From contig JASCQW010000043.1 in assembly GCA_030264375.1 (NCBI GenBank), positions 78,979,069 through 79,043,068 of the forward strand: 64,000 bases of DNA, given 5' to 3'. Positions 1 through 64,000 of the stretch are shown one piece after another. The first letter of the stretch is position 1. Every line of letters begins with the position of its first letter. Both the position numbers and the translations under genes were made by a program. This DNA comes from Carcharhinus longimanus (lineage: Eukaryota). The notes beneath the pieces were generated by a model. The model searched no databases and was not told where the DNA came from. It saw nothing but the letters and a program-made list of their open reading frames with translations.

Positions 1-530
1 ACTAAGGAAATTTGGCATGTCAGCTACGACTCTCACCAACTTTACAGATGCACCATAGAAAGCATTCTTTTTGGTTGTATCACAGCTTGGTATGGCTCCT
101 GTTCTGCCCAAGACCACAAGGACCAACAAAATGTTGTGAATGTAGCCCAATCCATTACGCAAATCAGCCTCCATCCACTGACTCTGTCTATACTTCCCGC
201 TGTCTCGGCAAAGCAGCCAGCATAATTAAGGAACCCACGCACCCTGGACATTCTCTCTTCCACCTTCTTCCAGCGGGAAAAAGATACAAAAGTCTGAGGT
301 CATGTAGTAGCCCACTCAAGAACAGTTTCTTCCCTGCTGCCATCAGCATTTTGAATGGACCTACCTTACATTAAGTTGATCTTTCTCTACACCCTAACTC
401 TGACTGTAACACTACATTCTGCACACTCTTGTTTTCTTCTCTATGAACAGTATGCTTTGTCTGTATAGCGCATGCGAAACAATACTTTTCACTGTATGTT
501 AATACATGTGACATTAATAAAGCACATCAA
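1..530 (+). mobile_element. Rex1/Babar-type LINE 3' end (decayed RT C-terminus)
   Basis: Frameshifted translation LRKFGMSATTLTN..RCTIESIL.GCITAWYGSC...YTSRCLGKAASIIKEPTHPGHSLFHLLPAGKRYKSL, typical of the Rex1 C-terminus. Followed by a 3' UTR with AATAAA. Confidence 0.85.
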
Positions 531-2656
531 ATTGTATTGCCATTTGAGGGGACTCTCAAAGAGATTTCAATGTGGGACGACCAGTGTTTTAGTTCCTCAT
601 ATTCATATAGAACATAATTTGCAGAAGGAGTAAACAGTACTCTACATAAACATACCAGAACTAAAAGTAGCAGAAAAAAAGGAAGCATAACTATTATCGT
701 GGCAAACAGGATTAAGCTAGCAGCTGCTATACAAAAAAAAACTTGATTTGAGATCTTTATTTAATAAAAGCTAATAGGTGACCATCAACATCCTCAGCTA
801 ATTTGAAGCAAAGAAACACTAAGTTCACAATTGGCACGTTATACTTCCAACACAAATCAAATTGGTGACCGTCAGTCCTACAGTAATTAGCTTGATACCA
901 GTTTTCCATAGTATTACAGTTTTTAATGGGAGGTAATCCTTCACATATACAATGGGATCTTATGACCTCACTCAACTCAAAACTGTAAAATCCTGCCCCA
1001 GATTAACGAACATTTCCACGGTAACACAAGTACCACCTGAAGGAGCGGTTCTCTGCAGTGTTCGGCTGTGTACCGGATGCAAAAATAAATTAACTGCCTA
1101 TAAAGCTGAATTAAAAAATCAGGAGGCAATCACATGATCAATGTTTAATCTTAGGATATAACTGTTTTTAGGAAAGAGCTGTGCGGATCATCAGCTCTCT
1201 CCTGTGCTTTTTATCTATCTACATATTAACCCTTTATTAGGAGACAACTCTGTGCTGTTCCTGATGCTCCAAAAATATCCGCAATGCCAAACCAGCACAG
1301 ACAACATGAATAGTATGATAAACTATTTTTAAAAAATCTGCTTTTAAAAGTAAGGGTCTATTTCTCCCCCAGCCCTCCTCATCATTTTAAATCATACCCT
1401 CCAGGTTTTGATGGCATTGATTGCTGCTTGTATCAGTTACAGCTGGGAGAACTGCTCACAGCCTTTATAACTTTACCAATTTAAATGAGCAGTGCCACAT
1501 ACAATGCTGATCTACATCCCTTTACAATTATCAATATCGATATTGGCCCAATGCAGCCTTAGCTGTGGCTGTTGAGTCACATCTCAGCCTTTATAATTGT
1601 AGCTGACAGTAACCACTGACTGAGACGTAACTCACATCCAGATGCCATCAGAAACAAATACAAAGGGTTTTCAGATCACTGTTCAGTCCGAGCAAAGCCA
1701 CGAAACGAAACTTGGCCACTGTTTTCATTTCCTGTTATTTGAAATGTAGGCTGAGAAGTTTGATGTTTATTAGGGGAAAAGAGATTGCAGTATATTTTGC
1801 TTTTTCAGGAGTGAATGTTCTTTTTCATTTGTGTGATACAGGGAATAAGACTACATTGAACACTGCCCTTGCTTGATTCAGACTATAAACTATCCATCTT
1901 ATTTCTAATTGTACAAACTACATTTGTAGAGGTCGTAACTCTAGGGGGAGAAACTCTCACACCAGATCCACAGCAGTATCTCAGTGACTGAACCAAAACG
2001 GGAAACATAGCAACTGGCAGACTGGGGCAATGCATGCCCTTTAATTCAGTGTTAAAGCTGGTTAGAAAAGCTTTGCACACTGCTTGTGGACAGAAGGATG
2101 GGATAGAGACAGTGTCTATAACTGGAGCCTGGAATAAATGAGTAGCCTCACTGTCACTGGGCTCAGTGTCCCTGCAAAATACTTCGTCAGCTTGGTTCCC
2201 GTCAGGGTTACGGGGCAGGGGAGCATAGGCCAAGAGACATGTGTGTTGCAGCAAGGTTGCTAACTTACTAATTACAACCATGAATTCACTGGCAGTGTTT
2301 GAGCTTCACATCATTGATCAGGTACAGGTGAAGCGGGAGCTACAGCTCACAGATTGATGACGTCGTCACTGCCTTTGTGCATGAACAATGAAGACTTTCA
2401 ATTACAAAGCTGCAGTGAATGTAAAATTAATTCTTCACAGTCGCCGCATATGCCAAACCTGATACTAATTCAAATTATTTTGCCAATCATATGTCACAGA
2501 CAGAACGTGTGTGCTGTCATTGTCTTTGTTTATTTTGAATGGAAAGAGGCATGTCTTTCCTTTCCCTTGGAGTGTGTATGCCAATTAAATAACTTAGCAG
2601 CAAGCTTTTGTGAACTTAAAATGAAGAGGATTATTTATTCTGTCACACTCATCCTA

Positions 2657-3010
2657 TCATGGATCATAGAATCATAGAACCCTACAGTGCAGAAAGAGGC
2701 CCTTCAGCCATTGAGTCTGCACCGAACACAATCCCACCCAGGCGCTACCCCTATATCCCTACATATTTTACCCGCTAATCCCCCTAACCTACGCATCTCA
2801 CGACAGCAAGGGGAAATTTTTAGCATGGCCAATCAACCTAACCCGTGCATCTTTGGACTGTGGGAGGAAACTGGAGCACCTGGAGGAAACCCATGCAGAC
2901 ACGAGGAGAATGTGCAAACTCCACACAGACAATGACTTGAGCCAGGAATCAAACCCAGGCCCCTGAAGCTGTGGAGCAGCAGTGCTAACCACTGTGCTAC
3001 CGTGCCGCCC
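2657..3010 (-). mobile_element. HE1/V-SINE-type tRNA-derived SINE, near full length
   Basis: Reverse complement begins GGGCGGCACGGTAGCACAGTGGTTAGCACTGCTG (A box) with a B-box-like GGGTTTGATTCC. Central core gattggccatgctaaa; tail of ttctatga repeats. Confidence 0.9.
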
Positions 3011-6000
3011 TGAATTAATGTAACATCTCGGCAGCATATATACACAAGATTGCATACAGATGAAGGTGGTGCACTTCTATATACAGAGATTGATTGAGTT
3101 TCTAATTTATGATTTCTGGTTTTCCATGTTGCAGGCCTGTGGTTTCTTGAATGGATTTGATGACTTAAAATTGAAGTGAGCATCTTGTAAAGCAAAAGCT
3201 TCACAGCAGGTTGCAGGATTTCTTGTAGTTGAATATTTCAGAGATTGGTTCTCAGACGAACTTTGAAATTGGAATAGGTTAAGTACAGCAGTTGTTTGAT
3301 GACTTGCAGCTCGTTTGAGTCTGGTTCTCAGGACTGGCTGATGACTGATATTTCTGACGGATCTGCGGGATCCTGGGGTGATAAGGGTGAAATCCTTGAA
3401 ATCATCATCAATTTACATGTCTGCTGGGTTACATCCAGTCTAGTTGGGGGAGGCCACTGTTATAAAATGAGAAGTTAGTAGTGACCACCGAGTTTTGATC
3501 TTCCCTTTTGTCCAGTGCGAAACAGAGAGACAAGCAGTCTGGAAACTCCATAGAATTTAGGTTTAGTCCATCCTTAAACAAAGAGGTGTGTGAATTCCAT
3601 AAATGGATGAGAGGTTCCTTCTGCATAGTCTATATATAATTAGGTATTCACTGGAGACCTGCTACTGTTTGTAGTCCAAACGACAAACATCAGATGATTT
3701 GTGGCAACCACCTTAACAACTTGTTTGTGTCAATATTTAAAAGCATTGACTGAAAGTTCATATATGCCATGCTAGTACAGGGCATGGCAAAAGCTTTTAA
3801 AGGCCTGAGATCTTAAACTTTGAAGGCCAAAACTTCACAACCTCACTGAATTTAAAAGTGATTAGACATCACCAGAAAATATAGTCATTCTCACAATCTT
3901 TGAGGCACACTGCAGCCTGCAAGAACTTTTAGCTTGTATAACTATAGCCCCATTCCATTTTTACCAAGGCTTTTTCATTTTTGCCACAAAAAAACTTGGG
4001 AGATAATTTATTGGAGAGAATCATAATATCCAAATTCTGGATATTTCTGGCCTTTCACCCTTGGAATAAGCATTTGAATCCAGCCCAAATTAATCTGTCA
4101 AAGTATCATCTCAATTAGTACAAAATTGATACCAAAGATACAATATTAACCTACATAGAAAACAGAAATGAAGGAATTTTTAAACAGATTAGATAGCTGG
4201 GTGAAGAAAATGGAAATGCAGGGACTTGGACACTGAATGGGTACATGAGATGATTTCTATTAATGTGGAGGATAAGTAGCAATGCAGCCCTGTTGCACTA
4301 AAAATATTTTGATTTCACGTCGTAATTTTTGTGTGTGCTACAACTGGTTTAAAATAATGTGGTGTGATACTGGTTTTGAAATTGTGGTTGCAATGACAGA
4401 AAAAATTGTCAGAGTTCATCATCATTACCAGGCAAAACTGAAATTTGCACAAATGTGGTTACATGTGAAAATCTGCAAGCTACTGTCAGAGACAGCCTGC
4501 TCCTTCATAGAGCGACATGTTGCTGTCTTTGCATTGCAATTAAAAGCGTAACCAGTTCCATCTTTTATTCTCGCTGCAAGAACAAGGAAAATGTCAAGTC
4601 TTGCTTTATCAGCAGCAACTGTGATTTTAACAATTTAGTAACTCAAATTACTGCTAAAACAGCAGTAAACTTACGGACCCAGAAAAGCTATATTTCCAAA
4701 GTGTGGAGTGTAATTTCCTTAAGAGTAGGATTTAAAGTATTCATGATTTTGAAAACAATGAAAACTAATGTAGTCTAGTGCCTCCATCATTGCATGTGCG
4801 AGTCCCAATCTCTATATTGCTTTCTGCACCATGATTAAAATGTGAATGACAATCCCTACTTTTTACTTCCTGCTTATGAGAATTTTTCAATCTGACTGGC
4901 TGTTCAGCCTGCTTGTCCCCTGTGCTGTTTTTGGACACTATAAGTGGTGCCAAATACAAATTTACATTTAAAATAGAGGATGTCTAAGCACGAGAGCTTG
5001 TCTAAATTTTGTGGATAATTCTTCTTGAGGTCAGTGGTGAGTGCTGGGCCTGTGACGCGGACCAGAAAATGTGCGCCGGTATTGATAAAGACAGTGGTGC
5101 ATTGTATTAAATTCTTTGATCCACTCTTTTTTTCTGAAAAGCCAATAACCCAGTTGGATTAAATACATTAATGCCTTCATTAAACTAGCATAGATGCTCA
5201 TTACTAGCATTACACCACAATTTTAGCCCAATTATTGGAGTAAAGCAGAATTGGTAAATATCCTGCTTTGAATGCAACTGAGCAATATACAACTAACTGA
5301 AGGGAAAAATTAAAATACTGCAGGTGCTAGAAGTCTGAAATAAAATAGAAATGTTGGAAAAGTTCAGCAGGTCCGGCAGCATCTGTGAAGAGAGAAACAG
5401 AGTCTGTATGACTCTTTTTCAGAGCTGAGTGGTCTGCAATAACTTCACTGGTCACATTCAGGAAAATGGCAGGATAATAGACTTGCCCTCAGTGATCCCA
5501 AGCAAGTTTTTGTTTATTCATTTGTGGGACATGGGCGTCGCTGGCTGGCCAGCATTTACTGCCCATCTCTAGCTGCCCTTGGAGGGTAGCTGACAGTCAA
5601 CCAAATTGCTGTGGCTCTGGAGTCACGTGTAGGCCAGACTGGGTAAGGAAGGCAGATTTCCTTCCCTGAAGGACATTAGAGAACCAGGTAGGTGAGGAGG
5701 AAATCCACAAGGATTTTGACTGCTAATCACTGTAGAGTGATCCCTGATGGAAAGTGATTAAGGGATACGGAGCAGAGGCAGGCAATGGCGTTGAGGTACC
5801 GATCAGCCATTGCAAACAGGCCCCATGTGGTTGAATGGCCTATCCTTTTCCTACGACGTTGGATGAGAATAGGGTCAGATTTGGCTATGACAAATATCTG
5901 TCAGCACTCAATTTCTTCATTCACGTATAAAGAATGGGAAGATTGTTGAATTACTGTAGAGGTGATAGTACACATGGGGAACACGTCCTGAACATGTCTA

Positions 6001-6156
6001 TGCTTTCACGGTAAGACAAAATTAAAAGTGGAGGACAGAAAGGGACAAAAATAAAATACATCGAGATAGATTACATAAAGGACTATTTCAGCCCGAAGTC
6101 AAAGCTATCCAATCTGTTTTTTTATATTTACTTCAAAGGGAACTGTTTGTACTCAC

Positions 6157-6261
6157 GGAGTTCATTCCACTATTGAAAACATCTCCTGATCCTACATGGG
6201 CCGTGTGAACAAAGTTTGTCGGCTCTCCTATCATGCTTCGGTCAATCCGCCGTCGCCGCTT
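6157..6261 (-). CDS. CDC42SE2: CDC42SE2 second coding exon (basic stretch plus CRIB domain)
   Basis: ctgttttag|AAG CGG CGA CGG CGG ATT GAC ... ATG AAC TCC|gtgagt. 105 nt, phase 0/0, encoding [35 protein letters not shown] with the CRIB consensus [14 protein letters not shown]. Joins in frame to 40740. Confidence 0.96.
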
Positions 6262-7493
6262 CTAAAACAGAAGAGAGGGTCGTCAGAATTCTCTCCCCGT
6301 TACACAGCTCACAACCACAACAAGAAGAATGTTTCAGTTTCCATTATAGTTACTGTACCTGCTTCCAAAAGGCAGCGACATTGAGACCCATTCACCACCT
6401 TAATAAACACAGGCAAGTGTTTCCGGGATTCCATTCAAATTCTGCTCCATTATAGAAACTGAAGAACTGCCAAATCTAAATGGTCCTTGACTTACTAACG
6501 GCTTCCATTTTAACCACAACAGTGTATAAACCAGCACACTGATTGTGTGTGTGGTTTGTGTCTAACAGGGGTACTGACTACAAGTGTATTGATGCATATG
6601 CTGGTACAGTACAGGGTCTTTGAGATGTGATCCCTTGTCAAAGAACTGCAACACAGAAGCCCAGATCTTAATCTGCAGCCTCCATTTGGGACAGGTTGGA
6701 AAGCCCGCAGCCTGGCTTGATCCTGGCCTCCATTTTTCATTATTCTGAACTGCCTCTCCTTCCCCTTCCCCCACCCCTCCTTCCCCCTGCTCCAAAGCCA
6801 AAAGGAAGAACACAAAGCTGGTCGGAGGCGACATGTATTTACGCAGAAGCTGGACTCAACGAGTAGCCATGGAAATGGTCCCTTGACATAAAGTTAGTCC
6901 CATTGAGGAGAGGCTTCCTAACAGTAACCAGTGCTGGAGGAGAGATTGAGATGGCCAGGGCTGGAAGCTTGAGGTTAGCGTACCTGCTCCTCACAAAATA
7001 CTTACGTTTGCCTCTTCTGGTCACACTATTGCCCATCTTGGAGTTTCACTGAGGCACCAATGCCAAGTGAGCCTCCTCATATCACAAGTTAAAATTGCGA
7101 TTGTAATATTATTGGGCTTTGACTTTGGAATGATAAGCAAACCCACCTGTGCCCGAATTCTGTTTGATAAAAAGAGCAGGGAAGGGGGCAGCAGGGAAGG
7201 AGGGTGCATTACCCCACATCACCATCTTAACATCCCACCAATCCTGTTCACACCAGCTAGGCTGTGTTAAAATCAGGGTTACAAAGACTAATCTTGCTAA
7301 TGAAATTCCAAATCTGTCTTCCAACTGTTCATAGTCAACTCTGACAAGCAGTTACACACTCTGGGCGGAGTCTTCCAATATATTTTCCAGTGTCAGTTGC
7401 AGAAAGAAAACCAGTGCAGCTCTCCAGCTGCAGCACTGGTCGCTGTTGGGGCGACAAGGAAGTCCCGGGGAAGAAGACAACATATAAACACAT

Positions 7494-7820
7494 GGGGTGG
7501 CACGGTGGCAAAGTGGTTAGCACTGCTGCTTCACAGCACCAGGGACACAGGTTCGATTCCCGGCTTGGGTCGCCGGCTGTGCGGAGTCTGCATGTTCTCC
7601 CCACGTCTGCGAGGATTTCTTCCGGGTGCTCCGGGTTTCCTCCCACAGTCCAACAATGTGTGGGTTAGGTCGATTGGCCATACTAAATCGTCCCATTGTC
7701 AGAACGACTAGCTAGGGTAAGCGCACATGATTGTGGGGATAGAGACTGGGTGGGATTGTGATCTGTGCATACTCAATGAGCCGAATGGCCTCCTTCTACA
7801 CTGTGGGATTCTATGATTCC
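7494..7820 (+). mobile_element. HE1/V-SINE-type SINE
   Basis: ggggtggcacggtggcaaagtggttagcactgctg...ggttcgattcccggc...ctatgattc tail. Confidence 0.9.
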
Positions 7821-9526
7821 ATGCCCATCGCACTTAGTGTTGAAAAGTGGCATCGTTCTTTGGTGCTACTGAAATTCTGACCCAGTTTTCTGGTTTGGGG
7901 TTCATACTGAATGGTTGATTCCCGATAACAGAGAGGGAGAATGTCAATGGCCTGGTGCGACAAGTCTTCACAGTAATGCCTGGGATTTCTGATCAGGAGG
8001 GCAATGAAAACAAAAGCTTCATAAATAATTCTAAATTGTTGAACTACTCCCAACAGTCATGTCAATGGATTGTTCCATGTATGTAACATAAACCATACAA
8101 TATTTGATTGTAAAACACACTGTTTGCTGGATTCAACAGGCTTAATTGTCATATTGCGTTGGCCCCAACAGCCACATAGTTAAATTGACAGCCAAGTATG
8201 GCACTGAGGGCAATCAAAACCAGGAGGATTTAATTCTCAATCTGATGTTGGACAAAATTGCTGTAATATCTAGCCTCAGTAGGCCTGACCAAGACAGTAG
8301 GGATGCTGGAAAGGCTCAAGCATCCATGGCACTTGGGGGTGGTTGGGGAATTCCACAATCTTTTGGCAGTTGTGCATTACAGCACAGATCCACCTTTTCA
8401 GCAGAGGAAGATTAAAGGACCCAAGAGCAAGAAACAAAAAGCGTACAAAGCCCACATCACTATTTCCCTGCTGCACCCACATAATTACCACAGCAAAGCA
8501 CATTTTCCTTAGTAGTCACTCTGTGGGCTGCTACAGTTTATATTCAACTCTATCTTAACGGGCAGATCATAAACTTTCTCAAAAATTGTGCAAATGCAGT
8601 ACAGATGACAAGCTTGTGTATAGGCCTTTAATTATGGACTGAAGAATTCCATATGGATTTTTTTAAAAAACAGAGACACTAGCCCAGGAAATAAAAACAC
8701 AGCTATTCACTGAAAGTGGAAATATGTATTTATTCTGTTTAACCTGTGGATTCCATTCACAAATAATTTTGTAAGAGATTTCCTTACATACACAATACCA
8801 TTTCCTATCCTTTCCTCTGAACTTTGTCGTAAGCCTCTAGAAAAGTGGAAAGACTTTTTTCAGTCCCCTGCAATGACTACAAACAGGAAAGTTTGTGGTG
8901 CATCTGAATTCCATGTATTTGGACAAAAACATTCTCCATCAGAAAATTGAGACAGCGTAATTGAAATAGCAATAAAATGGATGCATTGCCAAAATTGGCT
9001 GATGCCCGGTGAGGTCCTGGCCTTTCAGGTAAGCTTGCCATTTCAAGAGATGAAAATCCTCAACAAAACTGTGTGAGGTAATGGTAAACCAAAGGCCATA
9101 TAACCCAAGGAATCTATCAGGGAGCAGAGTGGGATATCACCCTAGTAAGTGTGGGCCTTCTGTACCCAGAGCCACCTGAGGAATTGATTGTAGGCATAAG
9201 GCTTCAAGCCCCCTGTATGGTTTTAACCTGTAAATAGAGGAGTTGTGTTTTCCCTAAACCGATGAACAGGCATCTTTACACTTCCTTTGTTCACTATTTA
9301 TACCAAAACTGAGAATAGAGTTTCAGCCAAAAACATCCATGCAATCAATCTGGACGGAATTGACAAAAGCTGCTCAAAAGGATTGGGGAATTTTAAACCC
9401 AAGTTACACCTCAATATATTTGCGTTGTCCACAACCTCTTACAGCGGTTTAAGATTAAATTCACTTAGCTCAGATCCCACCCATAAAATTGTCCACATCT
9501 CTTAAAGAATATTCACATGACAGCCC

Positions 9527-9746
9527 TATGTCATTGAAGAACCAGGATATAGAGCAACATGTGACCTGCAGGCTACTGTTAGTGGTGCTGTTGTATCCCT
9601 AGTGTTTTGTTGAAGTCATGTGTAATGTGTATATATACTGGTTCTAGTCTTTAAGTAAATAGAACCTATTTATGGTTTACCAATGCTGTGTGTGTGAGAG
9701 AGAGAGAGACTGGTGGAGTTTGTGTATAGAAGCCAGAAACACAACA
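9527..9746 (+). mobile_element. Candidate solo LTR
   Basis: 220-bp segment ending ACAACA, with a degenerate TATGT start, a TATA-like tatatata and a taaa signal. Flanked by GCCC on both sides (9523-9526, 9747-9750). Confidence 0.35.
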
Positions 9747-10249
9747 GCCCGCAGATCGACATTGCGAGATTCTACCAATTACGCAAGTTCAGGGAGGCTC
9801 TTCAAGTTGTGCTCTTTTCTTATCTAGGTCCACAAAAGTAGTAAAATTTTGTAAAATGTATTTTCATGTTAAAAAAATTACATATTTATTAAGAAACTGA
9901 CCAGTGCATGACAATGAAGGTACTATTTAGTACTTAAAAAATATATTTTCAGCAATTTTCAATCAGGTTACACACCATCACTTCTTTATTAAAGAAAGAT
10001 TATTTGCTTAAAAATCCATCTTCACAGGTATTAATAAAATTATACCTGGTTACGTATCTTGAATACAGTGAGGAATTTATCTTAATGGAGGAAAAACGTC
10101 AATTATGTGATATGTGCTAATCCGTGGGAGATTTGCTCTGGGGCTGAAGCAGACTATTCATAAAGTATGTTTCCTGTGACCTCGGGATGAGCTTCAAATG
10201 ACATGGTCTGTTCTATTGCTAAAACCACCTGGTCCACCTCTGTAATACT

Positions 10250-10830
10250 GCCCGACTCAGCCCTGTCACAGGTCATCTTCTCCTGTCACCCTCACCTATC
10301 CCTTTGTTACCTCTAGCTTTGGGTTATTCTATGAACTTATGGCGTCCTCCATGCTTTACCTTCCATTAACTTGAGGTTATCCTAAACTCTGCTGCCTTTG
10401 TTCTTAATGCAACAAGCCCATTCACCCAACACCCTTGTGCTCACTAGTCCAACTGGCTCGATTTTTAAAATTCTCGTCCTTGTTTTCAAATTCCTTCTTG
10501 GTCTCACCCTTCTCTATCCCTATAATCTCCATCAGCATTTCAACCCTTCGAGATATCTGCACTTCTCTGATTTTGGCCTCTTGGGCAGACCAATTTTAAT
10601 TGCTCCACCAGGGGCCAGCTCCTAAAGTTCTGGAATTCCCTCCCCACACCTCACTTTCCACTTTTAAGACCCTCTTGAAAGCCAAATCTCTGACCAAACT
10701 TTTGATCATCTGCCTCAATATCTCCTTCTCTGTTAGGAAGTGCCCTATTTTGTTTAATAATGCCCTTTCTGAAGTGCCTTGGGACATGTTGTTACATTAA
10801 AGGCATTATATTTAAATAAGTTGGTTGTCA
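10250..10830 (+). mobile_element. L2-like LINE 3' end
   Basis: tttaaaattctcgtccttgttttcaaa...cttttaagaccctcttgaaa...tgccttgggacatgttgttacattaaaggcattatat. Related pieces at ~11600-11815 and ~13400-13590. Confidence 0.65.
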
Positions 10831-12159
10831 TTGCTGGTGATTATGAAAATTAATTTTAGTGAAAATTTGGACTGTAACTTAATCAGTGCAATTTCAAGAG
10901 CGTCTTGGGTGCAATTTCACAACTGAGCCTAATACAGAAACTGTACCCCTCATTCTTTATAGGCAGTTACAATTTTACTTTAATTAGTGACAAGAGGAAC
11001 TAAATATATCTGGGTATTTGGGCTGTTCAAGGCAGCTCTTCGCCTTGCCCTCCTGCGACCAGATGGCAAGTTGAGATTACGATTAGGTTTGTTTTCTAAA
11101 AAAAAAGCACTTTTACACCCACTGTATTCTTGAGTTGGCTGTGACTCCTTGCAATACTTGCAAGATATATGAACCAAAGATAGGCCAAATCCTATCTTTT
11201 GCTGCATATACTGTGAAACCTGAATCCTTCCTGGCCAAATCTCACGTTTATTTAATCAGGAGCGTGAACCAATTGGATTCCTGTAAGATTGTTTGACAAG
11301 AGGCGAGATTAGACCAATTAACACAAGCTGATGCGACAGGAAAATAAGCACAACTCAAACCAACCCATCCAAGTTTGCATACATGTAATTACAGAATAAC
11401 AGTGGAACTACTTTGTTTTTAAAGGTGAAGAAAAATACTTGAGTGGGCAAATAGATACTCAAGTTCCTCAGCGCCATGTGAGGTATGGTGCTCGGATTAG
11501 GTTTTTGGGCAGAGCACTGGTAACATCTCTTTTAGACAATCAGTCAATGATACAGCACAGAGAAATGTTCAATTGATTCCAACAGAGAACAATCTTTTCC
11601 ACTGATTTTTAAAATTCTCACCCTCGCTTTCAAATCCCTCCATGGTCTTGGCCCTCCTGTTCTCTGTAAAGTCCTCCAGCTCTAGGGCCTTCCAACAGGC
11701 TTGCATTCCACCAACTCTGGCCTCTTTTTGTATTCCTGGTTTTAATCACTTCACATTGGGAGCCAAACCTTCACCTGCCTGTGCTCCTAGCTCTGGAAGT
11801 CTCTCCCTTAATCTTTCATAGATCATACAGGTAAACAGCATAGAAAAAGGCCCTTTGGCCCATCACATCTGCACCAAAGACAAACCACTTAAATATTCTA
11901 AATCCATTTTCCAGCACTTGACGCGTAGCCTTGTATACCTTGATATTGCAAATGCACGTCTAAGTACATCTTAAAAGTTATGAGGGTCTCTGCCTACCCT
12001 TTCAGACAGTGAGTTCCAGACTCCCACCGTCCTTTGAAAGAAATGGCCAGATAATCAGTTTTAATGATGTTGGTTGAAGCACAAATATTGGCCAGAACAC
12101 AGAGGAGATCTCCCTTTCTCTTCAATGGTGTAATAAGATCTTTTACACTACATTTTACA

Positions 12160-12435
12160 TCCTGGACATATTTTCTTCCACCTTCTTCCGTTGGCTGGAA
12201 GATACAAAAGTCTGAGGTCACGTACCAACCAACTCAAGAACAGCTTCTTCCCTGCTACTGTCAGACTTCTGAATAGACCTACCTTTTATTAAACTGATCC
12301 TTCTCTATATTCCAGCTATGACTATAACACTACATTCTGTACCTTCTCCTTTCCTTCTCTCCTATGTACTCTATGAATGATATGCTTTGTCTGTATAATG
12401 AGCAAGAACCAATACTTTTCACTGTTTACCAATAC
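12160..12435 (+). mobile_element. Rex1/Babar LINE 3' fragment
   Basis: Colinear with 240-500 (ctggacat...ttccaccttcttcc...gatacaaaagtctgaggtca...aatacttttcactgt). Runs into a gap. Confidence 0.8.
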
Positions 12436-12582
12436 NNNNNNNNNNNNNNNNNNNNNNNNNNNNNNNNNNNNNNNNNNNNNNNNNNNNNNNNNNNNNNNNN
12501 NNNNNNNNNNNNNNNNNNNNNNNNNNNNNNNNNNNNNNNNNNNNNNNNACTAATTAATTCTGGCACCTTTATATAGGTCACT

Positions 12583-12904
12583 GGGGGCAGCACGATGGCA
12601 CAGTAGTTAGCACTGCTGCCTCATAGTGCCAGAGACCTGGGTTCGATTCCAGGTTTGGGTCACTGTATGTGGAGCTTGCACATTCCCCCAGTGTCTGCAT
12701 GGGTTACCTACGGGTCCTCTGGTTTCTTCCCGCAGTCCAAAGATGTGTGAGTTATGTGGATTGGCCATGCTAAATTGCCCCTTAGTGTTAGTGGAACTAG
12801 CTACGATAAAAGCGTGAGGTTATGGGAATAGGGCCTGGGTGGGATTGTGGTCGGTGCACACTCGATAGGCTGAATGGCCTCTTCCTGCACCATAGGATTC
12901 TATG
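12583..12904 (+). mobile_element. HE1/V-SINE-type SINE
   Basis: Same head, core and tail as 7494-7820. Confidence 0.9.
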
Positions 12905-15900
12905 TTTTTCTACACTCATTCTATAGAGTTCACAACAATACTACGCCATCTGATTCTCCTGATCAGTTAAATGAGCTTCAATCTATTCCCATGACTCAAA
13001 GATAAAAACAAATTGAAATGATCTTGGTTTCCAACCAATTATTGCTTGTAATATGCTTCTAAATATGGTGCAGCAATTTGTTTTCACTCATCTCCCAAGC
13101 AGAATGTTTCAGGAATTATATTGAACTTGAAACTACAGACAGACAGTCATCTGTTAAGATAGAGCAAAATGTGACCATACTATAATTCAACACCTCATCC
13201 CTGGCCTCCTTCTGCACTGTAGGATTTATGATCCAAAAGAGATATACCTGGTCATGTTGAATCTCCCTGGATGCAGAAAATACAGGAACATTTTTGAGGC
13301 TCTCTCACTGGTGTGCAACCTTCCATACCCAATTTCGGTCTATGGTACCGAGGTGATTCAAGATGGTTAAATGCAAATCCAAAATATTGCAGATGCTGGA
13401 ATCTCAACCCCCTCTCGAACCTTCTGCCTTCTTTTGAGATGCTTTTTCAAACCACTTCTTTGACGTAGCTTTTAGTCATTGTCCTGATATCTCCTAAAGT
13501 TGCTCAGTGGTTTTGTTTCATAACGCTGTTATCAACAGCATTGGTGTATTTTGTGTGCTTTATTACATTAGAGGTGCCACAAGTTGGTGTTATCAGAATT
13601 TGAATTGCAGGACACTTGGCCACCAGTTTTACTGAAAAATAATTTTTGAATTTCTTCCTATTAAGCAGCATCTATTCACCAGCACCCAATCAGCCCAACC
13701 ACAATTCGACCATTTTTTCAGCACTGCACACCAATCTCATATCAGGCTTTCATCATTAGATTACTGACAGGAAGACCCACCTTACAGCGAAGCAAAATGG
13801 ACAAAAATTGGCTAATCATTGAAACAAAATGCATTCACATTTCCTTCCTATAGAAATACCTGGAGTGAAATTCTTTTGGAGATTGCAGTGTGATTGATAG
13901 TCCTCCTACACTTCTACTTTTCCCTGGGGTTTTGCATCATATTGGCATTCCTCACTGCAGGAGAAACAGTCACACTTCCTAATGGCAGAGACAGCAATAA
14001 TGCTGAAAGGCAGCTGTCTGAGAGTGGTTACGTAATGTGGTCTGAGGCTGGATATTTCAATGCAGAAAACAGTACAGCTAATTATAGGAATGTTGAAAAC
14101 ATTCATGATGCCCCCTGAAAAATCACAGCACCAGTACTGACTTTCAGTGCAAGTAAATTGATCAGACTGCTCGCCCATCACAACAGCTATGCAAAGTAAT
14201 TATTCCGCAGAGTGATCAAGTTTAATAAGTATGGTACCTTGGATGTCATTTCCACTGCTGTTTTTAATATCTATCATTTTTTTCCCCCAAATGGTTTTTG
14301 GCGCAATTCTCTTCATTATTGTGCTTTCTGCATGGTTTTATCAGTTTCTATATGCTATTTAAATTAATTTAAATTTACCTAAAATCAAACCTCTTCCAAA
14401 TATTTTAACAGAGAACGGCGCAATATTAATGAATTGTTCGCAGCAACACACAGAACAACCTTACAGTCAATGAGTAATAGTCCCAAGATCTATCGGACTA
14501 ATAACAAAAATGCCCTGTTAGGAACTCTCTCAGTTAGCCAAAACATGCACTGTCTAACCAGCAGGAAAACTCAGATCTACAAAATAATTTCTTGAAGTGG
14601 AAAGATAAAATGGGAGTTCTCTGCCCGCACAAAGCTTTCCAATTTCCCACATGTTGCATTTACAATACTGACAAGAGGTTTGCACTGAGGCACCTTATTT
14701 AAATCTGCCTAATGGGTGTACACAACACTGGAGGCACACTTTGAGCGTTGGTCAGATACACAATGTAGGAGGGAACAGGAGTGCTGACTCTGTTCCTGCA
14801 GTACACGTCAATGGCTTCTTTTAAAAATGGACGGTACAAAATCTGAAAAACGTTCAATATTTTTGGAGTAACAGGCCACAGCTGAGGATCAGAGATGAAC
14901 CCCATCATTCCCTGGTCAATAAGCCAGCATCTCTCTTCACTGCACCATCAAATCAGAATGAAGAGCAGAATTTTTTGGATGGAGAGGTTTCCCCACCGTT
15001 AATTGGCTCAAAGCGAGATTCCCATCCCCATCTGGCCTTAAGGACTCCTGGCCAATCCTGATTGGCTGGCAGCTCTGTTGCCTCAGGTTCCAGTACTGCT
15101 GGAACCACAGCCAGTCCCTCAAGAAGCTAATGGACACCTTACTAAAATCTGGGGCTATGACAAGGCATGGCCTGCAGGCTCAAACTAGGACTGGTGAGGG
15201 GTGTAAAGAGGAATGGGAGGGGGGAGGGATCAAGGGCCCCCAAAGGAGGTAACTCCCCCTCCTTCCCTTGACATCAGTCCACATAGCTAAAGCTGCTATC
15301 TGCTTAGTGTTCATATATTTCCCCCTTTTGCTGCCGTGTCATGAATCAGATATAAAGTTGAAATCAAGTTGAAACACACTTTGCATATCAAATCACTGAA
15401 TGACTGATCTTATGGCCCTCACAGGGACAACTGAAGGCTGTGTGCAAAACACACCAGGAAATGCAGTGCTTACTGTCAGGGTTTGATACATGCTCCTCCT
15501 GACCCCAACTGCTGCCAATTCTTCTGTGCTGCTCCCAACACCCAACGCCCTACCTAGTCCACGTCCCACAGAGGAGCTGCCAGATCTCACACCCCCCTGA
15601 TCAGCAGGATGCATCTTACATTCACTCAATGTTGACAGCTCACTGAAAATACTCCAAAGGCAGCCAACCATGAAAACTGGGCAAGCCTTGTCCATGCAGT
15701 CGGGTTTGCAACTTCAAACTTCTGGCAGAGGGACCCGGACGTGCAAAGGTTCAATACTTCCCCACCCCTCACTGTTCATATTATAGACTAAGAGCTGGAC
15801 TTAGGCCGATGATCCAAGGATTTGAGAAACCACCATGGAAACCCCTGAACATATTCAGCACTATGGCTCAGTGAAAATTACCAATAAACCTCACAGCTCT

Positions 15901-16464
15901 GCCCTCATTTATCTCCTAGGGTGTGGAAGGTGTGAAGCTGTTACTGATATCAAACAATGGACATAATGTTAAGGACACTGTGCTAAAAACACTGGGAAGG
16001 CCTGTAATCACAAGCAGACGTCAACTCTGGCACGAATTACCACATTTTATCTTGCTGAGTGTAGTATTTGCCTCTGCATGGAATGTCCCTAAATGTACTT
16101 TCCTCGTGCTGGAGAGGTCAATGTGTAACGAAAGCACTGATGTGCTGGAGGTTCTTCTTCCTGTTTAATTCAAATGGTAAGTGGAGCTTCTCAAAAGTAC
16201 ACACATGTATGTCTGCCTCAGTGTGGTTTTTTTTATATGGTTTTGGCAATGGGGACAAAGAAGCAACAGACAAAAAGGAAAAAAGAATCAATTTTCATGC
16301 ACCCCAATCAACGACAATTACAAGCAACCCTCAGAAACAGCTTATTATCTTGGACCAGATCTTCAATACAATCTGGTTATCGCAGATTCAAGACACTTGC
16401 TAAGAAAATAAAGCCAAAAATAAAGAAAATATTTTCCAATATCTGTCTATATCCTAATATTCCC

Positions 16465-17710
16465 AGTTAAGATGGAATAGGAAAAGGATGGGAATATTTA
16501 GTTTTATTTTTGAAACTTAAATGCCTGAAAATAGCGTCAAGCTCATTGTGGATTTTTTCAGTGTTAATGTCATGCATTCAAATTAATTATTTTTTTTTAG
16601 AAGGGCCAATATCCTGCCCCAGACCTTGCGTCGTGTCCGACTGCCCCGGATACATATGAATTAACAGGCTGTGGTCAGCACAATCAACGCAACCTTGGAA
16701 GATTCCACTGATTTCTCAATAACCCACCAAGACTTCAATAAACAAAAGAGACAAGTAACTTCATTGAAACACTTGTCTATTTCATGAGGCATTCCTTTAT
16801 TCACCTTTGAAGATCTTTCCAAATGTTGCTCCGAATTGGACAGCCTCAAACACAGTCTACCTAGCAGGATTTCAATCTTGTCTCCCAAGACGACATTCCT
16901 CTGGATTTCTAAGTCTGCACTCCAACATTAACTCTCAAGCAGAACTTCAGCTGTGCCGAGCAGTACATTACTGCTCCAAAGGAGAACCTTCACCCTGGCG
17001 GCCCACAGCAGGGAGTCAACAAACTTCTGCTGCTTCCTTGGATCTTCAGGGCCTTTTTTGAGCCCCTATTACTTCAAATTTGCCGACCACAGCCCTTGTT
17101 CTGCTTGACGTCTCTCTCTGCTGCTCTCTCTTTTAATCAGGACCTCTCCGTGTCCACTCTGCCTATACCCTATCTGCGACTCTACTTTTGGGACCTCTCT
17201 CTGTCCTCTCCCTGGGACTGCTCTCAATATGGCGCTCCACTCCCTGGTCACATGATTTGGTTTACTTTATTCGCAGGTGCCCATCCTTGGCCCAAACAAC
17301 CACAAACCAGCCTATTGCGCATGTGTTGCCCACTCATGATCCATTCATGTGTAGAAGCTCCCAAAGTCTGCCAGGATTTGGGCGTTCCATTCCCCTGCTT
17401 GCCAATAAGGTAAGTTTGGAATCACATAACCAGTATATTTGCTTCCCACTGAATAACCCAGCTTTGGGTAGACTGCACTGGACCATAATACCAACTGATA
17501 GATTCTGAGGATGCTGACGGAAGCAAGAATCATTTTACTATCTTTTCAAGAGTTTTGCAGGCAGGATATCGGCCCTTCTAAAAAATAATTAATTTGAATG
17601 CATGACGTTAATACTCAAAAAATCCACAATGAGCTTTATGCTGTTTTCAGGCGTTTAAGTTTTAAAAATATAAGTAAATATTCCCATCCTTTTCCTATTC
17701 CATCTTGACT
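16465..17710. repeat. Long inverted repeat: arms 16465-16618 and 17560-17710
   Basis: gatggaataggaaaaggatgggaatattta...agaagggccaatatcctgcc versus ggcaggatatcggcccttct...taaatattcccatccttttcctattccatc. About 90% identity by manual alignment. Confidence 0.92.
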
Positions 17711-17889
17711 CAGCATCTCGGTTCGTCTCCTCTCTTTCTGTGGGCAAACATTGAACCTCGCATTGATAGCACAGACCCTGTCACCCCTTCTGGTCAAGAC
17801 CAATATCAATCATGGATGCAAACTGGTTTTCAACAGCTCCACATCCCAGTTTAGCAGATCAGCTCAGTACACTAGACCCTTGTCACTTT

Positions 17890-18193
17890 GAATCAAAGAA
17901 TCTTAAAATCCCTAAAGTGAAGAAAGAGGTCATTTGACCCATCGAGTTTACACCAACAACAATCCCACCCAGGTCCTATCCTCCTAACCCCTGCTAATCC
18001 CCCTGGCACTAAGGGGCAATTTATCATGGTCAATCCACTTAACCCGCACTGTGGGAGGAGACCAGAGCACCAGGAGAAAACCTACGCAGACACGGGGAGA
18101 ACGTGCAAAAGCCACACAGACAGTAACCCAAGGCTGGAATTAAACATGAGTCCATGGCACTACGAGGCAGCAGTGCTAACCACTGTGCCATCC
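17890..18193 (-). mobile_element. HE1/V-SINE-type SINE
   Basis: Ends in gcagcagtgctaaccactgtgcca; same family in reverse orientation. Confidence 0.85.
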
Positions 18194-18779
18194 TTGAACG
18201 GGTTGAACGCCAGTGCTATATCAAGGCTATATACTTTGTTTACATCAGGGCTATAAATTTTGTGGCTCCAATGGTTCTCTTTCTATGCCTTCGCAAATAT
18301 AGGAATCCTTCCCAAATCTCTAAGCCAGGTGAGCAAAGAAAAATGCAGCAAAAACAAGAGGAAAAGAGACTGAGAAAAGCAGTGAAAAAGAGCAATACGG
18401 GATTTCTTTTATCATCTCTTCTTACAGATCATTTGATGCGTTACAACTTACCACTTCTACATATGTTTATGGTTTTAACATGAGACCATGTCCCTGGTAC
18501 ATGGCCTGTGACTGAAGCTCTCTCACCCAAGGTCTGTCCAATGTTAACAGTTCAAATTAAACCAAGCTGGACACACTGCAGTGTGCACCCTCAAGCTACT
18601 ACAGCTCTGGTAATTCTCAAACATCAGTGTGTTGTACTCGACATGCTTACGCATATTCACAGCAGGGACTGGAATTTTATACTGCCAAAGGGGATGGGAG
18701 TTCCGCAACACATCTACGGTTACACAAATCTCAAACAGGAATATGGTTATTCTGTATAGTTTGAGGCCATCACGCTGAA

Positions 18780-19160
18780 AAGGTAAAGTGCTCTGATCAG
18801 GTCGTGGTTTGAACATTGCATTCTGTTCTGATCACAGAGACGCAAGTGAGATTATCCAAATTTAGAAATGGTGCAGGGAGGAGCCATAGGATGCTGTTCC
18901 TCAGAACTAGTGACAGTTAGAAAAACTGGGATTTTTCAGACTGGAAAGGAGACAAATTTTTAGAGGATTTTATAGATTTATACAGAATACAGAAAAGGTT
19001 AACTGTGAGCACTAGTTCAAGTGAAAGCTTCAAAGGTCCTTTAGACTAAAGGTCAAGTTGACATTGGAACAACAGATAAAAGCCAAATTTAGAACCAAGT
19101 TTAGAAACATTTATTTGTTGACAGCGTGATTAATACCGAGAAGAGTCCTCCAGGTAGGAG
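18780..19160 (+). mobile_element. Very decayed CR1/L2-clade 3' fragment
   Basis: ctgatcaggtcgtggtttgaacattgcattctgttctgatca resembles LVRPxLEYCxQFWS; ttagaaaaactgggatttttcagactggaaaggaga. Confidence 0.5.
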
Positions 19161-19387
19161 TAGGGGAGTGAAGGCAAAGGGTCTCATCTGTACTTAGTAC
19201 TGTAAATGTTTGTCACAGTTACATGTTTCAAGATGACAAGAGTGATCATCTCTCTCCCACTTCAACAAAGTGTTGTTTTAAATCAACTCTTTCAGGGAGA
19301 AAAGCCAACAAGCCCTCTTGATAGCTCAATAAGGTCCTGAACCATACAGAGTAGAAAGATTCCAAGTTTGATTCCAAACAGTACCAA

Positions 19388-20360
19388 GCATCATGCAAAC
19401 CAGCCTCCCATCCATTGACTCTGTATACACCTCCCGCTGCCTCGGCAAAGCAGCCAGCATAATTAAGGACCTCGTGCACCCTGGACATTCTCTCTTCCAC
19501 CTTCTTCCTTCAGGAGAAAGAAACAGAAGTCTGAGACCATGTACCAACTGACTCAAGAACAGCTTCTTCCTGGTTTCTGCCAGACTTGTGAGTGGACTTA
19601 CCTTGCATTAAATTGATCTTTCTCTACACCCTAGCTTTGACTGTGACACTACATTCTGCATCCTCCCCTCTCCTTCTCTATNNNNNNNNNNNNNNNNNNN
19701 NNNNNNNNNNNNNNNNNNNNNNNNNNNNNNNNNNNNNNNNNNNNNNNNNNNNNNNNNNNNNNNNNNNNNNNNNNNNNNNNNNNNNNNNNNNNNNNNNNNN
19801 NNNNNNNNNNNNNNNNNNNNNNNNNNNNNNNNNNNNNNNNNNNNNNNNNNNNNNNNNNNNNNNNNNNNNNNNNNNNNNNNNNNNNNNNNNNNNNNNNNNN
19901 NNNNNNNNNNNNNNNNNNNNNNNNNNNNNNNNNNNNNNNNNNNNNNNNNNNNNNNNNNNNNNNNNNNNNNNNNNNNNNNNNNNNNNNNNNNNNNNNNNNN
20001 NNNNNNNNNNNNNNNNNNNNNNNNNNNNNNNNNNNNNNNNNNNNNNNNNNNNNNNNNNNNNNNNNNNNNNNNNNNNNNNNNNNNNNNNNNNNNNNNNNNN
20101 NNNNNNNNNNNNNNNNNNNNNNNNNNNNNNNNNNNNNNNNNNNNNNNNNNNNNNNNNNNNNNNNNNNNNNNNNNNNNNNNNNNNNNNNNNNNNNNNNNNN
20201 NNNNNNNNNNNNNNNNNNNNNNNNNNNNNNNNNNNNNNNNNNNNNNNNNNNNNNNNNNNNNNNNNNNNNNNNNNNNNNNNNNNNNNNCTCATTTCCTTCT
20301 TTATGAGCAGTATGTTTTGCCTGTATAGCACGCAAGAAACAATACTTCTCAGTGTATGTG
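19388..20360 (+). mobile_element. Rex1/Babar LINE 3' fragment spanning an N-gap
   Basis: Matches 160-500 (cagcctcccatccattgactctgt...ctcggcaaagcagccagcataattaagga). Confidence 0.8.
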
Positions 20361-22234
20361 TGGAATTCACTACCACAGAAAGCTGTTGACGCCGAAACTC
20401 AAGGAGTAATTAGATATAGCTCTTGGGACTAAAAGGATCAAAATATATTGGGGGAGGGGAGGAGGAGGATCAGGATATTGAACTTGATGATCAGCCATGG
20501 TCAAAATGAATATTGGAGCAGGCTTGAAGGGCTGAATGGCCTACTCCTGCTTCTATTTTCTATGTTTCAATGTTTGTATGTTTTTATCTCATCACAACAA
20601 GGAGCTAACATGTTTGAAGCAGCAAANNNNNNNNNNCAAACTGGTGAGGAGGACTGATTCTTTGTCCCCCGCCCACCCACCCTCAGACATATTGTACAAT
20701 TTATCCATTTCATAGTGTAACAATAAAATGGAGTTCCTTTTATCACTGCCCCCCCACTGTGTGCATGTTGGTGTTACTTCATAAGATTCACACAACGATT
20801 TCATTTTATTTCTGGGAGACTCCTAAGTTCCCACACTAGCTGCCAAGCTTGTAAGTGTGCTGTTCTGAAGCTTAACATATTGTTTTGCTGTAAAGAAATC
20901 TGATTTATATTGACCCTGGGAGACGTATATGTGTCATTTAGATTTATATCAGCTATGTGAGGGGCCTACGTTCACCTCCAGCTGCAGCAGGTATAAATAT
21001 GTGGAGCCCTGGTTCACAGCAGATGCCTGAAAACAATAAAATCACTCAAGTACTTGATGAGATTCAGCTATTTTCAAAATGAAACAGTGGAAATAGTTAG
21101 AGGGGGTGGGGAGGGGAGGTGGGAAATCCCTCTGGGCATGGAATGTGTTTAATGGATTAGCTGCATACTTGATGTATGAGAAAGAAAGGGGAAAAGAATG
21201 AGGCCAAGAGAGCAAATTCTTGCCCCAATTTTTGGGGCTTAATATATGGTGTTAGGATGGCTGACTGAAACTCCATATAGAAGACGGGTCACAGCCAGCA
21301 ATGAAATTGACGGTGATAAATATGTCCATCAGGACACTGAGTAAATCAACAAAGTGATTGTGGCTCCATAGGATAAGCTTAGCAATGGGAATGGAGCCTC
21401 ACAAAAATCAGCCCTTGTCTTGATGAAGAGGGTAAGCTTTCTAGTGCCTCAGTGTCAGGCAGCTGCTTGCATACATGGTTTCTGTGTATAATCTACACAA
21501 ACTGAGATCAGAGCTGACAGCAATCGTCAATCGTTTCATACAGGACGCCAAGGAGGTTTGTTAAGAACAGCCTCTAACGGTGCTCCATAGAACAGCTGCA
21601 GGAGTCTCATTTTGTTGCGGGGTGGAACTGTGGGGTTGTGCTTTCTTCTGAAATGGGAAAATGTACTTAGCCATCAATCTATTTATTTATAATCTATCTT
21701 CTATCTATTTAGAAGGGAGTGGGGAGGGCTGAGAACTGTTTAAACATTACTGCTCAGTTACTGGATGTGTGCACTCACTCTTAGCATTAACCTGAAGCAT
21801 GATTTTGCCAGCAAAAGAGTGAACAAATAATGGGTACAGCGTAAGTTACCCATTTTGCTCTGTTGGTTTTCCATGAGAACCCGCACATATCTAAAATCTT
21901 ATTCAACATGTAGCTGTGAATCAAACATCATCCACCTATTACTCTTATGCTTAACTTGGTCAGAGGTGTACTGCGCCATATTAGTTAGTGATGTCTTGGG
22001 TATCAGAACATTCACAGAATATTCTACGGAGAAATAAGCTGAATTTTTAAAAAATGTTCAGTAATATCGCTGGCACAAGGAGGTTGGGTGTTACATCAGC
22101 AGAAACCAGGCTAAATTCTTCCACCCCTGAAGGTTTGCTTTGGCACTTGTTGTTAGTGGCAGTGTTAACCATAGTGACGCAATTTTTTCTGCTAAATATT
22201 TGAAGCAAAATCTCTTTAGTTTTTCCAATGTTGT

Positions 22235-22706
22235 CCACAGTAACTTCATTGCAGTGTTAATATAATGGCATAGTGGATTAGCACTGCTGCCTCATAGCGC
22301 CAGGGATTCCTGGCTTGGGTCACTGTCTGTGCGTAGTTTGCACGTTCTCCCTGTGTCTGCATGGGTTTCCTCCTGCAGTCCAAAGATGTGCGTTTGAGGT
22401 GGATTGGCCATGCTAAATTGTCCCTCAGTGTCCAAAACATATAGGTTAGGTGGAATGGCTATGCTAATGAGTTAGAGGAGAAGCTGGACAGACTGGGATT
22501 TTGAGGGCGGCACAGTGGAGCTCCAGTTTCCTCCCAGTCTAAACATGTGTGGATCAGGTGGATTGCTAAATTGTCCCTTAGTGTCAGGGGATTAGCTAGG
22601 GTAAATGTGTGGTGCTGTGAGGATAGGGCCTGCGTGGGATTGTGGCCAGCGTGGACTCAATGGGTTGAATGGTCTCCTTCTGCACTGTGGGATTCTATGA
22701 TTCTTA
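22235..22706 (+). mobile_element. Two tandem HE1-type SINE fragments
   Basis: tggcatagtggattagcactgctg at ~22266; a second, internally deleted copy from ~22505 ends in gattctatgattc. Confidence 0.75.
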
Positions 22707-23564
22707 TGACCCTAATAAATAAATTTAAACTTAATTTATGATATAACTAAAAACAGAAATCTCAGAAATCTTGCCGGCAAGTTTAGGATGTTCTTAACGG
22801 TGTTCTCTGGAAGCTTCCCAAATATCACCTTTTATTTTTAGCAACCAGGAGATCAAAGCAAATCAAAGCCTCCATTATGAATTAAATGTTATTTAAGTGC
22901 AGTATACTAATGAGATATGTTACTATAAAACTTTATTGCTTTCTAAGGAACTACAGTTGCTAAATTATCTTGGATGCACCAATGTTTGTTCACCTCACAA
23001 TCTAACTGAAATATTTTTCAAATAAACTATTTATCCCGTGAAACCTCCAGTAATCCTGAGTCATTGCTCATTGGGCTTTATTGTGTGATATTTCTCACCA
23101 GAAGATAAATCAGATTAGCATGCTCCAACTGTTTGTACAGTGAGGACCTTATAGGCAGAATTTGAACTCTTAGTCCCAACCTAACAAGGCAGATGTACTT
23201 AGAGGAAACGGCAGGCATGTTGTGATGGCCACGTCATAGATTGAGAGTTGTAAAAGATTTAATGACTGCACTAAGACCAAAAGGTTGAAGGTTAGATCAC
23301 CCACAGGTAACATCTATCATTCTCTCACTTCCTTAGCCTTCACTTGTACAGCACCCTTCTGACTAACATATGCTTTCTTTCCTCCCTCAATCTCCATCTC
23401 AACAGGCACCACTCAGACTCAACCTCATCCTATTGGCCTCCCGTACCCATTTCTCACAGCCACCCTCCGCAAATGATCTTGTTCCATCCTCATAACCTCA
23501 TTCCAGTCCTCACAGTCAGAATTCTCTAACTTTTCTCATTGCAGAAGATGGTGCGCAACTTCAG

Positions 23565-23865
23565 GGAGGGGCACGGAGCCTGGGGTGACGATCCATGTGG
23601 AGTCTGCACATTCTTCTGTACCCGTGTGGGTTTCTCGGGGTCCTCCGCTTTCCTCCCACACTCCCAGGATGTGCAGGTTAGGTGGATTGGCTATGCTCAA
23701 TTGCCTTATAGAGTCCCAAGATGAGTAAGTTAGGGGGATTAGCTACAGTAAATGTGCAAGGTTAGGGGGATAGGGCGGGAGAGTGGACCTGAGTAAGATT
23801 TTGTTTGGAGACTCAGCGCAGAATTTATGGGTCAAATGGCCTCCTCCTGCACATTGCAATTCTAT
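23565..23865 (+). mobile_element. HE1-type SINE, head partly deleted
   Basis: tggagtctgcacattc...ggtggattggctatgct...aatggcctcctcctgcac. Confidence 0.75.
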
Positions 23866-23988
23866 GGCAAAGACTTATTAGTTTCACACTGGGACAAACT
23901 GTGAAGTGAATCCCCATGTTAATGACATTGTATAAATGCTTATTTCAATGACTGAAAAAGTTTTTTTTGAATTCCTCATCTTGCTACA

Positions 23989-25599
23989 GTGTAGGAGCAA
24001 GAGCACAGCGGGTAGTGATTGCTTAATAAAGTCGTCACACTGAGAAGTCGACAAAGATTGAAACCTGTAAACTTGTTAGCCACAGTGAAAGGCCTGTGTT
24101 GTCTGGATCACTTCTGTCAGCCTGTAATCACTTGTTTCAAAGCCATTTGCGATTTACATAATAACATAAGAAATAGGAGCAGAAGGCCATCTGGCCATTC
24201 GAGCCTGCCCCGCCATTCAATAAGATCATGGCTGATNNNNNNNNNNNNNNNNNNNNNNNNNNNNNNNNNNNNNNNNNNNNNNNNNNNNNNNNNNNNNNNN
24301 NNNNNNNNNNNNNNNNNNNNNNNNNNNNNNNNNNNNNNNNNNNNNNNNNNNNNNNNNNNNNNNNNNNNNNNNNNNNNNNNNNNNNNNNNNNNNNNNNNNN
24401 NNNNNNNNNNNNNNNNNNNNNNNNNNNNNNNNNNNNNNNNNNNNNNNNNNNNNNNNNNNNNNNNNNNNNNNNNNNNNNNNNNNNNNNNNNNNNNNNNNNN
24501 NNNNNNNNNNNNNNNNNNNNNNNNNNNNNNNNNNNNNNNNNNNNNNNNNNNNNNNNNNNNNNNNNNNNNNNNNNNNNNNNNNNNNNNNNNNNNNNNNNNN
24601 NNNNNNNNNNNNNNNNNNNNNNNNNNNNNNNNNNNNNNNNNNNNNNNNNNNNNNNNNNNNNNNNNNNNNNNNNNNNNNNNNNNNNNNNNNNNNNNNNNNN
24701 NNNNNNNNNNNNNNNNNNNNNNNNNNNNNNNNNNNNNNNNNNNNNNNNNNNNNNNNNNNNNNNNNNNNNNNNNNNNNNNNNNNNNNNNNNNNNNNNNNNN
24801 NNNNNNNNNNNNNNNNNNNNNNNNNNNNNNNNNNNNNNNNNNNNNNNNNNNNNNNNNNNNNNNNNNNNNNNNNNNNNNNNNNNNNNNNNNNNNNNNNNNN
24901 NNNNNNNNNNNNNNNNNNNNNNNNNNNNNNNNNNNNNNNNNNNNNNNNNNNNNNNNNNNNNNNNNNNNNNNNNNNNNNNNNNNNNNNNNNNNNNNNNNNN
25001 NNNNNNNNNNNNNNNNNNNNNNNNNNNNNNNNNNNNNNNNNNNNNNNNNNNNNNNNNNNNNNNNNNNNNNNNNNNNNNNNNNNNNNNNNNNNNNNNNNNN
25101 NNNNNNNNNNNNNNNNNNNNNNNNNNNNNNNNNNNNNNNNNNNNNNNNNNNNNNNNNNNNNNNNNNNNNNNNNNNNNNNNNNNNNNNNNNNNNNNNNNNN
25201 NNNNNNNNNNNNNNNACACCAGGTTAAAGTCCATCATGGACTTTAACCTGCTGTTGTGAAACTTCTTACTGTGTTTACCCCAGTCCAACGCCAGCACCTC
25301 CACAACATGATCTCCTCACAGGCCCAGGCTGCTGCTGTTTAGTTGGTCCCATGCTACATTGAAGGCTGAAAGCAAGAGAGTTGAGGTGCCGGCTGGTAAA
25401 CTTTAAGCCACTTCAAAGTAACTCCATGAAGTCGCAAATGGCTTTGAAACAAGTGTTTACAGGCTGACAGAAGTGATCCGGACAGCACAGGCTTTTCACT
25501 GTGGCTAACAACAAACTTACAGGTTTCAATTTTTGTCAACTTCTCAGCGTGACAATTTTATTAAGCAATCACTATCCACTGTGCTCTTGCCTCCTACAC
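23989..25599. repeat. Long inverted repeat: arms 23989-24155 and 25429-25599
   Basis: gtgtaggagcaagagcacag...tttcaaagccatttgcga versus tcgcaaatggctttgaaa...ctgtgctcttgcctcctacac. About 90% identity by eye. Confidence 0.92.
25216..25307. mobile_element. Penelope-like terminal fragment with fold-back
   Basis: caggttaaagtcca-tca-tggactttaacctg hairpin followed by actgtgtttaccccagtccaacgccagcacctccaca. Confidence 0.6.
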
Positions 25600-26055
25600 C
25601 TTGGCGAGACACAGAGATTGTGGGTACCCAGATGCTGGCAGTTAGAGCTACAACACTGGGTTAAAGTTCAACTGAACTAAATGAACCCTTTGAAAATTTG
25701 AATTTGTTTCCTGAAAGCTGCTGGAGGGGAGGGGTTCGTTCGCTTGTGTCTGAAACTGCCTGGGTGAAACCTGGAACAGTGCAGGATGACCATGTTTTCC
25801 CGATCGGGGGTCACTTTTCCAGAACTTCACCCTGCTCTGACACCTGTGTTCACCTCCACTTTCCCATTAATATTCTCCACTAAGGATCAGTAAGGGGCAG
25901 TCTCAAAGCATAAGAGCCTGAACAAGAAACTCTATTCTGACAGTGTTAAAGCTAGCATGTTGACCAGTGGTTTACTGTAACTGCAAATACTTGGTCAAAA
26001 TACGGAAACCTAGCTTAGCAACGTGATTTAACAACCACAAGATGATTGCACCTTC

Positions 26056-26330
26056 ATCACAGAAACCCTACAGAGCAGGAGGCCATTTGATTCTGCACTG
26101 AGATCCTATTCCCACAATCCCACACAATTACCCCGCTAATCCCTCTAACCTACATATCCCGGGTCAGTTTAGCATGGCCAATCAACTAACCTGCACATCT
26201 TTGGACTGTGGGAGGAAACCCACGCATACATGGGTAGAACATGCAAACTCTGCACAAACAGTGACCCAAGCCAGGAATTAAACCCAGATCCCTGGAGCTG
26301 CGAGGCAGCAGTGCTGACCACTAGGCCATA
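26056..26330 (-). mobile_element. HE1-type SINE
   Basis: ttagcatggccaatcaac...gaggcagcagtgctgacca. Confidence 0.8.
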
Positions 26331-29327
26331 TGCCTTGTTCTTGTTTCATTTCCTCACTTATGGATTCTTTGGACATGATTTTCACAGTAGCGGAGACTCT
26401 GGATACTTTACAAAATGGCTATTGGGATCTGGAAGTCCTGCTCCATTTCCAACAGATCCTATTTTTGCTGGGAATGATTGGGGGTGAGATGTGACTTCCA
26501 CATGTGAGAATTCCAAAACTAACAGAGCCATCTGAACCCAATGTGGAGTCCAAACTGACCCCATTTTCACTGGAGCGAGGGCCTTATTCCGCAGCGTGGG
26601 AGTGACGAATATTTAGAGAAGTTATAAATATGTTTCAAGTCAGATAAGGTCTGTCGAACTGTCAAGCTGGGAAGTTATTTCAATGACAAGTCCATACAAA
26701 AATTGAAGTGGGTGGGGGGAACATGGGTAGGCATGGGTTGACAGGGAGTTGAGGGGGTGTCAGGGCTGTAGAGTATCATGTCTCATAGGTCAGAGGTGGG
26801 CCTTTTAAACAGCCCGTCTTGGCACTTGGCAGCCCACAGCTGTTTCTGATTTGTGTCCAGGGTTTGCAAGCTCATTCCATTCCACACCCACCCTTTGGAA
26901 CCAAGGCGTCACCATTCAGAACTCTTTCCCCCCCCAAGAAACTACCCCCCCAGCAAGCCAGGAGATTTCTGACACAATCTAGTTGACTCAGGGATGAAAA
27001 CCCTTAGTCTGCCTTCTTGCTGGTCTTTCCTTTTTTTCTTGCCTATCATCTCTTTTCCTCTCATTGTGTCCTCCTCCATTCCTCTGGTGCTATGCAAGTA
27101 CAAGTTATTATTGTACTCTTCGCTTACTGAAAAAGATACAAATGCAAGTATGAATAGTGTTCAGCATAAGTTGCAACACTAATTCTTATAATTCAGTGCC
27201 AATCGGCTTCTCGCCCACCAGCTGTGGTGCTGTGGAGGTGGTGAGCTGCCAGGGGTAGTTTAATCTCTTCACCTTGGCACATGCAGCAGTGAAGTATTTG
27301 CAGCATGCAGCACATATTGGCTAAAACTGTCTTTAAAATTCTTTCCCCTGTTTTTTCACTCTGGGGAGGGGGGGGTTGGGAAGCTGACCATTGGATATTT
27401 ATGGCCATTTAAAATTCCTGGTAACTGGACTGATACTTGTTCAGCAAAACACAAGCGGCATTCTGTGCCAACAAGGTTGGCATGGACGCTGACACACCAG
27501 GGGGAGTATTAAGCTCTTTACCTAATAGGTCACCAGTTGAGTAGCTCTCCAATAAATCTCGCCAACTGGAACACATTTAAATGCATTTTTACACAGCGGG
27601 GAAGCTCATGTAGTTTAATAAAATGTAACAAAAAATCATGCTAGTTACCATTTTTGACAGCATCGTCACTTGTGCGGATTGCAAAAATCTGCTTTTGAGG
27701 TGTAACATTTTCTGCTTCTCAGCTTTGTACAGAAATGTGACAGTCAGAAGATAAATCATAGTTCAGAAATGAGCTCAGAATAAATAAAATTAGAATGATA
27801 ACTCACAGGCCATTTTGTACTGGAATCAACATTCAGATACTGACAGTTTATATTAAATGTATGTACAGGTTTTTAGACAATCTTAACAATGGCTTTTGAT
27901 TCAACGTGTTAATGTCAATTACAATGAAGAGTTATTTCCTGCTTTTGCAACAGACTGTCAATGGGGACCTTATGAAGTTAGTCTATTGGCGATTAAATTT
28001 CCGGTCAAATTAATCAATTAAGGAGCTTGGAATAAGTGTTGTCCCGAAGCTCTGGGGCTGATTTCCATCCGTGTTGCTGGGTAGGCACAGGGAGCCATTG
28101 CATTGGATGGCGTTATATTTATTGGTCTGTTTTCTCTCCCTGTCCCCGTGATATCTGGGTTGCTGCCATTTTGGTCGGAATCTTTAGAGGGTTAATGAGG
28201 GTGAAAGGTGTTGGGGCCCTATTGACTCATGTACATCAGGGTTGTGGAACATAAATTGGACCTTGATCCCATTTTGACACATCAATGGGTGGAGAAATGT
28301 CTTAGTGAAAACCAACCTTGAAGCAGGGGCCTCAAGCAGGATGTTTATTTGGTTACTCAAAGGGACATCACCTATTTCAGATCTGGGTAAAGCTTGCATA
28401 TTTTTTATTATTATCTAATACATCAGGCAGTAGGCAACACTTGCAAATTTCCTGTCCACCATAATGGGTCCTAGAAGATCGAGCAGCACCTGTTTAGATC
28501 AAACTTCTCGGTCATTGTTTCTAATTGTACATACAACGTGCTATTGGAGACGTCAATCCAGATTCTCCACTGGCATGTCAAAACTCTGCACTGGGCATTC
28601 TTGTGTTCTTTTCTGAAGTCGAGTAGGGGGAAGATGCAGAAACACCACCATTTAACCCTGTCTCTTAGAACTGGTTTAAAATCAACACAGGAAATGATGC
28701 AAATTTAAAGTGACGGCAAATTTATGAAGCACAACAGGATATCTGTCAATGCACTCGACCACAATTCTTCCTCCTCCAGTCAAGTAGCAGAAAACCAGAT
28801 GCAAAACAAGTGATTTTGAAAAATAAAAATACACCAGGTAGAGATGCATAAGCTTATACTTCTGTTTGCAAACAAACAGCGATCTATAGTAGCAATGCAG
28901 GATAATGCTAAACTTCACCCAGGGATTTAGCACACACCATGAATATTTAACTTATTGTACATCTCTTATCTGCTTCGATTCAGAGAAACAAATTTAAATT
29001 GTGTAATACTCCACCCAAGTAATTTCTCTGGGGTTAATAATGCAGTTATCCCAGGTCAGGCTGCTTCTCTCTCTTTATGTCCCATTGATTTAGGAATTGG
29101 TGATCAGTGGATTCTACATTTTCCAACCTCTGTACAGGGGGAATTAGACCAGCCCCTGATGTTTTGTCCATCCCATCAGTTAGCCCTGTTCTTTATCTGC
29201 CTCTTAGTCCATCACCTTCAACTTTTCTAGACAGTAGCAACTTTTTCTGCAATGCCTGCATCATTTACCCACAATATGTTTGTTGCATTTTTCCCAAACT
29301 GTAGTCATTACCAGAAGGGCATGTATG

Positions 29328-29935
29328 CTTTGGAGAGGGTGCAGAGAAGTTTACCAGCATAATGTCCAGTCTGGGGGGTTTTAGACATGAGGAGAGGTTA
29401 GCTAAACTCGGATTCTTTTCACTCAAAAAATGGAGGCCGAGGAGNNNNNNNNNNNNNNNNNNNNNNNNNNNNNNNNNNNNNNNNNNNNNNNNNNNNNNNN
29501 NNNNNNNNNNNNNNNNNNNNNNNNNNNNNNNNNNNNNNNNNNNNCTCAAAAAATGGAGGCCGAGGAGAGACTTGATAATGGTCTACAAAATTATGGGAGG
29601 CATAGACAGGGTGGATAGTCAGAGGCATTTTCTCAGGGTGGAAAGGTCAACTACAAGACGACACAGGTTCAAGGTGAGAGGGGGAAAATTTAGGGGTGAC
29701 GTACGGGGCAAGTTTTTCACATAGAGGGTGGTGGGTGCCTGGCATATACTGGCAGTGGAGATGGTAGAAGCAGGCATGTTAGCAACGTTCAAAACGTATC
29801 TGGATAGACACGTGAATGGGAGGCAAACAGAGGAATAGAACTGCATATGGGCAAGTAGTAGTGGGTCTAAATAAGGATTAGGAGTCAGCACAGGCTTGCT
29901 GGGCTGAAGGGTTTGTTCCTGTTCTGTAATGTCAT
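29328..29935 (+). mobile_element. CR1 LINE 3' end
   Basis: LERVQRSL...EERLAKLGFFSL...RDLIMVYKIMGGIDRVDS...RGDVRGKFFT. Confidence 0.88.
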
Positions 29936-30440
29936 CTTTCTTTCCTTTCTTCTTTCTTTATTCTTATCCTGCTAATTTTCAACACATGTAACATCATATA
30001 ACTGAAAAACTTCTGGGCCTTTTCTTACTTTAGTGCTCAAGGTACAACTTTTAGTCAAATTGTGTGTGTTGTGGTGTAGGCAGGTTCACAACATAGATGG
30101 CTGTGATGACACCAAAGTAATGAAATAAAGGTTGGAAGGAATACACAAAGTCTGTCCACTTGCAGTCACTGGTTTTACACTATCATACTTGCCACCATTT
30201 ACCCCAATGTTTCTTAACCAGATTTAGTTATAGTATGAGAAGCTGTAGCTCAAAGCAACCATATGCAATATAGGCCGCAAACTTCCATCCTCATTTGCGG
30301 CTTGGATTTTCTAGTGCTGGAATGCCAAATTTTCCATTCTCGCTCGTAACAGGTCCTGGCATGGACGAGACTTAGAAAATCTTGCCCACAGTGACCAAAT
30401 TCCCTTAGACAACATATGCTAAAGAATAATATACTAATAA

Positions 30441-32780
30441 GCATATATATGAACGTACAAATTAGGAGGAGGAGGCCATTTGGCTCTTTAAGCCTGCTCT
30501 ATCATTTGATTATAGATCTGATTGTGGCCTTAACTCTTACTCTCCTGCCTACTCCTAGCCTTTGATTCACTTGTCAGTTAGGATTCTATTTAGCTCGACT
30601 TTACAAATATTCAATGACCCTGCCTTCACTGCTCTCTGGGGAAGAGAATTTCACATACTAAGGACTCAGCAAAACATATCCTCAGGTCCATCTTAAATCC
30701 CCTACTTTTAAACTTCTTAATCATGAGCTGTATCCACAAGCCAACTTTGTGTGATCCATGTACCAGGATATTCTGATTCCTCAGTACCACTGAGTTCTAA
30801 ATCTTTCTCTATTCAAATAAGATGCTGCCTTTCTATTCTTCCTACCAAAGTAGATAAATTCACATTTTCCCGTACTATACTCCAACCAGCAAATTTTTGC
30901 CTACTAATTTTACCTATCTTTACAGATTCCTTATGTCCAACTCGTAACTTACTTTCCTACCTTTCTTTGTGTCATCAATAAATCTAGCAACTGTACATTT
31001 CGCTCTTTCAAACAAGACATTTACATAGATTTATAAGTAGTTGAGGTCTCCGGACTGATCCCTGTGGCATTCAACCAGTTGCAGTTTACAAATCTGCAAA
31101 TTACTCACTTATTCCTACTCTTTCATTTCTGTTAGCTAACCAATCCTCTGTCCACGCTACCAGTACACCGAACATAGTAACTTTTGATGTAGCACCTTAT
31201 CAAATGTCTTTTGGAATCCAGTAGACCACATTTATAGATTCCCCATTATCCACACTGCTTGTAGTTGTTTCAAGAACTTTGATAAATTAATGAAACATGA
31301 TTTCCCTTTCACAAAACTATACTGACTTTGCCTGATTACACTGAAATTTTCTAACTATCCTGCTTACCTTCCTGAATAATAGATTCCAGCAATTTCCTAA
31401 TGACAGATGTTAAGCTAATTGGCCTGCAGTTTCCTGTCTTCTGTCTCCCTCCTTTCTCAATAAAAGAGTTGCATTTGCTATTTTCTGATCTGATAGGACC
31501 TTTTGAGAAACTAGAGAATTTTAGAAAATTACAACTAATGCATCTATTATTCTTTTAGAGTGTGGCACAGTGGTAAGGCTGCACACTGGTAAAGGCGGCA
31601 CTGTTAGCACTGCTTCCACACAGTGCCAGGGACCCAGGTTCAATTTTGGCCTTGAGTGACAGTCTGGAGTTTGCACATTCTCCCCATGTCTGCGTGGGTT
31701 ACCTCAGGTGTTCTGGTTTCCTCCCACACTCCAAAGATGTGTAGGTTAGATGGTTGGCCATGCTAAATTGTCCTTCATGAGTCTCAAGATATGTATGTCA
31801 GGAGGATTAGCGGGGTAAATACGTGGGGCTACAGGGATAGGGCCTTGGTGAGATGCTCTTTTGGAGAGTAGGTGCAGACTCAATGGGCCAAATGCACTGT
31901 AGAGATTTTATGCCTTGTCAGCCTGTAGTTCTACTAATTTTCCCAGTGCTCTTTCCCTGGTGATNNNNNNNNNNNNNNNNNNNNNNNNNNNNNNNNNNNN
32001 NNNNNNNNNNNNNNNNNNNNNNNNNNNNNNNNNNNNNNNNNNNNNNNNNNNNNNNNNNNNNNNNCAGACTCAATGGGCCAAATGCACTGTAGAGATTTTA
32101 TGCCTTGTCAGCCTTTAGTTCTAATAATTTTCCCAGTGCTCTTTCCCTGGTGATTGTTTTAAATTCCTCCCTCTTCTTCACCTCTTAATTTACAAATATT
32201 TCTGAGATTTTTTTGTGTCTTCTACAGTGAAGATAGACAATGTCTGTTGAACGCTTCCACCATTTTGTTACTTCCCATGATTAATTCCCCAGATGCATTC
32301 TCTAGAGGATCCACTTCACTTTAGTTCCTTTCAAAAACTCATAGAGACTCTTACTATTTGTTTATATGTTTCCAGCTATATTTTTCTCACAACTCTAAAT
32401 TATCCCTCATTATTTCAGTTTTGTTGGTTTTTAGATTCTGTTCAATCACCTGACCTGCCACTGATTGTTTCAGAATTCTTTTCTCTCTTTGAATCTGATA
32501 CCAGCTTTAACATCCTTAGTTAGCCATGGAAGATGGATTCTTCTCCTAGAATCTCTCTCTCACACTGGAATGAGTCTTTGTTCAGTGTTATAAAATAACT
32601 CCTTAAAACGTCTGCCAATGCATCTCTACTGTCCTACCCTTGAATTTCCCGGTTGACTTTATCTGGCTGGCTTCATACCCTTGCAAGTGCCTTTATTTAG
32701 GTTTAAAGCGCTAGCCTTCGACCTATTCTTCGCTCCCTCAAATTGAATGTGAAATTCAGTCAGGTTATGATCACTGCTAT
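30441..32780 (-). mobile_element. Old, decayed CR1 LINE (RT region), interrupted by a SINE and a gap
   Basis: Tail at ~30445 (attaggaggaggaggccatttggc). The reverse complement of ~31190-31330 gives a decayed VVY..FQK.FDKV-type RT motif and the ctgactttgcctgatt segment. Confidence 0.75.
31560..31912 (+). mobile_element. HE1-type SINE inserted in an older CR1
   Basis: gtggcacagtgg...ttagcactgct...ggccatgctaaattg...tgcactgtagagatt. Confidence 0.8.
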
Positions 32781-33257
32781 CTCAAATAAGCAAAAGTGAA
32801 CCACAGACTGGGTTCTCTGACCTTGCTCATAGCTTTGATTTTCCAGTCCCGCTGCAGTGAACAGAGATTTGGCTGACATCAAATTCTCCATTTTTTCTGG
32901 CAGCAGTGGCAGCGTGCGAACAACTGGAGAATTCTCCCCCATAGCCAGAGCTGGAGGATGTAGGAGAAAAGAAGATTCTGGATATTCTCCAATTCCTTTT
33001 ATGGATTGACCTCTTTATACAGGGGGCTGTGGAAGAGATATAATGCATGGGCTCTCTCAGAGTAGTGTAGGATAAGGGGCACCTCTGCTCAACTGCAATC
33101 AAGTGCCAGGGTTCCCAAACGCATGGGGCAGGCAGGTTCCCAAGATGCACCATCTGTCAATCACATCAGGTGGAGGATACAAACTGGGGACTCAACTGTG
33201 CTACAAACTTGACTTCAGTGTTCTTTCACTGCTCGGCTGCCCAACTTTTTACCATAT

Positions 33258-33447
33258 ATGTGGGTTTCCTCCCACGGTTCAAAGATGTGCGGGTTAGGTG
33301 GATTGGCCATGCTAAATTGCCCCTTAGTGTCAGGGGGACTAGCTTGGGTAAATGCATGGGTTATGGGGATGAGGCCTGGGTGGATTTGTGATCGGTGCAG
33401 ATTCGATCGACTGTATGGCCTCCTTCTGCACCGTAGTATTCTGTTAT
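33258..33447 (+). mobile_element. 5'-truncated HE1-type SINE
   Basis: gggtttcctcccacggttcaaagatgtgcgggttaggtggattggccatgctaaattgcccc. Confidence 0.85.
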
Positions 33448-34812
33448 TCCTTCCCACCACCCACCCAAACAGCTGCAGAAAGGCATCTTCAATCCCATGT
33501 TACTTTTAGGACTGTCACATTTAAAATTTCCTTCCCAGCTTAGTGACCGGGTTACAGGAAATTATTTTTATAAATTTCTATAGAATTTTAAAATGTGAGT
33601 TTTAAAAAAATACATTTGTTTTTACACGTTTATGCCACTAACGCTTTGGATTTTGACAATTCTGTGAATAAACATGTTTTAAAATATATTCAAGCAGAAA
33701 AGTTCATGTTAGTAAACATATGTAAACCCAAAGCATTTCCGAGTAGCTGGGAATCCCCAATATCTACAAGGGTCGAACTGTTCTCCTGGATTTCTCAGTA
33801 TTTACTGGATGTTCTGGAACAATCTGACATATATTTTCACACTGTTCTGTGATATTTCATGCCACACTGTGAAGATAAGAGGACACTATGCGAATGATTC
33901 AGTAAAATAAAATCACATCAGTCTATTTCACCCAGTTTAATTTTTCTGCTAACTTGAATCAGATTAGACGCCATATTTGGGGATTTCAGGTTCCCTTGAA
34001 TGATTTCTTATTTATACACTGTAGCAAATACAGCCTCAAATAAAGCATACAGGGCAGCATGCTGTTTGTTTGGCATTGCTGTGAAAATATGCTTACTGCA
34101 CAAATACATTCCTGTGGCATGTCCAGGTAGTGGACATTTATTCTTCCTCCCCGCCACACATTTCAAGACATTAGCACACGAGGCTCATGTTGCATTACTC
34201 GGAAAAGTATGGAAACCACATCAACCAGCTGCACAAAATTTAGATGATACACCCACCATACCATAACCACTATCCTACATGACATCAACCACTCTGCAAA
34301 TGGTTGTATCAGCAGTGCACTGTAGCAAAATTAAATTTACACCCAAGATAAACAGGAACAAAAAACATACATATATTTACAGCTGTCATTTACATACAGA
34401 GGTCCCAGTATAAAGATTCACATGTCCGAGTCTAAAAAAGGATTTAATTCCCTCTCCAAAAAACATCCATTAGACTCGCCAATGTACTTCAATCGACTGA
34501 AAACTCTTGCCTTGATCTCATCTGTTGTTTAACCCAATAATTTACCAATTATTTCCTACTCAATACCAACCTAGATTTTTTTTTAAACAGGAGTAACGAT
34601 AAATGTTTATGTAATATAAAGATGGAGTGAATCCTGCAAATGCACATGTAGTTTGGTTTAGGATCACCGTGTGCTTGAGCAACTGCATCATCTGTACATT
34701 CTCAGCTTTAGCCCAGATACTCAGAGCCTTATCTATCTCTTATGAGTACCTTCTCTTCTGATTGCACACAAGTACAGGAAACTGGCTGATCAGTAAATTT
34801 GCACATACTCTC

Positions 34813-35202
34813 GGGGTCATTTTGACTTTGAGATTGTGCAAAATGGATGATAGCGAATCGGTAACATGTTTACATAAATTTTACCGCCAAAATTTCCACA
34901 AATTTAAGAATCGGGGGGGGATGTAAAATGGGCTGCTAGCTCACTTCATCCATTTTACAAATCAATATTTCTCCTCATTTCTTTGTAAAATAAAGTGAAG
35001 CTAAGTCTGTGGGCATTCGCACAAAAACAAAACCACCTGGGTTTTCGATTCCAGGCTGCATCACTGATGAATGTTAACGCATATGAATGATACACTATTT
35101 TTCCCCCTCAAAAATCAATGGAAATGAAAATTGGCAGAGATGTAAGTCATGTAGTCGACTCGCTATCATCCATTTGACAATATTGCAGAGTCAGGATTAC
35201 GC
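34813..35202. repeat. Old palindromic (MITE-like) element
   Basis: aaatggatgatagcgaatcg (~34841) versus cgactcgctatcatccattt (~35156), within more diverged arms of about 60 bp. Confidence 0.6.
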
Positions 35203-36439
35203 TCAACATGTGTAAATCTACTGAACAGCAAATCTATTGCCTATATTTGTGTACAACGAGAAGCAAAATTAAATCCAGGCAACTGGATCCACTAAAATAA
35301 TCCAAGCACATTTGACATGTTATACCAGATTGACAGGTCCAATTAATTCCTGCTGGCCCACACTATTTTTTCCCAGCCTCCTTTATAGAGCGCAGGCAGC
35401 CCTCTGGTACCCGGTGGCCAGATGAGCACTTATCATGCGTAGGCGTAAACAAGTGGCTATTCCACTATTTCATCAGGTGCAGGAATCCAAAACTGAGTTT
35501 GCTTCAACCTTAAGAGTTGATGGGTCAGCAGTGGAGCTGTTAGTGTTGTCCTACTCAAGATTAAACTACCTCAGTACAGAAACCTGAATGTGGGATATCT
35601 GATCCGTATGTCTTGATGTAGCCCCAGGTGTGGTGCCTTCAGCCACAGCCAATTGAGGAAGCTGTTGAATCATATTTTTAGGGCCACAGCCATATGGTAA
35701 GATACATGTTCTTATGCGTTTTATCAAACACAATAAGCTGTGAAGCTCTCCTGATGCAAATGTTCTCTAGTCAAGTGCTTTTAAAGTAACCACAAATATC
35801 TTCTAATTAGACACGTGTGCGAACCAAGACTGAAAGGAGAACGCATAAAATTTCCATTTACCACCCCCTCATTTTCTCTAGCTTATTCTGAGCTGTCTTT
35901 ATGTAGATTTCTCCTTCTGTATCACATCAGGTAGTTCTGAACATTAAAACGATTGATTTCGCACGACAGATCCCTCAATAGATTGACAGATTACTGCCCC
36001 ATCCTGGTTTCTTTCTTATTACAGACAGACGTTGTGGTGGAGGCATGTTGCAGCAATGCTGGCATGTTTTATCATTAAGATGCTGCAAGTGGAAATGTTC
36101 CTAACATATCCAGAGGGATTTAATGGCCTAGATTGTTAACAATTCCTCCTGCGTGTCAGGACTTTTATGCAGCAGAAAGTGTGTTGCTATTTTGATACAG
36201 TGGTTCATTAGTTCAACGTGATTCTCTTCTCTGTTAAAAAATCCAGTAGCACTTCCTCCTTTCAGGGCTCAGTACAATTTTCAATTTTATAATACACAGC
36301 AAAATTCTTTAAAAAAACTGTCGCTTGCCTTCATGCAGAATGTGTTTGCAATGGAATAATTAACAATATGATTCTACCTATAATCTCTCAGACTAAGCTA
36401 ATATGATCTATCCTGATTCTGTTATGCGCTAAGCAGCAT

Positions 36440-37000
36440 AAAGTAAACCTATGTGGGCTCTCTGTGGTGGCTGCCTTCCATTGTGAGTGACAATAGTTGG
36501 CGCGATTTACGTTAAGCATTGCCGGATGTGGCTCTGGAGCTCTACTCTGACATGTCAGTCTCTGCCTCATTTGCTGCGGGGGAGGTCAGTGGGCTGGGAA
36601 GGTGCACAACTCATTGGCCTCCGTTTCCTCTGGGCTTTCTCTTCGGCCTGCTGAACTTTTCGCTTCTACTTGTCCCTTCCAAACGTGCAGCCTCCAGAGA
36701 CCACGGCTGTCAGCGACCATCTCCCAGTTGTCTGTATCAACGTCCCCCAGCTTCATGTCTCGCTCGAACCATTGCCGAAGTCGCTGCCTTATTCCTTACC
36801 CTGACGGAATTGGCATGCTCCAGACCTGAGTTGGTGACCTTCTCCTGGCAAGAGATGGCAAGGACACACTGGGGACACAGCGAAGGTGAAGGCTGTTCAA
36901 CCTTTTCTCTTGCCCAGCATGTTATCCAGGTCTCAGCACTGTAGAGGAGTGCACTTTGGATGTAAGCTTGGGTGGTCCTCAATCAGGTTGCTGCTGTTCC
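36440..37000 (-). mobile_element. RTE-clade LINE 3' fragment
   Basis: ORF 36737-36982 AYIQSALLYSAETW...CVLAISCQEKVTNSGLEHA matches the RTE RT C-terminal motif LLYG.ETW...CLR.IL.I.WQD..TN..VL. Confidence 0.75.
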
Positions 37001-40000
37001 ACACACTGCGCCCTTTGATGATTACTGACTTGTAAATCGCTCACCTTCTGAGGTCTGCCCATCAATGATTTGAGATGCAATGTCATGAGCATTATTCAGA
37101 AGAATTTAGAATCAAAGTATTTTCAAATAATACACTTCCAATAATGGGCAAATAAATCAAATTACTCACAAAATGCCATCGCTTTTGAAAGCAGTACAAG
37201 CAATTTTCAGTTTAAACAAAGTAAAATCAATGACGTTGAAAAGTTGAACTACCAAGGTGGTATATCCCATAATGCCAGTATGTGATTTCTAAAGATCCTG
37301 GTTTACTAGTTAGGACTGGTTGCTAGATGTTAGGGATTGTAATCTGAACCAGTATTCTAACAGCATGTGGAACTTTTAATTGCAAATATTTAAGGTAAAA
37401 TTTCAAGAGGTCTATGTTTTGCATTAAGAATCTCAAGATCTGAGAAAACAAAGAACTAATCCTTCCTACTAATTACTTTCTGATAAATACTACTGTAATT
37501 TTTAATATACGAATTTCAAAAATAATGAATTATGGAGTGGAATTTCAGACCCCGCCCCGATGTGTTTCTTGGCAGCAGGTGGTGGTGTGCCTTTAGCCAG
37601 TGACAGGACATTCTGGTCCCAGTGCTGTCAATGTCATTTCCCGTTGAATCCATCCCCCCCAATCTGGGGGTGGGGGCACAGGAAGCTCTCCCCCACCAGT
37701 TCAGGGTCTGAAAGTCCCACCCTTTTCTTCTTATTTTAACCCGTCACACCTTATCACAGCATAATGTTGGATGCATTAAAAAGTTTACCTCTGCCACAGA
37801 AGTTGGGCAAGGTAATATTTTCATCCTGCTCTGTTAAATATATATTTCAAAAACTTACGGATGGATTTGTGGGCCAAAATGTTTTTGAAGATGTTGAAGA
37901 GATGGTAAAGGTTAGCAAGAACACCAAGATAAGAGAACCTGTCTGCTTTCTTTCTAACAGTACCATGCATCTTCTGCATCTGGACAAGACCCTGGGTTTG
38001 TCATTTCAGCTAAAGGATGACATCTGCAACTTAGTGCTAGAGTTTTAAGTCTAGATAATGGGGTGGATTTTACAAGGGAACAGATAACTTGCAGCCAGTC
38101 CCCACACCCAATCTAAAAATGGTAGGCACTGAGTTAGAGAGGGGGAAGCCAGAGTGAGGACACCACAGGCTAAGGACATCATAGGCCTCGCGAGGAAAGT
38201 GTATCACAGGCAATGATTGCAAAACTCAAGTTAGATGTTGCAAATATTGAAGGCTTCCTTCAGCACAATATGATATATAAAGATGATCGAAGGGATCAAG
38301 CAAATAGGACACCCTTGTCCCTATGCCCAGTTTCTTATCATTGAGACAAGGCTGCTTCCAGTGACCATGAGATACCCAGAAACAACTCCCTCCTCCAATT
38401 CTCCCTCCAGCCTCTACACAGTCTCCCTGATCAATAATTGGGAATTTCCTGGGGGGGAAAATAAACTGGAATCGTTGAGTGGTACAGAACCGGACATGAA
38501 ATCTGAATCAAAAAGGACCCATTAGTCTTGAATCAATTTAAAACCAAACCCAAACCACTCTTCCTGTTTCATCTTGAGACAGCAATGTCCGTCAAGCAGG
38601 AAATCTCCTAACATCAAAGCGATGGGAAATATATGTTCAGAGTCAGTGCAGGCTTGATGGGCTGAATGGCCTTCTTTTGCCCTGTAGGGATTGCATGGTT
38701 CTATAACATCCATGTACTCAGCTAACAACTTGGCAAATTATAAGTAATGGAAGGGAATTTTTTTTTATTTGGAAGTATCCAAAAGTTACATTTCGCAGAA
38801 GTTTAAAATGAAATTTTTCCTTTTCTTGGTCTGATGCTTTCTTTGATAAAAGAGTTGGCACAAGGTGTTATCTTCAGCACAGTAACAAGATGGAAGGAGT
38901 GCTGGAGTGGCACAGTTCACAAGAGGTCACATCGGAAGCAATGAATGACAGACAGCTGACTGATTTTATTCATCCAGATTGGCCTTAATTAGAAAACGAG
39001 TGACTAATTAAGGAATGCATTTGTTAAAAGCTTTTTTGAAGAAAATAGACTCAGTACAGTCTTGAGAAAACAGTTTCTGAGAAGATATTGTAGCAAGGAT
39101 CTGGATAGATTTCTTGCTGTGCAACGCATCTTGCCAAAAGGATTAATCTATGCCTTGTGTTAACAAGTAGCAGTGCACATTCCAGGATATTATATCCTCC
39201 AGTCAGCCGGAAGTTCAGCAAGCGCTTTGTGGTGTGAAGTTATCATTTCAGTTGGTCTACTGCTATATTTCATGTGCTAACAATAATTGCTTTACTCTGT
39301 CCCCACTATTACTTTTGCTTTTGGCCATTGATGGACACGAGGAAGTGAGGAAATCAGACATCGGGGTGGAATTCTCCCAAAAAAATTCGAAGGCCGAATT
39401 TTACTGTCCCGCCTGCCACAGGAATCAAAGCAGATGAGGGACAGGCTACGGGAAGGTCTGTTGACCACGGGCAAGATTTTGTAGATTTGGGATGAGAGAG
39501 GCCATAAAATCCCACCCTAAATCTCGAAAGCTGGAGTATTTCACACTGGTTTTATCAGAGGGAGTTCAGAGAAGAATCTCCCAAATTCTGTGCACTGCAG
39601 AGGCCACCAGCGTGAATATCAGTAAATTTCAGGGGACAGAACCTATCCGTGCTGGAGAGGCTAAATTCAGCACGCTGAGGGGGCCACTGCGCATGTACCA
39701 ATCTGTTAAGACTGAGATTTGCCCATGCTNNNNNNNNNNNNNNNNNNNNNNNNNNNNNNNNNNNNNNNNNNNNNNNNNNNNNNNNNNNNNNNNNNNNNNN
39801 NNNNNNNNNNNNNNNNNNNNNNNNNNNNNNNNNNNNNNNNNNNNNNNNNNNNNNNNNNNNNNNNNNNNNNNNNNNNNNNNNNNNNNNNNNNNNCCCCCCC
39901 CCCCGCCCCCGACCGTCATCCACCATTCCGCAATTCAGACCCCCAGCAGGCACCCCCTCCTCGGCTGACCCCCTCAGCCCCAAGCACACCCTGGTCGCTG

Positions 40001-40739
40001 GCCTTGCTGCTTCCCCCACCGATCCCTTTGCAGAGTTGTAGCATGACTCCACTTGGCTCTGCCTCCATCATACTCCACCCCCTTGACACTGCCCAATCCC
40101 CAATGGGCTGTACCAAGATGTCCCCTGGGCATCTTGCAGATAGTGATGTCAGGCAAGGGCAGCGGCAACACTGGACAAGGGTGGGGGTGAGGAAGACGCA
40201 TCTCTCTGGGCAAGGACGGGGGGAAGCAGAGATAGTGCTTCAGACAGTGATGTCAAGGCAGATGCAAGAGGAAATGCTCTGCAGACAAGTGATGCCAGAT
40301 GGTGGAGGGGAAGTCCACAATGCAACAGGATGCACACCGAGTGAAAGTGTAGTTCAGCACAATGGTTTCAAAAAATGGAGCCTGTTGATTGCTGGATGAC
40401 TGGAAGCCTTATGGAGATTGTTCTGGCCCATCAAAAGGCAACATATTTATACATTCTACAACGCATGCTCTTATCAAGTGATAGTGAATAATTTGTTTAA
40501 ACAGGAGTACAAAGGCAGAGTTTCAAATGATGACACTCGACTGAAGTAAGTTCCACAGTACTTGAACTAGAAAATTAGAAAGGAATCAACGTTCCTCCTC
40601 ACCATATAAGGCCATTGTTATTATTTAAAATGACAAATCTAACATATGCTGACTTTTTCTCTGAAACACTGCTTTGATAAATTGGTTGGTGTGTGGGGAG
40701 TGCTTTTTATCAAAATTATGAGAATTAGGTCACACTTAC

Positions 40740-40793
40740 CGGTTGAGGCTGTTCCGCAATACAGCAATTGAAACACAACCAGAATTCACTCAT
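40740..40793 (-). CDS. CDC42SE2: CDC42 small effector 2 (SPEC2), first coding exon segment (codons 1-18)
   Basis: Reverse complement reads ATG AGT GAA TTC TGG TTG TGT TTC AAT TGC TGT ATT GCG GAA CAG CCT CAA CCG|gtaagt = MSEFWLCFNCCIAEQPQP. This matches the CDC42SE2 N-terminus as recalled, including the CC motif. Canonical GT donor at 40739-40738, phase 0. Confidence 0.96.
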
Positions 40794-41031
40794 GATTTAC
40801 AGTCCAACGCCAAAATGTCCTTTCAGTGGCACAGAATCCAGATTCTATATCCCAGCGTGGTCCAGCTGTCCTTCACTGGGCAGGTAAGCGTGGGCAATAC
40901 TGAGATAGCAAAGTTCCTTCTGGAATAGGCAAGCAGTAAATGGTGCAGCTGTGGGAACGAGCCAGCCGGTCCGTGTTGGAAACTTCACTGAGGATTTGGG
41001 TCACCTCACTTCCGGGGCTCAGAATGATGAC
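40740..41031 (-). other. CDC42SE2: Complete 292-nt exon of CDC42SE2 (238 nt 5' leader plus 54 nt CDS)
   Basis: Strong acceptor ctttcattttaatttcttgcag|G at 41032/41031 and donor CCG|gtaagt at 40740. No ATG between 41031 and 40794. Confidence 0.85.
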
Positions 41032-41387
41032 CTGCAAGAAATTAAAATGAAAGTAAGGGTGAACAAAAAGAAATGATGAACTGTTGAGTGTTAACGGTAT
41101 GGATTATCATTAACTGAAAGCTCAACAGTCTGTTACACCATCTATACTCACACTCTGTGGCAAGAAAAAGGCAGATAAAACATCACTAGAGAGTGTTTGC
41201 CAGCTTGTCTAAATTGGGTTTTAAAAAATCTCAAACATAATCACTATTTCACACGTACCCCCAGTCCGGATTTCAAAACATCAAAGCAGAAGGAAGAGAA
41301 AAGCAACTAAGAAAATGTCTAAAGTCTGGCACCAAACACTTTTTTTTTAAACACAGCCTGAGAAATCTCTTTTTTTCCCCCCCTCAC

Positions 41388-41575
41388 TTGGTTGAGTCAG
41401 GAAATATTCCAGGTATGAAGCTTCCCTGTAATGACTGACAGCAGCTTGGGCTGGCTATCAGCAGCGCTGTGTGGGTCTCCCAGCAAGTGTGTTCAAGAGG
41501 GAGGAAGGGCTGTGACTGCACTGCAGCTTGCGAAGAGACGAGCACACGGCAGGTGGGCGGGGAGGAGTAGGCATT
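41388..41575 (-). promoter_or_regulatory. Possible proximal promoter or alternative leader exon just upstream of the start-codon exon
   Basis: GC box (gtgggcggggagg ~41553-41565), AP-1 motif TGAGTCA at 41393-41399, and a donor-like CAA|gtgagg on the minus strand at 41388/41387. Sequence looks unique. Confidence 0.25.
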
Positions 41576-42354
41576 GTGCAACTCTACACACCACCCTGAG
41601 AAATTAGCTTAGCTTAAGGCAAATCGAGAGGCTGCAGAGAGCAAAAATCTCACCCTGAACGTGGAGCAGCAACATGCTCTGCTTAAAGGCTGCTGCAGTG
41701 GCTAAACATGAAGTCATTCTTACATTTGGATGACCAGTTTGGTTACAATTAAACAGGCTCATTACAGAATGATCCCTCCCCCTGAAGCTGCTTCCCTTTT
41801 CAACAAGGCATCTAAAAATAAAAGCACTGCGTGACACAGATGAACATATTCTATCATTTTAAACGATTTAAATTTGATTTTCAATATCTGAACTGAGAAA
41901 TTATTTCTGGAAGCGTTTGATAATTTTGACACTTGTTCAGGAGTACTCTTCCAGCTGGAGAATAGGGGCACTGGCTTTGCAAGCCACAACTGCTGACCGC
42001 TGTGCTGTTTAGCAGCGGAAATGTTCTTATCAGGGACATGCAGATGATCCCTAGAATTGTGGCTAACCACACAAGTAAAAAGGATTGCTGTTCTCAGATG
42101 CATTCTGTTGTAAATTCTTTCCAATTTCTAATCCACACTACAACATTGTAGCATAATAGTATAATAGCAACTCAGATAACAAAAGGAACTATTTCCATTT
42201 TTAAATCTTTTTCAATGGTTTTTGAATTACTGAAACAAGGTGACTTATTTTATTTCTTCTATTGATTACAAGCAATTTATAGATTTTTTGAGACAACTTT
42301 TGCACATTTCAGACCTTTAATCTGTCCCAACTCTCTTCCCTTTACCTCTTCTAT

Positions 42355-42755
42355 TAATTCATCTACGAATTTGGTAGCAGTCACCAAAACTAGGCTGGCC
42401 AGCGTTTATTGCCCCTTCTCAGTTGCCTCTGAAAAGGTGGTGGTGACAACTGAGTGGCTTGCTAGGCTATTTCAGAGGGCAGTTGAGAATCAACCACATT
42501 GCAGTGGCTCTGGAGTCACACATAGGCCAAACCGGGTAAGGACGGCAGATTTCCTTCCCTAAAAGGCCATTCGTCAGCCAGATGGATTTTTCCGAGAATC
42601 ATTTCATGGTCATCAGTAGATCCTCAACTCCAGATTTTTTTTATTGAATTCAAATTCCATCATCTGCCAGGGCAGGAATTGAACCCGGTCCCCAGAACAT
42701 TAGCTGAGTTTTGTATTAGTAGTCTAGCAATAGTACCACTGAGCCATCGCCTCCT
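42355..42755 (-). mobile_element. tRNA-head SINE with LINE-derived tail (second family); related pieces at 5510-5700 and 53635-53880
   Basis: ggctggccagcgtttattgccc...tctggagtcacacataggcca...ggcagatttccttccctaaa is shared with 5540-5680. Head gaattgaacccgg...ccactgagccatcgcctcc. Confidence 0.65.
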
Positions 42756-42897
42756 CATAACCTATTAGTGTTCTTAGATAGTTATGTAATAGAACAAGGC
42801 TACAAAACAAAGTCAAGCTATGGCTTCCACTTGCTCCCTATGTCTTTTTGGGCCACTGCTACAGAATCTCTCCCTCCCATAAGAAGCTCTCTTGCCA

Positions 42898-43013
42898 GTA
42901 CATGCAAACTCCGCAGAGAAGGTGCAAACTCTACAGAGTCACCCAAGCAGAGAATCGAACCCGGATCCTTGATGCTGTGAGGCAGCAGTGCTAACCACTG
43001 TGCCACCATGCCG
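42898..43013 (-). mobile_element. HE1-type SINE head
   Basis: gaatcgaacccggatcc...gcagcagtgctaaccactgtgccaccatgcc. Confidence 0.8.
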
Positions 43014-43399
43014 GCCTCATCTGAAGAGCCTGTTAACAGTTGCTGCACATTCCCGGGGTTCATTTGTCTCTGACTAATCTTCCAATCTTGCTGCCTGCCC
43101 GATCTGCTAAAAATGCCTCTGTCCACATTCCTTTTGTGTGTTGTACTGACGCCTGAGCCCCAGCTTGGAACAATCTAGAAAGGCTGCACTCAGAGTCCTT
43201 CCCCACTTTGTCACACTACAGAATGTCCCCCCTTGACATTCCTGGAAATGACTGCTTCCCCAGAAGTTTTCTTTTTAAAAATCAGTGGACATTAGATTCA
43301 AAGAAGTGTATTTTTCTGGGAAACAAATACCAGCAAAGCCCAGGAGCTTATCCACACACAACACTTCAGCATAATTTACCCACAATGTGGTGGATAAAT

Positions 43400-44780
43400 T
43401 GTTGGGAGGTATTTTGAGAGATAGGATCGACAGGCATTCAGAGGTGCAAGGACCGATTAGGGACAGTCAGCATAGCTTAGTGAGTGGAAAATCATGTTTC
43501 ACAAAGTTAATTGAGGTATTTTTGAAGGGGTAACCAAGAAGGTTGTTGAGGACAATGTAGTTGATGCTGTCTACATGGACTTTAGCCAGGCCTTTGATAA
43601 GATACCGCATGGTAGGTTGTTGCATAAAGTTAAATCTCACAGGATCCAGGGTGAGGTATCTAAATGGATACAAAANNNNNNNNNNNNNNNNNNNNNNNNN
43701 NNNNNNNNNNNNNNNNNNNNNNNNNNNNNNNNNNNNNNNNNNNNNNNNNNNNNNNNNNNNNNNNNNNNNNNNNNNNNNNNNNNNNNNNNNNNNNNNNNNN
43801 NNNNNNNNNNNNNNNNNNNNNNNNNNNNNNNNNNNNNNNNNNNNNNNNNNNNNNNNNNNNNNNNNNNNNNNNNNNNNNNNNNNNNNNNNNNNNNNNNNNN
43901 NNNNNNNNNNNNNNNNNNNNNNNNNNNNNNNNNNNNNNNNNNNNNNNNNNNNNNNNNNNNNNNNNNNNNNNNNNNNNNNNNNNNNNNNNNNNNNNNNNNN
44001 NNNNNNNNNNNNNNNNNNNNNNNNNNNNNNNNNNNNNNNNNNNNNNNNNNNNNNNNNNNNNNNNNNNNNNNNNNNNNNNNNNNNNNNNNNNGTTCATAGC
44101 TCCTTGAAAGTGGAGTCACAGGTGGACAGAGTGGTGAAGAAGGCATTCGGCATGCTTGGTTTCATCAGGCAGAACACTGAAATCAGGAGGTGGGTCGTCT
44201 TATTGAAGTTGTACAAGACATTGGTAAGGCCACATTTGGAATACCGTGTGCAATTTTGGTCACCCGATTATAGAAAGGATAGTATTAAACTAGAAAGAGT
44301 GCAGAAGAGACTCACTAGGATGCTACCGGGACTTGATGGATTGAGTTATAAGGAGAGTCTGAATAAACTGGGATTTTTTTTCTGTGGAGCATAGGAGGCT
44401 GAGGGATGACCTTATAGAGATCTATAAAATAATGAGGGGCATAGACAAGGTAGATAGTCGATATCTTTTCCTAAAAGGTAGGGGAGTCTAAAACTAGGGG
44501 GCATAGGTTAAAGGTGAGAGGAGAAAGATACAAAAGCGTCCAGAGGGGCAATTTTTTCACAGAGGGTGGTGAGTGTTTAGAACAAGCTACCAGAGGTAAT
44601 AGTAAAGGCAGGTACAATTTTGTCTTTTAAAAAGCATTTAGACAGTTACATGGGTACGATGGTTATCGAGGGATATGGGCCAAATGCGGGTAATTGGGAT
44701 TAGTTTAGGAGTTTAAAAAAAAGGGCGGCATGAACAAGTTGGGCCGAAGGGCCTGGTTCCATCCTCTATGACTATATGAC
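43400..44780 (+). mobile_element. CR1 LINE, 5'-truncated (RT domain to 3' tail), with internal gap
   Basis: VDAVYMDFSQAFDKIPHGRLLHKV and LYKTLVRPHLEYRVQFWSP...LERVQKRLTRMLPGL are CR1 RT motifs. Tail ctctatgactatatgac. Confidence 0.92.
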
Positions 44781-45111
44781 AATCCAGCAAAGCACGAAAT
44801 AAGAACTAATAATAAACAATTTCTGCCATCTTTTATATATTCTAATTCCATTTTTTATATATTCCTCAAAGGAATTATCAAATCTTTAATAAGTCATCTT
44901 TTTTACAAATTTCCTCCATGAAGCTTAGTAGAAGATTCAAACCTACATTAGTGTCCAACTGATGGGCACCCAGCTCACATCACATTTTGCTTCTGATATT
45001 ACTTTAGTTTGGAATTGCCAATACCAAGGTATTTCCTTGTTTTTTTACTTTGGTAGGGGCATAATCCGTGCCCACATTTACACTTAATTTTTTTACTTGT
45101 CATAATTTTAA

Positions 45112-45392
45112 TGGGTGGCATGGTGGCACAGTGGTAGTGCTGCTGTGTCACAGAACCAGGGACTCGGGTTCAATCCTGGACTCGGGTGACTGTCTATGTG
45201 GAGTTTGTATGTTCCCCTTGCGCTTGTGTGGGTTTCTTCCCACACTCAAGGTGTGTGGGTTAGATTGATTGGACATGCTAAATTGCTCCTTAGTGTCAGG
45301 GGGAATAGCAAGGTGATGGGGCTTGGGTGGAACTGTGGTCGGTGCAGACTTGATGGGCCAAATGGCCTCCTTCTGCACTGTAGGGATTCTCA
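45112..45392 (+). mobile_element. HE1-type SINE
   Basis: gggtggcatggtggcacagtgg...aatggcctccttctgcactgtagggattc. Confidence 0.85.
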
Positions 45393-46899
45393 GATTCAGG
45401 GAATCCTGGTGGGTAATCATTCCCTGACAAGTTAGGCGTTCACCCATTCTTCACAAAGATCACTTGGGTTACAATCTTCTGTCTCAATCTTGTTCTTGGT
45501 TCCCAACCTTCACCTCATGGCAATTATGTTCTGCTACCATGCTAATTAATTATGAAACCAGTAGGAAGCCAGGCACCAACCTTTTTACTAAATAGTACTT
45601 ATTCATGGAACAAAACGTTACAACTGTTTGTCTCCTTCCTAACCAGTGTCTCAGAAGTCCCTCTTAATACTCTTATAAGAAGAATAATCAATAAATGAAA
45701 CAAGAATGAATATAAAATGCCAAGAAGAAATGTAACTAATTACATTAAGATATCATTCCCAGAGGTGATGGTGTACCCCAGCTCCGAGGGAGCCCACCGG
45801 TTGCGAAAGGTCTGAAGCATGCCAGCGGCCACTGCATGCTCCCTCTCTAAGGCTACTTAGTTGCAAATGTGGCCGTGGTACAGGGGTAAATCTCTCTTTA
45901 TATATGCTCAATCAATGCCCTGTGTATCCTCAATCTTGATAATACAATTAACACTGAATTGGAGTTCTAGCATCTCTCCAGGTTTCAGCACATGACATTC
46001 AATAAGAAAGGTTTGAACTCGTCACACAAACACTTCAACTTTATTTAAAACCTCAAAGTGCTCTATTTACACAATGCTTAGAAACCTATGTCAGACTCCA
46101 TATATGAATGATTCATGTGTGAGCTTTGCAAGTACTGTACTTCTAGTCTCCTGAGTACAGTAATGAGACTGAAAAGGACAGCATCATTTCTTGCAAGAGG
46201 TATGGATCAAGCTTTGATTTTGTCAGGAAAATCTGTCCTTAGCACAAGAATAGTAAACACTAAAACATTATTTTTGGCGGGGGGGTGGGGGCTGCTTCAG
46301 AAAGGTTTGAAAGATTTCAAATTTATGTTGACAGATACGAGGTGATAGACACAAAGGCATCTTCAAGTTAGTGGTGATGTTGCTAATGCATGCCGTTAAC
46401 CCCGGAAAAGTGTTATTCAGTTTGGTCCAAATAATAATTCCCTTCAAAATAAGTCATGTGCCATTTGATTGTTCCACATATATATCAGCATTGCAGATTG
46501 CACAAAATGGAGCAAACAGATTAGACATGCTGGACAAAAAACTGTCCAGTCATACTAAGGGAATCAATTTGTGTTGGAACATCTTAATCTGCTGAACTCT
46601 GCTTTTGTATTTTAATCAGTGCTCGAAATCAAGATTAGTCCTTTAAGCTAGTCTTTCTCAGATGAAGTGCTGAAATTGGATTATCTGTAGAGACATTATT
46701 CCCAACAAATCCAGATGCAATAGGCCCGAAAGATCATGGGCAGCGATCCTAGGAACTACACAGGGAAGGCACCCGTCAGGATTCTCCAATGTTGACTCTA
46801 CCTATGCAGGGTCAGTGGGACATTTCATTCATGCCAAGCCTTGGAGAGGCTGGAGATGAGGACACATCCAGCCTGGGAATACCGGTTCCAAATATGCCC

Positions 46900-47290
46900 C
46901 CTCCAAAAAAACATAAAAGTTACACTCAAAAGGCGCCTTTCAAAACCACCAGATGTTTCAAACTATTTTACAGCCAATGAAATACTTTCGAAGTATAGTT
47001 ACTGTTATGCTATAGGAAAAGCAGCTGCCAATTTACACACAACCAGACTCCCACAAACAGCAATATGATTGTGACCAAATATTTGTTTCTCAATGCTGAC
47101 TTAGGGATAAATATTGGCTTGGACGCCAAGGATAACTCATCTGCTCTTCAAAATAATGCCAATGGATCCTTTACATCCATCTGTGACGACAGAGGAAGGC
47201 CCAGTTTAAAGTCTCATCTGAAAGACTGCACTCTACAGTACTCTACTGCCTTGAATTTTGTGCTCAAGTACTTCTGACTCAGAGCAACAG
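46900..47290 (-). mobile_element. DeuSINE-like SINE
   Basis: ttacagccaatgaaatactttcgaagtatagttactgtt...ttgtgctcaagt, colinear with 51800-52250. Confidence 0.6.
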
Positions 47291-47591
47291 TTGAAACTAC
47301 ATAAATGCTTTCATAAGGAGATGGAGGTTCTGCTCCTTCTAAAGCTGCACAGAAAGTGGCACATGCAAGCCTGGCTTTTTTTTCCTCCATTTGGTCAGAG
47401 CTGTGGCAGGACAGTGCCTGGATTTTTGCTCCAGTCCAGAGTTTCAAAGTTCAATTTAACTACGCATAGAAATTACAACATAGAAATTACTTGCTCTGTC
47501 CAAATCAGCCATGTTGTTGTTTTTTCTCCACATGTACAGTAATCTGAATCCCATGTTCCATCTAACCACCTTTCTTTCTACAATAGGCCTG

Positions 47592-47729
47592 CAGGGCAGC
47601 ATGGTGGCACAGTGGTTAGCACAACTGCCTCACAGTGTCAGGAATCTGGATTCAATTCCCGGCTTGGACCACTGACTGTGCAGAGTCTACACATTCTCCC
47701 CATGTCTGTGCGAGTTTCCTCTGGGTGCA
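47592..47729 (+). mobile_element. HE1-type SINE head
   Basis: gggcagcatggtggcacagtggttagcac...ttcaattcccggcttgg. Confidence 0.8.
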
Positions 47730-48719
47730 GAATATTTTTGTTGACGGGTAGAATATGCGGTTTTAAACTCAGATGCAACAGAATGCCAAGGTTTTGGACA
47801 ACCGTGTCTCTTCTGCTTCCAACTGGTTTCCAAAGGACTTTGTGCCTTTCCCAAAGCCAGTGGAGCTGGTTTTGAGGACCTGAATTCACCAGTATGTTGA
47901 AAATTGGTTGAGATGGAGCTGGGATAAAACTCAAACGTCCTCAATCACTCTCAGTGGATAACAGAACATAGAAATCCCGGATTTGGTGAGTAACTAGACA
48001 CCGGATTTCAAGCCTGTGCAGGGGAGAAGCAGTGTGTGACTTGCGAGGGATCACACAGTAGTGATCACACAGGATTTGTTTCCTATCACATGGATTGTTT
48101 CCAAAGAACGTAGTTGCCTGAAGGGATGTAAATGAATGGGCTGCCTGTTGCATCTTAGCAAAACGTTTGCCTGCATTTACTACAAAATTCAAAGAGTGTT
48201 TAATGTTGGTTAGAAATTTACCAGAGGATTAGCTCAAATGCTTTAGTGTCCCTGTGGTTGCTAATATTCTGACAACTGGTATAACTTCCTATTCAATACC
48301 TGCCGCCCAGCTAACCTTCACTCAGGAAGAGGTGAGGATTAGCAGGAAAGTGATCGAGTCATGTTTTGCACTGGTGCCTGGAGTTACCCCACAGAATGTT
48401 AGAGTCTTGAAAAGAACAGTAGCCCTGTTTACAGTTGTTCAGGAAGGGTAGATCAGATCATAAAGGAAGTGCTCTGCATCATGGTCACAAATAGAGGTTT
48501 GCATGTTGAGATGAATATATCGCAATGCAAATGACTACTTCCATGCAGGACTGAGGGTTTATAAGGTAGCACCCAGCGGCAAACTCACAAACGGTGAAAG
48601 GTCTGCATTACCATGGAAAATTAGGTCAAAATCATTAATAGAAAAATATTGCAGTTGCTGGAAATCTGAAATAAAAAGAGAAAACATTGGAAAAACGCAG
48701 CAGGTCTGGCTGCATCCTT

Positions 48720-48965
48720 CACGACACACGACAGCGCAGAGTCGCTGAGCAGAGACTGATAGCCAAGTTCCACACACATGAGGACGGTCTCANNNNNNNN
48801 NNNNNNNNNNNNNNNNNNNNNNNNNNNNNNNNNNNNNNNNNNNNNNNNNNNNNNNNNNNNNNNNNNNNNNNNNNNNNNNNNNNNNNNNNNNNCTAACCCG
48901 AAAGCTAGTGAGTATATTATCAAATAAATAGGTTGGACTAAAACCTGGTGTTGTCAGACTTTTTA
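48720..48965 (+). mobile_element. Penelope-like insertion flanked by a 10-bp duplication (ctgcatcctt), nested in another repeat (48640-49025)
   Basis: ctgcatcctt occurs at 48710-48719 and 48966-48975. Internal ccgaaagctagtg...ggttggactaaaacctggtgttgtcagac. The host repeat matches 5320-5425. Confidence 0.65.
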
Positions 48966-50324
48966 CTGCATCCTTGGAGACAGGAACAGAGCAAATATTT
49001 CAAGTCCGACATGACTCTTCTTCGGAATGCTGGAATACCTCATACATGTGATTTAAACTGGTGAATGTATATTCATGAAACCAAACCATTGGCTTTGTTC
49101 ACCTTTTAATGCTCCACCCCACTCTACTGACTTAGCAGCAATTTCTATCAACCACAACTCATGCACCACATTCATACCCTCACCACACCCTCGTACACTT
49201 AGAACTGCTGCACGTTGCACACATTACCAATCATGACAGGCACCTCACCCAACACATTGCACTACATTCACTGATCCCCTTCCTCCTGCAGGACAAGATA
49301 GTCTACATGTACAGGAAGCGGCACCTAATCAGCTGCATGTTGTCATTGATGGTGCCCGTCTCATCCATCGCTGGTGCAGTCACGACTAAGCCTGTGACCA
49401 GGATTGAAACCATGGAAGGTGACAACATGCTTATTGCTAATTATCCTTCTCACATCCCACTTTGCCCTCATTCCATAATTTCTTACAAGCTGAAGATGCA
49501 GTTAGCTCGCCCCTCTTACTTTCCGTCCTTCTCGTCACTGCTGCTCATACCTATGTGTCTTTCTCCTTCCGCATATCCAAGAGTTGTAGTGGTTGAAGAG
49601 TAAGAGGTGGAAGAGGAAAAAGTGACAGAAAGAAGAACCGGTCGCTCATCTCCACAGCCACCAGTTCAGACAATGACACTACATACTTTACAGGGTATTG
49701 CTTCGATGTGGGATTCGCACATGGTGAGCCACTTGGCATGAGTGGGATGTTGCCAGGACAGGAGAGAAAAGTACCACAGATGCCAGCTTGCTGGAAGGCG
49801 AACTCACACAGGATTTCTGCTGCAATGGACTCAGATGAGGGCTTTGATGGAGTGATGTACAGTAAAATGCTGGTGGGCATGCACGCAGAAACGTTTAGAG
49901 CATTGCAAACCTATCAGAAAGACTACAGGCATTGTGGACCATGGAGGAGCTTAGCAGCAATTTTGCACACATCTTTACGTTGAACTTAGAACCCCTCCTT
50001 TTCAGTGTGGAATTGGCAATGAATTCCACTATCACACTTACTGACCAAGTCACAGTGCAGCATCAAAACACAGCACAGGTAGAATCCTGCCAACGTCAGA
50101 GTACAGATGCTCAGATTGTTTCCCTCATGGCCCTGAACACCAGTGTACAACGGAGTTTGTGATGACTCATAGCACTCCAGTCATCTGTCCTTCAACACAT
50201 TAGATTGTTGAGGTCTGGAGCTAGGCGATGTGATTCTATGGGAGCATGAAGCTGTATCCTCTCAGCATGACACCACTGACCCTCCATCAATGTGCCTAAT
50301 GCTGCTCAGTCGGTCAGCCCAATC

Positions 50325-50495
50325 TAATTTAGTTCAGTTATTAGTGTCACAAGTAGGCTTACATTAACACTGCAACAAAGTTACTGTGAAAATCCCCCAG
50401 TCACAACACTCCAGTACTTGTTTGGGTACACTGAGGGAGAATTTAGCATGGCCAATGCACCTAACCAGCACATCTTTCCAACTGTGGGAGGAAAC
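50325..50495 (-). mobile_element. SINE variant (V-SINE core with alternative tail) inserted in the Harbinger relic
   Basis: ttattagtgtcacaagtaggcttacattaacactgca...ttagcatggccaatgcacctaacc; same tail as 54640-54700. Confidence 0.7.
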
Positions 50496-50899
50496 TCACT
50501 TCCTATCTGACCCTTCCTATTCAGAGTTAGTGCAACTCAAAACTTTGTCTTCTAGAGCCACAGCCTTGTTTAGATGGCATCTGCAGTTAGCCATGTTGTA
50601 GCCACTGCGGTGGCACTGCATTGCAGCACTAGGATAGGAAGTGGCTAATGGAAGATAGGCATGAAGGGAATGCACAATATTAATTAGTTGAGTTTGGTAT
50701 GGCATATTGGACAGTTTGATTGAAAATATTGGTTTGTTTTGCAATGACTTTTGTTGTAGCAAAATGGCCAAATGGATACTGTAATGGTTAATAACAGAGA
50801 GAAGGTAAGGAGTGGGACTCTGGATGAATGGAAAACTGGATTGTGCTGCAGTCAGATGAGTTGATCAGGAAAAGCCGAGTGAGAAAGAGCCACATTGGT

Positions 50900-52390
50900 T
50901 TCTTCCTCCCTTCCTTCTCAGTTGTTAGCTGTATACCAATGCTGTGTTCTCGCCAGGATAGGGCTGTGTAGGATGCAACAGATGACAATGAATCATAAGG
51001 CATGTTTTGAAGAGTCTGCCAGAGCTGCTCCTGAGGAGTCCAGCAATGGAAACTTTACTTAAGCACGCCAATGCTCAGTTCAGTGCTGTTTTGCGTGGCA
51101 GCATAGCTCTTGTTACATGGTTGTTGCTCATGTGTGTGTGGATGGTGCACTGGAATCGTGTGCTTGGTGGTTAACGGATAGCTCTCGCCACCCTGTAACC
51201 ACCTTCTGGTTTCTCATTGTGGCTCTAATGCAGATGCCACAGTGGATTGGTGAAGAATAAAGGAACCCTGTCTGCAGCTAGGATACTGGGCATTGACTGG
51301 CATCTTGCCCCTGGACATAGGGGAAATCGGTATGGTTTTTTATTTGTGTTGTTGCACAAGGCTGCTTTAACAGTGCAATCACGTGATCACTCTGATATCA
51401 TTGGGTATTTTTGCGAGCTCTGTTTCAGTCGGGATCCAGTCCTTGTACAGCGAGCAGCTCTGAATAAACCTACTCATTGTTTTCTACAAAAACCACATGC
51501 AGCAACTCTTAATTCTGTCAACGTCTAAAGCAGCAGATACAACAGATACCTTTGTGGTTCTGGTATATATCTGCATTTACATATGGCTCCCACAAAATGA
51601 CAAGTAGGCAGTCAATGGCATCCTGAACCACCAGGGTGCCGGTCGTCCTGGCAATGTCAAGTTCTTGCACTACCTGCTTCCATCTAGAAAGAGAGAAGCA
51701 CAAATATTGACAGGGTATCAGTGGCCTCCCTTACTCTGTGGTGAACGCCTAACTACAAGAGGTTGCTGATGTCACCTGCTCCAGCCTGGAAGGAAAGGAA
51801 AAACAAAACTTACATTTACATCAAACACTTATCATGACTACCAGAGGCCTCAGAGTGTATTACAATCAATGAAGTATTTTTTGCAGTGTAGCCACTGTTG
51901 TAACGTAGGAAACTTTAGCCAGTTTCCATATATCAAACTCCCATAAACAAGGTGACCATCGTTTCCCTTTGTCATATTGATTGAGGGACAAATGTTGCCC
52001 AGAACACCAGAGATAACAGCCCTGCTCTTCTTTGATATATGGCTCTAGACTCCCTTCCATGTGAGGGGGCAGACAAGGCCACACTTTAACGTGTCATCGA
52101 AAAACAGCATTTCTGACAGTGCAGCACTCACTCAGTACAGCACTGAAGTCCCCGCTTTGATGTTTTGTGCTCAAGTCCTGGAGTGGAACTTGAACATGGG
52201 ACCCTGTTACTCAGAGGCAAAAGTGCTACCAACTGAGCCACAGCTGACACTGGTGAGGAGTCTGATGCAGAGAGATGCAGGCCACTTCTACAGGTCCTGG
52301 CAATGCTGCCCTCATCCAGCTTTGGGGCTGCAGGTCTGCCTGCCACAGGTATACATTTCTGTGACCATCTCCATCATCAATGACACACAA
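50900..52390 (-). pseudogene. Decayed PIF/Harbinger (HARBI1-like) DDE transposase
   Basis: Ordered minus-strand motifs: WQADLQPQSWMRAALP (~52300); SFQAGAGDIS (~51780); VVQDAIDC...YQNHKG (51550-51640); VNAQYPSCRQGSFILHQS (~51280); WLQGGESYPL...CNKSYAATQNSTELSIGVLK*SF (~51050-51200); IVICCILH (~50980). These correspond to HARBI1 GAIDC, NRKG, YPGS.HDS, LGDSGYP, E..FG.LK.RF and ACC.LHN. Contains stops and insertions. Confidence 0.85.
51800..52250 (-). mobile_element. DeuSINE-like (SacSINE1/AmnSINE1-type) SINE inserted in the Harbinger transposase
   Basis: L2-type tail (tacaatcaatgaagtatttttt...ccactgttgtaacgtaggaaa), core ttgtgctcaagtcctggagtggaacttgaac, and head ending ctgagccacagctgacac. Related copy at ~46900-47290. 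Confidence 0.6.
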
Positions 52391-52805
52391 GGTAACTTGC
52401 GTGCGTGTGAGCGAGAGCAGGAACATTTAGGTTGAAAGTGGCTCTATTAAGAATTAAGTCAGAGTGTCATCATGAGATGCCTCTACACATTTTGGGCACA
52501 CACTCGTAACAACAGTGTTAATGACCTGCTCAAAATGGCCTCAGACAGGCCACCACCAGGAGTACATACATGCAGCTCGGATGTTATTTCCAACTCAAAG
52601 CGGCACCTATAGTTCCAAAAAAACGGACATGGTGCAATCCAGTTTTACAGCCCCAGTTTCTTCCCGAGATTACAAGTCATAGTGCATCCAAAGTCATCCA
52701 GTTAGAATGAAATTGCCAACTCACGAGCTAGATGTGAAAAGTTTTGTGTGCGCAATCAACTTTAGGGAACATACCTGTCTGATTAGGTTGAAGTCATTTG
52801 AAGCT

Positions 52806-52923
52806 GGCGTGGGATTTTACAGCCTCGTTCTCCCCAAAATCGTAAAATCCCGCCTGGGGTCAACGGATCTTTCCAGTGTCTGCCCTGATTCCTATGGTGG
52901 ACGGAGCGGTAAAATTCCATCCC
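52806..52923. mobile_element. Short MITE-like element (GGGnnGGATTTT...AAAATTCnnCCC termini); related copies at 39392-39517, 63809-63921, 32832-32940 and 30297-30388
   Basis: gggattttacagcctcg...cgtaaaatcccgcc...ggtaaaattccatccc. 39392-39517 is approximately its reverse complement and 63809-63921 is colinear. Confidence 0.6.
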
Positions 52924-53326
52924 GTCTCAACACTCTGATGCCACAACTCACTCTCACACCTGAAGCTCCCGGAAGTTACAGCTACTGCCAATTTTCTTTT
53001 TTCAGCCCGTTGTGCCTATCCTATCTAGACAGGATCGGAAGCAACACATTCTTTTCCTCTATATACAGCAGTTAAAAATGACAATACTCAATGCAACCTC
53101 TGCTATTGCTTGTTTTTATGGTTATGAAGCGCCTGCATTTAAAACTACAGTAATGCACTGTGTGATGATAAACGGTGTCTAGACACGAGAGACGATTCTT
53201 GCACAGATGCCCTTTTCATTCAGGTCAGCCAAATGCGGAGCTATAATTAACAATCAAACATACACAGGGACCAGTGTCTTTCCTGCATAGGTCTTTTGAT
53301 TTTAACTGTTGCTTAAGTAAACTAAC

Positions 53327-53500
53327 CTCAAAAATGTTGTAAAGGCGAGCTTTGAAAAATTGGACACATTTGGCAAGTTCCGTCATTATTCAAATCTCAG
53401 CTGCTCGAAGCTGCATCGGAGCGAACAACACTCGAGCTCTTGTTCCCCGTGTTGGGCGCTCTGGTTGCCCATGCCAGCAGTTGGAGGAATCTCATTGGTT
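53327..53500 (-). other. Candidate upstream 5'-leader exon or alternative first exon of CDC42SE2
   Basis: Non-repetitive, locally CpG-enriched block ending in a donor-like GAG|gttagt at 53327/53326. The 5' boundary is uncertain: a weak acceptor cttagcccag at 53501, or a promoter with a CCAAT box (aaccaatgag, 53500-53491). Confidence 0.5.
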
Positions 53501-54639
53501 CTGGGCTAAGGCCACGCGACACAGAACGATGATTCAGTTTCGTCAAAGAAAGCGAAATGACTGAAGCGGAGCATCAACGCATTCTTTGCAAAGATGTATA
53601 GCCAGGTTCATAGCAAATTACTTCAGAACCTTTTTTTTTATTTGATTGATGGAATGTGGTCATTGCTGGCTGGGCCAGCAATTGTCGTCCATCCCTTACT
53701 GCCCTCGAGCAGGTGCTGCTGAGTTGCCTTCTTGAACTGCTGCAGCCCACGTGGCATAGGCACAGCCCCTGTGCTGTTGGAGAGAGTTCCTGGATTTTGA
53801 GCCGGTGGCACTGATGGAACGGCGATACAATTCTAAGTCAGGATGTTGTGCGGTTTTGTAGGAGAACTTGCAAGAGTTCTGGGAGGGAGGTTGCAAGTGG
53901 GAGGAGCCGGCAAAACGGGAGAGAAAGAGAGAGAGAGACGGTGAGTGGGAGGTTTGGCAAGCAGAGAGGGGCATAGAACGAACCACAGGAAAGACAAGTG
54001 AGGACTGGAAGCGACCCATATCATGAATACCATTGTCAGAAGTGGAAACACTCTTGGACTCTTTCAAATGGTATCTCGCATGTATCTGCTGCAGAATAAC
54101 TATTTGGAAGCAATCACAAACTCAAGTTCCACTCTACTGAGTCCCTGATGCAAGCGTATGGTACATAAAGGTGACAAGTGGGGGCTGCAACATGACAAAA
54201 ATCAGGAAAAGATAGTAAAATCTCAATAATCCTTGGCAACTCCTTTCAGTGCATTAAAGAGGAATTGCTGGCTTTGAATTAAAGTGCAGGGTTGGATACT
54301 GAGGAAAGCAGCCACAAAAATAAACTTTTCCAAAGATGAACATTTTAAAAATGAATAGCTTTTCAGCTCAGCCCGTTCTACAGATCATACATAATGTAAC
54401 ATTTCTTTAGGTCCAGTTCGGGAGTAGAAATATTTCTGTGAAGTCAATCATATTGAGTATTCTCTTGGGGGCTGAGTAATGCAGACCATGCAGTGGCATT
54501 GTTGCAAATTACAGTAATCAGGACAATTCACTTAATAAATGTACTTATCACAGGAATGCAGCTATAGTAGCTGCCTACTGCTTAGGCTTACTTACACATC
54601 ACAGTTAACTTCATTACAGTATTAATGAAAGTCCACTTC

Positions 54640-55122
54640 AAAGTTTATTTATTGGACACAAGTAAGGCTTACATTAACACTGCAAAGTTACTGTGAAATT
54701 CCTATTGAATGGCGGGGCAGGCTCGAAGGGCTAGATGGCCTACTCCTGCTCCTATTTCTTACGTTGTTATGTTCTCCTAGTCGCCACAGTCCGGCGNNNN
54801 NNNNNNNNNNNNNNNNNNNNNNNNNNNNNNNNNNNNNNNNNNNNNNNNNNNNNNNNNNNNNNNNNNNNNNNNNNNNNNNNNNNNNNNNNNNNNNNNCTCC
54901 TATTTCTTACGTTGTTATGTTCTCCTAGTCGCCACAGTCCGGCGCCTGTTCGGGTCAATCCGCCTAACTAGCACATCTTTCAGAATGTGGGAGAAAACTG
55001 AAGCACCTGGAAGAAACACACACAGACACAGGGAGAATGTGCAGACTCCACCCAGACAGCAACCCAAACTGAGAATTGAACCCGGATCCCTGCCCCTGTG
55101 AAGCAGCAGTGCTAACCACTGT
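54640..55122 (-). mobile_element. SINE variant with alternative tail, carrying a short CR1-tail insertion and an N-gap
   Basis: aaagtttatttattggacacaagtaaggcttacattaacactgc...gaattgaacccggatcc...gcagcagtgctaaccactgt. Confidence 0.7.
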
Positions 55123-55329
55123 ATACTTGTCACTAATAAATAAACTTTATGTCACAAAAGAGGGTTGACAGTAAATTAGAAAAAAACAATGTTCATAATT
55201 AATAATAATAATTTAGTGTTTGAAATCAAAACCACAATTTCTAAACATGCTGATGAACCAAATTGGACAGGATAATCACCACTGAGGACAAATGTAACAA
55301 ACTGCAAAAATAAACTTGCAGTTAACTGG

Positions 55330-55775
55330 AAAATTAATTTCAACATGGATCAGTGAGGAATTAGGAGGTCAAATTACTTGGAAAATAAGCATCTTAATAG
55401 GATAGAGGAGGAAAGGCATCTAGGAGTACAATCACACAAGTCACAAAGTTACATACAGGTCAATAAGGCCATAACAAAAGCAAACCAAATGCTAGGATAG
55501 AATTAGAAAGTACCATAGTTATGTTAATATTGTATCCAAGCTTGGTTAGGCCACACATAAAATACTGTCTACAGTCTGGTCACCATATGTTAAAAATAAA
55601 GGCACTGAAGAATATAAAAGTGATTTAATAAGGATGATCTCAGAACTGCAGGATTATATCTATCAGGAAAGGATGAACAGGCAGAGTCTCTTTCCTCTCA
55701 AGCTGTGAGAACTGACCTCAGAATAGAAGTATTTAAAACTATGAAATCTTTTGGAAGAGCTCACATAGATAAGAG
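55330..55775 (+). mobile_element. Decayed CR1 RT fragment
   Basis: ttggttaggccacac...aatactgt...tctggtcaccat (decayed LVRPHLEYC..FWSP). Confidence 0.65.
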
Positions 55776-58289
55776 CGTTTCCACTTATGACATTGGTATT
55801 CACAACATGGGCCGCTTACAGTCCTCACTCGACTTTCCTGTGGTTCTTTCTACGCCTCTCTCCACTTGCCAAANNNNNNNNNNNNNNNNNNNNNNNNNNN
55901 NNNNNNNNNNNNNNNNNNNNNNNNNNNNNNNNNNNNNNNNNNNNNNNNNNNNNNNNNNNNNNNNNNNNNNNNNNNNNNNNNNNNNNNNNNNNNNNNNNNN
56001 NNNNNNNNNNNNNNNNNNNNNNNNNNNNNNNNNNNNNNNNNNNNNNNNNNNNNNNNNNNNNNNNNNNNNNNNNNNAGGGGGATGGGCGGGGGGGCTGAGG
56101 GGGAGGGCAGGCAGGTCGAGGGGGAGGGCAGGGGTCAAGAGAGGGAAAGAGTGGGGAGAGGAGGGAATGAGTGGGAGAGGCAGTGGCAAGCAGGAGAGAG
56201 AGGTGGAGCAGAACCGTGTAGAGGTGACATGATTCTTGGTTTCTGGCTGGAGAACCCCACACAAACCAATCCCATTTCACTCAGGGATCAAGTCCCAACA
56301 TTCTACTGAATGGCTGTGCCCTGTGGATCTGGTTCTGCTGTTGGCACAACAGTCACCATAGTCCTAATATCATCACTGAATCCCTGGCACAGTGAGTGAT
56401 GGCAGGAGGGAAGGTGTGGACAAGGGGGCTGTGGGGGAGAGGCTTTGACAGCAAAGATTGAGGGTTGCTCTCAACGACACGTCTTTCCTGATGCTGCGTC
56501 CCTCAATCTGGCACTGGGTGCCTTTGCAACAACAAGTAGCCCTGCATGGATCTGTTTGTCCTGCTCACCACACAGAGAGGCCCTCACCCACTGCTGGGTT
56601 AATACCAATTGAAGGTCTCAATTGGCAGATGGTTAGGAAGTCTGTCCGTAGGCTTTCCCATTATGGACTTCATCAGGGTAAGGGGTAACAGGTGGAGGTT
56701 GGGGGGTGGGGTGGGGGAAGGGGGGGAGGGAACCACCAAACTCACCACAATGGTGGGCACAAGATCTCACCCTCAGTGGGTGGGAGAGGCTGCAAGCTGA
56801 GCAGAGGCGGAAAGATAAGCTGGGCTGAGTGGATAGAGCGAGTGGATTATTAAACACATTAAAAGCAGTCCACTTGGCTGACCGTGTACAGTTACTCATG
56901 CAGTTATCTTTCGTAATCAAGTTTTATATTTTGCGCAGCAAGGTACTTTTCTGAAGAAAGACATTGCCATGAATCAATGCGGGTTTTTAAATTCTATCTG
57001 CAGCACAGTCTAACATTTCCCAGTATTGTAATTGGCCCTCACTAATTTTCCACTGAATTTCACTGACTTATAAAACAAGGGCGAAACAAGAGACAATCAA
57101 CTCAAAACAATCACTGAGAAGTCAAACAGGAAATTCAAAAAATCCCCTTTAGCCCAGGGAGTGGAGAGAACACAGAACTTGCAGCTACCTGCAGAGTGGT
57201 TCAGGTGAATAGTTGGGATATCTTTAAGGCGAGGTTAGATAAACATATGAAAGTAAAGGAAAGAGAGGATTACCCTGATGAGAGTTAGAGGACGAGAATG
57301 AGAGGAGGGTTGAATGGAGCATATGGATTGGTTGGGCCAAAAAGCCCAATTCGTGCCATCTATTTGATACAATTCTATGAAATACAAAAGGCAAATCTTT
57401 AGAATTTAATTCTATGCTAATTTGTTCTTCTACCTCTTAAAAAGAAGCTGTTTGAATGCTGTCACTCCATTCACTGGGTTATGGCCCCAGCTTCCTTGGA
57501 GAGCATAATTGCAACAAGTTGACAAGATCACTAATTGCTAGGTGTGTAAAGCAATTTGTCCAGATGGTAGGCGGGTAGCTGTTTGAGGTGGTAAGTTGGG
57601 GAGGAAGTCTTTTCCGTCATCATTCACTTGTAAAAAGTCTCCTTATAAACATGCAGTTCAAACCCAAGGGTAAATATTGAATAAGCAAGCTCCTGTATCT
57701 GGCAGGAAACTGTTGTATACCTAAAAGCACATTTAGGAGCCCCTCTGTGTGACTGTACAAATTCACAAACCAAATGGGCGTTGCTGCTTTTGTTGGCTGG
57801 GTGTACTGAGATTCTCACCCCAATTTACCCCATTACCCCAGTCAACAAAGTAATAGAAATGGCCTCAAATGTTATTCTTACTCCTAATTTCAAACAATAT
57901 GCAATAATTATGATATAGAACATGTCTGTGTATTGTACTAAATAAGCTTTATACTAAATAATACATTGGAGGTCCTCCAGCCGTGACTGGAATACAGTTG
58001 TCATGGAGAACTGGTCATATTATAATGTGTGAATCCTTAATGGTGCAGTTTATTCTTATTCCTATAAATACCAACATTTATATCTTCACTTTTACCAATT
58101 TTTATATACCCACTTTTTCTCTTCCGCTTCCCTGGTGAAATACATTGTGAACCATATGTCTTCAGGCGCTGCCACTTGCCTTCTGGATAACTGTCATTTC
58201 CAATTGGCTGATCATTTAGTTTGGAATAACTTAACACAGATGAACTAAAGGAGACTTGGCATACTGGTACAAGAATACGAAAATTAGCA

Positions 58290-58920
58290 TGCAGGTACAG
58301 CAAGCTATTAGGAAGGCAAATATTGGCCTTTATTACAAGGTGATTGGAGTACAACGATAAATTAGTCTTGCTACAGTCGTAAAGGGTTTAGGTGAGACCG
58401 CATCTGAAGTACGGTGTGACCTTTTGGCCTTTAAGGCAGCCATTTAATAAAAAAATATACTTGCATTGGATGTGGTACTGCCAAAGTTCACTAAATTAGT
58501 CCTTGTGATGAGGTGAGAGACTGAGCAAATTGGGTTTATTTTCTTTGGAGATTAGAAAAATAAGGCTCTCTCATTGAAGCCTACAAAATTCTGAAGGGGC
58601 AACAGGCAGGGTGGACACAGAGGTTGTTTTTATTGGTAGAGAAGTCTAAAGTGCAGTCTTGAACATGATCATTTAGTACTGAGATGAGGAGAAATTTCTT
58701 CACTCTAAGGGTTGTGATTCAGTGGAATTCTCTACCCCAGAGGGCTGTGGCTGGTCCATCATTGAATAATTAAGACGAGAGACAGAGAGAATTTTGGGAA
58801 TTAACAGATATAGGGAGTCGGTGGGAAACTGGACTTGAAGGTTAACCATGATCGTATTGAATGATGGAGCAGGCTCGGTGGGCTGTGTGGTTTACACCTC
58901 CTCCCATTTCTTATGTTATG
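58290..58920 (+). mobile_element. Decayed CR1 3' end
   Basis: caggtacagcaagctattaggaaggcaa...ggtgagaccgcatctgaagtac...tttcttatgttatg tail. Confidence 0.75.
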
Positions 58921-60284
58921 CATGGAAAGAGAGATGCGTTTGGCGGGGCTAATTCCTTTTCTTAGTTTCAAAACGTTCTACAACATGTTTTAGTGGCATT
59001 TCTGGACTGTGCACCTCTGGAGAGGCTCTATGATCTATACAAAAAGCCAGCTATCCTCAAAATAGATCGAGCAACTTTTGGACTGTTACAGTTGGCCATT
59101 GTAGCATGTATGACATCAATGGTCAGTAGAGACCTAAGTTGTTCACTGCGTTGGATACAAAATACACTGTAAATTAAAGAGCCTTTTTTTGTACGATGAT
59201 ATAGCGATTATAGTTAGAGTGGACAAAAGGATTTGTTGTACACTGATCACAACCCATGCTGTTGGTGTTGTTCTGTTTGGTGGACTTTCTCGAGTAAGGG
59301 GCAAGTCCCCCCAGTACTGTGTTTCTGGTGGGTGCCGGTCTCGAGTAACTGTCCATTCTGGGAAGGCAAGAAAGTCTGCTAAAGACTGGAGGGCACCAAA
59401 AGCTCAGAGATGCCACCCTGTACTCCTCTTTGTGCAGGGTTGCCAGAACAAATGCATCCTGCACTTCAGAAGGTTTAAGCTGCACTCAAGACCAGAACCC
59501 TCAAAGTGCACCCCCCATTCACTAGTAACCATCGACTGCTGATACTCCACTCAGCCTCAAAGTCAGGGACCTTCCAATATGGGAATTCAATATTCCTAGC
59601 CTTGAGCCCGTCTGCATGAATGGTTTGTTTGGGCAGTCGGAGGTTCTATCACTATAAAGTCAGACAGAATTTCTATTGCTGATCAAATGCCATATTTATG
59701 TTTTATGCTATCACGACAACACAGTAGGACTATGAGAAAGGGCATCATTAATTTGTTCCTCTAATTCCTCAGCTAATTCAATTTCTAACTTTCCTGTAAT
59801 GCACACTAAAAATACATGGTGTCAGTTTGTGATGGAGACAGGAATGGGACAAGCTGTGATGTGCCATGGTTGAACAATCGAATAACACTCAATGTCTGAG
59901 TTTACATCAAGAAGGGACATGTGGGCAATGTGTTGCTGGCACCCAAAGAACCATATGCCAGCATAAATTAGCACCTCCAGGAAAGGAAGGAAGAATGTTG
60001 TTGGCCTGCATACCAATTTACACATTATTTCAACAGCAACTCATTGTGTGAACTCCTTGACACATTCTGACATGTAAACCTTCCTGAGCCTCTATGCTAG
60101 CTGACATTACAAATGATTCTACTTCCTCAGGTGCAATGTCTCTGCCTTTCAAACCACAATCACCATCTCCTCCTCAAAAAAAATCTTTAATCCGCCTCCT
60201 TGAAAACTATCTTTCCTTTGCCAACTTCACTTTCCTCCCAAAAGTCATTGAATGTATTGTTGCTTTCCTGAACTGTGCCCTTCG

Positions 60285-60490
60285 CAACACAACTCTTCCG
60301 AATGGAAGGTGGAGGAACAGAGTACGTCTAGGGTGCGTGGGGTCCTTGATTGTACTGCCTGCTTTCCGAGGCAGCAGGAAGTGTGGGTAGAGTCAATGAA
60401 TGGTAGGCTGGTTTGAGTGATGGACTGGGCTTCGTTCACAACCCTTTGTAGTTTCTTCTGATCTCGGTCAGAGCAGGAGCCATGCCAAGG
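60285..60490 (-). mobile_element. Rex1/Babar LINE fragment
   Basis: ORF track 60245-60670 contains WHGSCSDRDQKKLQRVVNEAQSITQTSLPFIDS, the same family as 1-530. Confidence 0.8.
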
Positions 60491-60689
60491 GGAGCAGCAA
60501 AAGGGAGGAAGCAAGTGAGAGGAGTTGTAAGGAGGAGTACTGGGGAGAGAAGCAACAAGCTGGAGGGTCAGGGAAGGAAGTGGTGAGTGGGAGAGAAGTA
60601 CAAAGAACAAAGAACAACCCAGCACGGGAAACAGGCCCTTCGGCCCAACGAGCCCGCGCCGCCGCATCATCCTACACCTATTCTACCCT

Positions 60690-61947
60690 GCGTGTCTACG
60701 AATGGATACGTAACAGGAAATTATGAATTGGGTGAAGAAAGCATAAATTAATCACCAGAAAAATCCCAAAATGACCCCGGTACAAGTTGACAAACCACAG
60801 CCACAGCAGTCACAGCCTGAGAAGTTGCAGACTAGAATTATAGGAGTATGTTACATGTGTGGAAAGAGAGGGCAGATTGTGGGAATGCTGAAGCAAAACT
60901 GCAGTACAGGGCCAGGGTCTTAGCTTCCAGTGTCAGAACTGCAATAAGATGGACAATTGTTGGATGAGAAGAGGAGGTAGGGAAGGACAAGATCCCAGTC
61001 AGATTGGATCACCCTCTGGAACACAGACTCAACAATTTACAACAGTTCAGCAGATACCACTGCCGGATATTCGGATGATAGCAGAGGAGCTGCAGGAGTT
61101 TTTGAATCAGAAGTGATAATTAGCCTCGCTTAATGCTGCAGAGCAGGACCCCCGAATGTATGTGGAAGCGATATTAGGAAGAGAACCTTGTACTACTTGG
61201 GGCATCCATATCTATACCAGACTTGAGATGGAAATGCCAGCATTGGAATGCACTGGGCACAGGAAGAAGCCTCACAATGCCACAGGTTTATTTGGTAGCA
61301 CAAGCTTTCAGTGTGATGCTTCTTCATCAGGTGACGGCTTTAACCTGGTGTTGTGAGAATTCTCACTTGAAATTGCAAGGGAACAAATCCCAGGGAGTAA
61401 TTTAGTGCAAGTAGCAGATTTGTTAGCTTTAACCAATGCTTTAGAATGGGGTGAGGGAAAGCAGGTAAGTGTGTTCACGGACAGTGGATATGCATTTGGC
61501 GTAATCCATAACTACACAACAGTTTGGAGAGGAAGGGGATTTGTAACATTTAGTGGGGAACATATCTCGCATAAACATCTAATCAGGAATTTACTTCAAG
61601 CAGCTCACAGTCCCTCAGAAGTAGCAGTAATAAAGGTCCAAGCACCATAAAAAAAATTAAAATGCAGGCACAGAGGGGAAATGATAAGGCAGATAAGGCT
61701 GCAAAACAGCTGTTGGAATAGAGCCCAGCAGGAATTCAAACAGCAAGTGCGGCAGCAGTACAACGCAGAGAAGTCAGACATTGACGTGAAATAGATACAA
61801 TAGACGTCAGAGGATGAGAAACAGGAATGGGAAATACATGGAGGACAGAAGAGTCAGGATGGTGTATGGAGAAAGGAAGGTAAAATAAAAGCTCCGGAAG
61901 TAATATAGCAGACCTTAATGGAAGCATAGCATGGATTAGCACACATA
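60690..61947 (+). mobile_element. Endogenous retrovirus-like relic: gag zinc knuckles, protease start, RNase H and integrase start; RT absent
   Basis: CYMCGKRG..WEC (~60848) and CQNCNK..CW (~60930); PRMYVEAILG (~61150); RNase H QVADLLALTNALEWGEGKQVSVFTDSGYAFGVIH..VWRGRGFVTFSG..I..LLQAAHSPSEVAVIKV (61405-61650) plus GNDKADKAAK (~61677); HGLAH (~61930). Confidence 0.8.
61222..61366. mobile_element. Penelope-like element terminal fragment with an inverted segment and a decayed hammerhead motif
   Basis: Shares caggtttatttggtagcacaagctttc and ttaacctggtgttgtgaga with copies at 25217-25307, 48720-48965 and 61948-62019. Minus strand reads CTGATGA...GAAAGCTTG. Confidence 0.6.
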
Positions 61948-62019
61948 ATGTGGGTATGCCGGCGTTGGACTGGCGTAAACACAGTAAAAAGTCTGACAAC
62001 ACCAGGTTTTAGTCCAACC
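61948..62019 (-). mobile_element. Penelope-like terminal fragment
   Basis: tgtgggtatgccggcgttggactggcgtaaacacagtaaaaagtctgacaacaccagg, the reverse complement of the 25240-25307 motif. Confidence 0.6.
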
Positions 62020-62119
62020 NNNNNNNNNNNNNNNNNNNNNNNNNNNNNNNNNNNNNNNNNNNNNNNNNNNNNNNNNNNNNNNNNNNNNNNNNNNNNNNNN
62101 NNNNNNNNNNNNNNNNNNN

Positions 62120-62361
62120 TTCTCCAACCTTTCCTCGTAACTCAGTCCTTCCATGCCAGGCAACATCCTGGTAAACCTCCTCTGCACCCTCTCCAGGGTC
62201 TCCATGTCCTTCCGGTGGTAAGGTGACCAGAACTGGACGCAGTACTCCAAATGCGGTCTAACCAACGTTCTGTACAACTGAAGCATTAGAGGGCAGCTCT
62301 TATACTCTATACCCCTTCCTATAAAGGCTAGCATTCCATAAGCTTTCCTCACAACCTTCAC
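62120..62361 (-). mobile_element. Young-looking CR1 LINE RT fragment
   Basis: Uninterrupted KAYGMLAFIGRGIEYKS...LYRTLVRPHLEYCVQFWSPYHRKDMETLERVQRRFTRMLPGMEGLSYEERL. Confidence 0.92.
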
Positions 62362-63218
62362 AACATAGTGAATGCTGACATGGCTTCAGGTTCCAAGAAC
62401 TGACACGAGGGAATTCTGATTGTGAATCATGCCAGGCTGGGCTCCATCATGGGGGAGGCTACCAGCTTTTTGCCTGTGTGCTCGAGAGGCAGTAAATTTC
62501 AACTCGCTACCAGGATATGCATGGTTATAATAATTAAGTAGTTGGTACTTGGACAGTTGGTGACCTCACAGCCTAAAGGAAACACTGGTCCCGGGGTCAA
62601 AAGATGGCATGGATGAGGGTTTCAGCAGATGAGCTGAGTGATGGTCAGAGTTGGGTGATGCCACAGAGGTGTTGGAGCAGATCTGTGGTCTGAAGCTTGG
62701 CTGAAGGTCAAGCATAAAAAAAAGTTGTGTATGTCTGCTTCAGCTTCAGACTGTTCCAAGAGGGAAGAATGAAGATAGTGGTTAGGAAATGGAGTTTACG
62801 GCAGAAAGATTCAGACGCTTACAACTCAAATTTTCTTCATAAATTTTAGGACGTTTGTGGCAATTATTTTTAAAATTTAATGAGGAGCAAATTAAATGCA
62901 AAAAATAACCTGCAAAGGCCTTGCATGCATGGCCACAAGGTTTAAATCTTGACTGAATTTAATCTGTCCTTTTGATCTAAACACTACCATGGAAACGGCG
63001 CAATTATTCAGTCTGCATCATCAAACACACACAGGCAGGTGGCTGAGCTTGTTACAAGTAGCCTCAATTCAAAGACAAGTTACATCAGAACAAACACTCC
63101 ACAAGGCAAATGCACAACTCTCCACATTACCTGAACCTTGTAGGTCTAACTGTGCAAAGCAGGAAGCTGCAATCCTTTATAAATCACATCAAAAACAATA
63201 GAGAACTCCTTCAGAATG

Positions 63219-63454
63219 ACATGTCAGTTCTTAAGAATTGGCTAAATAGTTGGTTAATGATAACAAGAATAAAGGAGTATGGGAACATGCCAGGGAGATT
63301 AAACAGTTACAGTCTGTTTGATATATGCAATCCATGTGATGTTTATCCTCAATACAAGCTACATTTTTTGTTTAATCTCCCTGGCATGTTCCCGTACCCC
63401 TTTAGTTTTGTTATCAGTAACCAATTATTTATTCAATTCTTAAAAACTGACGTG
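63219..63454. repeat. Compact inverted repeat (hairpin): arms 63219-63305 and 63369-63454
   Basis: gtcagttcttaagaattg...gggaacatgccagggagattaaaca versus tgtttaatctccctggcatgttccc...caattcttaaaaactgac. Innermost 25 bp are perfect; loop about 63 nt. Confidence 0.92.
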
Positions 63455-64000
63455 TTCTCTGCTTCAGTCATAACTCTGGTAGTACATTGCATAGTCTCAC
63501 AACTCTGCGTAAATAGGTTTTTCTGTCTCAAATGTCCTTTATTTAATTTTACATCGAAATCCCATTGACCTAACCCCCTCAATCACCAGAAGTAGTCAGT
63601 TCCTGTTAGTGACCCATCCCTTCATGGCTTTAAACACTGCTATCAAATTATTTCTTAATTCACTTAACACAGCTTTTCTTTAATTACTTTTGACCCTATC
63701 CAGTTACACAGCTAGTTACACATCTTGGATACCAGGAATCCTAAATCCCTTTTCCACATCATTTAAGGTGGTTTACTTTAAAAAAAAGCCAAATGGACTG
63801 CATCACATTGGGCAGGATTTTCTGGCCATGCTCACTCCAAACTCGGAAAATCCCGCCCAAGGCCTTTGCAAGGTCTGTGTCCCACCTACTAGGATCCCAC
63901 ATGGATGGGAAAATTATGCCTATTGATTTCCATCATCTTGTCAATATCCCACTGTAATGTCCGTTGCTCCTCGTGGGCTTCATATTTAAGTTTAGTCTTT

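Follow-up and report, generated by a model that had tools for sequence, protein, structure and literature searches.

A candidate non-coding exon with several upstream open reading frames in the CDC42SE2 leader of the shark Carcharhinus longimanus

Introduction

A CDC42SE2 leader carrying multiple upstream open reading frames (uORFs) is already known in mouse and human from published Ribo-seq. In the mouse, start peaks are reported in all three leader exons of Cdc42se2 together with two long translated uORFs, and in most cells the main start is described as an AUG within the first of these long uORFs (PMC5892948). The shark locus studied here resembles this system in that it is the same gene with a predicted multi-exon leader and long uORFs, but the starts reported for the mouse are CUG and other non-AUG peaks (PMC5892948), and sequence likeness between the mouse leader and the shark ORF could not be demonstrated.

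The human transcript ENST00000505065.2 is listed with eight uORFs and one overlapping uORF, all of 15–78 nt as against 72 codons in the shark (PMC10908861). The human c5riboseqorf89, a 25-codon AUG uORF wholly within exon 2, is a positional analogue of the shark uORF-b described below (PMC10032668), and a second human AUG ORF has its end where exon 2 meets exon 3 (PMC10908861, PMC10032668). The 25-aa uORF is primate-young according to its catalogue entry, with PhyloCSF scores of −38 (primates) and −411 (mammals) and one MS study (PMC10032668). The internal leader exon that precedes the start-codon exon is given as 169 nt in human, 154 nt in mouse and 169 nt in zebrafish (PMC4568590).

Three further systems are comparable. 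The MIEF1 uORF, MKKS uORF1/2 and SLC35A4 uORF have a similar size (50–100 aa) and a 5′ leader position, but their microproteins are described as expressed and localised, with targeting or membrane motifs, whereas the shark ORF is predicted from sequence (PMC7066179). The conserved-peptide uORFs found by ESUCA are likewise long and potentially repress the main ORF, yet they are defined by peptide conservation across taxa, none of which was found for the shark peptide (PMC7530721). Finally, the termination-reinitiation sites of caliciviruses and influenza B have a TAATG-type overlap like that between the uORF-b stop and the start of the 72-codon frame (PMC5972666). These viral systems require a TURBS with a UGGGA core for stop-start reinitiation, and reinitiation declines as uORF length grows (PMC5972666).

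Results and Discussion

The 72-codon upstream frame

The window analysed is a 64,000-nt stretch of contig JASCQW010000043.1, and two exons of CDC42SE2 lie in it:

40740..41031, minus strand: start-codon exon of CDC42SE2, with 238 nt of leader followed by 18 coding codons that begin at ATG 40793
6157..6261, minus strand: CDC42SE2 CRIB-domain exon, 35 codons

A preliminary description of this DNA had proposed a spliced uORF of 72 aa that would make the mRNA bicistronic. Its reading of the sequence was correct throughout, and the 72-codon frame exists upstream of CDC42SE2 as described:

53327..53386, minus strand: opening 20 codons of the 72-codon frame, with A at −3 and A at +4 (ataATGa), ending at the donor GAG|GTTAGT
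40873..41031, minus strand: last 52 codons plus TGA (40875–40873), within the leader of the exon that carries the main start codon

The acceptor, which ends at 41032, is strong (10.2 bits), the 52 codons continue in phase 0 from 41031, the TGA lies 79 nt before the main ATG, and the leader exon has no ATG of its own. An ATG-to-stop frame is present upstream of the main ATG, assuming the predicted splice from 53327 to 41031, which would join both parts. An N-terminal extension of CDC42SE2 is ruled out because an in-frame TAA stands directly before the main ATG.

The preliminary description had also argued that the open leader frame needs an upstream exon, here one supplying an ATG. This argument is void, because chance alone often yields frames that stay open for so long: among 3000 dinucleotide shuffles of the leader (41031–40800), at least 52 codons stayed open in phase 0 in 300 (10%) and in any of the three frames in 799 (27%). 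The 52-codon open stretch is no more than chance.

A candidate non-coding exon 2

The segment that holds ATG 53386 can be delimited as a predicted exon containing five ATGs, of which 53386 is the fourth. The preliminary description had omitted the ATGs at 53495, 53472 and 53416 upstream of it and at 53369 downstream. These open the four other uORFs of the segment:

53327..53500, minus strand: candidate non-coding leader exon, predicted, 174 nt (with an alternative acceptor 53505–53327, 179 nt)
53397..53495, minus strand: uORF-a, stopping after 32 codons; start context weak
53386..53472, minus strand: uORF-b, spanning 28 codons from a start in strong context (G at −3, G at +4)
53390..53416, minus strand: uORF-c, which shares the frame of ATG 53386 and stops after 8 codons; weak context
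53328..53369, minus strand: uORF-e, stopping after 13 codons; weak context

The TAA of uORF-b overlaps ATG 53386 in the sequence TAATG (53388–53384). The TURBS core TGGGA is absent from 53500–53327, no motif 1 lies upstream of TAATG, and the predicted RNA fold of the exon is nothing special (z 0.30), which sets it apart from the viral stop-start systems.

The candidate exon is single-copy in the genome and, at 174 nt, close in size to the internal leader exons of human, mouse and zebrafish. A zone of 53 nt upstream of it is free of AG, and less than 3% of AG gaps reach 55 nt. It retains 8 CpG, a count found in 9 of 1040 windows each 179 nt long (mean 2.07; top 1%) and similar to the 7 and 7 of the real CDC42SE2 exons. 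It ranked first in CpG among 50 candidates of 145–185 nt whose splice sites score at least as well, ranks 2 and 3 being repeats, with the size range and the CpG criterion picked after the candidate had been seen. The segment is therefore a fair candidate for the non-coding exon 2, and its size, single copy and CpG retention suggest that it is under some constraint.

A proposed cis-acting brake on CDC42SE2

The reading that we prefer, with a probability of about 45%, is that 53500–53327 is the shark non-coding exon 2 and that the 72-codon frame is the fourth of five uORFs that would damp translation of CDC42SE2 in cis, its peptide probably a by-product that is not conserved. Most scanning ribosomes would initiate at the strong-context ATG 53472 and terminate at the TAA overlapping ATG 53386, so that the 72-codon ORF would be reached chiefly via leaky scanning. 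Those ribosomes that translate it would stop short of the main ATG and reinitiate poorly because the ORF is so long, and the mRNA could be subject to nonsense-mediated decay, since exon junctions would lie downstream of the uORF stop.

The preliminary description had offered a translational brake or a microprotein. A brake is plausible, by analogy with the translated multi-uORF leaders reported for mammals (PMC5892948, PMC10908861) and in view of the exon-2 size and CpG retention; the microprotein part is unsupported, as set out below. If the cis-acting brake is real, the known uORF-laden CDC42SE2 leader would be extended to a shark, which is useful but ordinary, and it would suggest a brake kept across jawed vertebrates while individual uORFs turn over.

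A possibly unused donor

It is quite possible, if somewhat short of an even chance, that the donor at 53327 is unused and that ATG and donor lie together in an intron by chance, in which case the 72-aa ORF would never be on an mRNA and the real upstream exon would lie elsewhere, at 56950–56771 or 41631–41388, farther upstream or in an assembly gap. Three rival candidate exons were noted:

56771..56950, minus strand: rival candidate for exon 2, 180 nt, single-copy, acceptor 9.0 bits and donor 7.9 bits
41388..41631, minus strand: rival candidate for an upstream exon of 244 nt; strong sites, with a sole ATG that closes within it (38 codons)
41724..41811, minus strand: rival candidate exon, 88 nt, with ATG 41762 (G at −3), from which the same 52-codon frame would run to give 65 codons

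The first two are single-copy rivals with stronger sites than the candidate, whose donor scores 7.6 bits and whose acceptor is weak (4.6/1.8 bits), placing it 56th by splice-site score among the 86 internal-exon candidates of the window. Exon 56950–56771 also has a phase-0 ATG, with 43 codons and T at −3. About 15 kb of the 41.1–240 kb region is N and could conceal the true upstream exon.

A suitable ATG before a donor is likewise not rare. In a survey of 183,637 upstream non-N bases (positions 41.1–240 kb), scored with a splice matrix, 150 donors were at least as good as GAG|GTTAGT; 42 of these had an open phase-0 ATG, which gave at least 20 codons in 17. Within the window this was the case for an open phase-0 ATG at 3 of 14 such donors (56771, 53327 and 41724). 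The 3′ end of the candidate exon did not resemble the mammalian exon-2 end as inferred (rank 183–194 of 239 donors); in this comparison none of the other donors was conspicuous, and the start-codon exon, a certain orthologue, was also not alignable.

Sequencing runs point the same way in one respect. Of 22 runs listed, 20 contain part of the start-codon exon, no RNA run that contains it being on record. Contigs of four of the 22 were compared over 40860–53650, with tables dominated by intronic repeats. The single-copy bin 41287–41713, which holds the strong rival exon 41631–41388, was covered by contigs of all four related runs. Contig depth in bin 53243–53650 was 0, 0, 0.23 and 0, with the known exon also at 0 in three of the four, so that the blank carries no weight. 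No joint between 53327 and 41031 was among those listed (there were 938 more), in tables swamped by repeats and blank for the known exon in the same proportion of runs. Against an unused donor stand the AG-free zone and the signs of constraint given above: exon-2-like size, single copy and top-1% CpG.

A possible alternative promoter

Less probable, and in our view unlikely, is that 53.3–53.6 kb serves, perhaps in certain tissues only, as an alternative promoter with a first exon. RRCCAATSR is the CCAAT-box consensus, and an exact match lies at 53500 (53500–53492), one of 15 sense matches in 41.1–250 kb. Transcription starting downstream of this box would make ATG 53386 the first or second AUG, and the 72-codon uORF would therefore be strongly translated; such an isoform would yield little CDC42SE2. 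The CpG excess reaches 100 nt upstream of the acceptor, the combination of a good donor with a poor acceptor is a first-exon pattern, and the stretch from the upstream gene to the CDC42SE2 leader yielded no further CpG island in single copy. A CpG-rich flank at 77.3 kb was rejected as a promoter, being a repeat. The region nevertheless has a GC content of 0.47 and 15 CpG per 300 nt, well short of both promoter islands found here (27 CpG per 300 nt at 261.6 kb; GC 0.62 at the paralog), and the true island may lie in an N gap.

An improbable conserved microprotein

It is very improbable that the uORF encodes a conserved and functional microprotein of 72 aa on a truly bicistronic mRNA, at least in cartilaginous fishes. 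The frame is intact and its start context adequate, and only a peptide conserved in cartilaginous fishes and stable would be a new microprotein and make the mRNA of a Cdc42 effector bicistronic. The start would, however, be occluded by the overlapping stronger uORF-b, and an open frame of this kind has the chance level of 10–27% given above.

Conservation tests covered bony vertebrates, the same-genome paralog and protein libraries, with the uORF parts searched separately. The 52-aa part had no near-length match among 5.8 billion proteins (34 longer candidates, none at E ≤ 1) and only two matches among 1.84 billion, both repetitive proteins and not homologues; Pfam gave no match for the peptide. 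Protein libraries represent uORF peptides poorly, so the lack of a homologue there is weak evidence. The leader of the shark paralog was not alignable (32 of 300 shuffles scored as high) and has a phase-0 stop at codon 12, and the candidate exon found no counterpart in the 6 kb upstream of the paralog (score reached by 108 of 200 shuffles). The human leader has each of its three frames closed within 75 nt after the matching junction, by position 359; judged on its sequence, it cannot contain an ORF like the shark one.

Of 120 proteins listed, 12 had an extension, and ten were used (P0040 and P0091, short or fused models, being left out). None of these ten leader translations from other vertebrates aligned to the uORF (best z 2.1 in a back-translation test), with a control that detects 40% divergence at z 6–24. 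Eleven metagenome loci, mostly with invertebrate-type proteins, gave no blastn match below E 0.3; two looked vertebrate, one without the leader exon and the other of paralog type. In the files covered, the conserved-uORF tables for human, mouse and zebrafish have no CDC42SE2 row (PMC4568590). None of the papers found in a literature search treats a shark CDC42SE2 leader or a CDC42SE2 uORF microprotein. Taken with the closed human leader and the missing paralog counterpart, these results leave the bicistronic proposal unsupported.

The composite of a CCAAT promoter and exon at 53.3–53.5 kb with a lineage-specific 72-aa microprotein, stop-start coupled to the 28-aa uORF and placed before the 86-aa effector, is just as hard to credit; it would amount to a cellular multi-cistronic microprotein message that bony vertebrates lost or never had.

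As to the gene itself, its protein relatives carry the name CDC42 small effector 2. A PF05347 search gave no match on the contig bearing it. A search of the shark's own genome for a retrocopy returned one match, the query itself.

A Candidate Shark uORF in a Leader Known to Carry Several in Mouse and Human

The nearest database proteins to the gene are shark CDC42 small effector 2 (97–100% on the CRIB exon), and two of its exons were placed in the window.

41031–40740, minus strand: start-codon exon, identified as CDC42SE2
6261–6157, minus strand: CRIB exon of CDC42SE2, from the closest database proteins

The preliminary description of a 72-codon ORF on the minus strand (ATG 53386, stop TGA 40875–40873) matches the sequence throughout: its coordinates, its start context, the two parts of 20 and 52 codons, the stop, and the 79 nt that separate it from the main ATG. 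An ATG scan likewise found none in the leader portion of the start-codon exon. The sequence of the ORF is real; the splice joining its two parts (53327 to 41031) is predicted. In the most likely reading, with a probability of roughly 0.45, it works as one of several unconserved uORFs in a known multi-uORF leader. In the mouse data of PMC5892948, Cdc42se2 has two long translated uORFs, each of its three leader exons shows start peaks, and its ribosome density rises with tunicamycin, so uORF control of CDC42SE2 is already in print. The literature covered, which left the possibly relevant ESUCA supplement outside its scope, held nothing on the shark CDC42SE2 leader or a CDC42SE2 uORF protein, and the PMC7066179 supplements, as far as searched, gave no match.

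Chance and the Open Frame

At least 52 open codons were found in phase 0 in 300 of 3000 dinucleotide shuffles of the leader, and in any frame in 799 of 3000. Scored with a donor matrix, 150 donors in 183,637 upstream bases equal or exceed GAG/GTTAGT. An open phase-0 ATG precedes 42 of these 150, with at least 20 codons at 17, and with a purine at -3 and at least 15 codons at 14. Two alternative donors in the window would feed the same 52-codon frame.

56771, minus strand: alternative donor, 43 codons
41724, minus strand: alternative donor, 13 codons, product 65 aa

With so many equally good donors, the 72-codon ORF is one among many that the sequence allows, and the whole case therefore depends on real splicing from 53327 to 41031.

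The Candidate Exon

The CDC42SE2 leader has three exons in the tables of PMC4568590 for human (99/169/339–350 nt), mouse (116/154/313 nt) and zebrafish (186/169/254 nt), so that an internal leader exon of 150–180 nt is expected. The candidate exon at 53500–53327 (minus strand) is single-copy, 174 nt long and contains 8 CpG, a number reached in 9 of 1040 windows. It tops the CpG ranking of 50 candidates of like size and site score (ranks 2 and 3 are repeats), and 53332–53632 ranks third for CpG among 300-nt windows of 41–264 kb, behind a promoter island and a repeat; the criteria that favour it are post hoc.

This support is indirect, and that the ORF lies on no mRNA at all is a serious alternative, somewhat less probable than the uORF reading. 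At 4.6 or 1.8 bits its acceptor falls short of real ones (9.4–10.2), by site score it comes 56th among 86 exons in the window, and it shows no likeness to the inferred mammalian exon-2 end (rank 183–194 of 239). Two single-copy rivals have better sites.

56950–56771, minus strand: rival exon, from splice-site scores
41631–41388, minus strand: rival exon, its bin covered in 4/4 related runs

About 15 kb of the upstream sequence is N. Part of the start-codon exon is present in 20 of the 22 listed sequencing runs, with RNA on record for none. Contigs of four runs on 40860–53650 are dominated by repeats; 53.3–53.6 kb is blank, but the known exon is uncovered too in three of the four, so that this blank carries no weight. 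A CDC42SE2 retrocopy was sought in the shark's own genome and none was found. Judged from sequence, the odds that donor 53327 is in use are a little over even.

The single-copy stretch 41287–41713, 260–680 nt upstream of the start-codon exon, includes the strong candidate exon 41631–41388 and is covered in all four related runs (contig depth 8.2, 6.6, 2.6 and 7.5). Conserved element, alternative exon and retained intron are candidate readings.

Layout of the uORFs

If spliced, the candidate exon would bring five ATGs.

53495, minus strand: uORF of 32 codons, weak context
53472, minus strand: uORF of 28 codons, strong context (G at -3, G at +4), starts Met-Gly
53416, minus strand: uORF of 8 codons, weak context
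53386, minus strand: uORF of 72 codons, A at -3
53369, minus strand: uORF of 13 codons, weak context

In the scanning model ribosomes are mostly taken by an ATG in strong context. The ATG at 53472 would take most of them and occlude 53386, leaving the 72-codon ORF as a minor product of leaky scanning. The TAA of the 28-codon uORF overlaps the start of the 72-codon ORF (TAATG, 53388–53384, minus strand), a stop/start overlap shared with viral stop-start reinitiation. Unlike the viral system, which requires a UGGGA TURBS (PMC5972666), the candidate exon has no UGGGA upstream of the overlap, and its RNA fold was not better than that of shuffles (z 0.30). With its stop 79 nt short of the main ATG and exon junctions still to follow, the 72-codon ORF would act as a brake and possibly trigger NMD.

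Promoter and Gene Neighbourhood

An exact CCAAT-box consensus at 53500–53492 (minus strand), in a CpG-retaining single-copy patch (53.3–53.6 kb), could mark an alternative promoter. It is compatible with 53500–53327 being an alternative first exon, which we consider unlikely. The assembled upstream bases yielded no single-copy CpG island that could serve CDC42SE2, so the promoter may sit in an assembly gap; the largest one upstream spans 6.2 kb (neighbouring stretches L003/L004, ~77.6–83.8 kb in window-extended coordinates).

Further upstream, a first coding exon with a CpG island (neighbouring stretch L021:7853–7963, plus strand) is accompanied by exons on the opposite strand (~253.1 kb / 246.7 kb, minus, window-extended). 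These look like HINT1 and LYRM7, respectively, and the human order HINT1-LYRM7-CDC42SE2 appears to be kept in the shark. Three fish database models (P0091, P0095 and P0113) join the upstream LYR-type gene to CDC42SE2; they are probably mis-joined predictions, possibly read-through. A ~240-nt imperfect inverted repeat at 63219–63455, 78% self-complementary, is MITE-like.

Conservation of the 72-aa Peptide

The preliminary description had proposed either a microprotein on a potentially bicistronic mRNA or a translational brake. The microprotein reading found no support, there being no homologue in the protein libraries, the paralog or the vertebrate leaders compared, and these comparisons gave no sign of peptide conservation; a conserved microprotein is very improbable.

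For the 52-aa part, word-indexed protein searches found no relative, and a HMMER scan of 1.84 billion representatives gave two matches only, both repetitive proteins. None of four ORF pieces matched Pfam. As protein libraries are poor in uORF peptides, absence of a homologue there is a weak negative.

Twelve of 120 listed CDC42SE2 proteins reach into their leaders, and these extensions had no match above z 4 to the six shark frames. Back-translation alignment of ten gave z of at most 2.1, by a procedure that detected 40% substitution at z 6–24 in 6/6 trials and 50% in 2/6. Three unnamed extensions would belong to the mammalian leader, from a common four-residue motif and its spacing. In four unnamed transcript-derived proteins (P0057, P0064, P0067 and P0074) the leader runs in frame into CDC42SE2 over 78–118 codons, which hints that reading frames in the leader come and go freely from one lineage to another, or in retrocopies.

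The strongest argument against conservation is the human leader. The Ribo-seq table of PMC10908861, with 12 CDC42SE2 rows, includes ORFs that end at transcript positions 285, 298 and 359 in the three frames, and the exon 2/3 junction lies at ~284 and the main ATG at 569, so any ORF started in exon 2 must stop 210 nt or more short of the main ATG. A single CDC42SE2 uORF, of 25 aa, primate-young and with negative PhyloCSF, appears in the PMC10032668 catalogue, and the human, mouse and zebrafish tables of PMC4568590 list annotated ORFs only for this gene.

The paralog, on contig C150, shares the exon layout, but its 236-nt leader has no likeness to that of shark CDC42SE2 (the score was reached in 32 of 300 shuffles); its phase 0 meets a stop at codon 12. 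This compact CDC42SE2-like gene (L025, G000:C150:26862500-26869200, plus strand) has a CpG island ~5 kb upstream, its leader exon carries its own 10-codon uORF, and its first coding exon encodes a peptide identical to that of CDC42SE2.
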